From positions 12,092,001-12,156,000 of the forward strand of contig NC_045696.1 of assembly GCF_009834535.1 (NCBI RefSeq): DNA of 64,000 bases, written 5' to 3'. The notes below the pieces were generated by a model. The model was not told the origin of the DNA, did no database searches, and worked only from the letters and a program-made list of their open reading frames with translations. The stretch comes from Camelus ferus (lineage: Eukaryota). Each line of letters begins with the position of its first letter. Position 1 is the first letter of the stretch. The position numbers and the translations under genes are program-made. Shown piece by piece: positions 1-64,000 of this stretch.

Positions 1-258
1 AGGACAAATGACTGTGTGGTCAGAGATGGGAGCAAGTTGAAATAATTGCTGAATCCTCTCTTTAGTGCTGAAGGACAGCTTTCTGTTTTTGACTTTGCCT
101 TGAAGTAGATTTTTCATTTTGAAATTAAATGACGATTTTTAAATTCCATATGAGCCTTTGACACATTTATTTGTTTTGGATTTTTTATCACAAATTTGGG
201 AAACGGCTTACTTACCTAAGAAGAGCGGTTTGGTACCCTTTGCTGTGGTCCCTCTAAG

Positions 259-276
259 TTCCACCAGGGGGCGGTC
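259..276 (+). promoter_or_regulatory. CTCF motif (forward)
   Basis: TTCCACCAGGGGGCGGTC is a near-perfect match to the core CCACCAGGGGGCGC. Binding is not demonstrated. Confidence 0.6.
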
Positions 277-289
277 TGGGAGGCATTAT

Positions 290-480
290 TAGTGGAGAGA
301 ACTTCAGTGCTGAAGCCACTGAGATCTAGGTTCAAATCCAGCTCTGCCCATGCTTGCCTCTGACCTTATGAAAGTACTTTTTCTGTGGCCTTTTCTTTTT
401 CGTTTGTAAGATGGGGATCATGTTTGTCTCATAGAGGGCGTAGGAGGGGCAAAGATACATGGTAAAACCTTCATAAGTTA
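290..480 (+). mobile_element. MIR-like SINE remnant
   Basis: ggttcaaatccagctctgcc...tgacctt...tgtaagatggggatcat resembles the MIR core; heavily diverged. Confidence 0.5.
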
Positions 481-1176
481 TGGTCCATGACGATACCAGG
501 TCCAGACGTACAAACATGAAGTATCAATTAAGTGATTAATTGAAATAAAGTTTCTCTGTGAACCACCAGTTTCCCTCACCTCTTTTTCTGTGTTTCCTTG
601 GGTTTCCCAGAGTTGATTGATTTATGTACTTAAGTCTTCTAGCTAATTTGATATAATTTGGGGGCTCAAAGGGAATACCCTCATTTATATAATTTGTTGC
701 CTGTCTCAATGCTGTAACTTTTCTCTATGTATTTGTACTACTGTGGACTTTTTGAGCAAAAATGGTATCTGGACAGAAGAGAACGGAAGCACAGAGATTA
801 CTCCTATTTCTCTGGGTCCCATATCAAGACCCTTACAACCTCTTCCTGAGGTTAATAATCTTTTCCCCCCTGTACTGGAGATTTTTGATTACTTTAGCAT
901 TAATTTTCAGGTCTGTGACATGTATAGGGTGGGAAAAGACATACAGAGTGATGTTGAGGAATTGTTTAGAAGCCAGAACTGTAGCTAAATTTGGGAATAT
1001 GAGTTCTAAGTTTCCACTCTGAGTCTTAATGGGGTCAGCACAAGACAAATCCTGGGATGTGATGAGCATTTGATTTCAAGTACCAATTGTGAAAAAATAG
1101 ATTTACAAATTGATGACCATGCCTCATAAGTTATTTATGATGAAGTCCTAATTAGACTTCTCTTTGTCATTTTCAG

Positions 1177-1258
1177 CTGTACAAAGAAATTGAAATCTGT
1201 CCAAAAGTCACTCAGCACATCCAGATTGAGAAGTCAGATACAGCCAGTGATAATTATG
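1177..1258 (+). CDS. TIAM1: TIAM1 internal coding exon (phase 0 to 1), start of PDZ domain: LYKEIEICPKVTQHIQIEKSDTASDNY(G)
   Basis: Acceptor tctttgtcattttcag at 1176 and donor G|gtatgt at 1259. The 82-nt exon translates to a peptide I recognise as TIAM1 and splices in frame to the exon at 8193, forming the PDZ YGF loop. Confidence 0.95.
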
Positions 1259-1648
1259 GTATGTTTACTTTTCTTTGATCTTGGGTGTTCTTCAAGTTAA
1301 AACAATTCCTGTGTAAACATGTACTTACTTACAATTCAATAAAATGCCTTGGAGGCCTATTTAAAACAGATAGCCCATCTGGCTTCTGTGCTCTGCATAA
1401 CAGCCAAACTTGGGGAAAAAAGAGATATTTACCAGGGCATGACCAAGATTGTAGCTTTAAATATCATAACTTTGATCATTAGGGGAGGGTGTCTACTGTC
1501 TTCAAAAAGAAATAGATACATTGGGAGTAGACTTTTATATGATGATGTGCCCTGGTGATGAGGAAATGATCCTTTCACACCTCTGTGTCCCAAATATATG
1601 TAATATTCTCCCTTCCCCCACAAATGATGTTAAAAGGACTTCTTTTGG

Positions 1649-2189
1649 TGTGTGTTGGGGTCTCCAGGCCCATCCCTAGGCTCCCCGATTCACTAAGAGG
1701 GTCCACCAGACTCAGTTCCCTGTTGTATTCATGACCATGATTTGTTACAGCAAAATTATACAAAACAGCATCAGTAAAAGGGAGAGGCACGTGGCGTGAA
1801 GTCCAAGGAAACCAGGTGCAAGCTTCCAGAAGTCCTGCCCCGGTCCCACAGGATGTCCACAAGTCCCCCAGCCACGAGCTGGGATGATGTGTGTGAAATT
1901 TTGTCTAGTAGGAAGTTTGTCAGTGATTCGGTGCCCGGGGCTTTTATTGGGAGACTGGTCACGTTGGTACCCTCCGCCCAGTGTGTACCGAACCTCCCAG
2001 ACTCCCAGGAGGAAAGCAGGTGTTCAGCATCAACCACACTGTGTACAAATTTTAGACACAATGTGCCACATTTGTGTAGTGGGAACCCTCCCAAAATCCA
2101 AGTTCCCAGATGCCAGCCAGGAGCCAGACTTGTAAGCAGGCCTTTCAAAGAATAGCAGTCAGGCCTGCTATGTTAACAGTTTTCACACA
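1649..2189 (-). mobile_element. Solo LTR, MER21-like (ERVL class)
   Basis: TG...CA ends. Segments such as gaaaccaggtgcaagcttcca and ccaagttcccagatgccagcc...caggcctgctatgttaac match the recalled MER21 consensus. tttatt gives a minus-strand polyA signal. Confidence 0.75.
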
Positions 2190-3788
2190 GTTGTCTGCAT
2201 TCCCTTGTAGTTAAATATATAATCCCTTCCATATATTTAAGGCTGGTCTTCTTAGCACTACACTGTATGACTTGGATAGTAATAGAGTTGACGGTTGAGT
2301 AAAAGACATAGGGAAATCTGTCCTGGATTGGGGCTCCATCAGTCAGAGGTGGCGAGGTTAGCTGAGTCAGTGACAGTCACCAAAGCTCAGGGGCTCACAA
2401 CAGCGAAATCCTTTCTCGTATTCGCCATGCCTCCTCCCTGGGCTGGCTGGGACTCTTTCTGTATGTTGCCCTCACTCTAGGACAGAGGCCTGGGGCAGCT
2501 GCCACCTGGGACATTGTCTGTCTCTTGGCAAAGGGGGAAGAGAAGAGGTGGTGAATCGGGTGCTGGCTCACTCCCAATTCACTTGTACAAGCAAGTCGCC
2601 TGGATGGGGGCCAGAGAAGTGTAGTCCTACTATGTGCCAGAAAGAGGAGAGTTAGAAAACCTGGTGAAAAGATAGAAAGGCCACTCCCTTGCCAGTGCTC
2701 TCTGAATGAACTTACGAGGCTTCTGTGCATTTGATAATCTTTAAGCCCCTTTCTGGGCTGCAGCATCTTCGATTCCTTCCGCAGCCTCTCCCGCAGGCCA
2801 CCAGTCTGTGTCTCGGAGCACTTCCTGGAGTGCTTTGGCCCCATGATGGGAACCTAATTTTGAACCCTGGCCACTTGCATTACACCTTCACGCTGTTTAC
2901 TTCTTGACCTTACGGTGAAAGACATCAGATAGCCAGCGGATGTTCTGGATGGCAAGGGATAGACGTGTGTGAGAGGCATATTGTGCAGCAGAGGCCTGGC
3001 CTCAGTAACTAAGCAGTAACTGGCAGCAGCGCTGTAAACAAGCATCTGCGTCCCCCGCCAAGTGAAAGGCACCACGACAGTCACTCTTTTCTCTTTGGTT
3101 TACTCAATTTCTCTTGAGTAACGGTAAAAATGTAGCAAGAAGCAAGAGAGGGCTGAATTTTGAAAGCTCTTGGAGTCAGATTCCAAGATTGGTTGGTTTT
3201 TGGACTCAGAAGCTCGGCATAAAACCGCTATACTTTCTTATACTTTTTTATTAAAGTGACCGAGTGCTCACGGGGCCTGTTTACATTTCCGCACTGAAGG
3301 TGTGGACGCGTCGGCCTCGAAGGTCTCGTCAGCAGTGCTTCTCACGCTACCTGACGCGCAGAAGCAGGGCGCTGGGGGGTTTGTTTTCATTTCAGATCTG
3401 TCCTGGACCACCACTGCTTTTGTAAACTACGGAAGCCCTTGCTTGTGTCAGCATAGGACGACTAGGTTCTCAGTGCAGAGTCTTGATTTCTGTCCATCCA
3501 TGGCTGTCAGTAGCAAACTGTCTGTAGCTCCTGGACCTCGCTTTGGAAAGCCTGCCATCCAAGGCTAATAACCTCCGCTAAACCATCCCTTCTCAGCGCC
3601 CAGTTGGCAGAAGATGTTCTCACAGCACATTGAGAAGTTCGAGTCTCCCAGTCCTAGAAGACAGGGTTGCATCTGACCTGAAAAGCCACCAAGCCTTCTA
3701 AAATCAGCCCATCTTGCTCTCTTGTTAGTCCCGAAGTGTGGCTTCCTGCTGTGCACAGGGTTCAATGTAAAAGTTCCTAGCACATGTC

Positions 3789-3790
<2 letters not shown>

Positions 3791-3820
<30 letters not shown>
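3791..3820. repeat. (CA)15 microsatellite
   Basis: Read directly from the sequence. Confidence 0.98.
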
Positions 3821-3823
<3 letters not shown>

Positions 3824-4334
3824 TAATGAGAAACCAAATGCTGCCTTCTGTGGTAGGACACTTTAGGGAGGAAATATGACTTAATAATCCTGCTGACTAA
3901 ACCAATGGAAAGATTTAACACTGGCTTGATTTCTCTGTCTTGCCCCTCCCTCCACCTCAGCCCTCAGGACTCTGACCTTGTTGTTGAAATTAGTTCAAAT
4001 AGTTTTGTAATAGGCTAAGCATGACCCTGATCCCCTAGGCTGTCTCGAGGTGGAAGAACGCATCATTTCAGCAACTGAGCACTCCTTCCTCTCTGGGGGC
4101 TTCTTATCCTGGTATCTTTCTGGTCTTGGGTCCCCTTGATGTCAGAGATGTCTGTCCTTTTCTCTCTCTCGGTTTCACAGTATCCTGGACTTGGGTTTTG
4201 AGTCCTTCTGTTTTGTTTATCCTGCTGTCATGGTTTGTCTTTGGCCATGAATCTCAGTATGAGGGATCTTCTGGTTATTTAGCATATGAGTTTGTCTTCT
4301 TGGTTTCTTAGTTTTAATCACTTCCTTCATTTTC

Positions 4335-4607
4335 TTTCTTTATTTTAAAATATATTTTTATTGAAGTATAATCAGTTTACAATGTTGTGTCAATTTCTGG
4401 CGTACAGCACAGCACTTCAGTCATATAGGAACATACATATATTCATTTTCATATTCTTTTTCACTAAAAGTTACTGCAAGATATTGAATATGGTTCCCTG
4501 TGCTATACAGTATAAATTTTTTCTTTATCTATTTTATATATATTAGTTAGCATCTACAAATCTCTAACTCCAATTTATCCCTTCCCGCCCGCTTCCCCCA
4601 CTGGTAA
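4335..4607 (-). mobile_element. 5'-truncated L1 3' end with 16-bp target-site duplication
   Basis: T-rich tail followed by ttgaagtataatcagtttacaatgttgtg, flanked by the exact direct repeat cacttccttcattttc (4319-4334 and 4608-4623). Confidence 0.85.
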
Positions 4608-4813
4608 CACTTCCTTCATTTTCAAGATCATATGCCACTCACGGTGGCTCCTGGTCTTTGCAACTATAAGCCTTCTGATGGGGTGGATATATTGAGTTTA
4701 TATTGAATATCTCTCTCTGCCCTCTATTGGCAGTCAATTTGGACTGTATTACATTTGTTTGCTGGAAATTAGATTGTTGCTGTCCTATTTAAAGGAAAAA
4801 AAAATTCTGACTT

Positions 4814-5528
4814 GAATGGTTATCAAAAAGTCTACAAAGAAATGCTGGAGACAGTGTGGAGAAAAGGGAACCCTCCTGCACCATTGGTGGCAATGTAAAT
4901 TGGTATAGCCACTATGGAAGACAGTATAGAGGTTCCTTAAAAGACTAAAAATAGAGCTACGACAGGATCCAGCAACCCCACTCCTGGGTGTATACTGGAA
5001 AAAAAGAAAACTCCAATTCAGAAAGATACATGTACCCCAGTGTTTGTAACAGCACTGTTTACAATAGCCAAGACATGGATACCATGGAATATTATTATTA
5101 TTTGCTCGTGGAAAAGGATGAAATATTGTCATTTGCAGCAACGTGGATGGACCTAGAGAATATTATGCTTAGTGAAATAAGTCAGACAGAGAAAGACAAA
5201 TACTATATGATATTGCTTATTTGTAGAATCTAAAAAGTAATACAAATGAATTTATATACAAAACAGAAACAGACTAAGACATAGAAAACAAAGGGTTACC
5301 AAACGGAAAGGGGAGATGGATAAATTAGGGACATGAGATTAACAGATACAAACTACTACATATAAAATAGATAAGCAACAAGAATTTACTGTATAAGACA
5401 GAGAATTATTTCCAGTATCTTGTAACACATACAATGGAATGTAAGCTGTAAAAAAAAAAACAACCGTGACTCACTAAGCTATACATCTGAAACTAATGCA
5501 ACATTGTCGTTCAACTGTACTTCAGCTA
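4814..5528 (+). mobile_element. 5'-truncated L1 (end of ORF2 plus 3' UTR) with TSD
   Basis: L1-typical text (gagaaaagggaaccctcct..., ORF-track peptide [22 protein letters not shown]), flanked by aaaaaattctgactt / aaaaaatcctgactt (1 mismatch). Confidence 0.9.
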
Positions 5529-6109
5529 AAAAAATCCTGACTTTGCTGATTCACTGAGATCATTGTGCTCTTCGTTAACCTTAAAATAATCCAGCTGTAG
5601 GATGTTTTCTTTATGTTTCCCACACTACCTGATGTGCAGAGGATGTCCTAGACTGTCACATCTAGGAGATGTTATAATCCCCACCTTCCCCCAAGGGTGC
5701 AAATTACTGGCGTCTTGAAATGGAGGCTGCTCCTTGGGACTCTTGCGCCCTTGGTAGTGTATGCTGCACCGCCGAGTGGGGAGGGCTGTCTTTCTGAACA
5801 GACAGGAGCTCCTGTTTGCCTGATCCCTAAATTTGTCCTCCAGTGTGAAATCCAGAGCAAAGCCAAGTGCTGTTTACATTTGCAAATTGTTGGCTTCCAT
5901 GTATGTGATCTTCCCAAAGGACCTTATTGCCGTCATCCTTTTTCAGTCCTCTTTCCTACCATGGAGATTTCCCCACCAATTTGTAGAGCTTAATCTGTTT
6001 CTCAGATCCATTCTTGGTACCCAGTTGCCCAGTGCAGATTTCCTGGGCACTGGCAGCCTTCAGACAGGATGGCTCCCCACCATCTACCCCACTCCCATTA
6101 TTACCTTTT

Positions 6110-6258
6110 TTTAAAAAAACTTTTTGTTTATTTGTTTTTAGGGGGAGAAGAGACAATCCAGTTTATTATTATTGTTTGTTTGTTTGTTTTTTAATGGAGG
6201 TGCCAGGACCTCGTGCATGCTAAGCACACATCCTACCACTGAGTTATATCCTCTCCCT
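6110..6258 (-). mobile_element. tRNA-Ala-derived camelid-type SINE (vic-1-like), internally deleted
   Basis: ccaggacctcgtgcatgctaagcac...accactgagttatatcc, with the exact 14-bp TSD cattattacctttt (6096-6109 and 6259-6272). Confidence 0.85.
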
Positions 6259-8192
6259 CATTATTACCTTTTGATCGTTAAACAGGAGCACCAAGTAAAG
6301 AAGGAACGCAGCAATTGAATACCTGCCTAGCCATCACCACTGCCCTTGGTTTAAGGTGACTTGCGGTAGGCTCGTAGCACATCACCTCTCCTGGCATCTT
6401 CCATTCAGGCGAGCTCTTCCGCTGGCCCCCAGCAGTGTGTTCATTTTATTTTTGAATTAAAAAAAAAAAAAAACAGACTTTAAAAACTTTGGTCTCAGAA
6501 CTTCATAAAATGGGAACGTTTTAGAAAGGAAACGCTGGTTGTTGTTGATAGTATAAATGGTTGTATTAAAAAGAACATCACACTGTTTAATCTTTGCACA
6601 GGTGAAGGTGAAAGAGTGAGTCGACTACAGCCTTATGGGGGTAAAACACTGACTTAGGAACAGTACAGCTGGCTGTCCTCATGAAATGTGTTTCCTCTCC
6701 ACTCCCGCCAAATAGCACTTCTCCTTGAACGACATGTACGGGACAAAGTAGGCATGGAAATGGTACATACATAATCCGTTTTAAAATGGGAAGTGCCTGT
6801 ATTTTAATGAATTCTCTCCATCCTTTCCTTCGATGTAGTCCTTGATTCTGTATCAATTCTAACAGATAAAAGAAAAAAGAATCTCGCCTGAAATGCAGGT
6901 AAATACACCTGTGTTAAGGCTCGTGTCCCTTAAATGGCTCGTGTCTAAAGTGATTTTTATTTGAGCAGGGCTCCTTGAAGAGTTATCTGAAAGCTACAAG
7001 CTGCTTATAGAATGGAATTTAAAATACGAGAATAAAATAAAGCCTTTGGAAAGTCCTCCGGGGGTGGCCTTGTGTTGTTCCCTGTCTGGGGGAGTTAACG
7101 ATACCCTGGTGGGCGATGGCAGTTGGCAGTTTTGCTTACGTGTGGGTATCTATTTCCTGGTCCTGTGAATGACTCAGGAAAACACATGTTCATTATGACA
7201 CAGCCTAAGAAGTCTTAATGAATCCCTGGGCCCCAGTCCTGTCATTAATTATTGGGGTTTTTTGTTAGTTGCCTAACCACTGTTTCTTCCTCTGTCTTTT
7301 TTCCTTTGCCTAAGCCTTATCTCTCTCCCAGAGCTGAAATTATATTAAATCTTTTATAATTGCATTCATTCCCTTTGTCCTTTTAGGAGTATCCGCCAAG
7401 ATATTTTATCCTGAGGGAAAGTAGGTATTGATTGTGGGCATTCCACTAACTGATCAGGAAAGAGTTTTCTATGAGACTGTCTAGAAGCAGAGGTGACCAG
7501 GGCTTGTAGCCATAGGATTGGGAGCATTTAGGACCTTGGGACCTTTTTTTTTCTAAAGGATGTAGCACCAAGATTAACTGACTAACGGCTTTGAGTTCTG
7601 GAAGCCTGGACAAGTATAAGATAATCTTATGATCAGACACTCGGGGAATGTGCAGTCCAGTCAGTTTCAAACATGAAAAACCATTTGTGAAGTGAGTTGC
7701 TCCTTATGCCTGTTTGCAGAGTTTTACTAAACTAAAGCAGGGTCCACACAGCAGCAATGTACAAGGATGAACACACACCATACACAGTTGTTCTGCTGTG
7801 ACATATCCTAGGGCACGGATTTGCTCAACAAAGTCAGCGGGACCCACTTGAGATAAGCTCATTGTTTCTGTTTTGTGCTGAGGAGGAAACTTAAAAAAGC
7901 AAAACTATGGCATTTACTAGCAAACAAGGTAAAACAAAGTAACTTCCTTCCGTTTGAGTTGAGAGGTAGGTTGTAGTGAAGATAGATGCACCTGGAAATG
8001 TTCATTTTTACAGGTGGTGACTTCCTTTAGCATGATCTAAAAAAAATGTTATTCTGCTTTGTAAAACAATATGAACAAGGAAAATCCATAACCCAAAACA
8101 ACAAACATGCCTGGTTCACAGCAGGTACTTCCGATCATTCGCTCAGCACTCAGGAGGTGTGAGCCTCACCGCGCTGTCTCTGTGTTTCCTAG

Positions 8193-8279
8193 GGTTTTCA
8201 CTTTCTTCTGTGGAAGAAGATGGTGTCCGAAGGCTCTACGTGAACAGTGTGAAGGAAACTGGCTTAGCTTCCAAGAAAG
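8193..8279 (+). CDS. TIAM1: TIAM1 coding exon (phase 1 to 1), PDZ: (G)FSLSSVEEDGVRRLYVNSVKETGLASKK(G)
   Basis: Acceptor tctctgtgtttcctag and donor AAG|gtcggt. 87 nt, frame continuous with both neighbours. Confidence 0.95.
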
Positions 8280-8856
8280 GTCGGTCACTAAGTGTCTTGT
8301 CTGTCTATCTTAAATTCCCTTTCATCTTTCTCTAGTTGGTGGGTGAGAAGGATATGCCCAAAGGGTTCATCTGTAAAGACCATTTAAATGTTGTCTTATT
8401 GAAAACCCTTCCACGGAATGTGCATATTATTTCCATAAATTCAGTTGTGCAGGGAACGTTGCCTTCTTGAATTTTAAATCTGATTCTGAGCCCATTTCCA
8501 TGGGGCTGGTGGGAAATTTCCTTCTAATGGTAGATGGTTGTCTTTGTCCTTCCCTGCCTTCTGAGGTGGAATGGGGGTCCTGGGGGTCCGCCTGGAGCAG
8601 AACATTCCAGAAGACCCCTCTGTGCTTTGGTCAAAGGTGACAGTGGCCTTTGCCTTCACCTGCGAAGCCCCTCATGTTCTGTTGCTGCCATGGATGGAGG
8701 GATCCAGGGCTTCAGGATTCAGACTTCTGCCCCGCCCCTGAGGGCTCTTCTCCGCCACCCCTGCCCGCGGCCCTGCCGTCTAGGCTGTTTGTGCAACCTC
8801 AGCTCTCCATCACTTTTCGACTCCAAGAATCCTTTCAACCTAGATTTTTTGCCTCC

Positions 8857-9305
8857 TATGTTAGTTTCCTAGGGCTGCATTCAGAAATCACCACAAACTG
8901 GGTGTTTAAAAACCACAGGAATGTACACAGATCAGGAGGCTAGAAGCTTGAAATCAAGGTATTGGCTGGCTTGTTTCCTTCTGGAGCCTCTGCCGGGAGG
9001 ATCTGTCTCCTGGTTCCTTCCCGAGTCTGCTGGCTGCTGGTAGCCCTTGGCACCCTTGGCTTGTAGCCTCATCACTCTAATTTCTGCCTCTGTCCTCATG
9101 TGGCGTCATTTCCTGTGCATCTCTCTGTGTCTTCACATGGCCTTACTCCAAGAACACCAGCCACTGGATTTAGGACCCACTCTAATCCAGTATGACTTCA
9201 TCCTGACTTAATTACCTCTGCAAAGACCCTATTTCCAAATAAGGTCACGTTCTGATGTTCTGGGTGGATGTGAATTTTGGGGGGACACTAGTCAAGTCGT
9301 CATAC
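8857..9305 (-). mobile_element. MaLR LTR (MLT1-like)
   Basis: ttagtttcctagggctgc...caccacaaactgggtg...ctgcaaagaccctatttccaaataaggtcac are typical MLT1 segments. Confidence 0.85.
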
Positions 9306-10260
9306 TCACTGTAAACAAATTGGGCAGGAAAGTAAGGTTTAAAATCCACCTTCATTTCATTTCATTCTTGCTGTAGAACGTTTAGCTTCCTCCAGGCAAA
9401 ATAGCGCTCACTGAAGGCAGAAGTCTAAGCTGTCTCGGCCAGTCGTGCTTGGATGCAGTCTGCCTGTGTCTGTTCCACTGAGGACGGCTGAATGGAGCCG
9501 CGGGAAAAGGATGGAGTGTCTGCCCACCTTTCCTCCCTCCTTCCGGTTCTGGCGCAGCTTAGTCCTGGGTGTTCATGGCTTGCAAGCTCCCTGTGCAGCT
9601 TACCCTTTGCCCTGTGCTGTAAGCACTGGGGCGTTGCTGCCCACAAGCTTGGCTCTGCAAAGACATGGCGAAGGTGTGACAGACGGGAACTGAAGTCCCA
9701 GTAATTTATCCATCGCTAGCTGTCATGGAGGAGGACTTCCCTTCATTTTTCCTTCCATATTTTCGAGGCCAAAGGCGACCTGGAGGCCAGAGTTCGACGC
9801 ACTCACTAAGTGTATCTCAGCTAAGAGCAGAGGTGACGGGGTTTATTCCCCTTTAAGGCCCAAACTGATTTTTATCTCTTTCAGTGAGTGTGCCGGGTGG
9901 CGTGGTGCGGAGGTGGGGGAATACGCGGCCCTGCTTTTAGTCACATCCTGTTTTAGTCCTTTGAATCCAAGAACCCTGGTGTTAGATAAAAACAAACTGT
10001 TGTCTGCTCCAACCCCCTTGCCCCACAGCGCGCTGTTCCCTCCAGGTGCGGCCGTCATGCCCGTTAGTCCTCCTAGGGGGCAAACACTGTCAGGCTGTCA
10101 GGGGAGATATTGGGGTATTTGATGTTAAATGTAGCCTCTACACGAAGCCCTCCTGATGCTGGAGAGCTCACTGGGGACCGGACTGCCTCTTTGCAGACAT
10201 CTCAGATTAGAAGACATCCTCCTCGTTCAGCTTTTGGTCACTGTTTTGCTTTCTTCTTTA

Positions 10261-10398
10261 ATTAATTAATTGATTAACTTTGGGGGGGCTGGGGGAGGTG
10301 GTTAGGTTTATTTATCTTTAGGGAGGTACTGGGGATTGAATCCAGGACCTTGTGCATGCTAAGCATGCGCTCTACGCCTTGAGCTATACCCTCCCCCG
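10261..10398 (-). mobile_element. tRNA-Ala-derived camelid-type SINE
   Basis: The reverse complement reads GGGGGAGGGTATAGCTCAAGGCGTAGAGCGCATGCTTAGCATGCACAAGGTCCTGGATTCAATCCCCAGTACCTCC (A box, AGC anticodon-like loop, B box), followed by an A-rich tail. Confidence 0.9.
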
Positions 10399-11049
10399 GC
10401 CTTCCTTCTTTATAGCTATCCGTTGATATGCATCATGCTACAACTGCCAAGTCTTTTCCACATTTGACGCTCCCAGATCCTTCAACAAGTCATTAGAATG
10501 TAGAATCCAACTCCGGTGACTGCCCTCTGGACACAGTCCAGATGCCAGTGTTCCTTAAAATGACCAGAATGTGGTGCCACCAAGGGGAGTCTGGTGAGAT
10601 GCAGCCTAATTAGAATGGAACATCCTGTTGGCATTAACTGACCCTGCACCTTACTGCTTTCTGTGAGCCACCTTCGGCTTTTGGCCTGTGGCAGTTTCAC
10701 TCCCATGTTCCTGCTGTCCCTGCCCCTGCTCGCAGTTGCATCTCATGTTGGCTGTCCTTGTGGAAGGGACCCTTTGAACCAAAGTGTGTTACTTTGCACT
10801 TACCTCTCTGTCCGTCCTGGGCATGTTTGTTTTGGCCCAGTACTCTGCTCTTGGAGTTACATCAGGCGTCTTCTTTGCTGTCATCTAGGTGTCTTCCTGT
10901 GGCTGCACAGGGCAGAGCCCAGTGGAGAAAACCACGTGCCACATTTCTCTAGATAGCTTGGATACTTCACGATTTTTACCGTGGGCAGGTGGGGATTATT
11001 TTTGAGTAGGCTGAAATTTTTTTTAAAAGTTATCTTCTTCTACCAAGTA

Positions 11050-11200
11050 TTAATAGTGAGAGTTAACATCTGTTGAATGTCTTCAACATGCCAAGTGCTG
11101 TGCGAAGACTTTTACATGGATCATTTCATTTAATCTCATTTAGCTCAGTCCCCTGTTACATATGAGGAAACTGAGGCTGGGAGAGATTGAATAATAAACA
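11050..11200 (-). mobile_element. MIR remnant
   Basis: atttcatttaatctca...atgaggaaactgaggct is the MIR core. Confidence 0.65.
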
Positions 11201-11324
11201 GTGGGGGGGTTGTGACAGAAGGACCCAGTGAGGCACTGCATCAGCCGCCCCCCCCCCTCCCCGCAGTGCTGAGACTCCTCCTCTCACTCGCTGATACTGA
11301 GAAGCACTCACTCGGGTGGCCCCC

Positions 11325-11770
11325 TGTGTTGGTTTCCTAGAGGTTGCCATAACAAAGAACCACAAACCAGGTGGCTTAAAAAGCAGAATTGTATTCCCAC
11401 TGTTCTGCAGGGCAGAGTCTGAAGCCAACGCGTCTGTAGAGCTGTGGTCCCTGTAAAGGCTCTGGGGAAGGAGCCTGCCTGGCCTCTTCCAGCATCTGGT
11501 GGCTCCAAGCATTCATCAGCTTGAGGCCACATCCCTCCAAGCTCAGTCTTCGTCTTCACATGCTGTCTCCTTTCTGTGTCCCTCGTCTGTGTGTCTCCTA
11601 CAGGGACACTTGTCAGTGGGTTTAGGACCCATTGGACGATCCAGCATGATCTTATCTCAAGATCCTTTGCTAAATTATAACTGCAAAGGTCCTGATTCTA
11701 AATCGGGCCATGTTCCCAGGTTCTGGGACATGGACATACCCTATTAGGGACCACCATTCAACCGACTACA
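11325..11770 (-). mobile_element. MaLR LTR (MLT1-like)
   Basis: TG...CA ends, gttgccataacaaagaaccacaaaccaggtggcttaaa, atctcaagatcctt. Similar to the element at 8857. Confidence 0.85.
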
Positions 11771-13172
11771 CCCTCTTGTTTAACCAGTCATAATAAACCT
11801 GGAAATTCTTAAAAAAAAAAAAAACCTACAAAACTTGCAGATGTTTTTAGTTTTTCAGTCTTTTCTTCTTTTTTTCCATTCTATTACCTCCTCTAACATC
11901 TAACTGAGTCTTCTCCAAGAGAAAACTTAAAAAACAGCAGTTACTTTTCCCAGTGGAAATTTTGTATCTGCAATTCAAATATGATGACACCAAACTCTCT
12001 CACCTAAAAAATGGAACAGTTGGCTTCCCAGAAGTCAGCCTCCGACGCGGAGAAAAGCCTTCTCGTTCCATTGCCTTCCCACCCATGATGTTCCTGGGAG
12101 TATTTTATGATAGAAAGTTGATGTCAAGGATTTTGAAAGCTAAGTAAGAAAAGCTGGCCCGCGGGTGTTACTTGGTGAAGCTGGGACGTGAAAAGTTCTC
12201 TGTGGGATCATTTTTCTGCAGAATCAGAGGCAAGATGTGCAGATGCCTGAGGGGCTGCGTGGCCTCACATTTTGAGGTTCATCCTTTGTGCCCTTCGGTC
12301 ACTCCCTTCTACAAGTCTGTTTTTCCACATTAGTCTAGAAAATAAGAATCAGACTCCTCTTCTCTTCTTCCCTAACCTCTCCCGTTCTCAAGCTGCTGGA
12401 ATGTTCTTCTCATGTCAGGTGGAACTGCCCCGGGTTGGTCACGGCTTCCTGTTCTCTGAGGTCGGATCAGGCTGCTTCACGGCTGCTGCTCTGGGTCCCA
12501 AAATTTGGCAAGTCCTCAGTGCACTTTGCAAAAGTAGCAGAACCTTTGGAGACCTTCAAAAGATCATTTACCCTGAGGTCCTAATCTAGATTCAAAAAGG
12601 CGGGGGTGGCAAAAATGATTGCATTTGGTTCTATAAACTGTCGTCTCTAAATGTGTTTGCAATGGGATAACTGTCAGGGGTTGTAGCCGGAGGAAACTTG
12701 CATTTTGGTTTTGTAGAAATGATTGTTGGACACTGCTGTGTCACACGTGTACCCTGTCACATGAGCATGTACAAAACAGAGATTGCTGTAATCAGGGAGC
12801 ATTTCCATCTTTTCCCCTCGAAATTATAGGACGATAGCTTTAGCATTTAGAATTAGCATTTGCGAGGAGAAATCGGCAGATGCCAAGAGCACATAGATTC
12901 CAGAAGGAGTAAATTTGTTTCATTGGTGTATTCAGGACCAGAGAGGTGTGCCGTGACATCCGAGTCCAAGTCTAGAATCTTCTGACACCGAAGCCCACCG
13001 TGATCACCCGCTGATCCCTTTGAGCACTGCAGCCTGGCTGCAGCAGCACCTGTAACAAGAGCGCTCCATGTGCCCTTTAGAAGCAGGCCTCCAAAAAGCT
13101 GTGATCTGATTCGATGCTGCCACTGCTTTTATGTGTGTGCAAAATTAAACATTTTCCATCTCGCCTTGGCAG

Positions 13173-13397
13173 GCCTGAAAGCGGGAGACGAGATTCTCGA
13201 GATCAATCATCGCGCTGCCGGCACCCTGAACTCAGCCGTGCTCAAAGAGTTCCTCACGCAGCCGTCCCTGGGCCTTCTGGTGAGGACCCACCCCGAGCTG
13301 GAGGCGGGAGCCGAGCTGCTGGAGAGCCCACCCCACCGGCTGGACGGGCCCGCCGACCTCAGCGAGAGCCCCCTCGCCTTTCTCACCAGCAACACAG
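13173..13397 (+). CDS. TIAM1: TIAM1 coding exon (phase 1 to 1), C-terminal half of PDZ plus linker: (G)LKAGDEILEINHRAAGTLNSAVLKEFLTQPSLGLLVRTHPELEAG...AFLTSNT(G)
   Basis: Acceptor catctcgccttggcag and donor CAG|gtacgg. 225 nt, contained in ORF-track entry 13070..13666, with the classic PDZ GLxxGDxILxIN motif. Confidence 0.96.
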
Positions 13398-14875
13398 GTA
13401 CGGCTGGACACGGGGCTGCCCCCGGGCTGGGCCCAGGTCTGCAGGCACCCGGGCAGCCGCCCAGGCCACTTGCCTGTTTCCGTGGGCTTCCTGCGTCTGG
13501 CTATGGGAGTAAGCTGAGCCGGTTACTGAGCTTCTTGTGGAATGGCAAAGGGGTTGGGAAATTTTGTGCTGGTGGAAATTGCTGTTTTGCTGTAGATCCA
13601 CCTGTCATGTGGACGTCTTTGTCATGCTGCTGCTGTTTCTCATCTGGGAGAAAGATAGATGGATAGAGGCCACTGTCCCTTGGCTATGGACAGAGATTTC
13701 GAGACACAGGTGTGCCAGGAATCACTTAAGATGCTGGGGTTCTTGGTCTTACCCTTGCCTTCCACATCACCAAAACCAGCCGACCCTACTTTTCCTTGCG
13801 TAAGAGGAGGATGGGAGGTGAGATGCCCAGAGCAGAAATGTGCCCCAGAGCTGGTGTTTGGTTTACTTTTCTCTTGGGCTCCTCTGCCCTAGTGTCTGAA
13901 CGTGAGCCCGTCGGCGGAAACCCCTGCCCTGCCCCATCTGCTGCTTTTCCTGTTTACATCCTTTCCTCCTGCTCCCTCTAAAAGCAGCTCCTTCTAAGCA
14001 GCAGCTTGAATGCTACCTGCCCTGGGAGGCCTTCCCGGGACCCCACTGAGCTCCATCCTCCATCCTCGTCATGCGGGCCCTGCTCCGGTTGACTGTTCGT
14101 CCTTGCTTGTGTCTCTCCTGAATTTGTTTCCTGGGACTGCGCTCAGGTCTTACACAGGCACCCAGTCTTGTTCAGCAGGAGGATTAGGAACTGAGCCCAC
14201 TCGTGAATAGCGTATTGCCGTCTCTTATCCTCACTATGCCCTGCTTCTAGAGTTGGCGTTGATTTAGCTCGTTGGGGTTTGAGATTTATCTTCTTTTTAA
14301 AACTTGGGTTGAAAAAAAAAGTCTTCAGTTTCAACATCTGAGCGTAGGTACCTGGAGTATTCTTGTTTTTCAGCGTCCCTTCTGAAGCTTGGCTCGGTAA
14401 GAATGGATCACAAGCAGATGCCTTGTGACAGTTTATCTTTTTTTTGGTGGCCCCCTGGAAGAATTCAACAAGTTGAGGCTTCAGAGAATCGATCACACTT
14501 CGTTACTATTGACTTTTGACTCATTTTGTTGTTGCAATACCCACATGCCCGTCACATATTTGGAAGACGACTCCAGTGAGCTGTGTTCCCTTAAAAACAG
14601 GGAATGGGTACTGTGAAGGCTCTTCTTTTATGTCACCACAAGGTGGCAGGCTCGATCCCATAAAACTCAGTTCACATTTATTTCTGTAAAATGACTTTGA
14701 TTGAAGCAAAGTCTTAGATTAGGTTATTTAAAGGATTTTATAAGGTCTAGTTGTTTATGCTTCAAATGACAGTGTGTGCTTACCCCCAAAACAAAACAAA
14801 ACAGTGTGCGCTCAACCTTTTTTGGATCCCCCCCCCCCCGCCCCCCAGCCCTTCCTGTGGGTTATGGATAAGAAG

Positions 14876-15085
14876 CAGGGGTTGGCAAACTAAGACCCAC
14901 CAGCCAAATCCAGCCCATGGCCTGTTTTTGTAAATAAAGCTTTATTGGAGCACAGTCACACCCTTTCATTTATGTTTTGTCTCTGGCTACTGCCCCATTG
15001 CAATGGCAGAGCTGAGGAGTTATGACTGGGACGCATGGTCTGCAAAGATGAAAATGTTTACTCTCTAGCCCTTTACAGACCCCTG
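14876..15085. mobile_element. hAT-Charlie MITE (MER58-like)
   Basis: Termini caggggttggcaaac ... gacccctg, internal gcctgtttttgtaaataaagctttattgga. A second copy lies at ~38011. Confidence 0.8.
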
Positions 15086-16419
15086 ATAGAAAGTGTGATT
15101 GAAATTGCTCACGATTTGTTCCTTTAAAGACAATCACTGTATTGGTGTATTTCTTCTTTTTTTAAAAAAAGATTTTTGTGTGTGTATGTGTACAGCTGGC
15201 ACATTTTTAAGGCTTTTTATTAATTTTTTTAATTTAAAAATGTGTTTGTACATAGGTGTCTGTGTTAGAAATATGGGAGTACAGCCCTGTTCTGTCAGCA
15301 GCCGACCTTACATCCTACTGTGTGTGTCTCCTGCAGATTACACACCTTTGAAATCTGCGTGGCACATCCACTGAACCTACTGTTGCTTAAAGCACATTTA
15401 AACTTTTATTTTGGAATCATCCTTAGAAGACTGATTTATTTATTTACATCACAACTTGAAGCTGACATTCCTTAAGTATTTACTCTGTGCTAGGCTTTGA
15501 GCTGGATGCTGCGGGTTATCATGGTGACTGTGACATGATTCCATCCTCCAACTTACATTTTAGTGGTGGAGTCTTCTGTTTTTTAATTGCTTCACTGTTT
15601 AATATTGTGCAGTGATCAAAAACCCTTCAGAACAAATCTTGCTCAGTCAAGTTCGTTAATCAAACTGGTTTAAGAATACAGCCTGGAAGTCAAGCCACAG
15701 CGTAGGTTTTCTGTAAGGTTGCTAAGTTGGTTTCAACGTGAATAAGTTCCAGCAGAATTCGCAAATGCTCTAGGCGGCAGCAGCAGCCCGGTCAGATTGG
15801 CTGGAGGGAGAGCAGGCACTCGGGCTCCCCTCCTGGGCCGCGGCCTCTCTGCCTTCTGGTTGCTACCACTTCCTGGTCCCCGTTGAACAGTGAAAGATGA
15901 AAGGGGATGCAAGTAAACAGGATAAAATAACCTGGAAGATGATTCCATAATGAGACAGAGATAAAGCAGGTTGCACCGACAGCTGCAGTGAAAATAGAAA
16001 ACAACTGAGAAAATGTGTACAACGGGCAGGCTGGACGAGAGCCTTAGCCTAAATATAGAGGTAACTACAAAGGAGAAGCATCTCAAGTGACAGATTTGAG
16101 GGTTGATGCAGGGGATCATCTTAGGGTGGTCATAGAGGGTATTAGGCAACCTTGACGGAGGATCGTGTGGTGACCACGTGCACCCGGCTGGTGCCTGTCT
16201 GCAGGAGGCTGGCCCTGAGGCTTGCCCCATCTTACAAGTCCAAGCGTGCGAGCTTGCGCCGATCCTGCCCTGAGAACCCTGATTGAAATATGTGATTAGC
16301 TATTGGAGCTGAATTATTTCCCAACACTTTTTCATGAAAAGGTTTGTTTCTACTCTGTAGAAGCACCACTGCCCAGTGGCTGAGAGTGGGCTCTGGAACC
16401 AGGTTCCTTGGCAGTGAGT

Positions 16420-16905
16420 TTGTTTTTGGTTGTTTCTTTTTTGGTTTTTTTTTTTTTTAGTTTTTTATTGATGTATAGTTGATTTACAATGTTAGTTTCA
16501 GGTGTACAGCGAAGTGATTCGGTTATACATATATACGTATACATGTATGTTTTTTCTTTTCAGATTCTTTTTCATTACAGGTTATTACAAGAAATTGAAT
16601 CTAGTTCCCTGTGCTGTACAGTAGGTCCTTGTTGTTTATCTATTTTATGTATAGTAATGTGTGTCTGTTAATCCCCAACCCCTAATTTATCCCTCCCTGC
16701 CCTTTCCCCTTCCTAGGAAGCATAGCTTGTTTTCTCTGTGAGTCTGTTTTTGGTTTGTAAATAGAATTTGTATTTTTTTTTTTTTTTTTAGATTCCACAT
16801 GTAAGTGATAACATAAATTTGTCTTTCTCTGTCTGACTTAATTCACTTAGGATGATAATCCATCCATGTTGCTGCGAAGGCAGTATTTTATTCTTTTTTA
16901 TGGCT
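16420..16905 (-). mobile_element. L1 3' end inserted into a MIR
   Basis: Poly-T followed by ttgatgtatagttgatttacaatgttagtttcaggtgtacagc. MIR-like text lies on both sides (~16370-16415 and ~16920-17100). Confidence 0.8.
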
Positions 16906-17960
16906 GAGAGTCCTGTTTTTCAGTTTATTAGCTTCATGACTTTGAACAGATTATGCTTAATCTCTCTGTGTCCCATTTCTCGAGCATAAAATGGGGATAA
17001 TACCTGGCTACTCTCAAGCTAGGTGGTTGTGAGGAGTAATTGAGTTATAAAAGTAAAGTATTTAGAATAGGTCCTAGGAGGCGCTCGGTAAATGTCAGGC
17101 ATCTAATGCACAGCCTGCCTTGGGGACGGGAAGGTCCTCTGGTTTGTAACTCAGTTTGGATCTCCTCACTGCCCTCTACGCCACCTCAATCTGCGCCAGG
17201 CAGATTGTCTGATAACTAAGTCTATGAAGTATACTTAAAACAGTTTCCTTTCCCAGGTGGGAAGAAGTGAGTTCTGCAGTCTAGAAGGCTGAGACCCTGG
17301 GGGCCTTTTCAGAGATCCCAGTTCTCTTGGTCTGGGGTCAGGCCTGGGTGTGCACATGTTGGGTGGCTGCTTAAAAATCCTTAGGTGATTCTAATGTGCA
17401 GCTAAGGTTGGAGGCTTGGTCATTGACCCTCTTTTTTCGTCCTGGTGGAATGGTGAGATGGTTGGAGTGTTATGGTCACACACAAACCATCTACAGCGAG
17501 ATTTGTGGATAACACTTTGTGCTTTGCTTCACTGAGGTTTTTGTGATGAAAAGCTGTTAGGTGATCTGGAGTTCCTTCTCCATCCTCTTCCTCTGTATGA
17601 GAAGGAAGCATGGTGACTGGGTTGCTGTGTTGGCTTAGAAAGAGGAGGAGACCCCACCCTAAGTGTTCTCTCCAAGACTCAGTTTCCCATTCTTGGCCAC
17701 CCTCCATCCATGAGTCCTTGTTAAAATCTGGGGCTACTTTCGTCCTTTTTTTCCCCAATAGTTGTTTTAGTTACATACTGGGAAGAAAATGAGGGAAGGA
17801 TGTGCATACACAAAGATCATTCCTTCAGTGGCTGTTACTGTAGAAAGAACCTTGAAGTCAAGGGGAAGCTGGAGTAGGAAGTTGCAAAACTCTGCTTCTG
17901 TGAAGTCTCCAAAAAGCCTGTCTAATGTTCCTGTGTGATTTATTTTGAATGCCGATCTCA

Positions 17961-18159
17961 TCTGGTGCTACTAACTTTTGGTCCAGATAATTCTTTGCTG
18001 TGGGGGCTGTCCTGTGCATCAATGTCAGAGCAGTATTCCTGCAGACCCCTCTAAGCTGGTCGTCGGAACCCCTCCCCCAAGCTGTGTCCATCAAAAATAA
18101 CCTTCAGACATCGCCCAGTGTCCCCTGAGGGGCAGAATCTTCCCTGGTTTAAGCCACTG
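17961..18159. mobile_element. hAT MITE (MER20-like)
   Basis: ccagataattctttgctgtgggggctgtcctgtgcat...cagacatcgcccagtgtcccctgaggggcagaatc matches recalled MER20. Confidence 0.75.
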
Positions 18160-20243
18160 GCCTGGTTTATTAGAGTGAATGCCCCCACCACCCAGTTAGG
18201 GAAATATTACGGTGAACAAACATCAATATAGGAAAGCAATTCTAGATCTAAAATAATTTAAAAAATAAAAGTTTTATAAAATAAAACCCCCAATTTTATG
18301 CCAGTGAGAAGAATCATAATTCCAGTGGCATCCCTGGGGTCTTTCCAAGGCTTCAGAACACCTGCTTGTCTCCCTCATTTTAAGTCGTCATTAAGGTTCA
18401 TGTGCATTTGACTTCTGTGGTGGAGACGGCTCTGTTTCACCTTCCCTAAAATTCAACTTGACCAGTTGGGGTGAAGCAGGTGCCTTTGGTTAGCTCAGCA
18501 GTTAGTTCACGGTATTACAAGGAAAGCTCAGTGAACTGAGGTTGCCTCTGATTTGCAAAGTGGTCCTTCCAGAAGTCAAGCTGGGAGAGCAAAGTGGCCG
18601 TGGCTCACACCAGCCCGTATGCGTTAAAGACAATTAGACCAGCCTTGGGTTTGGAGAGCCAGCCCACATCTGTCTGATGCCGAGTGGAGGATTGCGGTGT
18701 GTAGTGAGTACAGCTCGCCCTCCGGCATGAAGTCAGTTCAGCAGTGTGGGTTGTGTGTAACAGGACAGGCTTCTGTGACCACCAGGAGAGTCTAGGCATC
18801 TTGGTCAGAGTGAGGAGTCCTTAAGCCCTTAAGCTCTCAACAGCCTTTGATTTTTGCAGTACCGGCTTCCCTGCGGCGCCCTGGGAAATGCAGGGCTCTG
18901 TTTCGGGCTGATGTTCCCTGCAGATGGTCTGGAGCTCCGTTCTGCAAACAGCAGACAACTAGGCAGCAGGGAGGAGCAGCAAAGAAGGAGGAACCGCACA
19001 GATTTATCTTCCTGCAAACAAATATGGTCCCTTTCTCCAGATTGTCTGGGGTCTCCCAGATACCCGCGGCATGCGGTCTTCTGTTTGTCGATAAAACTTG
19101 GAGCCGTGTGTGTTTTGTAAACTGTCTGTGCAAGATGCTTATTGTCACACAGCACATGGCCTGCTTCCGCCCGCCCTGCTGGGAAGATCCCAGCGCCTTG
19201 TTCTGATTTCCAGCTGGATTTGATTAATGACATCCATCAACTCCTGTGCGTGAGAAAAAAACACTGTTTCAGAGGTTGAGCCTCCATTTGTGTATTTTAA
19301 AGAACGTGCGTGGATTAGGTACTATCTGACTTTCACAGCAGGCCGACGGGATCAGGAAAAACTACCTACAGTTTTTATGGATTAAAAATTTTTTCTCTGT
19401 AGGGAAACAGACGCTGGGGTTTTGTGAAATTTGGTTGGAAAGAAGTTATTATTTGTCTACCAAGTTAAAGTTGTAGTGTTTTTCCTTTTTTAAAAATAGT
19501 GTTTTTTTAGCTCTCCACAAACAATTTTTTTTCCTTTATAATTGTTTTGATTTTGGTTTTTTAGCTTGGGGGAGGGTCGAGTTTTTATGTGATCTTAAAT
19601 ATTATGAGTGTTTCTGTGGAATTCTTATACTCACATGACAGTAAACTGGCTGAAAAGCAAAATAAACTAGTCTGATAATTGGATTCCAGCTAAATGTCTT
19701 GATTGGCCATATCTAATCTGTTTTTGCTCCCTTCCCCTTAAACGTTTGTTTTTTTTCACTCAGGGATTTAAACTCAGGTGTTAATAAGGACTTTTAAAAA
19801 AATTAATTATAACTGGTTCCTTTTTGGAAATGTTTGAGTTGGAAATTCTGCTAGTTTAACATACATTGTTAATATATCTGATAAGACTAAATAATTGTTT
19901 TTTCTTCCTCCATTAAATTTAAGTCCCAAATGGGCTTGGATGGAGCCTGAGTGAATGCACCTTATCCAAGTAAATCACAGATAAATCAAAACATAAGCTT
20001 GTATTCATGTGTTTGTACATTGTTGTCTATCCAGCTAATGGCAAGTGGGACGTACTTCTGCAAAGGGTTCCTCAGTCCCCAAAGCAGTATCATGATGTGA
20101 GGAGCATTTTAAGAAGCAGAGGAAAGATCACACCTCCTCACAGCAATGACTGTTATTTATGGCAGCTTTGAGATCGCCTGTCGCTCCTGTCCTGCTGGGC
20201 CTCAGCCCCGCTTCCTCGTTTTCTGAGGCTGCCCAGCCCCCTG

Positions 20244-20825
20244 CTTTTTTTTAAAATTAAGGTGTAATTGAATATGATGTTATATTAGTTTCAGGTGTAC
20301 AACATGATTTGCTATTTGTGTATATTGTGAAATGAACACAATAAATCTGATTAACGTCTGTCACCACATATAGTTAAAATTTGTGTGTGTGATGAAAACT
20401 TTCAAGATTTATTTTCTTAGCAACTTGCCATTTTTTAAAAATTTAAAATTTTTAAATTTTTTAATTGAAGTGTAATCAGTTTACAATGTTGCATCAACTT
20501 CTTAGCCATTTTCAAATACACGATATAGTGTAAATATAGTCACCATGCCATATGCTGCATCTCCGTGACTTATTCCTTTTATAACTTGAAATTTGTACCT
20601 TTCGACCCCCTTCAGCCATTTCACCCACCTGCCTCCCACCCTCCACCCATCTGTTCTTATGAGTTCAGTTTTTGGTTTGTTTTCTCAGATTCCGTGTTAA
20701 GTGAGATCATGGGGCGCTTGCCTTTTCCTGTCTTTTCCTTGCCTTTTCACTTGGCATAATGCCCTCAAGGTCCATCCATTTTGTTGCAAATGGTAAGATC
20801 TCCTTTGTTTTTATGGCTGAATAAC
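20244..20825 (-). mobile_element. L1 3' UTR remnant with a short nested L1 tail
   Basis: tatattagtttcaggtgtacaacatgatt...aggtccatccattttgttgcaaatgg, with a second tail (ttgaagtgtaatcagtttacaatg) at ~20430-20495. Confidence 0.75.
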
Positions 20826-21369
20826 AGACTCCGTTCATCCTTTGTCTCCTTCGTTCTGGCCCCGCTCCCTCTCCGAGCTGCCGGGTGGTTACTGGGCACC
20901 TCCTCTTTGCCAGGTGGTGTGCTAAGTGCTAGGCTTAGAGTGGAGAGGTGGGACCGGCAGCTCCCCTGCTCAGATACTTCTCCAACCACCTCCCAGCCTT
21001 GTCTTTGGCTTTCTTGGGCCATCTGTGTGTGTACTGGTGAGTAAATGGGGACAGCTACCTCCACCACAAAGATTATTCCTTCAGTATCTGTTGTTGGAGG
21101 AAAGTCTCTTGAAGTGAAGGAAGCTTGAAGTTAAGGAAAATAAAATTGTGTTTGTATGGGGTTGCCAAGAAAGTTGACGGTGTTGTTATATATGCTTCTT
21201 AAGCTGGGAAGTATGCTGAGCAGGCCTTGGAGTACAGGAGCAAGAACAAGACTTCTCCTGATTGGGTTCCCTGTTCCTGTCATGCTGGTGTCTCTCTTCA
21301 GCTCTCTTGAAGGGCATCATTCTCAATTCCTGCCTCTCTGGCTTTCTCTGATCACTGTATTCCCCCTAA

Positions 21370-21820
21370 CCATGTATTGGTTATCTACTGCTGCGTAACA
21401 AACCACTCGAAACACCATTTAATTTGCTCACTGTCTATGCTCAGCAGTTTGGGTTGGGCTCAACTGAGTGGCTGTTCTGCTGTCCTTGTCTCAATCACTC
21501 ATGTCACCTGGGTGTGACTGGGGCTGGTTTAAATGGCCTCACTCACATATTTCATGACTGGTTGGCTGGACCCCTTTCTCCTTGAGGTCTCTTATCCTCA
21601 AGAAGGGTTTCATTGCAAGGTGGGTTCCTGGAAGGGCCAGACCAGAAACTGCAAGGCCACTTGAATGAAGCGTTAGGTCAGAATTCACATATCTCCACTT
21701 GTGGCCAAAGCAAGTTACAAAGTCAGCCCAAATTCATGGGGTAGGGAAATAGACACACAGATCTGTGCTTAAAGGGGTGGGAGGAAACATCACTGTCATC
21801 TTTGCCAACCGCTTTCACAG
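21370..21820 (-). mobile_element. Old MaLR LTR (MLT1-like)
   Basis: tgtattggttatctactgctgcgtaacaaaccac...ggccaaagcaagttacaaagtcagccca. Confidence 0.65.
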
Positions 21821-21939
21821 CTGCATTGCTCTTTCCCTTTCTCTCCTATTTTATTAATTTTTACCATCAATTAAGGGCAGAAGCATGGCTAACAGGGTAA
21901 GAAAGAATATATACTTTAGAATCAGATATACCCACAGTT

Positions 21940-23650
21940 ATTGGTTCATAGGTTTTCTTTTATATTCTAGATATTAATATTTTTGCCAGTTATGTGTGTT
22001 GCATATAACTTTTCTCAGTCTAGAATGTGTCTTGTTGTATTTAGGGTGCCCCTGGATCAAGAAAGTTTTCAATTTTAGTAAAATCTGATTTTCTATCTCA
22101 CATGGTTTGTGCTTTTTCTATCTTGTTTAAGAAATTCTTCTCTCTCCCCTGAGTAACATGCATTTTCTTCGATACTTCTTGCTGAAAGATTTATAGTTTG
22201 GACCTTTCACTCTCTGGTTTATACCTCCCTGGTATTGATTTTTGTGAATGGTGTGAGTTAGGGTCCAACATTTTATTTTCCCATGTGGGTAATCTGCTGC
22301 CCCAGCCACGTTGTCAGATGTTCCATTCTTTTCCCCCAGATCGGCAATGACACATCTGCTGTACATGATACTTCCATACACGGGTGGGGCTGCTTCTGGG
22401 ACTCCGTTCTGTCAGCCTGTCTTCCTGCTAATTCTGCCCTGCTTTATATTACTGCAACTTTGAATACATTTTGATATCTGTTAGAGAAAGTATCCCAATC
22501 TTGTTTGCCTTCTCTAAAACTGTCTTTGGTGTTATTGGCCTTTTGCTCTTTCATAACAATTTTAGTTCCAAAAATAATGCTGCTGGTGTGGTCTGTCTGA
22601 ATTCAGATTCTTTGGTATTTGCTGAGATTTATATTATGGCTTCATACGTGGCCTGTTTGCATCAGTTGCTGATCCTGGGGCGGGGTATATTCACAAATCT
22701 TGTGAATAGGGTTTGACATAGATTCATGGATCAGGCTGAATAATTCGTGATGTTTACATCTTCTACACATTCTGACTAGATCTGTTTTGTCTGGCATTTG
22801 TAGAGCTTTCTTGACGTTTGCCTAAAATATTTTCCATCTCTTTACTTATAATCTTCTGTGTCTTTGTATTTAGGTCTGTTTCTTGCAAATAGCATATATG
22901 TGGGGCTTTGGATGACATTGCTTTGTTTTTTTATCTAAACATGAAGTTTAAATATCGAGTTTAGTCTACATTCCATTTACTTAGAAGAGCCATGTATTTT
23001 GGCTCATTTCTGTCATCATATTTTGCTGTCTTGGTGTTGTTTGTCCTTCCTGCCCTTTCCTGCCCTCTTGGGTTGAATTTCTAAATTCCACTTTCCCCTT
23101 TAAACTCACACAGTCAAATTCTGTTCTTTCAGTGGCTGCCTTTAAAATTTTAACATGATTCCTAACAAAACAAAGACCAAATTCTTTTTATTTTCCTCTT
23201 GAAACTTCAAAGGACCATGAAGTGATTTAAATACATTCGCCCCTACCATTGTTTTAGTTTCATCTTGTGTTTTTGTAACCTCCAAATGCCTTTTGGGGGA
23301 GTAAGTGGAGTGTTTTATACACTAAGACTTGCCTGTGTGTATATCAGCTCTTTATTTTATCATTTCACCTTATATACCAGTGTGTGTGTATATATGTGTG
23401 TGTGTGTATTTTTTTCCCACCTAAAGTCCATCCTTTAGAGATTATTTTTTAGTGAGGTTCTGTAGGTAGTAAACTTTCTCATTCTTTGTTAAATGATTTT
23501 TAATATATTCTTCTTGAATACTATGGCTTGAAGTACAATTCTATATTGATAATTGAATTGTCAGCATTTGAGGATTTCTGTGCTCTTGTGAAGTGATGTC
23601 TTCAGCTAAGTCTTCCAATCTTTCTTCCACCTTTATTCTTATCCATTGTG
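21940..23650 (-). mobile_element. Old, fragmented L1 (L1M-type)
   Basis: tatattctagatattaat..., tttaagaaattctt, gtctgtttcttgcaaatagcatat are antisense ORF2-like segments. Boundaries are uncertain. Confidence 0.6.
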
Positions 23651-24022
23651 TGTTTAATTTCAGTGGTTATAGTTCTCATCCCTAAAAATTTTAATTTACC
23701 TTTTTTTTTTGAAAAAGGGTCTCTTTTCTTGTTCCTTTTGAAACTCATGCTTACTTGACTTTATCCTATAATTGTGATGTTGTTCCTTGAGAATCTGGTC
23801 CTGCTGCTTGCTGTGGCTGCTGCTTCTCCCTCACCAGGACTTGGTTCTCCTTGTGTTTTGTAATAATGAATTACAGGTTCTTGTTTGACAGGCTCACCTC
23901 TGACCATTAATATGATACCATCACTAAGGGTGAATCCCACCCAAGCAGACTTGTTTTGGCTTCTGCCAGATGCCCTTGGAATGCAATTTTAGAATGACTT
24001 TAAGGCAGTTTTTCATCCTGAG

Positions 24023-24412
24023 TACCATGGACTGAATGTTTGTGTTCTGCCAAAATTCCTATGTTGAAGCCCTTACCCGATGTGAGGGTCATTAGGAGTC
24101 GGGGCTTTGGAGAGCTGGTTAGGTTTAGATGATGTTATGAGCATGGCACTTCCATAGTGGGATTAATGTCCTTATAAGAAGAGGAGGAGAGACCAGGGCT
24201 CAACTCCTGTCTCCTTGCACACACAAAGAGAGGTCACATGGGTACCCAGCCAGATGGCAGCCGTCTGCAAGCCAGGGAAAGTGCTCACCAAAAAGTGTCT
24301 GCTGGCACCTTGATCTTTGACTTCCAGCTTAAGAACTGAGAGAAGTAAGTGTCCCTTGTTTAAGCCACCGAGTCTGCAGTCTTTGTTACAGCAGCTCAAG
24401 CAGACTGAGACA
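24023..24412 (+). mobile_element. MaLR LTR (MLT1A-like)
   Basis: atggactgaatgtttgtg...cctatgttgaagcc...tgtttaagccaccgagtctgcagtctttgttacagcagctcaagcagactgagaca. Confidence 0.85.
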
Positions 24413-26049
24413 TTGGCGTCTCGATGCAGTATTTAGGGTAATTTGATTCTTAAACACCCATGAGGCCAGCCTGTGGTTATGATCTCCAAGAAGAAACCCT
24501 TCTTCCTTGCCCTCTCCTATCCCAGAGTACAGGCAGAATTAAATAAGCTTCCTTTTCTTTTCTTTTTTTCCTCTTTTGCCAGTGAGTACTTAAAAAAAAT
24601 ATATCTTTTACAAATCTTTTTAGGGTGAGGGTGCATCCCTTCAGGGGAACCACATGAATGTGAGACATTCTGTTCTGATTCTCCAGCTTGTACTGACCCA
24701 ACACCTATTTTCTGTCTCACAGCTTCACACTTAAAGCCAAAGTGTCCAGGGCTGTGGTTCCCAAGCTCAGGTGGTTCTGCTGTTGGGATATGTGTGGTAC
24801 GTTTTTGAATGTCCCAGTGACTGGGACATGCTGAAGGTACTTGGTGCCCAGGGTCCCAGGAAGGCCAGTGCCAGGTGTACCTGCCAAACGTACCATTTTC
24901 CTCTCAGACATCGTCCTCTCCAGACACCAAGAGGTTCCCGTTCCCTTTGGGAAACACCGCTCCAGGGTTTGGGGTTTGGAGACTCAGCACTGCCACGGCT
25001 TTGGGACTGGCCCGTCACTCCCACTTCCTTTGTCTTCTTCATTTTGGGTTCTGGGGATTTCTTGGAGCTCAGCTTTATGTTTAAAAAGGATTTTGTTCTC
25101 TTTTACTTAGCATTTTTAAGTGTTTTGTAGAATTAGGGTTTGTTTTGTTTTTTGCTTCCTTTTCAGGATACCTGGTTCATAGGATTGTTAACAATGAAAA
25201 TGCTTTCATTTGTTTTTCTACTGTTTTGTGAGCATCTCTATTATGATATGCAGTGGAGATACACAGGGTCACAGCGTTTGGCAGTATGGTCTGGGGTCAC
25301 CATTCTGCAGACTGTGGCATGAAGGTGTCCTTGTGTGTGGTACAGCCTGGCCGCCTGCTTAGTGCTCAGAGAGCCGTGGTTTCTGCCATCTTGGAGTTTA
25401 GTGCTCGTAGGAAGGGTCCCTCCTCCTCCACATTGGGAATCAGCACTTCCCCTACTACTGGCCCCAGCATCTGGGTCATTGCCCCCACTTCAACTGTTCA
25501 GTCCCTTTTTTTTTCCTCTAGAAGTGACAGTGTGACATTGTTTGTGTCCACCAAGTGAACCAGGCTTCTTTCTCTGACTGCTACCACCATGCTATCCAGT
25601 GAACAAGTAATTAAAAGAACTATAAGGAAATTGTAGCACCAGAGCAAGAGGGGGAAACAGACAAACCTACGAATCACATAAAGTGCATTTGCTTCATTGG
25701 TCCTTCATCCCAGGGGAGGAGAGGAGCCCTGGAGCAGGGTTTACTCAGAGGCTGGCTTCTTCCCTTCATTTCCCAACCAACCTAGAATTTGAACAGAAAG
25801 TGATGCCAACAGTTTATGACTGTAATGGTGTCACTGGAGTGAGGTGGCCTCTTTGCAGACTGACATGTTCATCCAGAGTCTGGAAGCGGCTCCCTCCACT
25901 CCTGTTTCTTCTCTTTTTTTTCCTTCTCTCTCATCTAGTTACACTGACGGTGCCGTAGTCCCTAGTCCAGTGCCTGGCATAGTCTAAGATAATGGTAATC
26001 AGACCACTGTCTAACCAGATGAGCTAGATGTCTGTAAATGTCCTAAAGA

Positions 26050-26220
26050 CTTGTTATTCAAAGTGTGGTCCGTGGACCTGCAGTACTTGATTGACATCAT
26101 CTTGGAGCTTGTAAGAAATGCAGAATTGTTAAGTCTAATTCCATAGCTTTTGAATCTGAATCTGTATAACATGACCCCTCAGGCAGTTCAGATGCTCTTT
26201 AAATTTAAGAAGCCCTCCAG
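26050..26220. mobile_element. MER5-like hAT remnant (similar remnants at ~17300-17420 and ~35830-35960)
   Basis: tcaaagtgtggtccgtggacc...ggagcttgtaagaaatgcagaat. Confidence 0.6.
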
Positions 26221-26534
26221 AGGAAAGTGATTTTAATATTCTTTTCCCTAGTGCGGGGAGTCACCCTAGCCAACCAGTGTAGTAGGGACTCTGTAAAATA
26301 GGAAAGAAAGTTGCCTGCACTTTTGCGTAGAATGTGGTGGGATAGTGGGTGTTGTGAGATGTTTAAAGTTTTCCAGGTAATCTATATGAAACAGTTATTT
26401 TTTAAAAATATTATCAAATTGGCTTATTCAGTTATTTTAGCAATTAAGTAATTGATGTAGCAATTAATTTGTTGACTATAAATCAAATCAACTAAGTTAA
26501 TTTTGTTTAAATTTTATTGTATATATTATAAATC

Positions 26535-26842
26535 ACTGGGACTGCTGTGGCAGGACACCACAGACTGGGTGGCTTAAACAACACACACTTATTTCTCAGT
26601 TTCGGAGGCCAGGAAGTCCAAGGTCATTCGCTCTGTGTCCTCACATGAGGGACTGTCGGGGGAGGGGAGCTCTGGTGTCTCTCCCTCCTCTTATAATGAC
26701 ACTAAGCCCACTCTTGAGACCTCATCTAAACCTAATTATCTCCCAAAGGCCTCATCTCGAAATACAGTCACTCTGGGGGCTGGGGCTTCAGCATATGAAA
26801 TTGTCGGAGGATGGAGGGGAAGACAAACATTCAGTCCATAGC
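26535..26842 (-). mobile_element. MaLR LTR (MLT1A-like), internally deleted
   Basis: caccacagactgggtggcttaaacaac...acctaattatctcccaaaggcc...caaacattcagtccatagca. Confidence 0.8.
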
Positions 26843-26939
26843 AATTATTATATATTATAAAATATATATTATGAATAATAAAATATACTCTATTTTAAAA
26901 TAACAATAGTGGTAACAATAAAAACAACAAAAACTTAAC

Positions 26940-27036
26940 TTTTTTTCCCTATTTTTTCCCCAAGTACTGGGAGTTGAACCCAGGACCTCATGCATGCCAA
27001 GCACATGCTTCACCACTGAGCTATGTCCCCCATCCC
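26940..27036 (-). mobile_element. tRNA-Ala-derived camelid-type SINE
   Basis: gtactgggagttgaacccaggacctcatgcatgccaagcacatgcttcaccactgagcta. Confidence 0.85.
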
Positions 27037-27199
27037 AAAACTAACATTTACTGAACTGAGATCATGGAGCATATACTTGGAGGGTCTAACAATATATGTG
27101 CGCATCATGAACTTGACCGCCATACTCCCTTGCACCAGTGTGGCTTTTAGCAGTTACAGTACGTTCTGACCCACGTTTCCTTCCCATTTCCTCTCGCAG

Positions 27200-27303
27200 G
27201 GCACAGCCTCTGCAGCGAGCAGGGCAGCAGTGCCGAGACCGCTCCGGAGGAGCCCGAGGGGCCAGACTTGGAATCCTCAGATGAGACTGATCACAGCAGC
27301 AAG
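27200..27303 (+). CDS. TIAM1: TIAM1 coding exon (phase 1 to 0), acidic linker: (G)HSLCSEQGSSAETAPEEPEGPDLESSDETDHSSK
   Basis: Acceptor ttcccatttcctctcgcag and donor AAG|gtgaga. 104 nt, matches recalled TIAM1 sequence. Confidence 0.95.
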
Positions 27304-28260
27304 GTGAGAGATTTCCATTTTCACATCCTCTGTCTTGAACCACCAAAGAACGTCACCTCTCCAGTTGTATGTGGTTAGGAGGCCCCTCCACAGGACCAAA
27401 GTGTTTTTACTTCTGAGATGTCACTAACTAGGATATGAAATCCAAATTAGAGCCTTGAGAACAAACCCATGTGTGAGGACACAGGGCAGAGATCCCTCTT
27501 GATGAGTTTAAGTCTAATTCTACCCTGTTTCCTTCTTATGCCTCCACTTGTGTGTGACGAAATGGCATCCAAAATGTGTACCGTGGGGTCAGTTTTACTT
27601 TCCTGCAACTCATGGTTTCTCTAATGAACTCCTTTAGCTCTTGAAAAGGTGAGCATCTTTTACATTAAAAGGAAGGAAACAATCTTTTTATTAATTCAAA
27701 CTCTGTTTCTCAGCTGGTTGCGCACTGTAACAAAGGTCTTATTCTGACACTTGGATGCAATTTGTGAATTTGTTTTCTATAATTCATCATGCTTTTATCT
27801 CCCTTCCTAAAGAGTCCATGTGTCAATAAACTCTTCTCATCATAGTCTCCAAAGTGTAACAATTTTAAAACTCAGTTACCTATATCCAAAGACTCCTCCC
27901 CAGTGGAAACAGGTGTGTGTGTGATTATGTTCCTGTATTTATTCATCTGTTTTTTTCAGAATGTTGTGAACATATTTATGTTGGTCGCTGTACCTATCTC
28001 CCATTCTTTTGTGACATTTACCTGTCACGTAACCTGAGCATATCATATAACTTTAAATTACACCTTTGTTTTCTCATCTACAGTATCAGGGTGATTCTTG
28101 ACCTTGTCCAGTGACTGGATGATTGGGTGGGTCAAGTAATATAATGGATATTGATAATGAAAAGATGCTTTTCAATTATGAATGATTATTTTAAAAACCT
28201 GCATTCCTACATGTGTACTTTTTTGTCTGTTTTTGTCTTTATGTATCTTTGTAGGACTTT

Positions 28261-28328
28261 TTTTTTTAATTGAAGTATATAGTCAGTTACAATATGTCAA
28301 TTTCCAGTGCACAGCATAATGTTTCAGC
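28261..28328 (-). mobile_element. Extremely 5'-truncated L1 tail with TSD
   Basis: ttttaattgaagtatatagtcagttacaat, flanked by exact gtaggacttt (28251-28260 and 28329-28338). Confidence 0.75.
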
Positions 28329-29715
28329 GTAGGACTTTCTTGACTGCATATGGGTGACTATCTTCAGCATCTTTCTACCCATATGTTTCTCTTTTGCCAT
28401 CTTGGGATCGTCATTCTCAGTGTCTAAGTTGAGCACAGTATAAAATTTAGTATTTGAAAATAACTTTAATGTTTAGAAATGTAATATTTATAGACTAACA
28501 GGTTTTATGTTGTTGGTTATGAGTTAAACAGCTAAAAAATGGAAATATACATGTTTCACTTAAAGCCAAAAAAGACAGACAAAAGCTTGCTTAAAGTTAC
28601 CTTTTATTTTTAAGGACTTTTACCTACCTAGGTAAGATATTTTGAAGGGTATTTATTAAATTGTTCTGTTACAGACACTGAAAATGTTAATTCTCAGTTT
28701 CTAATTTGATTTGGGAATACAGTTATTTTTCCTGGATCTAAGACGTTTATTTCTGAATACTTGGTCATTTGGATCATTTTTACCTCATTGCAATAGCCCA
28801 GTGTTCTCCTCCCCTTGTGGATTTTGAGAGATTGTTTCCGTTTTAAATATAGTGAGTCATGAGGTCCTCAACAGGATCCTCTATAATATTAGGTTCTGGC
28901 AGCCGAGAGGAAGGAAGAGGCTCCAGGGTTTTGCTGACTTACCCCAGGTGCCTGTCTGACTTCATGGCTCTTTCTCCAGAGAATTAGATGCTGAAACATG
29001 CCTGGAACAGACAGGGTCACGTGTAAGAACAGGCGACGCTGTTCCTGGATTTCACTGTAGAAATGCACGCTGGGCTCTCATAAAAGACAATTTCTTCGCA
29101 GTTATTGACAACAAGTTTGGGTGATGGATGATCTGAATATTGTTCAACTCATTGACACCATAGGTTCATAGTCCTTTTTTCTAGGTTGAATGTAGGGAGC
29201 ACTGTGTGATTCTGTACCTGAAAATACTCTTAATGTTGGTTTGATTCAGATTTTATCTTCTTTATTTGAACTATTTTGTAATGTAACCCAAGTTACTTAG
29301 ATAAAATAGTCTATAATGAGTTAAATTTCTCACTTAAGATATTTGAAAGCAAAAACCTGGGCAAATGGTTCTTGGAAATCGGGTCCTACTGTGTGTTATT
29401 AGTAGTAAATGAGATCTAATTCTTATGTAGTGTCATATATCTTGAGTGCTGTTCCATATTAACTCATCTCATCCTCACAGTATTCCTGAGAGAGATACTG
29501 TTATTCCGCATATTTTATAGATGACCATATTGGAACAGAGAGGTCAAGCAACTCGCTGAAGGTCACACAGCTCTGAGATAGCAAAATGAAGCTCTGTGTT
29601 AACTGCTTTGCTAAAACTACCTTCTCACCAGATTGTTAAGGTCTGGTATTAAATACCAGGTTTCAAAAAAAGGAAGGAATTAATTAATTAGTGGTACTAC
29701 AAGCCAATTTAGATA

Positions 29716-29915
29716 TACTGTTGAACCTTGGGGTTGAACTGCGAGGGTCTGCTTATTGGTGGATTTTTTTTTCCATAGTGGATCCTACTGTACTACCGAT
29801 CTGTGGTTGGTTGAATTTGAGTATATATAGAGGGCAGACTATAAGTCACATACAGATTTTTGACTGCACAGATGATCTGCACACCTAACCTTGAGTTGCT
29901 CAAGGATCAAGTGTA
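29716..29915. mobile_element. Tigger-family MITE (Tigger2/MER8-like)
   Basis: TA-flanked degenerate TIRs ctgttgaaccttg ... caaggatcaagtg, internal gttgaactgcgagggtctgcttat. Confidence 0.65.
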
Positions 29916-30849
29916 TATACTCATTAGCCACTTAAATATCTTCCTAATGCTTAAGCCTTGTGTGTGCATTTAAAAGAATGATTTAAAGTAAGAACAAGCA
30001 TATATCTTAAGCTCCTTGATTAAGGTTAAATGTTTTTTGATGTGGCTTCTTTATCCATGTATACTTTTTCTTGGGAATAAACCGACCATTAATATTTAAA
30101 TTGTAATTTACCTAAAAATGGAAGGATATTTTAGCCTTAATTTGAATGCACTGGGCTGCATGTAGAATGTGAAAAGAAATAAGTAACCAAACAAGTGAAT
30201 AAATGAAATGAAACAAGTAATCTTTTTTTTTTTTTTCATTCTGGCTGAATACGTGAGGGCTGTTGAATTTTTGTTTAATATTTTTGCTGTTCTTCTGAAA
30301 TGAATTGTTTTATGAAATATTGGACAGGATAAAGAGGGCACATGTTGGGAGTTTTATGTGTTTTAAAAATTTTTTTTAGATAGCAGTTTTTGCTGCCAGT
30401 GGTCTTTGGGGCTGAGGAAGTAGATAATTTCGAGTTTGCTGCTGAGCGGTGGTGGCACTGGAATGTCACATCCACGGAATGGGGGCTGGGACTTTCACAC
30501 CACAGGGGCAGTCTGGCGTACTTTCTCTTTTGTAAGCCGCCTCCTTCCTCTTGTGACTGTGGGTGACAACCTCAAAGAGCCACCTCCCCCCCACCCCCAC
30601 TTGTTTCCCTGCTTCTAATGGAAAACTCTTCTCTCTGAAAATGAATGCTAATTAGCTCTGGGCAGTCCTGTCCTGCATTCCAGACCCCCTGGCAACTGTG
30701 ATTTTGTTTTCCATTTAGCCAAAGTATTAGAATAATTTTCAGAGCCTTTCCAATTGGAAAGCCTTTTTAAAAAATCCAAATTGTTATTGTCTCAGACGCG
30801 TCTGCTTTTGTTAAGAAAGCATTGGGAGGGAAATGTGAACATATAAACT

Positions 30850-31355
30850 GTTAAAAACAATTTGCTTTTTCGTGCCCGCTCCCGACTGTGTGAGAGGTGT
30901 CTTCAAAGTTGTAGGAGCCTGCGGGTTTAGTAATCCTGTGCAGTGCAGGGGGCTGGCCAATCAGCTGATCTTGGTCCGCAGAGCAGAGCCGCTCACATCC
31001 CGGGGAGGCGTTTTGTTGCATTGTTTTCTTGCCTCTTGGCTCTCTCCCTTCCTGAAAGTTCTGTTTTGCCAGGTGAACTCAAAGCATGAGTTCTCGTCCA
31101 CGGGTTAGCCTTTGACACCCTCACAGAGGGCACTGACGGGAGGTGGGAGCCGCTCTCGGGGTCGCACGGGCGCTGTCCATTTTGCATGGAGATGCAGCCG
31201 GAGGTCTCCGTGGCAGGACCGGCATGGGCTGTCTGGACGAGAGGATGCTCTCTCGGGAGCCAGAAGGCATTTGGTGCTCTCCGAGTATTTTAAGAAACTT
31301 CTGTTTCTGTGCCGAGCACGTCAGGAGGTAGAATTGTCATGAGAATACACGCCTG
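30850..31355 (+). promoter_or_regulatory. Candidate internal promoter / 5' UTR of a short TIAM1 isoform
   Basis: Locally CpG-enriched with no repeat I recognise. GGCCAATCAG (NF-Y consensus) at 30955-30964 overlaps the E-box CAGCTG, directly upstream of the candidate first exon. Confidence 0.55.
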
Positions 31356-31445
31356 ATGATGTCTGCACTGTGGAAAATAAAGCGCAAGCCCAGGACTGAA
31401 AACAATGGCAAGTCTGGGGATTCTGTCTATCGGTCGCTTCGCGTG
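31356..31445 (+). CDS. TIAM1: Candidate alternative first coding exon of a short TIAM1 isoform: MMSALWKIKRKPRTENNGKSGDSVYRSLRV
   Basis: ATGATG at 31356, 30 open codons, donor GTG|gtgagc at 31446 in phase 0, matching the phase-0 acceptor at 36833. It sits at the end of a CpG-enriched, apparently repeat-free segment with a CCAAT box. Confidence 0.7.
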
Positions 31446-31679
31446 GTGAGCACTGTTTGAATTCTATCTTGCTTGCCTTGTGTATGTGACGACTTTCTAG
31501 CTGGCTTGTTTCCCAGTTCAGATGATGGTGGTTATGCTTGCCCCGTGTCCCCGTATTGCATCCTTCTGCCCTCCAGATTCCCTTGTTGATAAAGAATGTG
31601 TACTTTAGCTTGGGGGTGGGGCGTCGCTAACTGGTATGAAGTCAAGTTTGCCTGGAATCTTTATAAGTATCTATTTTTT

Positions 31680-31860
31680 CATTAAAATTTTTTAAATTGA
31701 AGTATGGTTGATTGACAATGTTGTGTTAGTTTCAGGTGTCCAGCAAAGTGATTCAGTTGTACTTAAATATCCTTTCTCAGATTCTTTTCCATTATAGGTT
31801 ATTACAAGATATTGAATACAGTTCCCTGTGCTGTACAGTAGGTCCTTGTTGTTTACCTAT
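31680..31860 (-). mobile_element. L1 3' end fragment
   Basis: ttgaagtatggttgattgacaatgttgtgttagtttcaggtg...gttccctgtgctgtacagtaggtccttgttg, same family as the 16420 element. Confidence 0.85.
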
Positions 31861-33625
31861 TTTTTTAGCTTTTAAATGGCAGGAAGATGGATGGCTACAA
31901 TTTTTCAAATTAAGCGTCTCTTGACTTTTTCCCCCTTTCTTCTGGTTGGTGGGATTGTGAACGTGTTTGTGTTATATGTGTGATGAGTCTCTCCACCCAC
32001 ACCTCCAATCAGGTAGCCTGTGTTCAGCAAGCATTTTTGGGAGGAGGATGTTCTACTTGCCTCCTATAAAGTTTTAAGTGCTTCTGACTTTATTTCTGCT
32101 TGCTTGAGAAGGAGGTGGATTTAGAAGTGTTGGCTCAAGGGATGTGTTAATGATGTAATGTCCACTGACCTATATTGTGCATGACAACTCCTGTGATAAT
32201 TGTTGACTCTCTAAGGAGAAAAATTTTTAGTGGGTTAATGGGGAGGCATAACTTAAAATCAAATTAAAACTTTTAAGAGTTTAATATTAATTTCAGAGTC
32301 TGCCAACTGTTAGATTTTGTGTCATTTAATGAAATTCAAACTCGGACAGTGAATACACTTGATTTACTCAAATAAGCCTTTATCCTCCCTGGGGTGTTTC
32401 TTCATCAAAGTTTGCTCGAAAGGAGACCCAGAAGATGACAGAGAACTCTAAGGATTATCATTGTATATGATGGTTCTGAAATTATGGAGTGTGTTACTTT
32501 GGTGTCTGTCTCCAAAAAAGGCTTAAATAAGGACAATAAGATTTTAGGCCAGTCTGGCCCCTTTTAAATCCGTGGGAAGTGTTAAAACAGTCAGACTCCA
32601 AGGACAGTTTTAGAACTCTGAACTCGTCTCGAGATAGAAGTTGCCTTTAGTGGTTGCATAACAGGAAGAGCGTTAACAGCTGGGTAGCTTGAAGTGCTAG
32701 TGTGTACTTAAAAGCCTTCTCCCCTCCTTTTGTACTTTCTTTTCATCTTCCACAGGAGGAAAGCGATATTCTAAACATTGCGCTTCGTGTCGACCTCAGG
32801 AAAGTAGCCCATTTCCTCCCGCAGTTGTCCCGTTGATCTCTGGATGTGGGCGGGTCATTCTTCGTCCTGACAGTGGAACAGCTCTGCTACCTGTGAATGG
32901 GTTTAGCAGCTCTGAAATGCCCATAAGTGCTTTCCATTTCCAGGGTGACTGATGGCTGTGCTCAAGGGGGGAGAGCTTTGTACTTCTTCCCATGGAGAGA
33001 TTGGGTCTGTCTTCTCCTTCTCCGCAGTCCTTCACTGCTTGTGCCAGTTCCAGGAAACTTGGCTTTTAGAAGTTGGTGGAGAATCTCTCATGGTAGCTCC
33101 CTTCCTGGGTACTTCTGGCTACACTACTTGATGTGTAAATGACCAGGATGCCACGTGACACTCAGTGATGGAGTGAGGAAGGCACTGCCCTTACCTCTTC
33201 CTATATCCAGTGTCATGGCTCAGCCATACAGAGGAGGTCCTGATGGAATTGATGCAAAGGCGTTTGCTCACAGGATGGGGGCAGGGGGACTTAAAAACTG
33301 GGCCAAAACATGCAAAATCTCTAGATTAAAATTCTAAAGACGACCTGCTTTTCATACTTGCTTCTAAGGACATTTGAGAGGTAATATTTCAGTAAAACAA
33401 AATTCTCAAACTTGATGAGGTCCTTTTAAGTTAATCGTTCCCGGACAAAAGTTTCATGAAGACCCTTATAAATAACACCCCTTAACAATATACACAGTAT
33501 AACTGGTTATTCTGTATGTTTTTATTTAAGTCAATTTATTTTATTAAATTTGTTTATTTATTTATTTAAATAATGTATAATTGACAGTAAAAGAAAATTA
33601 TGTCCATTTTGACCCAGTTCCCTGT

Positions 33626-33765
33626 TTTTTGTTTTTTTTCTTTTAATGAGCAGGTGGTAATTGGGTTTATTCATTTATTTCTATTTGGAGGAGGTGCTGG
33701 GGGTTGAACCTGGGACCTCGTTCATCTCAAGCATGTGCTCTACCACTTGAGCTATACTCTCCCCC
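33626..33765 (-). mobile_element. tRNA-Ala-derived camelid-type SINE
   Basis: gggggttgaacctgggacctc...ctctaccacttgagctatac, with imperfect TSD tgacccagttccctgt / tgacccatttccttgt. Confidence 0.85.
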
Positions 33766-36434
33766 TGACCCATTTCCTTGTGATAAAAGAGTTTATACAT
33801 TGAATCAGAGAACAGGGTTGCTGGTAGAGAAATTGCTTTGTCCCCTTGTCAACTTCAGAGACCACCTGGCTGAATCTATCCCAGCTTTGAAATGCATCTT
33901 GTAAGGAAGGGGTGCCTGAGGCTCTGAACTCTCAGAAGAGGACTCAAGGAAACTTTTAGGTGTCCCCTGGGATGCTAAAGATATTTCCTAATATAATCCA
34001 GGACCTGGTTCAGGAGGGGTGTGCCAGGACGAAGATGAGGGACGTAGCTGTTTGAGGTGAGGTTGGGTAAGAGATGGCTCGGTTTAAAGTCCTAGCCCAC
34101 ACCCCACTAACCTGAGCTTTCCCAGTGGGCCTGCTTGAAACTCAGGATACCAAACCTCCAAGGTGAAGGACTTAACGCAGGCAAAGCCAAGAACCCTACT
34201 TACACTCTTAAAATGGAGACATCAGAGTATTTATGGTGAAACAGAGGGGATGAAAACCCAGAAACTGCATCCCACGCCTTTCATCATTATAACCAGATAC
34301 TGCCATAATGGCAGCAAGTCAGTGTGGTGTGAATTGGGAGCACAAAGGGAAGTGTCTTTTAAATTTCCTGCCATTGATGTGTGTCAGAGTCCCAAGGTTA
34401 TAACTTAGCTTTTCTTCAAGTATGAGGCATCCTTGGTATAATCAGTGAGGACATTGGATTTCACATGGCAATTTGTCTAAATGATAAAACTACAGACACA
34501 TCTACTATGTCTCAGACGGGAAGGCAGTGATGGATTTATGTATCCTGAGTAATAGCCATGATGTTAATTTGCATGTAAATGACAAGCAGCTATAGTTATT
34601 GTCAGGACATTTAGAAAAGCATTGTGTAATTGAAGGTGCCAGTTATACATTTGTTGTGTTACTGAGTGACAAATCAAAGTGACAAAGGAGATTTTGGGAT
34701 TAGCTGGAGGGTAGAGCACTTAAGCTGTCAGCTATTATCACTGTCTTTCCATGGAGTTTTCATTTTGGTGAGGTGCCCCACCCCCCTCCATAATGTCTGT
34801 GTTATAATGCAATTGCCTGTTATGGTTATCATCAGATCATCTAAAAGATATGTGGACATTTTTGTTAAAATGGATCTACTTGTTCCTTTTTAAGTATTAA
34901 GACAAAGCCGTATTTAACTGTATAGTTAATGATGACATTGAGTTAGTAAAACCCTAATGTAACTAAATAAAATAGTTTAGTTTATTTCTACTGAAACAAA
35001 CTTTGATTACAAACAAGTAGTCTTTCTTTTTTAACAGCCTTATTGAGATAGAAATCACATACCATACAGTTCAGACCATTTTGGTGAGCTTTTCATCAGT
35101 CACCAAAAGGAGTCTTCTTTGTGGGGCTATTCTGCGTCTGGCATACCAGTTCCATAGGGAACATTTAACAGTGCCCCTGACAGGTGACTAACACATCCTG
35201 ACACATAAGACCCGGGTTAGTGCTAGCAAGAAATAAGTTGTGTAACCATAAGAGAATTGGATTAATAATTATGTGGATTTGGGTCCTGGCTCTTCTCTTT
35301 CCTGTCATGACATTGCTGCTGCTAATGCATCCTTGATAGGTTCTGATTTCCCATGTCCTTGTCCTGTCTTTATTTCTGGCTTCTTTCCCTTTGGGATACG
35401 CTAATGAGGGAAAAACATGTTAATGTTAGCTGCCTTCCTCTGTGTTTAAGAATTACCCTGCTGGAATACACTTGGTTTGTCTCCTCTGCCCTCCACAAAA
35501 TGCCAGCCTTGACTTTCAGCTCTGTGCACCAACAGTTGGTTTTGGAAAGCTGTTCATCTCAGGATGTTTGCTCTCAGGAGTGAGGAGGTAGGTGATAGAA
35601 GAAGTAATTCTTTATTTGCATAGGTCTGTATTGGAAATACCATATTGGGAATACTTTGCCTAGGGGTGAATTAGACAATAGAACAGGGAAGAGACGTACA
35701 AGAAGGCAGCCAGTCCCTTCAGGGAGCTATGCATCAAACATTTGTAGAGTGGTGCATTTGAACAAATATCAATAAACTAGATTTTGTGCTACAGAATAGC
35801 CTTTGGAGTAATTTTGTAGAGAGCTTTAAAAAATTCTAACACTTGCACATCCCATTCCAGAATTCCGACTGAATTGCTCTGGAGGGGGCACTGGATATCG
35901 GGAGGTTTACAAACTCCCGCAGGTGATTCCTATATGCAGCCAGGGTGGAGAACTGCTGATTCCCCGGTGTTTTCAGCAGTCCGTCTATAGCCCTTGTTTT
36001 GGAGAGCTGTTTTGCATAACTAGACAAGCTGGAATTTTAGAATTCTAGAATCCCCAAATTCTACCTGAATCACCCTGGACAGAGATTGGGTGAGGACTGA
36101 GTTCTATTGAGGTCTTGTTTGGGGCCCAATGCCCCTTATTTTTAGCTGGAGAAGGGAGGTGATGATGGGTGGTGGTAGTGGAATCTATCTGTCTTGGAGA
36201 AGCTGGAGAGAGAGAAATTTTGTTTTTTAAAAAATGGGTATCTGTTGCTATCTAAAAAGTTGCCTTGGTGTCAATTTTTAACAGAGACAGGAAGAATCTT
36301 AGCTTGTAAAATCATCTTCCAGCTGTGCAAAGTAAGTATGTATAGTGCATTGAAATAAGAGCCTGATAATTAGCCTTGTATTTTGGGTGGAACGCACTTG
36401 GCTGTATCTCCGTCTCCTCATTGGTGAGCTTCTT

Positions 36435-36650
36435 GCAAAATGGTTAAGGACACAGGCTTTGAGCTACACTGCCTGTTTCAAATCTGAGCTGTGCAATCTT
36501 GAATGAGTTACTTGACATCTCTGGGCCTCCGTTGTCTCTGCTGTTAAATATGAATGATAACAGCCCTTACTTACCCTATGGAAGGATTAAATACATCAGA
36601 CCAGTCTGGCATGCCGTGATCACTCAGTATACATCAGCAGTCATTGTTAT
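36435..36650 (+). mobile_element. MIR remnant
   Basis: tggttaaggacacaggctttga...ttcaaatctgagct...agttacttgacatctctgggcctc. Confidence 0.65.
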
Positions 36651-36832
36651 GGTTGTTTTGAGCATTCAGTGAGCTCTCAGATGTGTGGAGCAATGTAGGG
36701 AAATGAGAGATGTGATTCGTGCGTGGCAGTTCATTAACCAGGAGGAACATCTGCAGGAGGGGCAGATGTCAGGCAAGTCTCTCTAGTGAGGGATAACTTC
36801 ATCTGCCCTGCCTTTTCTACTGTGCTCTGAAG

Positions 36833-37012
36833 AGCACAGAACAGGTGGCCGCATTTTGCCGCAGTCTGCATGAGATGAACCCCTCTGACCCGAGCCCGTC
36901 CCCCCAGGACTCCGCGGGACCTCAGTTGGCCACCATGAGACAGCTCACGGATGCCGATAAGCTGCGCAAGGTGGTCTGTGAGCTCCTGGAGACGGAGCGC
37001 ACCTACGTGAAG
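36833..37012 (+). CDS. TIAM1: TIAM1 coding exon (phase 0 to 0), start of DH domain: STEQVAAFCRSLHEMNPSDPSPSPQDSAGPQLATMRQLTDADKLRKVVCELLETERTYVK
   Basis: Acceptor ttttctactgtgctctgaag and donor AAG|gtacgt. 180 nt, contains the DH CR1 motif ELLETERTYV. Confidence 0.96.
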
Positions 37013-37482
37013 GTACGTCTTCTCCTGCCCTCCCTCCCTGCATCCTTCCTCCCGTCCTTCTGAAGGATGAACTTGTGTGTTTATCCTGATTTTGGCTAAC
37101 AGTAAAGCCAAATCATGCTAATGAAGAGTATCTTGGTCTCTCCTATGGAATTTGGCTTTAATTCTGAATGTTTCAATCTCCTTTTGTGTTTTAAGGAAGC
37201 ACAGCTATTCTTGTAACAATTGATTGATATAAATAACTGATCAGTTGACTCAGAAAGGGGATGATGGTGACTATTAAGTGAGCCTTCTGACTTTTCTAAA
37301 AATGTTGTTTAGTTAACACTAAAGTTGCATTCGTTTTTGGCAAATTTAAGTAGCAGCATCGTCAAAATTACCTTTGAGTTTAGGAAGAAGGATATTAGGT
37401 CTGTTTTGTGTTATCTGTTCTGAATTTAGTTATATTTCTGTGGCTATATAATTTATTCCCATATAATTTATAATATATACAA

Positions 37483-37855
37483 CTGTAGTTTAAAAATGAT
37501 TAAAGAAGACCATTTCAAAGTGATACAAATTTTATTTAAAACTTTATTCATGAAGTGGACAGTCTCCTTTTGTAGAACTGTGAAATGGGGCTGGAGGCAA
37601 GAAGCTTTTATAGGATAAAGAATAAAGAATAAGGAAGGGACAAACAGAAAATGTCTGATTGGCTGCGGCCACACAGTCAACCTTGTTGGGGTGAGAAAGC
37701 TCCGAGTTGGCTCGGCATTTGGAAATTGGCTGCCTGGATATATTATGCTTCTGGTCAAGTGGTATGTTGACAGGGACCCAGAAGATCTCTAAATTTAGGC
37801 TTGCGGACGTAGGACCATGAGTGACTCCATCTTGGGCCTCGACAGTTATTGCAAT
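37483..37855 (-). mobile_element. Probable ERV solo LTR, antisense to TIAM1
   Basis: On the minus strand CCAAT (37658-37662), TATAAAA (37606-37612) and AATAAA (37543-37548) occur in LTR order. Family not identified. Confidence 0.55.
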
Positions 37856-38010
37856 ACTGTATAATTTATAATATATTCTATAACTCTCTAACTCCTCTAA
37901 CTATAATAGTTGTAGGATTATATACTTCTTTAACTGTATAATTTAGTTATGGAGAGTTATATGTTAGAACAGTATGATCTGTTTTTAATGATATGTTTTG
38001 GTCTTGAAGT

Positions 38011-38205
38011 CAGAGGTCAGCAAGTTATGGCCCTTGAGCCACATCCAGCTCACTGCCTGTTTTTACAGATAAAGTTTTATTGGAACACAGCCATGCACAT
38101 GCATTCATGTGTGACTTAGGTAGCAGCAGAGTTAAATAGTTGTGACAGAGAACATATGGCCTGCAAAGTCTGAAATATTTTGAGAAAACGTTGGCTCGCT
38201 TCTGC
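38011..38205. mobile_element. hAT-Charlie MITE (MER58-like)
   Basis: gcctgtttttacagataaagttttattggaacacagcca...gagttaaatagttgtgacagaga, similar to the 14876 copy. Confidence 0.75.
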
Positions 38206-38325
38206 TTCAGTGGACCTTAATGACCTAAAGATTGGAATGTTAGCATTTGCGAAATAATTTTTTTTTTCCTTTACATTCTTTATAGACTTTTAGATGGGCT
38301 AATCAGATATCCTTTCAACCCTTAG

Positions 38326-38394
38326 GACTTAAACTGTCTCATGGAGAGATACCTAAAACCTCTTCAGAAAGAAACTTTTCTCACCCAAGATGAG
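38326..38394 (+). CDS. TIAM1: TIAM1 coding exon (phase 0 to 0), DH: DLNCLMERYLKPLQKETFLTQDE
   Basis: Acceptor cctttcaacccttag and donor GAG|gtatgg. 69 nt. Confidence 0.96.
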
Positions 38395-38700
38395 GTATGG
38401 TGGAATCGTCTGAACATGGTGAGGGTCACACCGCAGCTGGACTTGGTGAAGAGGAAGGAGCGGGGAGCACACACGATACTGAGAGCGTTTAGAATTCACT
38501 GAATTGGAGTAAATAGGTCAAAGTATTGCATGTGGAGCTCTTGCGTGCGCTCCAAGAGTAAGGAGCCGCCCCACCCTCTGGTGGTGGGATCATTACCTTA
38601 AGTGCTAAGTATGGATAGAAAAAGTTTGAAATCAGAAGCAAATAAAGGCTCTGCGCACTTGTGAAATATGGGGTTGATGAAATTCTTTTCCATTTTCCAG

Positions 38701-38826
38701 CTTGATGTGCTCTTTGGAAATTTAACTGAAATGGTAGAGTTTCAAGTCGAATTCCTTAAGACTCTAGAAGATGGAGTGAGATTGGTACCTGATTTGGAAA
38801 AACTTGAGAAAGTTGATCAATTTAAG
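38701..38826 (+). CDS. TIAM1: TIAM1 coding exon (phase 0 to 0), DH: LDVLFGNLTEMVEFQVEFLKTLEDGVRLVPDLEKLEKVDQFK
   Basis: Acceptor ttcttttccattttccag and donor AAG|gtatgt. 126 nt, contains the DH LFGN motif. Confidence 0.96.
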
Positions 38827-39430
38827 GTATGTCTCATCCTCAAATGAGGTAAAGCTGCCTACTCATGTCAGGGGTGGGCTGTCCTGTAGGTCAAGTCGAA
38901 TCCTGATAACATCTCAGGAGGCATTGTTGCCATGGTGTTGAGTCTTCATTGGACTGGCAGTGGGGTCGGTTCCTAAGGGGAGTCTGGGAGGGGAACTGAC
39001 TATGTCTCGCTTGTCTGGCTAAGGTAAAAAACCAGTACCATCGAGTTGCATTAAACTGGTGTTTCTGTTGGCTTCTACTTTGGAAGATGTACCAACCTTT
39101 TGTTCTACTCATGTAGGGGACTTTGATACTTGCTATTCACAAATAAGACTAGCACTCTTGGTTTTCCAGTAAACAGATTAATGTATCTTGTTCTGGGAAA
39201 CTGGACAATGGAAATACTTATGGTTATCCAGGAGGAAGACGGTTTTCCAGCGCACAGGGTCCTTGCACCCTTAATGAGGATTTATGGCTAGTACCTTCGT
39301 GAGGATGCTTACAGCTTATTTCCTCCTCCTTGACTGGCTTTCCCTTGTGCAGAGATTTCCTGTTTCCAGTCAACAAAGCTCATCGATTCATGCACAATGG
39401 TGTTGGCTTACCTGTCATCCTCATGTACTT

Positions 39431-40900
39431 TTAAAAAACAGATTAATTGAGGTATAATTGACATATAATACACTGCATTTATTTTAAAGTGTACAGCTTG
39501 ATGAATTTTGACATATGTGTACACCTGTGAAACCGTCACCACAATCAAGATAATGAACATAATTACCACCTCCAAACGTTTTTCCTGTTCTTTTGTGATT
39601 TTTGTTTCCTTCCTGTTACGTCCTCTTAGCCACAGGCAACCATGTCTGCTTTCTGTTAACCACAGATTAGTTTTCACTCTGGAATTTCACATAAATGGAA
39701 TCATACAACATTTACTCTTTTTTATGTGGCATCTTTTACTGCAAAATTATCCTGAGTTCCATCCATGTTGTGGCATGTATCCATAATTCATACTTTTTAA
39801 ATCACTGAGTAGTATTACTTTGTGTGAATGTACTACACTTTGTGATCCTTTCACTTTTCTTGGTCATTTGGGTTGTTTCCAGCTTTTGGTAATTGCAAGT
39901 AAACCTGCTGTGAATATTTGTGTACAAGTTTTAGTATAAATATATGCTTTCATTTCTCTTGGGTAAGTACTTAGGAATGGAATGGTTGGATCATATGGTA
40001 AGTGTGTGTCTAACTTTTGAAGAAGCTGCTGAACTATTTTGCAAAGTGGTTGTACTGTGTACAGTCCCACCAGCTGCTCCTCCTCGCTCTTACAGTGAGG
40101 TCAGTTCATTAGTTTTAGACACTCTGATGGGTGTGTGGTGGCACCTCATTGTGTCTTGAATTTGAATTTCTCTACTGACATGATGATGAATATCTTTTTA
40201 TGTGCTAATTTGCTTTCAATATATCCTCTTTGGTGAAGTGTCTGTTCAAATCATTTGCCCATTTATTGTATTAGGTTATTTGCTTTCTTATTATTGAGTT
40301 TTGAGACTGCTTCGGAAATTTTGTATGTAAGTCCTTTACCAGATATGTGATTGTAAATGTTTCCCTCTTGTCATACAGTGTCTCTCAAAAGGCAGAAATT
40401 TTTAGTGTTAATGAAATCCAATTTTCTCAGATTTTTTCTTTTTTGGGTCATACTTTTGAAATTTTGGGGGGGTCATAGCTATGAAATCTTTGCCTTAACC
40501 AAGGTCATAAAGATTTTCTTCTGTGTTTTCCCCTAGATGTTCTGTAATTTGGGGATTTCTATTTAGGTCTCTGATCTGGTGTGATGTATGAATCCAAGTC
40601 TATCTTTTTGCATATGAATAATTTTTCTAGCACTATTTTTTGGGGAGTTTTTTTGGGGAGGTAGTTAGGTTTATTCATTTATGTATTTACATATTTATGT
40701 ATTTATTTTTAGAGGAAGTACTGGGGATTGAACCCAGGATCTTGTGTGTGCTAAGCATGCGCTCTACCACTTGAGCTATACCCTTCCCCTCTCTAGCACT
40801 ATTTTTGAAATGACTATCCTTCGGTTCTTTTCTACTAAATTCCTTTTGCACTTGTGTTGAACTTGGGTTCAGTTGTCCATATAGCTGTGGGCTCCCTGCC
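39431..40900 (-). mobile_element. L1 (L1MB-like) 3' portion
   Basis: ttgaggtataattgacatataata...; the minus-strand ORF-track peptide LPYDPTIPFLSTYPREMK resembles the end of L1 ORF2. Confidence 0.85.
40641..40791 (-). mobile_element. tRNA-Ala-derived camelid-type SINE nested in L1
   Basis: ggggattgaacccaggatc...ctaagcatgcgctctaccacttgagctataccc, with the exact 15-bp TSD tctagcactattttt (40626-40640 and 40792-40806). Confidence 0.92.
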
Positions 40901-41584
40901 CCCTTGCACTTTGACACTAGTTCTATCTAACGCTTGCAGAAACCTGGCTGTGATGTTGGTACGTATACAGGTTTGTAGGAGCCAAGGTGAAGACTGCCCC
41001 TTCAATATGGTTTTGTGTGTGTGTGTGTGATCTCTGTACAGTCCCTCTCTGCAACAGGAGCTATTTAGAATGCACACACACATTCATACACATAAGCATA
41101 TGAACATATATTCATATGTAGTTCCCTATTTTTATTTGAATATAATTCCGAACTTACAGGAAGGTTGCAATAGTACAGAGTCCCAGACATCCTTTACCCA
41201 GGTTTTCCAAACATTAACATTTGACCGCAGCTGCTTTACCCTGTCTCTCCCTCCCTATTTCCTATGTGTATTTGTGTGTATAGAATATATTTTTCCCCTG
41301 AACGATTTAAGAGTAAGTTGCAGGCGTGATACCCCTTTGGCCCTAACTACTGCATATAGCTCATTTTTTGTGTGTTTAGAAATTGTTTGGGTTAATTCAT
41401 TTGTACCCTCTTCAGGGTGGTTGGCCATACTCTCCACTTGAAATACAGTTTGGTTCATTGGCAAATGAATTAATAGGTCAGTAGAACACTGTGATAAGGG
41501 CCAGTAGTTTGTCAGTTAATCAAAAAAGTTGATTAATGTGAAGCACAATGAAAATGCATTCAGACCTTAAAACACTTGGGTTTG

Positions 41585-41812
41585 GGGTTTTTTTGTTGTT
41601 TTTTTTTTGTTGTTGTTTTTGTTTTTTTTTTGTTTTTTGGCGACAGTTCTTTTTTTTTTAACTGAAGTATAGTTGATTTACAATGTTGTGTTAGTTTCAG
41701 GTGTACAAGAAAGTGATTTAGTTATACCTGTTTTATATACAGTATTGTGTATCTGTTAGTCCCAAACTCCTAATTTATCCCTCCTTGCCTTTCCCCTTTG
41801 GTAACCATAAGT
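41585..41812 (-). mobile_element. L1 3' end with long degenerate poly-T/GT tail
   Basis: ctgaagtatagttgatttacaatgttgtgttagtttcaggtgtaca...cccctttggtaaccataagt. Confidence 0.8.
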
Positions 41813-43224
41813 CTAGAATACTTGGTTTTAATCTAAAATGTCTAATCTAAAATGTCTAAAACATTCATTTTATTCATTGAGTAGGCTTTCGCTATGGGGC
41901 CAGTTCTTGGAGTTTAGAATCGGATGATCACTTTAGGAGAATTTCATTATCAGAACTGTGGTGTGAGCATGACTGTATTATAAGCAGAGTTTTTCTAGGG
42001 AGGGATTGGTGTATGATCCTTTTAGCACATTCACTCTGAGCAGCCACATTTTAAGCCTCTTCCCCGACCTTCACATCACTGGTTTATTGCATAACCTGAC
42101 AATCTCCGTGCCACCTGTAAGGCATGACAGCTGTGCACCTGGAATATTCACAGCCCTGGGGCTGCTCTCCAGCACCTCTGAGTTGGCCTCGGACAGTCAG
42201 TGTTCACTCCTAAACCTGTGACTGCTGGTTTCTGCCATTGCTGCTTCCTTTAAATCCTGATTGTATATTTGCTAAAAATATAAAACCTTGTTAAAATGTT
42301 CAAATTGTGTCATAGACAGCACTAATTCTCAGACAGTATTAGGAAAAAAATTGGTTCTGAGGCCAAGTAAGTTTTGATAAAATTTCCCCCTTGGAAATCT
42401 GCAATGTCCATCAGCCAGTAAGAGGCTCCATGAGGTCCTACAGCAGAGAAACACAGAGGAAATGCAGTCTGTGTATAAACTCCTCGTGTGGTGCACACTT
42501 TGTGCTCTGAGATCATTTTTTAAGGCGGGAAGAACAAATGAATACTTTAATGTTCTGTGTTTGCTGTGTAGGAAGTGCTTAGTAAACACTAAGTTAAGTA
42601 GATAAGTGACTTGATAGGGCTAAAGTGAAGGGTTGCATTTAGAGCTTTTTCTTCTACAACTTTTCTTTCTTGATTCTTGCTTGTGGCTCAGAGGATCACT
42701 GTCCCTGCAAAGTCTGACTGCCCCTCCCGATGCCCTTTCCATCCAGGGGGTGAGGCTTGGGGAGGGATGAGGCTTGAAAAGTAAAGGAAAAAACATGCAG
42801 GAAATGAATTTAGGCCTCTAATTACCAGGTATGTGTGGTTCATATAAACCTTTTTTTGTGTTTGTTTTTATTTATAGTCTCCTAGCATTTGTTCATTTAA
42901 TAAATTGTTCATTTTATAAATTATACTTTGTGGAACCCAACTGATCACTCAACCAAAATCTTTTTTTTTTCTTTTCTTTTTTTGGCTTGGAACCTAACTT
43001 TTAAATTCTAAACCTAAATACGCAATACCTCTTTTTGAACTAGACTAGATCAATGGGAAACCCAAAGAAGGTGTTTTTCTGAGGCCTGTTTCATACATGT
43101 GTAGAAGTTGTGTAGGATAAAAGGTATCTTAACTCAGGCATATTAAATCCCTAGTAGGGAAGGCTTCCACCTCGGCTTGAGCCTTTGGGGGCAGAGGGTG
43201 TGGGGTGGGAGGTGACACCCGATT

Positions 43225-43266
43225 CCTGTTCCTGTTCTGACCTGTTCCTGTTCTGACCTGCTCCTG
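43225..43266. repeat. Short tandem repeat, 16-bp unit cctgttcctgttctga, about 2.6 copies
   Basis: Read directly from the sequence. Confidence 0.9.
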
Positions 43267-43714
43267 CCAGAAGAGGGCGTGGCGTTGGAGAGGGTGCAGG
43301 CAGTGATGAGGGAAATGTGTTTTCTATTTTGGGGGTCATATGCATTTCCTGCCTTTATTTGGCTTGTCATTTCCATCTCCCAGCAGAAACTAATGAGAGA
43401 ATTCAGGAGATTTCTGTCTTTTCCAAAATGCCGTGTCTGCTTTCTCATTAGCATTCACACATCCCAGATAGGGCATTGAAAGACACAAGCCTGGAAAACC
43501 AGTGACACCTTGACTGTAATTACTGAGAAAGCCAAATCCAGCATCTACTGCACAAACATGTGAGGCCATCAGTGGCAAAGACAGGCTGTGACAGGTGTGA
43601 ATAATGCTGATTTGTGGGGAGGGTCAGGCAGATGGGAGCTCCCGGCTACATCCTGCTTATATTTTTGGATGGGGAGGAGCACGAACTAACTGTACTGTTT
43701 TTCATTAAATCCAG

Positions 43715-43823
43715 AAAGTGCTGTTCTCTCTGGGGGGATCCTTTCTGTATTATGCTGACCGCTTCAAGCTCTACAGTGCCTTCTGCGCCAGCCACACGAA
43801 GGTCCCCAAGGTCCTGGTGAAAG
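43715..43823 (+). CDS. TIAM1: TIAM1 coding exon (phase 0 to 1), DH: KVLFSLGGSFLYYADRFKLYSAFCASHTKVPKVLVK
   Basis: Branch-point consensus ACTAAC at 43685-43690, acceptor ttcattaaatccag, donor AAG|gtgagg. 109 nt. This is the last TIAM1 exon I can find in the window. Confidence 0.96.
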
Positions 43824-43968
43824 GTGAGGCCTGGGAGGACTGGGCAGCAGTGGGCATGTGAATTGTCAGTTCACCTTTGTGTGGTGGACTGTTTTGGGGG
43901 GCTTTTGGTCAGAAATCTGAGTCATTGTTGTGCCAGATAGATGTTCCAGCAAGCAACAAATAAGGGTA

Positions 43969-44299
43969 CAGTTGTCCTTTGGTATCCACGGGAGATTGGT
44001 TCCCGGACCTTCCATGGGTACCAAAATTCGAAGATGCTCAAGTCCCTTATATAAAATGCATAGTGTTTGCATATAACCTACGTACATCCTCCTGTACACT
44101 CTAAATCAACTCTAGATTACTTATAATACCTAATACAATATAAGTGCCATGTAAATGCTTTGTTAGTGTGCAGAAGATTCAAGTTTTGCATTTTGGAATT
44201 TTCTGGAATTTTTTCCCCGGATATTTTCTATCCATGGTTGGTTGAATCCACAGTACAGAACCTGTGGATATGGAACCTGCGGATACGGAGGGCCAACAG
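43969..44299. mobile_element. Tigger-family MITE (MER2-like)
   Basis: TA on both flanks, imperfect TIRs cagttgtcctttggtatcc ... ggatacggagggccaacag, internal gatgctcaagtcccttatataaaatg. Confidence 0.85.
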
Positions 44300-46460
44300 T
44301 ACTGAGAAATGAAGAGCATTAACATCTTGAATTACCAGTTTTGTCAATTTTCTTATAATGAAAGTTTCCACTCCAATCCTTGGGGCCACAATTGATGAGT
44401 CATTTTGCAATTATGCAAAAACATAGGGGGTTTAGCAATTCCCTGCTTTATTTCTATTTTTTATTAATTTCATCATAATCTACCACACTTCACACACCTT
44501 TTTGTGGACTTTCATCTTTCCCTCACCCATTTTTGTTCCCAGGTGTGTGATCATAGTCACCACCATCACTGCTAAAACTGTTTCAATTATTCACAAAAAT
44601 CACTCAAGTTGCAATTATATCTTGTGCCGAACAGAGTAGAATTTTTGTACTGACCAGCTCCTTTTCCCAAGTGTTCTGGAGGGGATGACAGAGTGTTCTG
44701 AGTCTCCAGAAAGTTGTCTTCCTTCCATGGTTCTGCATGTGGCTGTTGAGGACAAGTTAAAGGATTAGAAAGACATTTACTTGGTAAACTGTAGGACCAA
44801 TAGGAAGTTCCATTTCAGTGAATATCTGGAAATCAGCCTGCTCTTCCTTGACACTTTACTGTGGCTGCCATGTAAATAGCTGCTGAATATATAAGTCATT
44901 TACTTATATTTATGTCTGCTGCCAAAGAGAACGAGCTTGCCTTAATTCAAAACCTGTTATAAGAAGTATTAGTAGAACACAGGTCTCTGGATTACAGAAG
45001 ATCCTGCCCCAGATAATGCCATACTTAATGATAATGATAGTCTATGCAAAAGAGTCCTAGTTTAGCACAGAAATTTAAAGGGAACCTGGGAATTTCCTTG
45101 CCCTGCTGCATGGCCCCATCTGTGGTTTTACACACGTTGTGTTGGTCTTATGCGTCTCGGCTCTCTGTGTGTCTTCTCACATTATGAGAGTGTTAACATA
45201 ACAATTTTAGAGCATTTTGCTCTGTGGTAAAATTATGTACTCATCACAGTCCTTAGAGCAATTTGTGTTATTTTTAATCACTCGATTAGATTAAACTCTG
45301 CCCCTGTAGATTTTTCTTAATTTCGAAAACATTCTTTTTTGCACCTGAAAAATATTATCATATCATTCAAAACCATCCCTTAAAACATTACATATGACCC
45401 ACATTTTTCTAATGGACAAACATGCCAAGCGGATGAAGAGAACTCTGAGAACAAAAAGCACGTCTGTGATTCCTAAAAGACCACAGCGAGATTGCCTGGG
45501 GGTGACACTTCAGCTCACAGAGAACTGAGACCCATGCCCTCTTCTGCCCCGATGTGAAATGTAGATGATGGGTGGTACGCTCATAGCCATGTTTTTGGAC
45601 TTGAGGATTTTAGGGGGAATCCCTAGACCCCCTGTGGACGTGGACCAAGACTTGGGATGTCCACGGAAGCCATAGTTTCCTCACGCATCAGCTCTGGGCC
45701 TGGATGCACCGCCCAGGCACGTGGGCCCCTCCTCAGCGACCTCATCCCCAGTCCTCTTTCTCTTTATGGATGTGGTGGCCGGACCCGTGGAGTGTGAGTC
45801 CTCTTAATGGGGCTTAAAAGGGATGAAAAGACAGTGGTCTTGACGAGGCCTTCCCCCCATGGTTGCTGGTTTCCCTAACCCGACAAAGATGGAGGAATGA
45901 TTTTACAATTTCATGACACCCTTTTACAACACCCTCACCTCTTAGCTCACGTTCCTAATCACTGGAGATGGAAATACATTTTTGTTAGAAGCTTTAAAAA
46001 AAAAGTTTGCCTACCGATAAGTCACTTTGATATACTGTCCTTTCCACTTCCCATTTTTTTTGCCCTCACTCCAGTCTCTCTCTTCGCCATTTCTTTGCAC
46101 CTAAAAGACATAAGCCGTGTCTTCCTAATTTTCCACTGGCAGGTGCCTTTCTGCTTGTCTGGAGACGCACAACTTCCCAGGGCGGCTCCTCAGCCCAGCT
46201 GGGACGCAGGTAACAGCCCGGCTGGTGAGGAAAGTGCCTCCTGAGTTAACTTAGGCCCAATATATGTTTCCTTCTGAGATAAATCATAATAGCTGCAGCA
46301 CTGAACTGACACAGAACAGAACCTAAAAGGCGTTCCCTGCGGGAGATGCGGCCTTGCTCCACTTACCAGAGCTGCAGGGTGCTGCTGCTTCTGCTTCCCT
46401 GCCTTCTCTCCAGAGAGGCTCTCCCAGCAAGGAAAAGCTTGAAAGTTTAGAAAAACCAGT

Positions 46461-46957
46461 GTGAGGAGTGTTTTAAAACGTAGGCTTTCTTGTTGTTCAG
46501 ATATGGTGAGGCCAACAGATTGGGAGATGATTGCCATCAAAAAGATAGCTTGTTACTCACGATTCAAGAGGAGGGGGCATGCCATGCCCTTCAGGGCCAC
46601 ATGGGGAAGCACCAGGGTCGACCAGGGGGCAGAGGGCATGAGCAGAAAAGGTGGGCAAGAGCCTTTTCTGTGGTTTCTGCAGGAAGGAAGAGGTGAGGCA
46701 GGGTGAACAGGCCTAGAATTGGCCCGTCTGAAGAATCTCAGCAGGCTCTGGGGTAAAGGGGCTGTCCTGAGTTGTCTGGTACCTGGCCCTGGGGTGATTA
46801 GGGCAGGGGGAATATTGGACCAGAGTATAAGTGTCTAATGGAAGAGAGATGGGGGCAGGTGGCTCTGGATTGATTGGTTTGCATGTGAAAGGTGTGTTCC
46901 TAGGTAAGTCCTGTACCGTCTCTAGGAATTGGCCAGCTCTGGGATGGGCAGTCTCCC
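46461..46957 (-). mobile_element. Old LTR (MER76-like, ERVL class), interrupted by a second LTR
   Basis: ggtgaggccaacagat...tgttactcac...gggccacatggggaagcaccagggtcg resembles the recalled consensus. Family name tentative. Confidence 0.55.
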
Positions 46958-47198
46958 TGTTACTGAACCAGACTTGGGTCCACTTGCCTATGTGCAGGGA
47001 AGCCTGTCTACTAACGCCAGATTGTGGTGAAAGAAAGTGCAGTGTTTAATGCAGGACACCGAGCAAGGAGTCAGGGCAGTTGGTGCTCAAAGGGCTTTCT
47101 GGGAAAGGTTTTCAAGGACAGGGTGAGGGAGGCGGGTTGAGGGATGTGCAGTCTGCTCACAGACTTTCTTCTGATTGGTTGGTGGGAGGTAACCTGCA
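46958..47198 (-). mobile_element. Younger ERV1-type LTR fragment truncated by the assembly gap
   Basis: Abrupt start TGTTACTGAACCAGACTTGGGTCC, then ttgtggtgaaagaaagtgcagtgtttaatgcagg and ttcttctgattggttggtg. Confidence 0.6.
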
Positions 47199-47298
47199 NN
47201 NNNNNNNNNNNNNNNNNNNNNNNNNNNNNNNNNNNNNNNNNNNNNNNNNNNNNNNNNNNNNNNNNNNNNNNNNNNNNNNNNNNNNNNNNNNNNNNNNN
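47199..47298. other. Assembly gap (exactly 100 N)
   Basis: Read directly. 100 N is the usual placeholder for a gap of unknown size. Confidence 0.99.
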
Positions 47299-50200
47299 TG
47301 GTTGTCAAGATTTGGGGGTAATTGGGGGGTCCTCCCTCCAGTCTCAGAGTCCATAAAGTCCACTGAGGTCGCTATAGCTATGACCATTGTCCTTGTCATT
47401 GGGGGATGTCCTTGTCAATGTCCGTGGGCTCGCTCAAGTTTGATGGTGGGCTCTCCAGTGTTTCCTTCTGCCCAGCTCAGCTCTCCCACCTCTGCAACCA
47501 GGTCCCCTGGCATTTTGTGTCCTCCCTGGGGTGTTGCCAAGGATGCCTTGCCCAATTGTCACTCCTTCCATCCTTCAGACCTCTCCCTTCTGCCTGCATC
47601 CCCAGCCAGTGCATATGACTTTCTGTGTGTGGGTGAGTGTGGGTCACGGGGGTGGGGAGCAGAGTAGGCAAGCCCTTATTTTTACCCCAGAGTTTTTGTT
47701 GATACTCAAATTTTACCCAAGTCTTCCAGGCACTTTCTGCTTTTCGTCTGGCTACAAACCTATCCTGGAGTAAGGAATCCCTGTGACTGTCCCTTCTTAG
47801 AAGAGAGGTAAGTATTGGGCAGGTAGGGAAGAGGGAGCAATGAAAATACAGGGAGAATAATAATAATAAAAATACTCAAAATATTCAGCCACTCATTTAT
47901 AAAATGTGTGCGATCAGAACTGCAGTATCACATTCTCCACAGGATTCTCTAAATCAAAGATGCCATTGTTTGTAGAAAAACCAAGGAATACTCAAAAGAC
48001 AAATTGTGAATGCGGAGCTCTGTAAACCCCATCTGCACACGGAGGCTGTTGGTAAATTACCAGCTTCTACTGCCTGAAGCAGAGGTGGAAACCTCCCCAA
48101 AACATGTCCCTGGATCACTCTGTTTACCTTGTCCTCCCTGTTATAACCTGCTCCTCCTGATACCAATAGAATGTCTTTATTAAATACCACTCGTCTACAA
48201 TAGGTTACTCTGGTCTATCCCACCATTTCTACAGTATGAAGCAACTTGTAGCCTATAAGTTATCCTGTTGAGTTAAGGCAGTGTCTGCCGTCACCCGTGT
48301 CTGCCACCTCAACCATGTGCTCAGTGCAAAATGATGGATGGACAAGTCCTCGTCACCGCTTTTAACGGCAGACTCAGTGTGGGCTGGTGGTTTCTGACTG
48401 GTGGGCAGTAGGTCCTCTGCTGTTGTCTAGTGGTTTGGGATTATTATCCACATGCACACGTAGAATTATCTGAACCGTCAACCGCTCCCAGGTAGGGGAG
48501 GCATGATCCTCTTTGTAAAACCTAAATCCATGGTCCTTAATATTTGAAAACTCAGGAGCCACTATAGAATGTGACCCTATTTTCCATATTTCAATGTGCT
48601 CCACCCCCAAGCCAAACCAAAATGAGTTTTTAAGCCAGTGGGACCCTAACAGAGTTGCAGTCGTCTTTCTGAGCCTCATCTCCATCCTTTTTGGCTTCAG
48701 GACTTGGTCTGTTTTTCTGAGAGTCATTTGAGTCTTCCTGGTCTGTTCCCAGGAGCTCCTTCTTCGTTTCTGATTTCGGTGTCTTCATCTTAAACAGGAC
48801 ATCCTGTGTTCTGTTGTGTTCTGCTCTGTGCTTGTGTTTTCTGCCTAGTGTCATTGTCTTGAGGTTTAGACATGAAGGGTTGGTTGATTATTACACCTTC
48901 ACTTTCAATCAAGATGTTACCATTTTGGCTTACTCTTTCCTGACTGCTCCTTGAATACACTGCACGTGTGCAAACACACACACGGTGGGTGCGTACTATT
49001 TTATAATTAACTCATTATTTTATTAACCTGATTTTTAGCCTTTATGATGCAAATCATGGGATGTTTTTCTATGACATTATGAATAGGTCTATGTCACTCT
49101 AAGTCATAACTACATCGTAATCCATCTTAATACACGGACCGTAATTCACCATAACTCACACATCCAATTCCCTGCTGCTGGACATTAAGAATTCTACTGC
49201 TTACCATTACAAAAAAACACTGTGAACATGCATATTGTATATTCTTTGTGCATGGTTCCAATTAAATCCTTAGAGCCTGGTCACAGAAATGAATTTGGGT
49301 GTATTTATAATGCATCTTAAACATTTTGAAGCACATTTTTAAGTTGTAGGATACCATGCTCCTGTTTTGACTTCTGGTGAGTGACCAGGATCCTATTTCC
49401 TGTCCAGTGTCTTTACTTTGTCCCAGACATGCCTGTGGCTTTGCCGTGGGAATCTGGCTTTTTCACCTGAGCTTGTATTTAGACTCCTGGGCTGGATGTG
49501 CTTGGTGAGCTGGGCCTTCTCTCTGCTCCATCCTCGTCCATCCGGTCCACACTCAGTTTTACTGGGATGTTTGGCCATTAGTCTACGGGATTTGGGGTAT
49601 TTATGAGACACAAGTTGAACGTCAACTGCCTTCTTCCTTTCAAAACCCCAGGGATTTTAAGTGTCCTTCACCCCATACATGCTGCTGCTTGTTTTGCCTC
49701 CAGATTTAAATGAAAACAGAGCTTTTATAGTAGTGATAAAATCAGCTTTATATCACAGGCATGCTTGGGCAATCCAGTCCTCTTCCCAGCGTATACTAGT
49801 AAAGGGAATGACACTTGAGAGGAAGAATAAGGGTTTACAGACCTTTTCTTTTAGGTTTAAATAAGACTTAATAGTGGAAACAGAGATGCCACAGAATCAA
49901 GTTCTGGCTCAACTGGATCATAATCTAACAATTCATTAATAAAATCTAGCAGATGGGGAAGTGATTACGACTCTAAGAACAGGATTACTTAGTCTTGGGA
50001 ATGAATAGAAAATCAAGCGAGGCATGGTTGGTGGGTGAAGTTTCTGTTCACTTGCAACGAATCATGATGTCTGATTAAAAGCCATTATGGAACAAGAGAG
50101 CTTTTTATAGACCAGGGAAAAGGACAATGGCTGGTGGATTTTTCAATAAACCTTTCAAGTCTCAGAGAGACAGAGAAAGATGAATCAGATACAACTAAGC

Positions 50201-50357
50201 AAGGCATCCCTTGAACCCAAAAGTGATTTTCCAGGGGGTTCAAGGAAGCAAACAGGTTAAGAGGAATCCACACCCAAACAGTCCTTCCTGAATTTTACCC
50301 ACCTAGGACTGTGCTTGCGGCGGGCATGTAACTCCCTCCCCCCTCCCCTTTCACAAT

Positions 50358-50910
50358 CGTATGTCCACCACCACAGAGAGACCTGGTGGCTTGAATGGCA
50401 GACGTCAATTTCTCACAGTTAGGGAGGCTGGAAATACCACATCAAGGTCCCAGCAGACTGAGTTCCTGATGACAGCCTGTGTCCAGGCTTGTAGACAGCT
50501 GCCTTCTCTCTGTGTTCTCCACGCCGCTCTTCTCTCTCATGTTAAGGGCATTAACTGCCTCATAAATATCTTCCGCTCATGCACTAATCTAAACCTTATC
50601 ACCCCTCAAAAGCCTCACCTCCTAAAACCATCACATTGGGTGTTGGGACCCCAACATATGAATTTTGAGGGGAAGACACAAACATTCAGTCTACAACACA
50701 TGATGGCCTCAGGGTTTCAAAGCACATGTGGGCCAATCCCCAGAGCACAAGCCATTTTCAAGCCTCTTCTGACCCAAGTTTGCTTATATCCCATTGGCTA
50801 AATTTAGCAAGTCAGGTAGCCAATCCCAGAGGCAGGTTGGGAAGGAAGTGCCTGAGGGTCTGGGCCCACGGAGGTGTGACTCATTTGAGACCATTACTGG
50901 AACCATCTAC
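50358..50910 (-). mobile_element. MaLR LTR remnants (MLT1-like, probably two adjacent or nested)
   Basis: tttctcacagttagggaggctgga...cacaaacattcagtctacaaca, then atcccattggctaaa...gcaagtca. Confidence 0.7.
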
Positions 50911-53900
50911 TGTAAGCAGAAATGGCATCCTTTGCAATGATTTAAATTAATAATGGAAAACATTTAGGTGTCAATGAGGGTACAGAGTTTTCAAAAACTA
51001 TTTTGGGGGACCTTCTGAGAAAAAATGGAAAATTATTGCCTGAGAAATTGGGATTATTTTAGAGGGCAGTCAACACCTTCCCACTCAGCCCAAGTGGATG
51101 GAAACTGCTGGGCTTTGGCATGGGTGCCTGTGTGCTGAACCCTGACATTTTCGTCTGCCAGCTGTGTGATCCTGGGCAAGACACCAGACCCTTCTGAGTC
51201 TCTTTCCTCTCCTCTAAGGTGGGTTAACAATACCTACATCATCATGTGACTCAATTAATGGTCCTTTCCTGCTTTCTCCCGCCCCTGACCCCCCAGGACC
51301 AGGAGGCAGTGGGGCCTCAACCTCATGGACAGCTCAGTGAGATGATGAGATGATGCCAAGTTTGCTCTGGAAATTTCGGGCTTTGGTTTTGGCCAATCAA
51401 GTGAAAATTGAACGTGGGTCTATTCAGGGAAGCAGCTGGAAAATACTTTATTCTTAATAGAATTAGTAAAGTTATTCATCACCCCAGTAAATATACAAAA
51501 GTAAATTTAGAATTGGTAGTGATATAAGTGATTAGAATAAGAAAGTTTTTACATAGAACTTTAAAAAAAATGGGAAAGCTACCTCGAAAGTGAACTTAAT
51601 TTATGTACTTAATTTTTAAAACAAAAAAGGAGGCTTTGATCAAAATGGCAATTTGTAGATGTGTCCTATGTCACTTACATATTACTCAGTAATTCACATT
51701 TGGATGTCTCAGTCTGATGCACCCTGATTTTAAAATTAAAAAAAGAATGAAAACCCACTGCACAGTCTGTCTTAGCTAAGATAGGAAATATTTACTAAAA
51801 TCTGTTTTCTGCTTGAATTTTATATCACTCACGTATCTTTACACATATAAAGAAATCAAAAACACAAATATGCGTAGAATTCTATCAGCTGTTTTTTGTT
51901 GTTTCCTTCCTTTTCTTACTAAATCTTATCCAGGACACATGCAATTTCTCTTAATTGAAATCACATCATTGACTCGATTTTTATAAGGAACACACTGGAG
52001 AGTTCTACCATCGTTTTATTAATACTTCACTTTTATTTATTGATGCATCACCTTTTTTCCCCCCCAAATCTTCAATCAGCTGATAGTTCTTGAAATTATT
52101 ATTTTTTAATTGATATTTGAGTTTTAAGAATTGCAATTGACTTATTTTCTTCTGCTCATTTTTCTTAATAACCTGAAAAATTTGGTATGGGTTTTATTTA
52201 AGAAGAGCTGTCTCTGACGCTCTACACCCTCCAGCAGCATCACTAATCCTGGGAGGGGCGTCACAGGGCTGTCATTTCCCATTTCTTCAGAGAAATTTCA
52301 ACCTAGATAGAAAAATGCTCTTTTTTTTGAGACAGCAGGAAAGTGGGGAATCGTTCCATCTTGACTAAGCATCCGCCCTCGTTACAAAACTTGGGGTGAG
52401 GCAGCTCTGAAGAGGAGGGACAAGGGCGAGTTCCTGGGTCTTTCAGAAGGAGCAGCAGTGATGGTTGTGTGCAGACAGTGAAGGGACCCGGCAAGTGGAC
52501 GCCTTCCCTAAACCCCTCCTCATACCCCCTCCCACCGCGATTCCCTGTCGTGCCCTGTAGGACACTTTCTCTCTGGGTTTCCTGCAGTTCCGGAAGAGGC
52601 CACCCTTCCTCCAGAGAAAGCACATCACAGCTTAATGTGCACGCAGACATCTTCTGGTAGTAACAAGAGAAATGTTATCAGAAATTCTCACCCATCGGCG
52701 GCACTCAACCCTGAACAACTTTGGAAACAGATTGATGCCAGGACACACCGCAGACCGAGAGAATCACAATCTCTGGGTTGCAACCAGTGCATCAGTGTAT
52801 TTTCTTTAAATGCTAGGCTGTGTAAAACCGCAGCTTTTATTCACTTGTTATGAGTATTAGAGAGGCCCAGAGCTTTTTTCAGTTTTTCAAAAAGCCTAAT
52901 GAAATGATACATCAGCTTTCAAAACAGTCTGAGATAAATTCAAACACTACATGTCCTCACTTTGAACCTGGGCTCATACTAACTCGGTGCAACCACCCTG
53001 GTACACACATGCTGGTTAGAATGATCAATGTATTTCCCTATCTGTGATATATACTTACGCAATTAAATACATTGATTAATAAAAGCAATTTGATGGCCAA
53101 AAGGAAATCCTGAAAATTCTGAGCTGTCCAGAGTTAGGAAAAATCCACCAGAGGGGTGGCATTGGTGATAGAAACTTTGGAGTCATGCTATGCTTCAGTC
53201 GTTTAAACTCCACAGCAAGATGGACTAGACTAGAAATTAAGAGACACTGAAGCTGGCTGTTGAGATTCTGTTCTGTGTTTACTGTAACTAAAGGATGACC
53301 TGCCTGCAACCCCAGGGAGAGCTTCCGAACCGCCAAAGGGCGGAGGAGACACGCTGAACTGGATGACCCTCACAGCCAGATGAAACTTGTGCATCCAGGT
53401 AGGGTACCTTTCTGTTTTATTATTTATTTATTTTTTTATGGACACACCATACCTGCCCTCAAATACATGCTGAAAAATAAGGGCCTCAAATTTGATCATT
53501 TTGGATGTTTGGATTGTTCGTTTTTGACTAATTGTAAGTAAAACACTGTGATATGATCCTCACCTCTGAAGGAGTTTCATTAGGCATTTGCATCCTTTTT
53601 GAACATGACAAAGCACCTTGTTTTATGTTATTCTGTCTGACCCTTACAAAGTCCTGTGAGATGGATTGGACAGATAATCTTATTGCTATATCAGAGGTGA
53701 GAAAAGAAGGCTCATTGTGACTTGCACACTGTAGCAGCTTTTCTATTAAGTGTTAATGACCAGGATTAGACCCCCACAAGGAGGGACAGACTGGCAAATC
53801 CACGCATTTCCAGCCAGAAATCCGTTGCTTGGCTATACTAACAATGCTAGAATTACAAGGATCAAGACAACGATCCTGCTTCTTTGAAAAAGAACAAACG

Positions 53901-54046
53901 GAATGTTCTAGCCTCTAAAAGTCTCCAATGGTATTTCCTTTATGGGTTTATCTCGTTCAAAAGGATGATAACAGGACAAGGCCTGTATTAACTGCCACGT
54001 TAAAAGCTTTTTTTACGAAAGCAGCTTTGACGGTCCCGCGTGTACA

Positions 54047-54066
54047 CCACTGCCCCCTGCTGGAGG
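54047..54066 (-). promoter_or_regulatory. CTCF motif (reverse)
   Basis: The reverse complement CCTCCAGCAGGGGGCAGTGG matches the core CCASYAGRKGGCRS. Binding is not demonstrated. Confidence 0.6.
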
Positions 54067-55470
54067 CCTGCCGGATAGTCTCAAGTTTTTCTTCTGCAGG
54101 ACTGACACAGGAAGGCACTTAACATTGATTTTAGCAACTAGGCTGTGAGTTTGAGGGAGAGAGGTGGCGGGAGGTGAGTAGGGAGCTGGAATCTGCCCCA
54201 AGCTCGTCTTTTAGCCTAAAGGAGAGCTGTGGCCTCGGAAGGGGGAGCTGCTGCTCTGGGTTGGAATCAGGAGGCATCAGTATATTTAAAAACATTCAGG
54301 CGATTCTAAGGCGTCATAGAGGTGTGAACTACAAGTCTGTATCAACCACTTCAGCATTTTCTCCTTGTCTGTTGTATAATGAGATTGAAAATTCTTGGAT
54401 CTAATTTACATTGGCAATTCATATATCTAACTGACTCAAACTTCTGCAGTGAAAGAGGGACAATGTTTTTCATCTTAATAAAGTGATAAAGAGTATAAAT
54501 ATAATAGAAAGTTGGTGGCTAGTGCTGTTTATTGAACTTTTTTTTTTTTTTTTTTTTTTTTTTTCAGATCTAAGGCCTTGCTTGAGTAAGGAGAGTGTGG
54601 GAAGACCGTGTTCCAATTCTCTTTTCATCTCCACCGCAGCCTCCCGAGGGGGCCCTCTGGCTGGCGTAGGGCACGACCATGGCCCGCGTGAGGACGCCTC
54701 TCTGGTGCCCCCTGGTCATGGATCAATGACGTGCTCCGTATTACTCCGGAATCGGAGCGGAGTGGACAAGGGACTCCTGTAGGCCATCTCTTCCAACCCT
54801 CTCTCCTTGTACAGATGAGGAATTGAGGCCGCACGCGGTGAAGTGGATTTCCCAGCTCACACACGTGGGAACTGGGTTAAGTGGGGTTTAGCAGGGGTGA
54901 GGTGATCAGGGATAGGAGAGTGAGACTCAGGCCCTCCTAGGAGGAACCAAGGCTTGGCGAAGAGAATCAGTAGTGATGCTGATGGTGATGGTGAGTGAGA
55001 ACAGTTGCTGGGAGCCAGCCACACCCAAGGCTCTCAGGTGATGGTTGGTGCCACTCCCTGAGCCTGAAAGTCTGGAAGGTTCTTTGAGCTGCAGACTTAA
55101 CAAGTCCCTCAAGCTGTTCCCCAAACTGAAATCACTATTTCCAGCCTGACTTGACCTTCCTTCATCACTTTTTATCTAGTAGACGGGCTATTGGTCTCCT
55201 ATTGGGCTGATGAAGCCAGACAACTAGTCATACTTCTGTCATCCAATCCATTACTGAATCCTTCTCTTGAATTTTGAAAAAAATAACTGATTTACCTACT
55301 CAGATACCACTTCCTACATCAGCATCTTCCATATGAGGCTCTGCTTCCAAACAGAATCTGCTGCTGTGCCGGCCATCAGGGCCCACAACCCCACCAGCTC
55401 ATCAGTTCTACTTAGATTTGCTTGACCTACAACAAAGCAACTGTTTTTTTTTTTTTTTTTTTTTTTTTTT

Positions 55471-56465
55471 GGCAAATCAAGAAAGTGAAAAGACAACCTA
55501 CAGGATGGGAGAAAATATTTGCAAATCATATGTTTGACAAATGTTTAATAACCGGAATATGAAAATAAAACCCTACAACTCAACAACAACAACAAAAACC
55601 CAATGAAAAAGTGGGCAAAGGACTTGAATAGACATTTCTCCAAAAAAGGTATACAAATGGCCAATTAGCACAGGAAGAGATGCTCAACATTGTCAGTCAT
55701 TAGGGAAATGCAAATCAAAATCATAACAAGATAGGACTTCACACCTGCTAGGAGGGTGATAATCAGAAAGCAGAAACTAACAAGTTTTGCCAAGGATGTG
55801 GATAAATTGAAACAGTTGTATGTTGTGGGTAAGAATGTTAAATGGTGCAAAGGGTGTGAAAAATAGTTTGGCAGTTCCTCAAAAAATTAAATATAGAATT
55901 CCCATGTGACCCAGCAATTCCTCTCCTAAGTATATACCCCAAATAATTGAAAACAGGGACTGAAGCAGGTAATTGCACACCATTGTTCACTGCAGCATTA
56001 TTCACAATAGCCAGAAGGTGGCAACAGTCCGTGTCCATCAACAGATGAATGGGTAAGCAACATGTACACACCAGAATGCTACTAATGGCTGGAATGTTAT
56101 TCATCCATAGACAGGAAAACAGTTTTGATGCACACTACAACACGGGTGAACGGGTGAACCCTGAAAACGATATGCTAAGTGAAATAAGCCAGACGCAGAA
56201 GGTCTAATATTGTATGATTCCACTTATATGAAAAATCTAGATCAGGCAAATTCATGGAGATAGAAAGGTTAGAGTTTCCCAGGGGTGGGGCAAGGGGAAG
56301 CAAGGAGGGGATCGGGGAGTTACTGTTTATTGGGTTCAGCGTTTCTGTTTAGGGTGATGAAAAGGTTTGGAAATACACAGTGGTGATGGTGGCACAAAAT
56401 TGGGGAATGTAATTAACGCTACTTCGAGGTTGTTAAAATGATTTACTTTCCCACAATAAAAGAAA
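55471..56465 (+). mobile_element. L1 (L1MB-like) ORF2 end plus 3' UTR
   Basis: atgggagaaaatatttgcaaatcat, ggcaaaggacttgaatagacatttctccaaa, gacccagcaattcc, ending in cacaataaaa. Confidence 0.9.
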
Positions 56466-58543
56466 TGGCAAATAAATGTATATCTTGGGTTTTTTGAAAG
56501 AGTAAATGTAAAAACAGAAGAGCTAATACATGGCTGTTGGCTGTACAATCTAGTTAACCGTAGCTGTGCTGTACTCAGTGATGGACACAGGAAGGGCAAA
56601 GCCTTGCCAAGCTTTCCCTATCTGCCTATGGCTTCATGAGCTCTCTCTTGGAGTCCTGAGAAAAAACCCCAAACAGACGTTACTCTGCCCATTTTACAGG
56701 TGGGAAAACAGAATGTGAAGCCTTAGCCCAAAGTTACCTGTTTATATAAACCCAGGTTTCAAATCTAACTGGCTCCCAGTGGAGCCCAAGGGAGCTATCG
56801 TGACCTCATGGCGACCGCGGATATTCTGCCGCTTCCTGCTACCTTGGAACAGTAAATTTACTCTTTACTCCTGACTTATATTTTGGAAAAGTTGCTTCAC
56901 CATATGAGGATGCATTTGAGCCGGCTTCCTGTAATTTAACCGGGGGATCAGGACACCTATCTAAGTCAGCTTTCTCATTGGATTTGCTGGAAATCATCAC
57001 CCTCCGGGCGCTGACTCTGAGTTGAGTTTGCTAGTTTATGGGGTTCATTTTGGTGCACAATGGCAGATTCATTACATTTTGAATGCAGTTCTTTTCCGAT
57101 GTAGTAATTCATCCATCTTTAAAATTTGACTTTGTTGAGAAAGTGCCTGAATTTCCTCCATGTGACCAGAAGAGGTCGCTCTTTCACTATGAATATTTTG
57201 TTGGTACACGGCAACTCAGGACTATTGCTCTAACCAAAAATCATCCTTCTCATTCTCTGTCTCTCTTTGTCCCTTCTTTCTTCCTTCCCTTCCTCCCTCC
57301 ACCTCTCCCTTTTTTTAATCTCCCTCCATTATTTCAATCAGTCAGCATCAGCTGTGATAGCAGGAGAGTGATGTTTCTGCTCACCGCGTTCTCTAAACAT
57401 CCGTTCACCCTTTGCCTGCTGGATACAATTCCCCTGAATGACAAACTCCCGGAGTAAATGAGCCAAATGGCAAAGATATTTAACCTTCCAGTTTACTAGC
57501 TCTTAAGGATGGAAATAGACGTTCATTCTTGTGTGTAGATAAACAGTTGAACAGCCAAGTAGCTGGCTGAGGTTCAGTGTTCCTTTTCCCCCACTGTCCT
57601 GGCCCCTAGAGAGGGTAGTGTGGGAGCTGTTTAGAAAAACCCATTGTCAAATCTGGGAAGCCTGAGATTTTGACATTTGATAGGTAAAACTCATTTACTG
57701 CCCGGAGACTAGCTTTCCAGAAGTTCTTTTCTTAAACAATTGACAGGAAATTTAGGCTTTTTTTTTTTTTTTTTTTTTAACTGATCACTAATAAATGATT
57801 TTAGAAAAAATACTTATTTTTCATGTTTTCACCCAGGGTTTCTATCTTCTCTTTTCCAGCTCGCCACCTGTGTTATTCAAGAGAAGTATCCATCTTTTTA
57901 ATTGAGAGTTTTAACAATCAAAATAACATTTTATCAGTTAGAAAAAGTTGATTAAATATTAAAAAAAAAAAGAACTTTGGAGCCTGAGAAATAAAAAAGC
58001 CAGGGTGTGTGTGTGTATGTGTTGAGGGGTGGGAAAGGTGCATGGCAAATACAATGTCTTCCCTATTTTAAATTACCTTGATGTGAGATTGAGGCGATCT
58101 AAAGCTCCAATGAAATGCTGCCTGTCTGCAGAAGTGCCGTGTCCCCAGCTTGGTTAGTGGACCTTTGATGGACTTAGTCTTTGTGTCTTGGACTCCACAG
58201 TTCTTAATGACCTGAAATGTCTTGGGGCGGTGGGGGGGGGGGGTTGGTTAGGAGGGAGACAAGCTTCCCTGTTCCAGGTTGTGCTTCTCACACAGGCTGT
58301 TTAAACCAGTGAGAGGAGGGTGGTAGGAGGCTGCGCACCAAACTGGTTTCAACAGGTTTTAATTTTTCCATTGCTTGTGTGACCTTGATCCAGTCTCTTA
58401 CTCTGCCCAGTTTTCAGCTGCCTGAGTCACAAAATAAGGTATGGAATTACGTCATCTGCTAGATTTTTTCAAATGCCAGTTGAGTATTCTTACTGCCTTA
58501 ATCTTTGAGGCACCGTGATCTGACTCTGATTTACCATCCCAAT

Positions 58544-58973
58544 TGTATTCATCAGGGTTTGCCGGAGGAATGGGACTAATAACTATATATATAGAGAGAG
58601 AGATTTCCCACACAGTTATGAAGGCGAGATGTCCTATGGTATGTTGTTCCTGGAGATCCAGGAGAGCCGCTGGTATAATTCAGCTCAAGTTCAAAGACCA
58701 GAGAACCAGGAGCACTGATGTCCAAGGGCAGGAGAAGACGGATGTCCGGCTCAAGCAGACACACTGAAATTTCCCTTCCTCTGCCTTTTTGTTTTATTCA
58801 GCAGATTAGACGATGCCACCTACCCTGGGGAGGACCACCTGCTACACTCAGTTCACCAGTTCCCATGCTAATCTCTTCTAGAAACACAGACACACCCAGA
58901 AACAGGGTTTTACCGGCTGTATTCCGGGCATCCCTTAGCCCATTGAGGTGGACACATCAAATTAACTATCACA
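58544..58973 (-). mobile_element. MLT2-like LTR (ERVL)
   Basis: tgtattcatcagggttt...(TA)(GA) stretch...agaaacacagacacacccagaaaca...gacacatcaaattaactatcaca. Confidence 0.75.
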
Positions 58974-60534
58974 CCAAGCAACCGCCTCACATTACAGTAA
59001 AGGCAGAGATAATAATCAGTAATTACAACATTTTTCCCCCTGTGAGCTCATAAAATAATTCACATTATTTAAAACCTTTTATCCTGAAGTTCTTTACACC
59101 TATGCCTTTATAATCTGATTGCAAACTATATACATCCTCTCTCACCTCAAATAAAGCAGCAACCAGCATAATTAAAATAAAAATACAGCTTCACAAAGGT
59201 AGAGGGAAGACGGAAATTCGTTTCTTTTTTTTCCTTCCTACTCATTCCTATGTGCTGTTATGCCTCTAGGACTGGAGAATCCGCGCTGACCGAATGCCCC
59301 TGCACAAAAGTGGAACTGAATCTGCTTTAAAGACCAAGGTATGTGAATTACTTCAGATGGATCAATGTACATTTATTCACATGTGAAACACCTATTAAGG
59401 GAGAACATGAAAGAAAAAAAGACACAATTGTTGCCATTGAGAGCTTACTGATCAAATGTACCATATTACAGTTCAACAGCCCTAACACTCAAACCAACTA
59501 AAGAGAGGCAACTTTATATAAAAGCAATACAATATGTATTTATTATAGAACATCTAGCTAACATCTATCAATCTATCTATTTAAGAGAAGCATTCCAACA
59601 TTCCTTCCTCTCTCAATCCCAAGAAATAACAGCACCAGGCCAGCAGAGCTAGAGCCTACAGCTTCCCAGGCCTGCTGGCCCCTGCCAGAAATGGACTTTG
59701 AGCGGAAACCACAGAGAAGCAAAGCTGGAGTGAGAAGTTACGGATTCCAGGCTAGCAGTAATTACAATATTTGTATTTGTGGAAAACCTTTTCCCAGCAC
59801 TCCAAGACCTTATTTGGACAGGAGTGAGGAAAGGAAAGAGGAAACAATAAAATGCATGAAGATGAACACGACTTTGGGGCCCAACGTTTTGGGTTTCAGT
59901 CTCAGTTCTTCCATTTATGATCTAAGTGGGAAAGCTTTTAAAATTCTTTTCGCCATCATTTTCTCATCTCAAGAAATGGGATGAAAAGAACACTTGCCTC
60001 AGTGGGATCAGTTGAGAAGAGTAAATTATTTCAGTGTATATGTTTGTGTTTAATAAGGTGACAGCTGTCACCACACAACGACTATTCCTGCCAACTTTTA
60101 CCTGTGTTTTTTAGGAGACCAGCTTCTTCCTTTCCTACTCACGACCCATCAACACGTGTGAGGGACGTTCATTTTTGTGGAACACATTGTTCTGGCCCCA
60201 GGTTCTTGCCTGGTAGTATTTACCATCAAATTGAAAAGTAAGCTCAACATATTAGTAAAATCTAAACAAACAGTCTGAGACGGGGCCGGTGCAGGAATGT
60301 GTTTCAGAGGTCACAGGTCACTACTTTTGGATGCCTCCCCCTCCGTGGCTGTTTGGCTGATACCCCTTCAGAGAGTGGGAACCATCACGGCCGGGGTGAA
60401 GAAGAGCTGGGGTAAACCAACACACAGGCTTCATAGGCTGAAAACCACACAAGACAGGAAAAGATAATTACAGTGTATGGTACACTGTGTATAATTATAA
60501 AGCACATCTTATATAATACATATTATAGTACATG

Positions 60535-61610
60535 CATCTGATAAAGGATTATGATGTATGATTTACAAGTCAATAAGAGGAAAAACTCAAAAAATGGATA
60601 AAATTTTAAATAGGTAATTCACAAAAGATGGCCGCTAGATGCCTAGTAAACATGAAAGGATGTTCAGCCTCCCTAGGAATTAAGGCTGCACAAAATAATT
60701 CCACAGTGAGATAATATTTTACACCATCAGTTAAGCAAAAAAAAAAAAAAAAAAAAATGAAGACTGATAACACCAAGGGTTGGCAAGGATCTGGAGAAAT
60801 GGGAATTATCAGTCATGCCTGGTGGGATTGCGTCCCTAGTGACTTTAGAGAAAAATCTGTCACGATTTAGCGAAGTTAAGAATCTTGTGATCTTCAACAC
60901 AGTCATTGCACTTCTAGGCGGGGATGATATCCGACATTCTTAACATCCCAGAGGGCAAGCCATCCACCAATCAGAATCTGCACCTTCTCCAATCAGAACG
61001 GAGGCTTCCTGAACCCAATGGGCATATGTGTATTGCTAAAATCATGCTGAGTATCAACACCTCACTTCTAGGAATATTCCCTGAGAAACCTCACACCTTG
61101 ACTACACAGAGAGGATAAGTGTGTAAGTGTGTAAGAATGCTTATTGCAATAATGTTTGGGGGAAAAGGTAATAAAACAGTCTCATTGTCCAGAAGCAAGA
61201 GTGGATAAATACATACTGGTCTGTTTTCTAACAGAATAATATACAGCAGTGAAAAGTGGATAAATTTCAAAAACCTGAAGTTTAGGGAAACAGCATTGAC
61301 AGAGGATGTGTCCTGTAAGATTCTGTTTACATAAAGTTTGAAAACAACACAGTACTATGTTTACATGAAAGAATAGTGGAAAGCACGCTTGGGAATGGCC
61401 ATCAACATTCAGAGTATTGATTATTCCTGAGGAAGGAGAGGAGGGAGAAGGAGGAAGAGGGGGAGGGGCTGCAATCTGATGACTTTTTTCTTGAAAAAGA
61501 TGAGGGGCAAGCCTGGAAAACTGTTAGGATTCTAATGATCCAGTGAACCCAGGTGTTCTTATGCCATTCTTTTTATTCTGTGTGATGGAAATATTTTACA
61601 GAGCAGATTA
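60535..61610 (+). mobile_element. Old L1 3' portion
   Basis: atctgataaaggatta, aaacatgaaaggatgttcagcctccctag, ctgataacaccaagggttggcaaggat, cacttctaggaatattccctgag. Confidence 0.7.
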
Positions 61611-64000
61611 AGAAAATCAATATAAAAAGATGATCAGCTGAGGGCCAGTTTTCATTGGTCTGTGGCAAGTGGCTTCAGCAATGCTGGGTTCTTTCTCGCT
61701 TTTAACCTGTGCCCTTCAGGAGAGTTTCTTCCCCTTTCCACCCTGACTCCCACCTGCCCCGCAGGTCAGAGCCCCTTTGCCTTTGCTGGATTCACTGGGA
61801 GTTTGAGGCTGGAATGCCGTTTTGTGGCTCTTCAGTCTCTAGGTTTGCGTCTCCTCCTGTCCCTCTCAGAGACGTAGGTTATCAGATGGTGCTGTGCTTG
61901 AACTTGGGACCGCCTTACAGACGGCTCCGAGACATTGGTTATCACAGCAGTCTTCATCAACTTGAAGTGTCCACCTTTCCTCCTCGGTCAGCCCTCAGAA
62001 GCCTGCCTTGAAAGCAAATGGTGTCTTTCCTCGGCATCTTACCTAGGAAGCCCTGCAGTGCCCGTGGACTGACCTCCCTCTGGTGGACGTTGCCCACCTA
62101 AGATTCATGACCCCACCTGAAAAACTGAGGCTTTGGAGGAAGGGACTGAACACAGGTGCTTCAGTTAAAAAGGCAAGTACATCTGACAAGGTACATGTAA
62201 ATGCTCCAAGGTGTTGCATAAACACACTCTTGTCTTCCAGAGATGACCCGCTTCGGGGTGCTTTCTGCTCTACCATTTAATCTACTCTGCCCTTTCCTTT
62301 GACCTGCGGTAGACTTAGCAGTGCTCCCAACCAATCAGAAAGGACCAACTGAAGTTCATTTCTTGAATGATGACAATTTAGGAATTCTTGCTTTTGGGTG
62401 GTTGGAAATGGATGCAAATCGATCCCAGAGTTTCTGACTGGAGGAGGCAAATTTGAAAAATTGACATTTCTATTTGGGAAGCCTCTCAAGCCTTCCCCAG
62501 CTCCTGGGGTGAGGTGAGGGAGCTGTGTGTGGCTGGCGCAGTGTGGTCCAGCAGACCAAACTGGGCGCTAGTCAGATCTGTTTTTGAACCTGGCAGTGTG
62601 GTCTTGGGTGGTTTATCTTACCTCTGAGATCTTCGATGCCCTCAATTACCAAGTGAGGGAGGGGATGCCTTCCATGAAGGAGCTGCGTCAGCATTACGTA
62701 AGACGATGGATGTAAGGCAGCCTGTGTAGTACGTGGTACCCAGCTCATCCCTCCTGTCCCCTTCCCCCCGCCAAGCACAGACGCGCCATATCCCCGAGGT
62801 CCTGCAGTTTTTATTCCCTTCCTCACTCACATCCAAATCTGCTCATAGGAAGGTTTTAGGTCGGGACAGGTGGGCAGGAGGTAGCGGAGGTGGGCAGGGA
62901 AGGAGGCTGTGAGGACCCTTCACAGTCACGGTGAGTTACTGCTGGGTGTTGCCCGGTTACCCAGGGTTCACAGAAGTTAATCTCTAATTGTAAAATCAAA
63001 GGCTTTTTTGCTCCAGTTTCTGGAATGGTGGGAGCTGGGGACGGAGGGCTTTCCCAGCTCTGGGATCACATCCCCCTCTGTTTCCTTTGTCACCTACACC
63101 TGTACTTAACTGTGTCCCAAAAGAGAAGCCTTCCAGACCTTTTTTTTTTTTTTTAAATCAACTTGGGAGATAGCTGAATGGAGGCGAAGCTTCATTGTTC
63201 TCCTATTGAGGTAAAAACAAAAACAAAGACAAAAACAAAGAAATTCTCAGATTCACCAGTTGTGCTGCAATGGAATGAGTCCTGTTTTGGAACAAGAACT
63301 GGTTGGTCTGTCCACTTTCTTGAGCCTCAGTTTCCTCATTGGTAACAAGGCAGGGCATCATTCTGTCCCAGTTTACCACTGAGGATACTGAATGAGAAAG
63401 CAGATGAAAAAGCACTTACAAATTGTGAAGTGCTGAAGTCTCAAACATCATCGATACCTTGCCTGCAGCCTGGACAGACACTGCCTCCAGGAAGAGGAGT
63501 GAGAACGGGTCACTGTTTCCAGTGCGACAAGAAGCAAGGCCCTTACCTAGTTAATTTCGTGTTCAGTACATTCTGCTCTTTTTTCATGTCAGCAAAGCTA
63601 TTATTTTGTACAGCACTTCCCTGAAGCCTAGAAGAATGGTTTAGAGATGCTGACAGGAGTCAAATTTAATCACCGACTTTGAGCCGAAAAGATGGGGTAA
63701 TTCAGTGACTAATTGGTCAGAACTGGGATGAAGTCATAGAAAACTGTGTCACAAGATAAAATGAAGGTTTTGATTTGTTCTTTCATTTTTCTCTTGGTTT
63801 AATTTTAAGAACACAAAATGATAGGAATTATTAATCAAATGAGCATTGGCTTTCAGGCTGTTCTCCTAGAAAGCCTCAGTTATCACGGATGTTCTTAGGG
63901 TCTCGGGTGTTTTGGGTCCAAATTTGTCAGTTGTAAGTGAAAGAAGGTTAATCAACTCAAATTAATGAAAAAAGGACATGTTTACCCCACTCAAACTGGA

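Follow-up and report, generated by a model that had tools for sequence, protein, structure and literature searches.

A conserved alternative first exon of the known short DH-PH isoform of TIAM1 in a camelid genome

Introduction

The N-terminus of TIAM1 is described in a review as autoinhibitory (PMC7156542), and isoforms of the protein have been mentioned in passing in other papers (PMC5062600, PMC8017594). Within the open-access literature, with most subscription journals outside this scope, there is one functional study of a short form and none of its leader. That study (PMC8551657) concerns two human N-terminally truncated DH-PH forms, NP_001340613.1 (71 kDa) and NP_001340614.1 (68 kDa). 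The cDNA of the longer one was sequenced from glioblastoma cells and the protein was detected. Lgl1 phosphorylation rose when the short form was overexpressed and fell when every TIAM1 species was knocked down. In some glioblastoma cells the short form can replace PREX1, and the authors anticipate that it is constitutively active. The results and discussion sections on the short form call the two proteins splice variants, report no localisation, and mention neither a leader nor an internal promoter. A 70-kDa TIAM1 form is also seen on westerns of mouse brain, together with a 75-kDa caspase product (PMC3613160).

The engineered C580 and C682 fragments and the 75-kDa caspase fragment have the same DH-PH-tail content as the short form but are without its leader. 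C580 and C682 Tiam1 are cytoplasmic and induce neither ruffling nor JNK activation, and addition of the 20 N-terminal residues of c-Src, which carry a myristoyl group and basic residues, to C580 restores membrane location and ruffling, although not JNK activation (PMC2139766). Caspase cleavage is likewise said to abolish activity (PMC3613160), whereas the naturally occurring short form showed activity in the Lgl1 assay (PMC8551657).

Two further systems invite comparison. The paralogous short form TIAM2S (NM_001010927.2) has its own promoter and consists of DH-PH only, without PH-CC-Ex, RBD and PDZ (PMC7408714), which bears out the analogy with TIAM2 drawn in an earlier note on the DNA studied here. 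Other Dbl-family GEFs are autoinhibited by a Tyr-bearing helix that precedes the DH domain (PMC8260174, PMC4601183). In Vav1 (Tyr174) and in Ephexin/Ngef, such a helix lies N-terminal to DH, as does the putative Tyr-bearing helix of the TIAM1 leader; this is a resemblance only, and not evidence of homology, DH docking or phosphorylation.

Here, we report a computational analysis of an alternative first exon of TIAM1 in a 64-kb stretch (64,000 nucleotides, hereafter the window) of the Camelus ferus genome, with an emphasis on the conservation of the leader peptide that this exon encodes and on the roles that the leader might play. All features described below lie on the forward strand.

Results and discussion

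The leader exon encodes the N-terminus of a known short isoform

The segment at 31356..31445 is almost certainly the coding part of an alternative first exon of the known short (624-aa, ~71 kDa) DH-PH form of TIAM1. The 90 coding bases predicted in the earlier note, which begin with ATGATG at 31356 and comprise 30 open codons, were verified, and the encoded 30-aa leader is identical at 30/30 positions to the N-terminus of Camelus bactrianus TIAM1 isoform X3 (XP_045373798.1, 624 aa). This protein, a predicted and not a curated RefSeq model, is identical to the window at 191/191 residues across five exons, and no difference was found. Of the two Met codons, the second (31359) is the one conserved as the start of the leader; the A at -3 of its codon, which had been singled out earlier, is present but is a trivial consequence of ATGATG. 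The 5' splice donor GTG/gtgagc (31443..31451) places the start of the intron at 31446, and phase-0 joining to 36833, as had been proposed, leaves the frame open to the start of DH. Originally called good, this donor is real and in phase 0, but its strength is moderate: it ranks 101 among 3848 GT sites and scores 3.2 bits on a simple general weight matrix for donor sites, by which the constitutive donors next to it reach 6.5 and 5.6 bits. The leader alone matches no Pfam family. The camelid leader ends in Leu-Arg-Val (31437-31445), where 20 of the 21 other mammalian records have Leu-His-Leu and one has Leu-Arg-Leu.

The product had been expected to be an isoform of about 620 aa that lacks PHn-CC-Ex, RBD and PDZ. 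It is in fact 624 aa long, versus 622 aa for the mouse form, and Pfam detects only RhoGEF and PH in the short forms, as opposed to the full domain set in the 1591-aa form. TIAM2S, by contrast, probably begins at an internal Met and is not known to carry a leader of its own. The suspicion that such an isoform might already be annotated proved justified as well, by camel XP_045373798.1 and by the curated mouse Tiam1 isoform 2, NP_001139359.1 (622 aa; UniRef E9Q1R7). The mouse protein has an orthologous leader joined to the same exon and the same RhoGEF and PH content as the camelid one; its leader is 28 aa long, has one Met and ends in TLHL where the camelid leader has SLRV. A search with the 42-aa reading frame returned three proteins among three candidates, including a 657-aa monkey TIAM1 in which the leader stands at the start and is followed by the same shared exon.

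The human pair, too, probably carries this leader, judging from mass, domain content and ape orthologs: primate records of 624 and 599 aa compute to 71.0 and 68.2-68.3 kDa, which equals the human 71/68 kDa pair. The human variants are stated to differ by "exon 20" (PMC8551657), whereas the 25-aa difference in the camelid corresponds to an alternative acceptor at 36908. The isoform is thus already catalogued, in camel, mouse and human records, and adds nothing new to annotation.

Public sequencing runs were also searched, with the region 30850-31500. At least half of the words of this region are contained in 20 of the 24 runs listed, 4 of which are recorded as RNA and come from one study with a reproductive-system label; the query includes ~55 intronic bases, such that spliced RNA, pre-mRNA and DNA are indistinguishable in these counts, which therefore carry no weight as support. 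The spliced junction in the camelid is implied by the RefSeq model.

Gene structure around the leader exon

Exons of long TIAM1 upstream of the leader were located by tblastn at 1177-1258, 8193-8279, about 13173-13397 and 27200-27303. The last of these (27200..27303; boundaries refined on the tblastn match), found in long TIAM1 only, encodes an acidic segment that ends in DETDHSSK. It also ends in phase 0, and the leader exon and this exon are therefore interchangeable at 36833. The first shared exon (36833..37012), which encodes the conserved STEQVAAFCRSLHEM helix, a linker and the beginning of DH, is identical to XP_045373798.1 at 60/60 residues and matches the Tiam1 DH-PH structure 1FOE (E 6.5e-9). 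It is followed by DH exons at 38326..38394 (23/23 residues identical to the same protein, with AG/GT ends), 38701..38826 (42/42) and 43715..43823 (36/36). Beyond the latter, the last DH exon in the window, tblastn gave no more matches within the window, and the remaining exons lie outside it. An assembly gap of 100 N (47199-47298) falls in the intron that follows.

The STEQVAAFCRSLHEM segment (36833-36877), just before DH, lies outside both the 1FOE match and the Pfam domains. Six of its residues, Q34, V35, F38, C39, R40 and H43, one of them a Cys, are invariant in 55/55 sequences.

The shared exon contains an alternative in-frame acceptor 75 nt downstream of its start (36908..37012, AG at 36906-36907). 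Use of this acceptor gives the 599-aa (68 kDa) variant, which keeps the leader and loses 25 residues, including the STEQ helix. The leader is joined at an acceptor of this type in seven records, from horse, primates and birds, of 599-615 aa; in the camelid, the site is a candidate, suggested by the in-frame AG together with these records from other species. A grasshopper-mouse model uses a donor within the leader and so keeps the basic part and loses the Tyr motif described below. Several turtle, squamate and frog models begin at a Met 15 residues into the shared exon.

A putative internal promoter

The region 30850..31355 is a putative internal promoter and 5' UTR, marked by CpG content and a CCAAT box. 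CpG enrichment, as reported in the earlier note, was confirmed: 30850-31451 has a GC content of 54.5% and 30 CpG, with an observed/expected ratio of 0.68 versus 0.30 in the window, and 0/106 tiled 602-bp windows match it in CpG ratio or CpG count. The enrichment is only modest. Near 2900-3500, the ratio is higher in two sliding 500-bp windows (0.75 and 0.72), and the exon region 12800-13500, with 37 CpG, exceeds the 30 CpG of 30850-31451. The 2900-3500 segment is a second CpG-enriched intronic patch (ratio 0.67, 24 CpG), possibly an enhancer or another promoter; it has no match to the N-termini of the retrieved TIAM1 proteins.

The element GGCCAATCAG, noted earlier, was found at 30955 and is the sole copy in the window; the CCAAT box is at 30957. 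CCAAT with the flanks typical of NF-Y sites occurs five times in the window, and taken alone it is a weak signal. Strict GC-box and TATA patterns are missing from 30700-31360; the window has 27 copies of TATAAA, one of them at 30842. A search of 27000-38000 against Rfam gave no matches. STAT3 is reported at the promoters of "all Tiam1 isoforms" (PMC5062600, Supplementary Fig. 2), which may bear on the internal promoter.

Six ATGs precede the leader (31086, 31186, 31192, 31224, 31245 and 31339), none of which opens into it. The last begins a five-codon upstream ORF (31339-31358), the stop codon of which, TGA, shares bases with the leader's first ATG (TGATG). Depending on the position of the transcription start site, these upstream ATGs and the ORF possibly contribute to translational control. 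A camelid stop at 31329-31331 closes the frame upstream of the leader ATG, and the N-terminal extension of an Oryx model aligns to the window in two different frames; the broken upstream frame is what is expected of a 5' UTR, unlike coding sequence. An N-terminal extension of the leader from the upstream ATGs was considered and rejected, since the stop closes the frame. Two GT donors at 31073 and 31143 (3.3 and 3.0 bits) score near the leader donor and could be the ends of non-coding first exons.

Promoter and splice signals alone are only suggestive here; it is conservation and annotation that make the exon solid.

Phyletic distribution of the leader

A search with the first 90 residues of the 657-aa monkey TIAM1 found 146 proteins among 163 candidates, of which the best 120 were taken; with cluster members added (at most 15 per cluster), the set comprised 192 records. 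By an automatic rule, the leader motif stands at the N-terminus in 90/192 records, 83 with the 36833-type acceptor and seven with the acceptor 75 nt downstream. The other records have an internal leader (2), a long-form-like sequence (32), another short start (51) or no recognisable junction (17). Predicted (XP_) models make up most of this support, and the records share common descent.

The leader is found in mammals, birds, turtles, lungfish, paddlefish and teleosts, and among the last of these in paralogs of both types. Conservation of the peptide and its start Met across vertebrates, the check proposed in the earlier note, thus extends from fish to mammals. Among the matches listed, the leader is absent from all named records of amphibians (13), squamates (5), crocodilians (1) and sharks (1), which is weak evidence of absence in a search seeded with a mammalian sequence. 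Some frog and paddlefish models have very short starts (3-5 residues) joined to the same exon, which suggests that these lineages use another internal first exon.

For the conservation analysis, 82 leader records were picked by hand (22 mammal, 6 turtle, 12 bird, 1 lungfish, 1 paddlefish and 40 teleost), all of them within the 83 found by the automatic rule; given this motif-based selection, the conservation figures that follow are partly circular. A profile built from the 40 teleost leaders recognised all 42 non-teleost leaders, with at most 42/2000 shuffled sequences scoring as high; the number was 0/2000 for 25 of the 42 leaders and 8/2000 for the camelid one. As judged from sequence comparison, the leader appears to date back to the ancestor shared by fish and mammals and to have been retained; the putative internal promoter, which lies in the intron that follows the PDZ-region exons, is in all probability ancient as well.

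The junction motif and a predicted amphipathic helix

The strongest conservation in the leader is in a C-terminal motif at the splice junction (31419..31445). Counted back from the junction, Ser is found at -8 in 80/82 leaders, a hydrophobic residue at -7, Leu at -3 in 81/82 and Leu or Val at -1 in 82/82. Position -9 is D or E in 75/82. Tyr occupies -6 in 69/82 leaders, including 22/22 mammals, and Tyr or Phe in 77/82; the replacements of Tyr (F, C, L, H or S) number 13/82. These positions are constant while leader length varies between 20 and 30 residues.

The motif also continues the helix encoded by the next exon. A block of 24 residues, nine from the leader and 15 from the next exon, is amphipathic in 9/9 records (p 0.0005-0.009). 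On two hydrophobicity scales, the hydrophobic face of the last nine leader residues is within 45 degrees (maximum 28) of the face of the STEQ helix in 82/82 leaders, compared with one and two of 19 long forms. When the nine leader residues were shuffled, p fell below 0.05 for 79 and 81 of the 82 leaders on the two scales, versus zero and one of the 19 long forms. This register is one inherited arrangement and not 82 independent trials, and a single random draw has a 1/4 chance of falling within 45 degrees. The signal requires the next exon: the 11 residues of the motif alone are not significantly amphipathic (p 0.09-0.26), and the 11 N-terminal leader residues do not exceed shuffled sequences in 9/9 records (p 0.09-0.59).

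Structure prediction was less informative. An AlphaFold2 model of the 624-aa form from a 55-sequence alignment was weak (mean pLDDT 53, pTM 0.38); residues 1-33 have no structure in it (pLDDT 27-33), and the STEQ helix is at ~49. Prediction of a complex between residues 17-46 and DH-PH (64-445) scored 0.00 twice, with a procedure that used no alignment and is unvalidated for peptides; this value counts neither for nor against docking.

The basic N-terminus

The basic patch KIKRKPR (leader residues 7-13, 31374..31394) was the key motif of the earlier note, which proposed that it acts as an NLS or as a membrane-binding patch. The exact heptamer is mammalian. Basic character as such is general: 82/82 leaders are net positive (+1 to +6), and 3-6 of their first 14 residues are K/R. 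The 30 long-form residues that the leader replaces have a net charge of -7 to -10 in 7/7 sequences. As a membrane-binding patch the segment thus remains plausible by its charge. The emphasis on KIKRKPR as the central motif and as an NLS found little support, given that conservation is best at the junction and that the classical monopartite NLS core, K-[K/R]-x-[K/R], occurs in 0/22 mammal, 0/6 turtle, 0/12 bird, 0/2 lungfish/paddlefish and 8/40 teleost leaders. A Src-type anchor, which combines a myristoyl group with basic residues, requires Gly2. This residue is found in 0/82 leaders, 78/82 of which have Ser, and the leader is therefore not myristoylated and not an anchor of that type, although its charge and helix may give it a comparable action.

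Alternative explanations of the exon and its leader

The best overall explanation of the locus, and very probably the correct one, is an internal promoter and a leader exon that give rise to the known short isoform. Under one alternative, the segment would be a cassette exon of full-length TIAM1, entered through the AG at 31330-31331. This AG fits the frame, which stays open as far as the donor, and the leader is internal in two GenBank predictions (grey whale and pangolin) and one trout model. However, the acceptor has only 8/20 pyrimidines, the Oryx model reads Tyr where a stop codon in the window supplies the AG, and 90 records begin at the leader versus two with an internal leader by the automatic rule, plus the grey whale prediction; furthermore, the start Met is conserved and the sequence upstream of it is not. 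We regard a cassette exon as very improbable. A chance intronic ORF, or an annotation propagated between species without expression, might be suspected from the moderate donor, the commonness of CCAAT and the six upstream ATGs, but this possibility appears effectively refuted by the conservation of the leader across bony vertebrates, including both types of teleost paralogs; in addition, the mouse record is curated and the human cDNA has been sequenced (PMC8551657).

Alternatives for the function of the leader are harder to separate, and they are not mutually exclusive; a leader with little specific function accounts for the remaining probability. The basic patch as an NLS that directs the short GEF to the nucleus is a rather improbable one. 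The functional bipartite NLS of TIAM1 has been mapped to aa 684-710 (PMC5425402), which are missing from the short form, nuclear roles of TIAM1 are known, and all 22 mammal leaders have five K/R in the first 14 residues. Yet the monopartite pattern is absent from all 42 non-teleost leaders, basic residues move between lineages while the hydrophobic motif stays, other basic runs exist in the PH domain and tail of the short form (XP_045373798.1), and an NLS leaves the junction motif unexplained. That motif could instead be an autoinhibitory helix of the Vav/Ephexin type, bound to DH and freed by tyrosine phosphorylation, which would make the short form a regulated one. Any resemblance in sequence to the Vav and Ephexin helices is presumed, which weakens this reading. 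In most leaders the spacing between the Tyr and the junction is constant, with conserved hydrophobic flanks and usually D/E at -9, the amphipathic register is compatible with such a helix, and the motif is retained, nearer to DH, in the 599-aa variant; its place N-terminal to DH is also that of the Tyr-bearing helix in other Dbl-family GEFs autoinhibited in this way (PMC8260174, PMC4601183). Against this, the Tyr is lost in 13 of the 82 records, the weak AlphaFold2 model gives no confident leader structure, and Lgl1 phosphorylation increased when the short form was simply overexpressed (PMC8551657); overall, we consider such a phosphorylation-released helix distinctly unlikely. A docking site for a still hypothetical protein partner, such as a polarity or scaffold protein, in place of lipid or the DH domain itself, is unlikely too, if quite conceivable. 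Conservation of the particular residues S, Y, L and L, with six further residues invariant in 55/55 sequences, is tighter than lipid binding would usually need, but the STEQ half of the helix is constrained in the long form as well.

A model for the short isoform

In the model that we tentatively prefer, a promoter located after the PDZ-region exons would drive the alternative first exon, the 30 codons of which are spliced in frame to 36833. The product, the known 624-aa form, consists of the leader, DH, PH and the C-terminal tail, without PHn-CC-Ex, RBD, PDZ and the mapped NLS, and would thereby escape autoinhibition by PHn-CC-Ex. The leader would put a basic N-terminus in the place of an acidic segment, and the motif at its C-terminal end would lengthen the helix of the next exon into one amphipathic helix of ~24 residues. 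The continuous hydrophobic face and net positive charge, as computed from sequence, are those of an amphipathic membrane-binding helix with a basic patch. Together, patch and helix would hold the GEF at anionic membranes, the site of Rac1, in place of the lost PHn targeting. That the leader acts in this way, as a replacement for lost membrane targeting, is possible, although still doubtful. Such replacement would reconcile the inertness of the leaderless fragments with the activity of the natural short form. By analogy, the rescue of C580 by c-Src residues would count in favour of targeting by the leader, but the c-Src segment included a lipid and the leader is without Gly2, which counts against the mechanism, as does the loss of the STEQ half of the helix from the 599-aa variant.

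A bolder combination, which we consider unlikely, is that the amphipathic helix built by splicing from two exons is a tyrosine-controlled switch that docks either on DH or on the membrane and gives short TIAM1, as a Rac GEF, a gating of its own. The acceptor at 36908 would then tune the switch by removing half of the helix.

Conclusions

Reagents directed against 5' TIAM1 exons or N-terminal epitopes would be expected to miss the short isoform. DH-PH fragments that lack the leader do not arrive at the membrane, whereas the short form found in nature, with its conserved leader, is active, and the conservation pattern provides a specific set of residues for mutation of the leader. If the two-exon helix proves to be a switch, short TIAM1 would not be the constitutively active fragment that it has been assumed to be.
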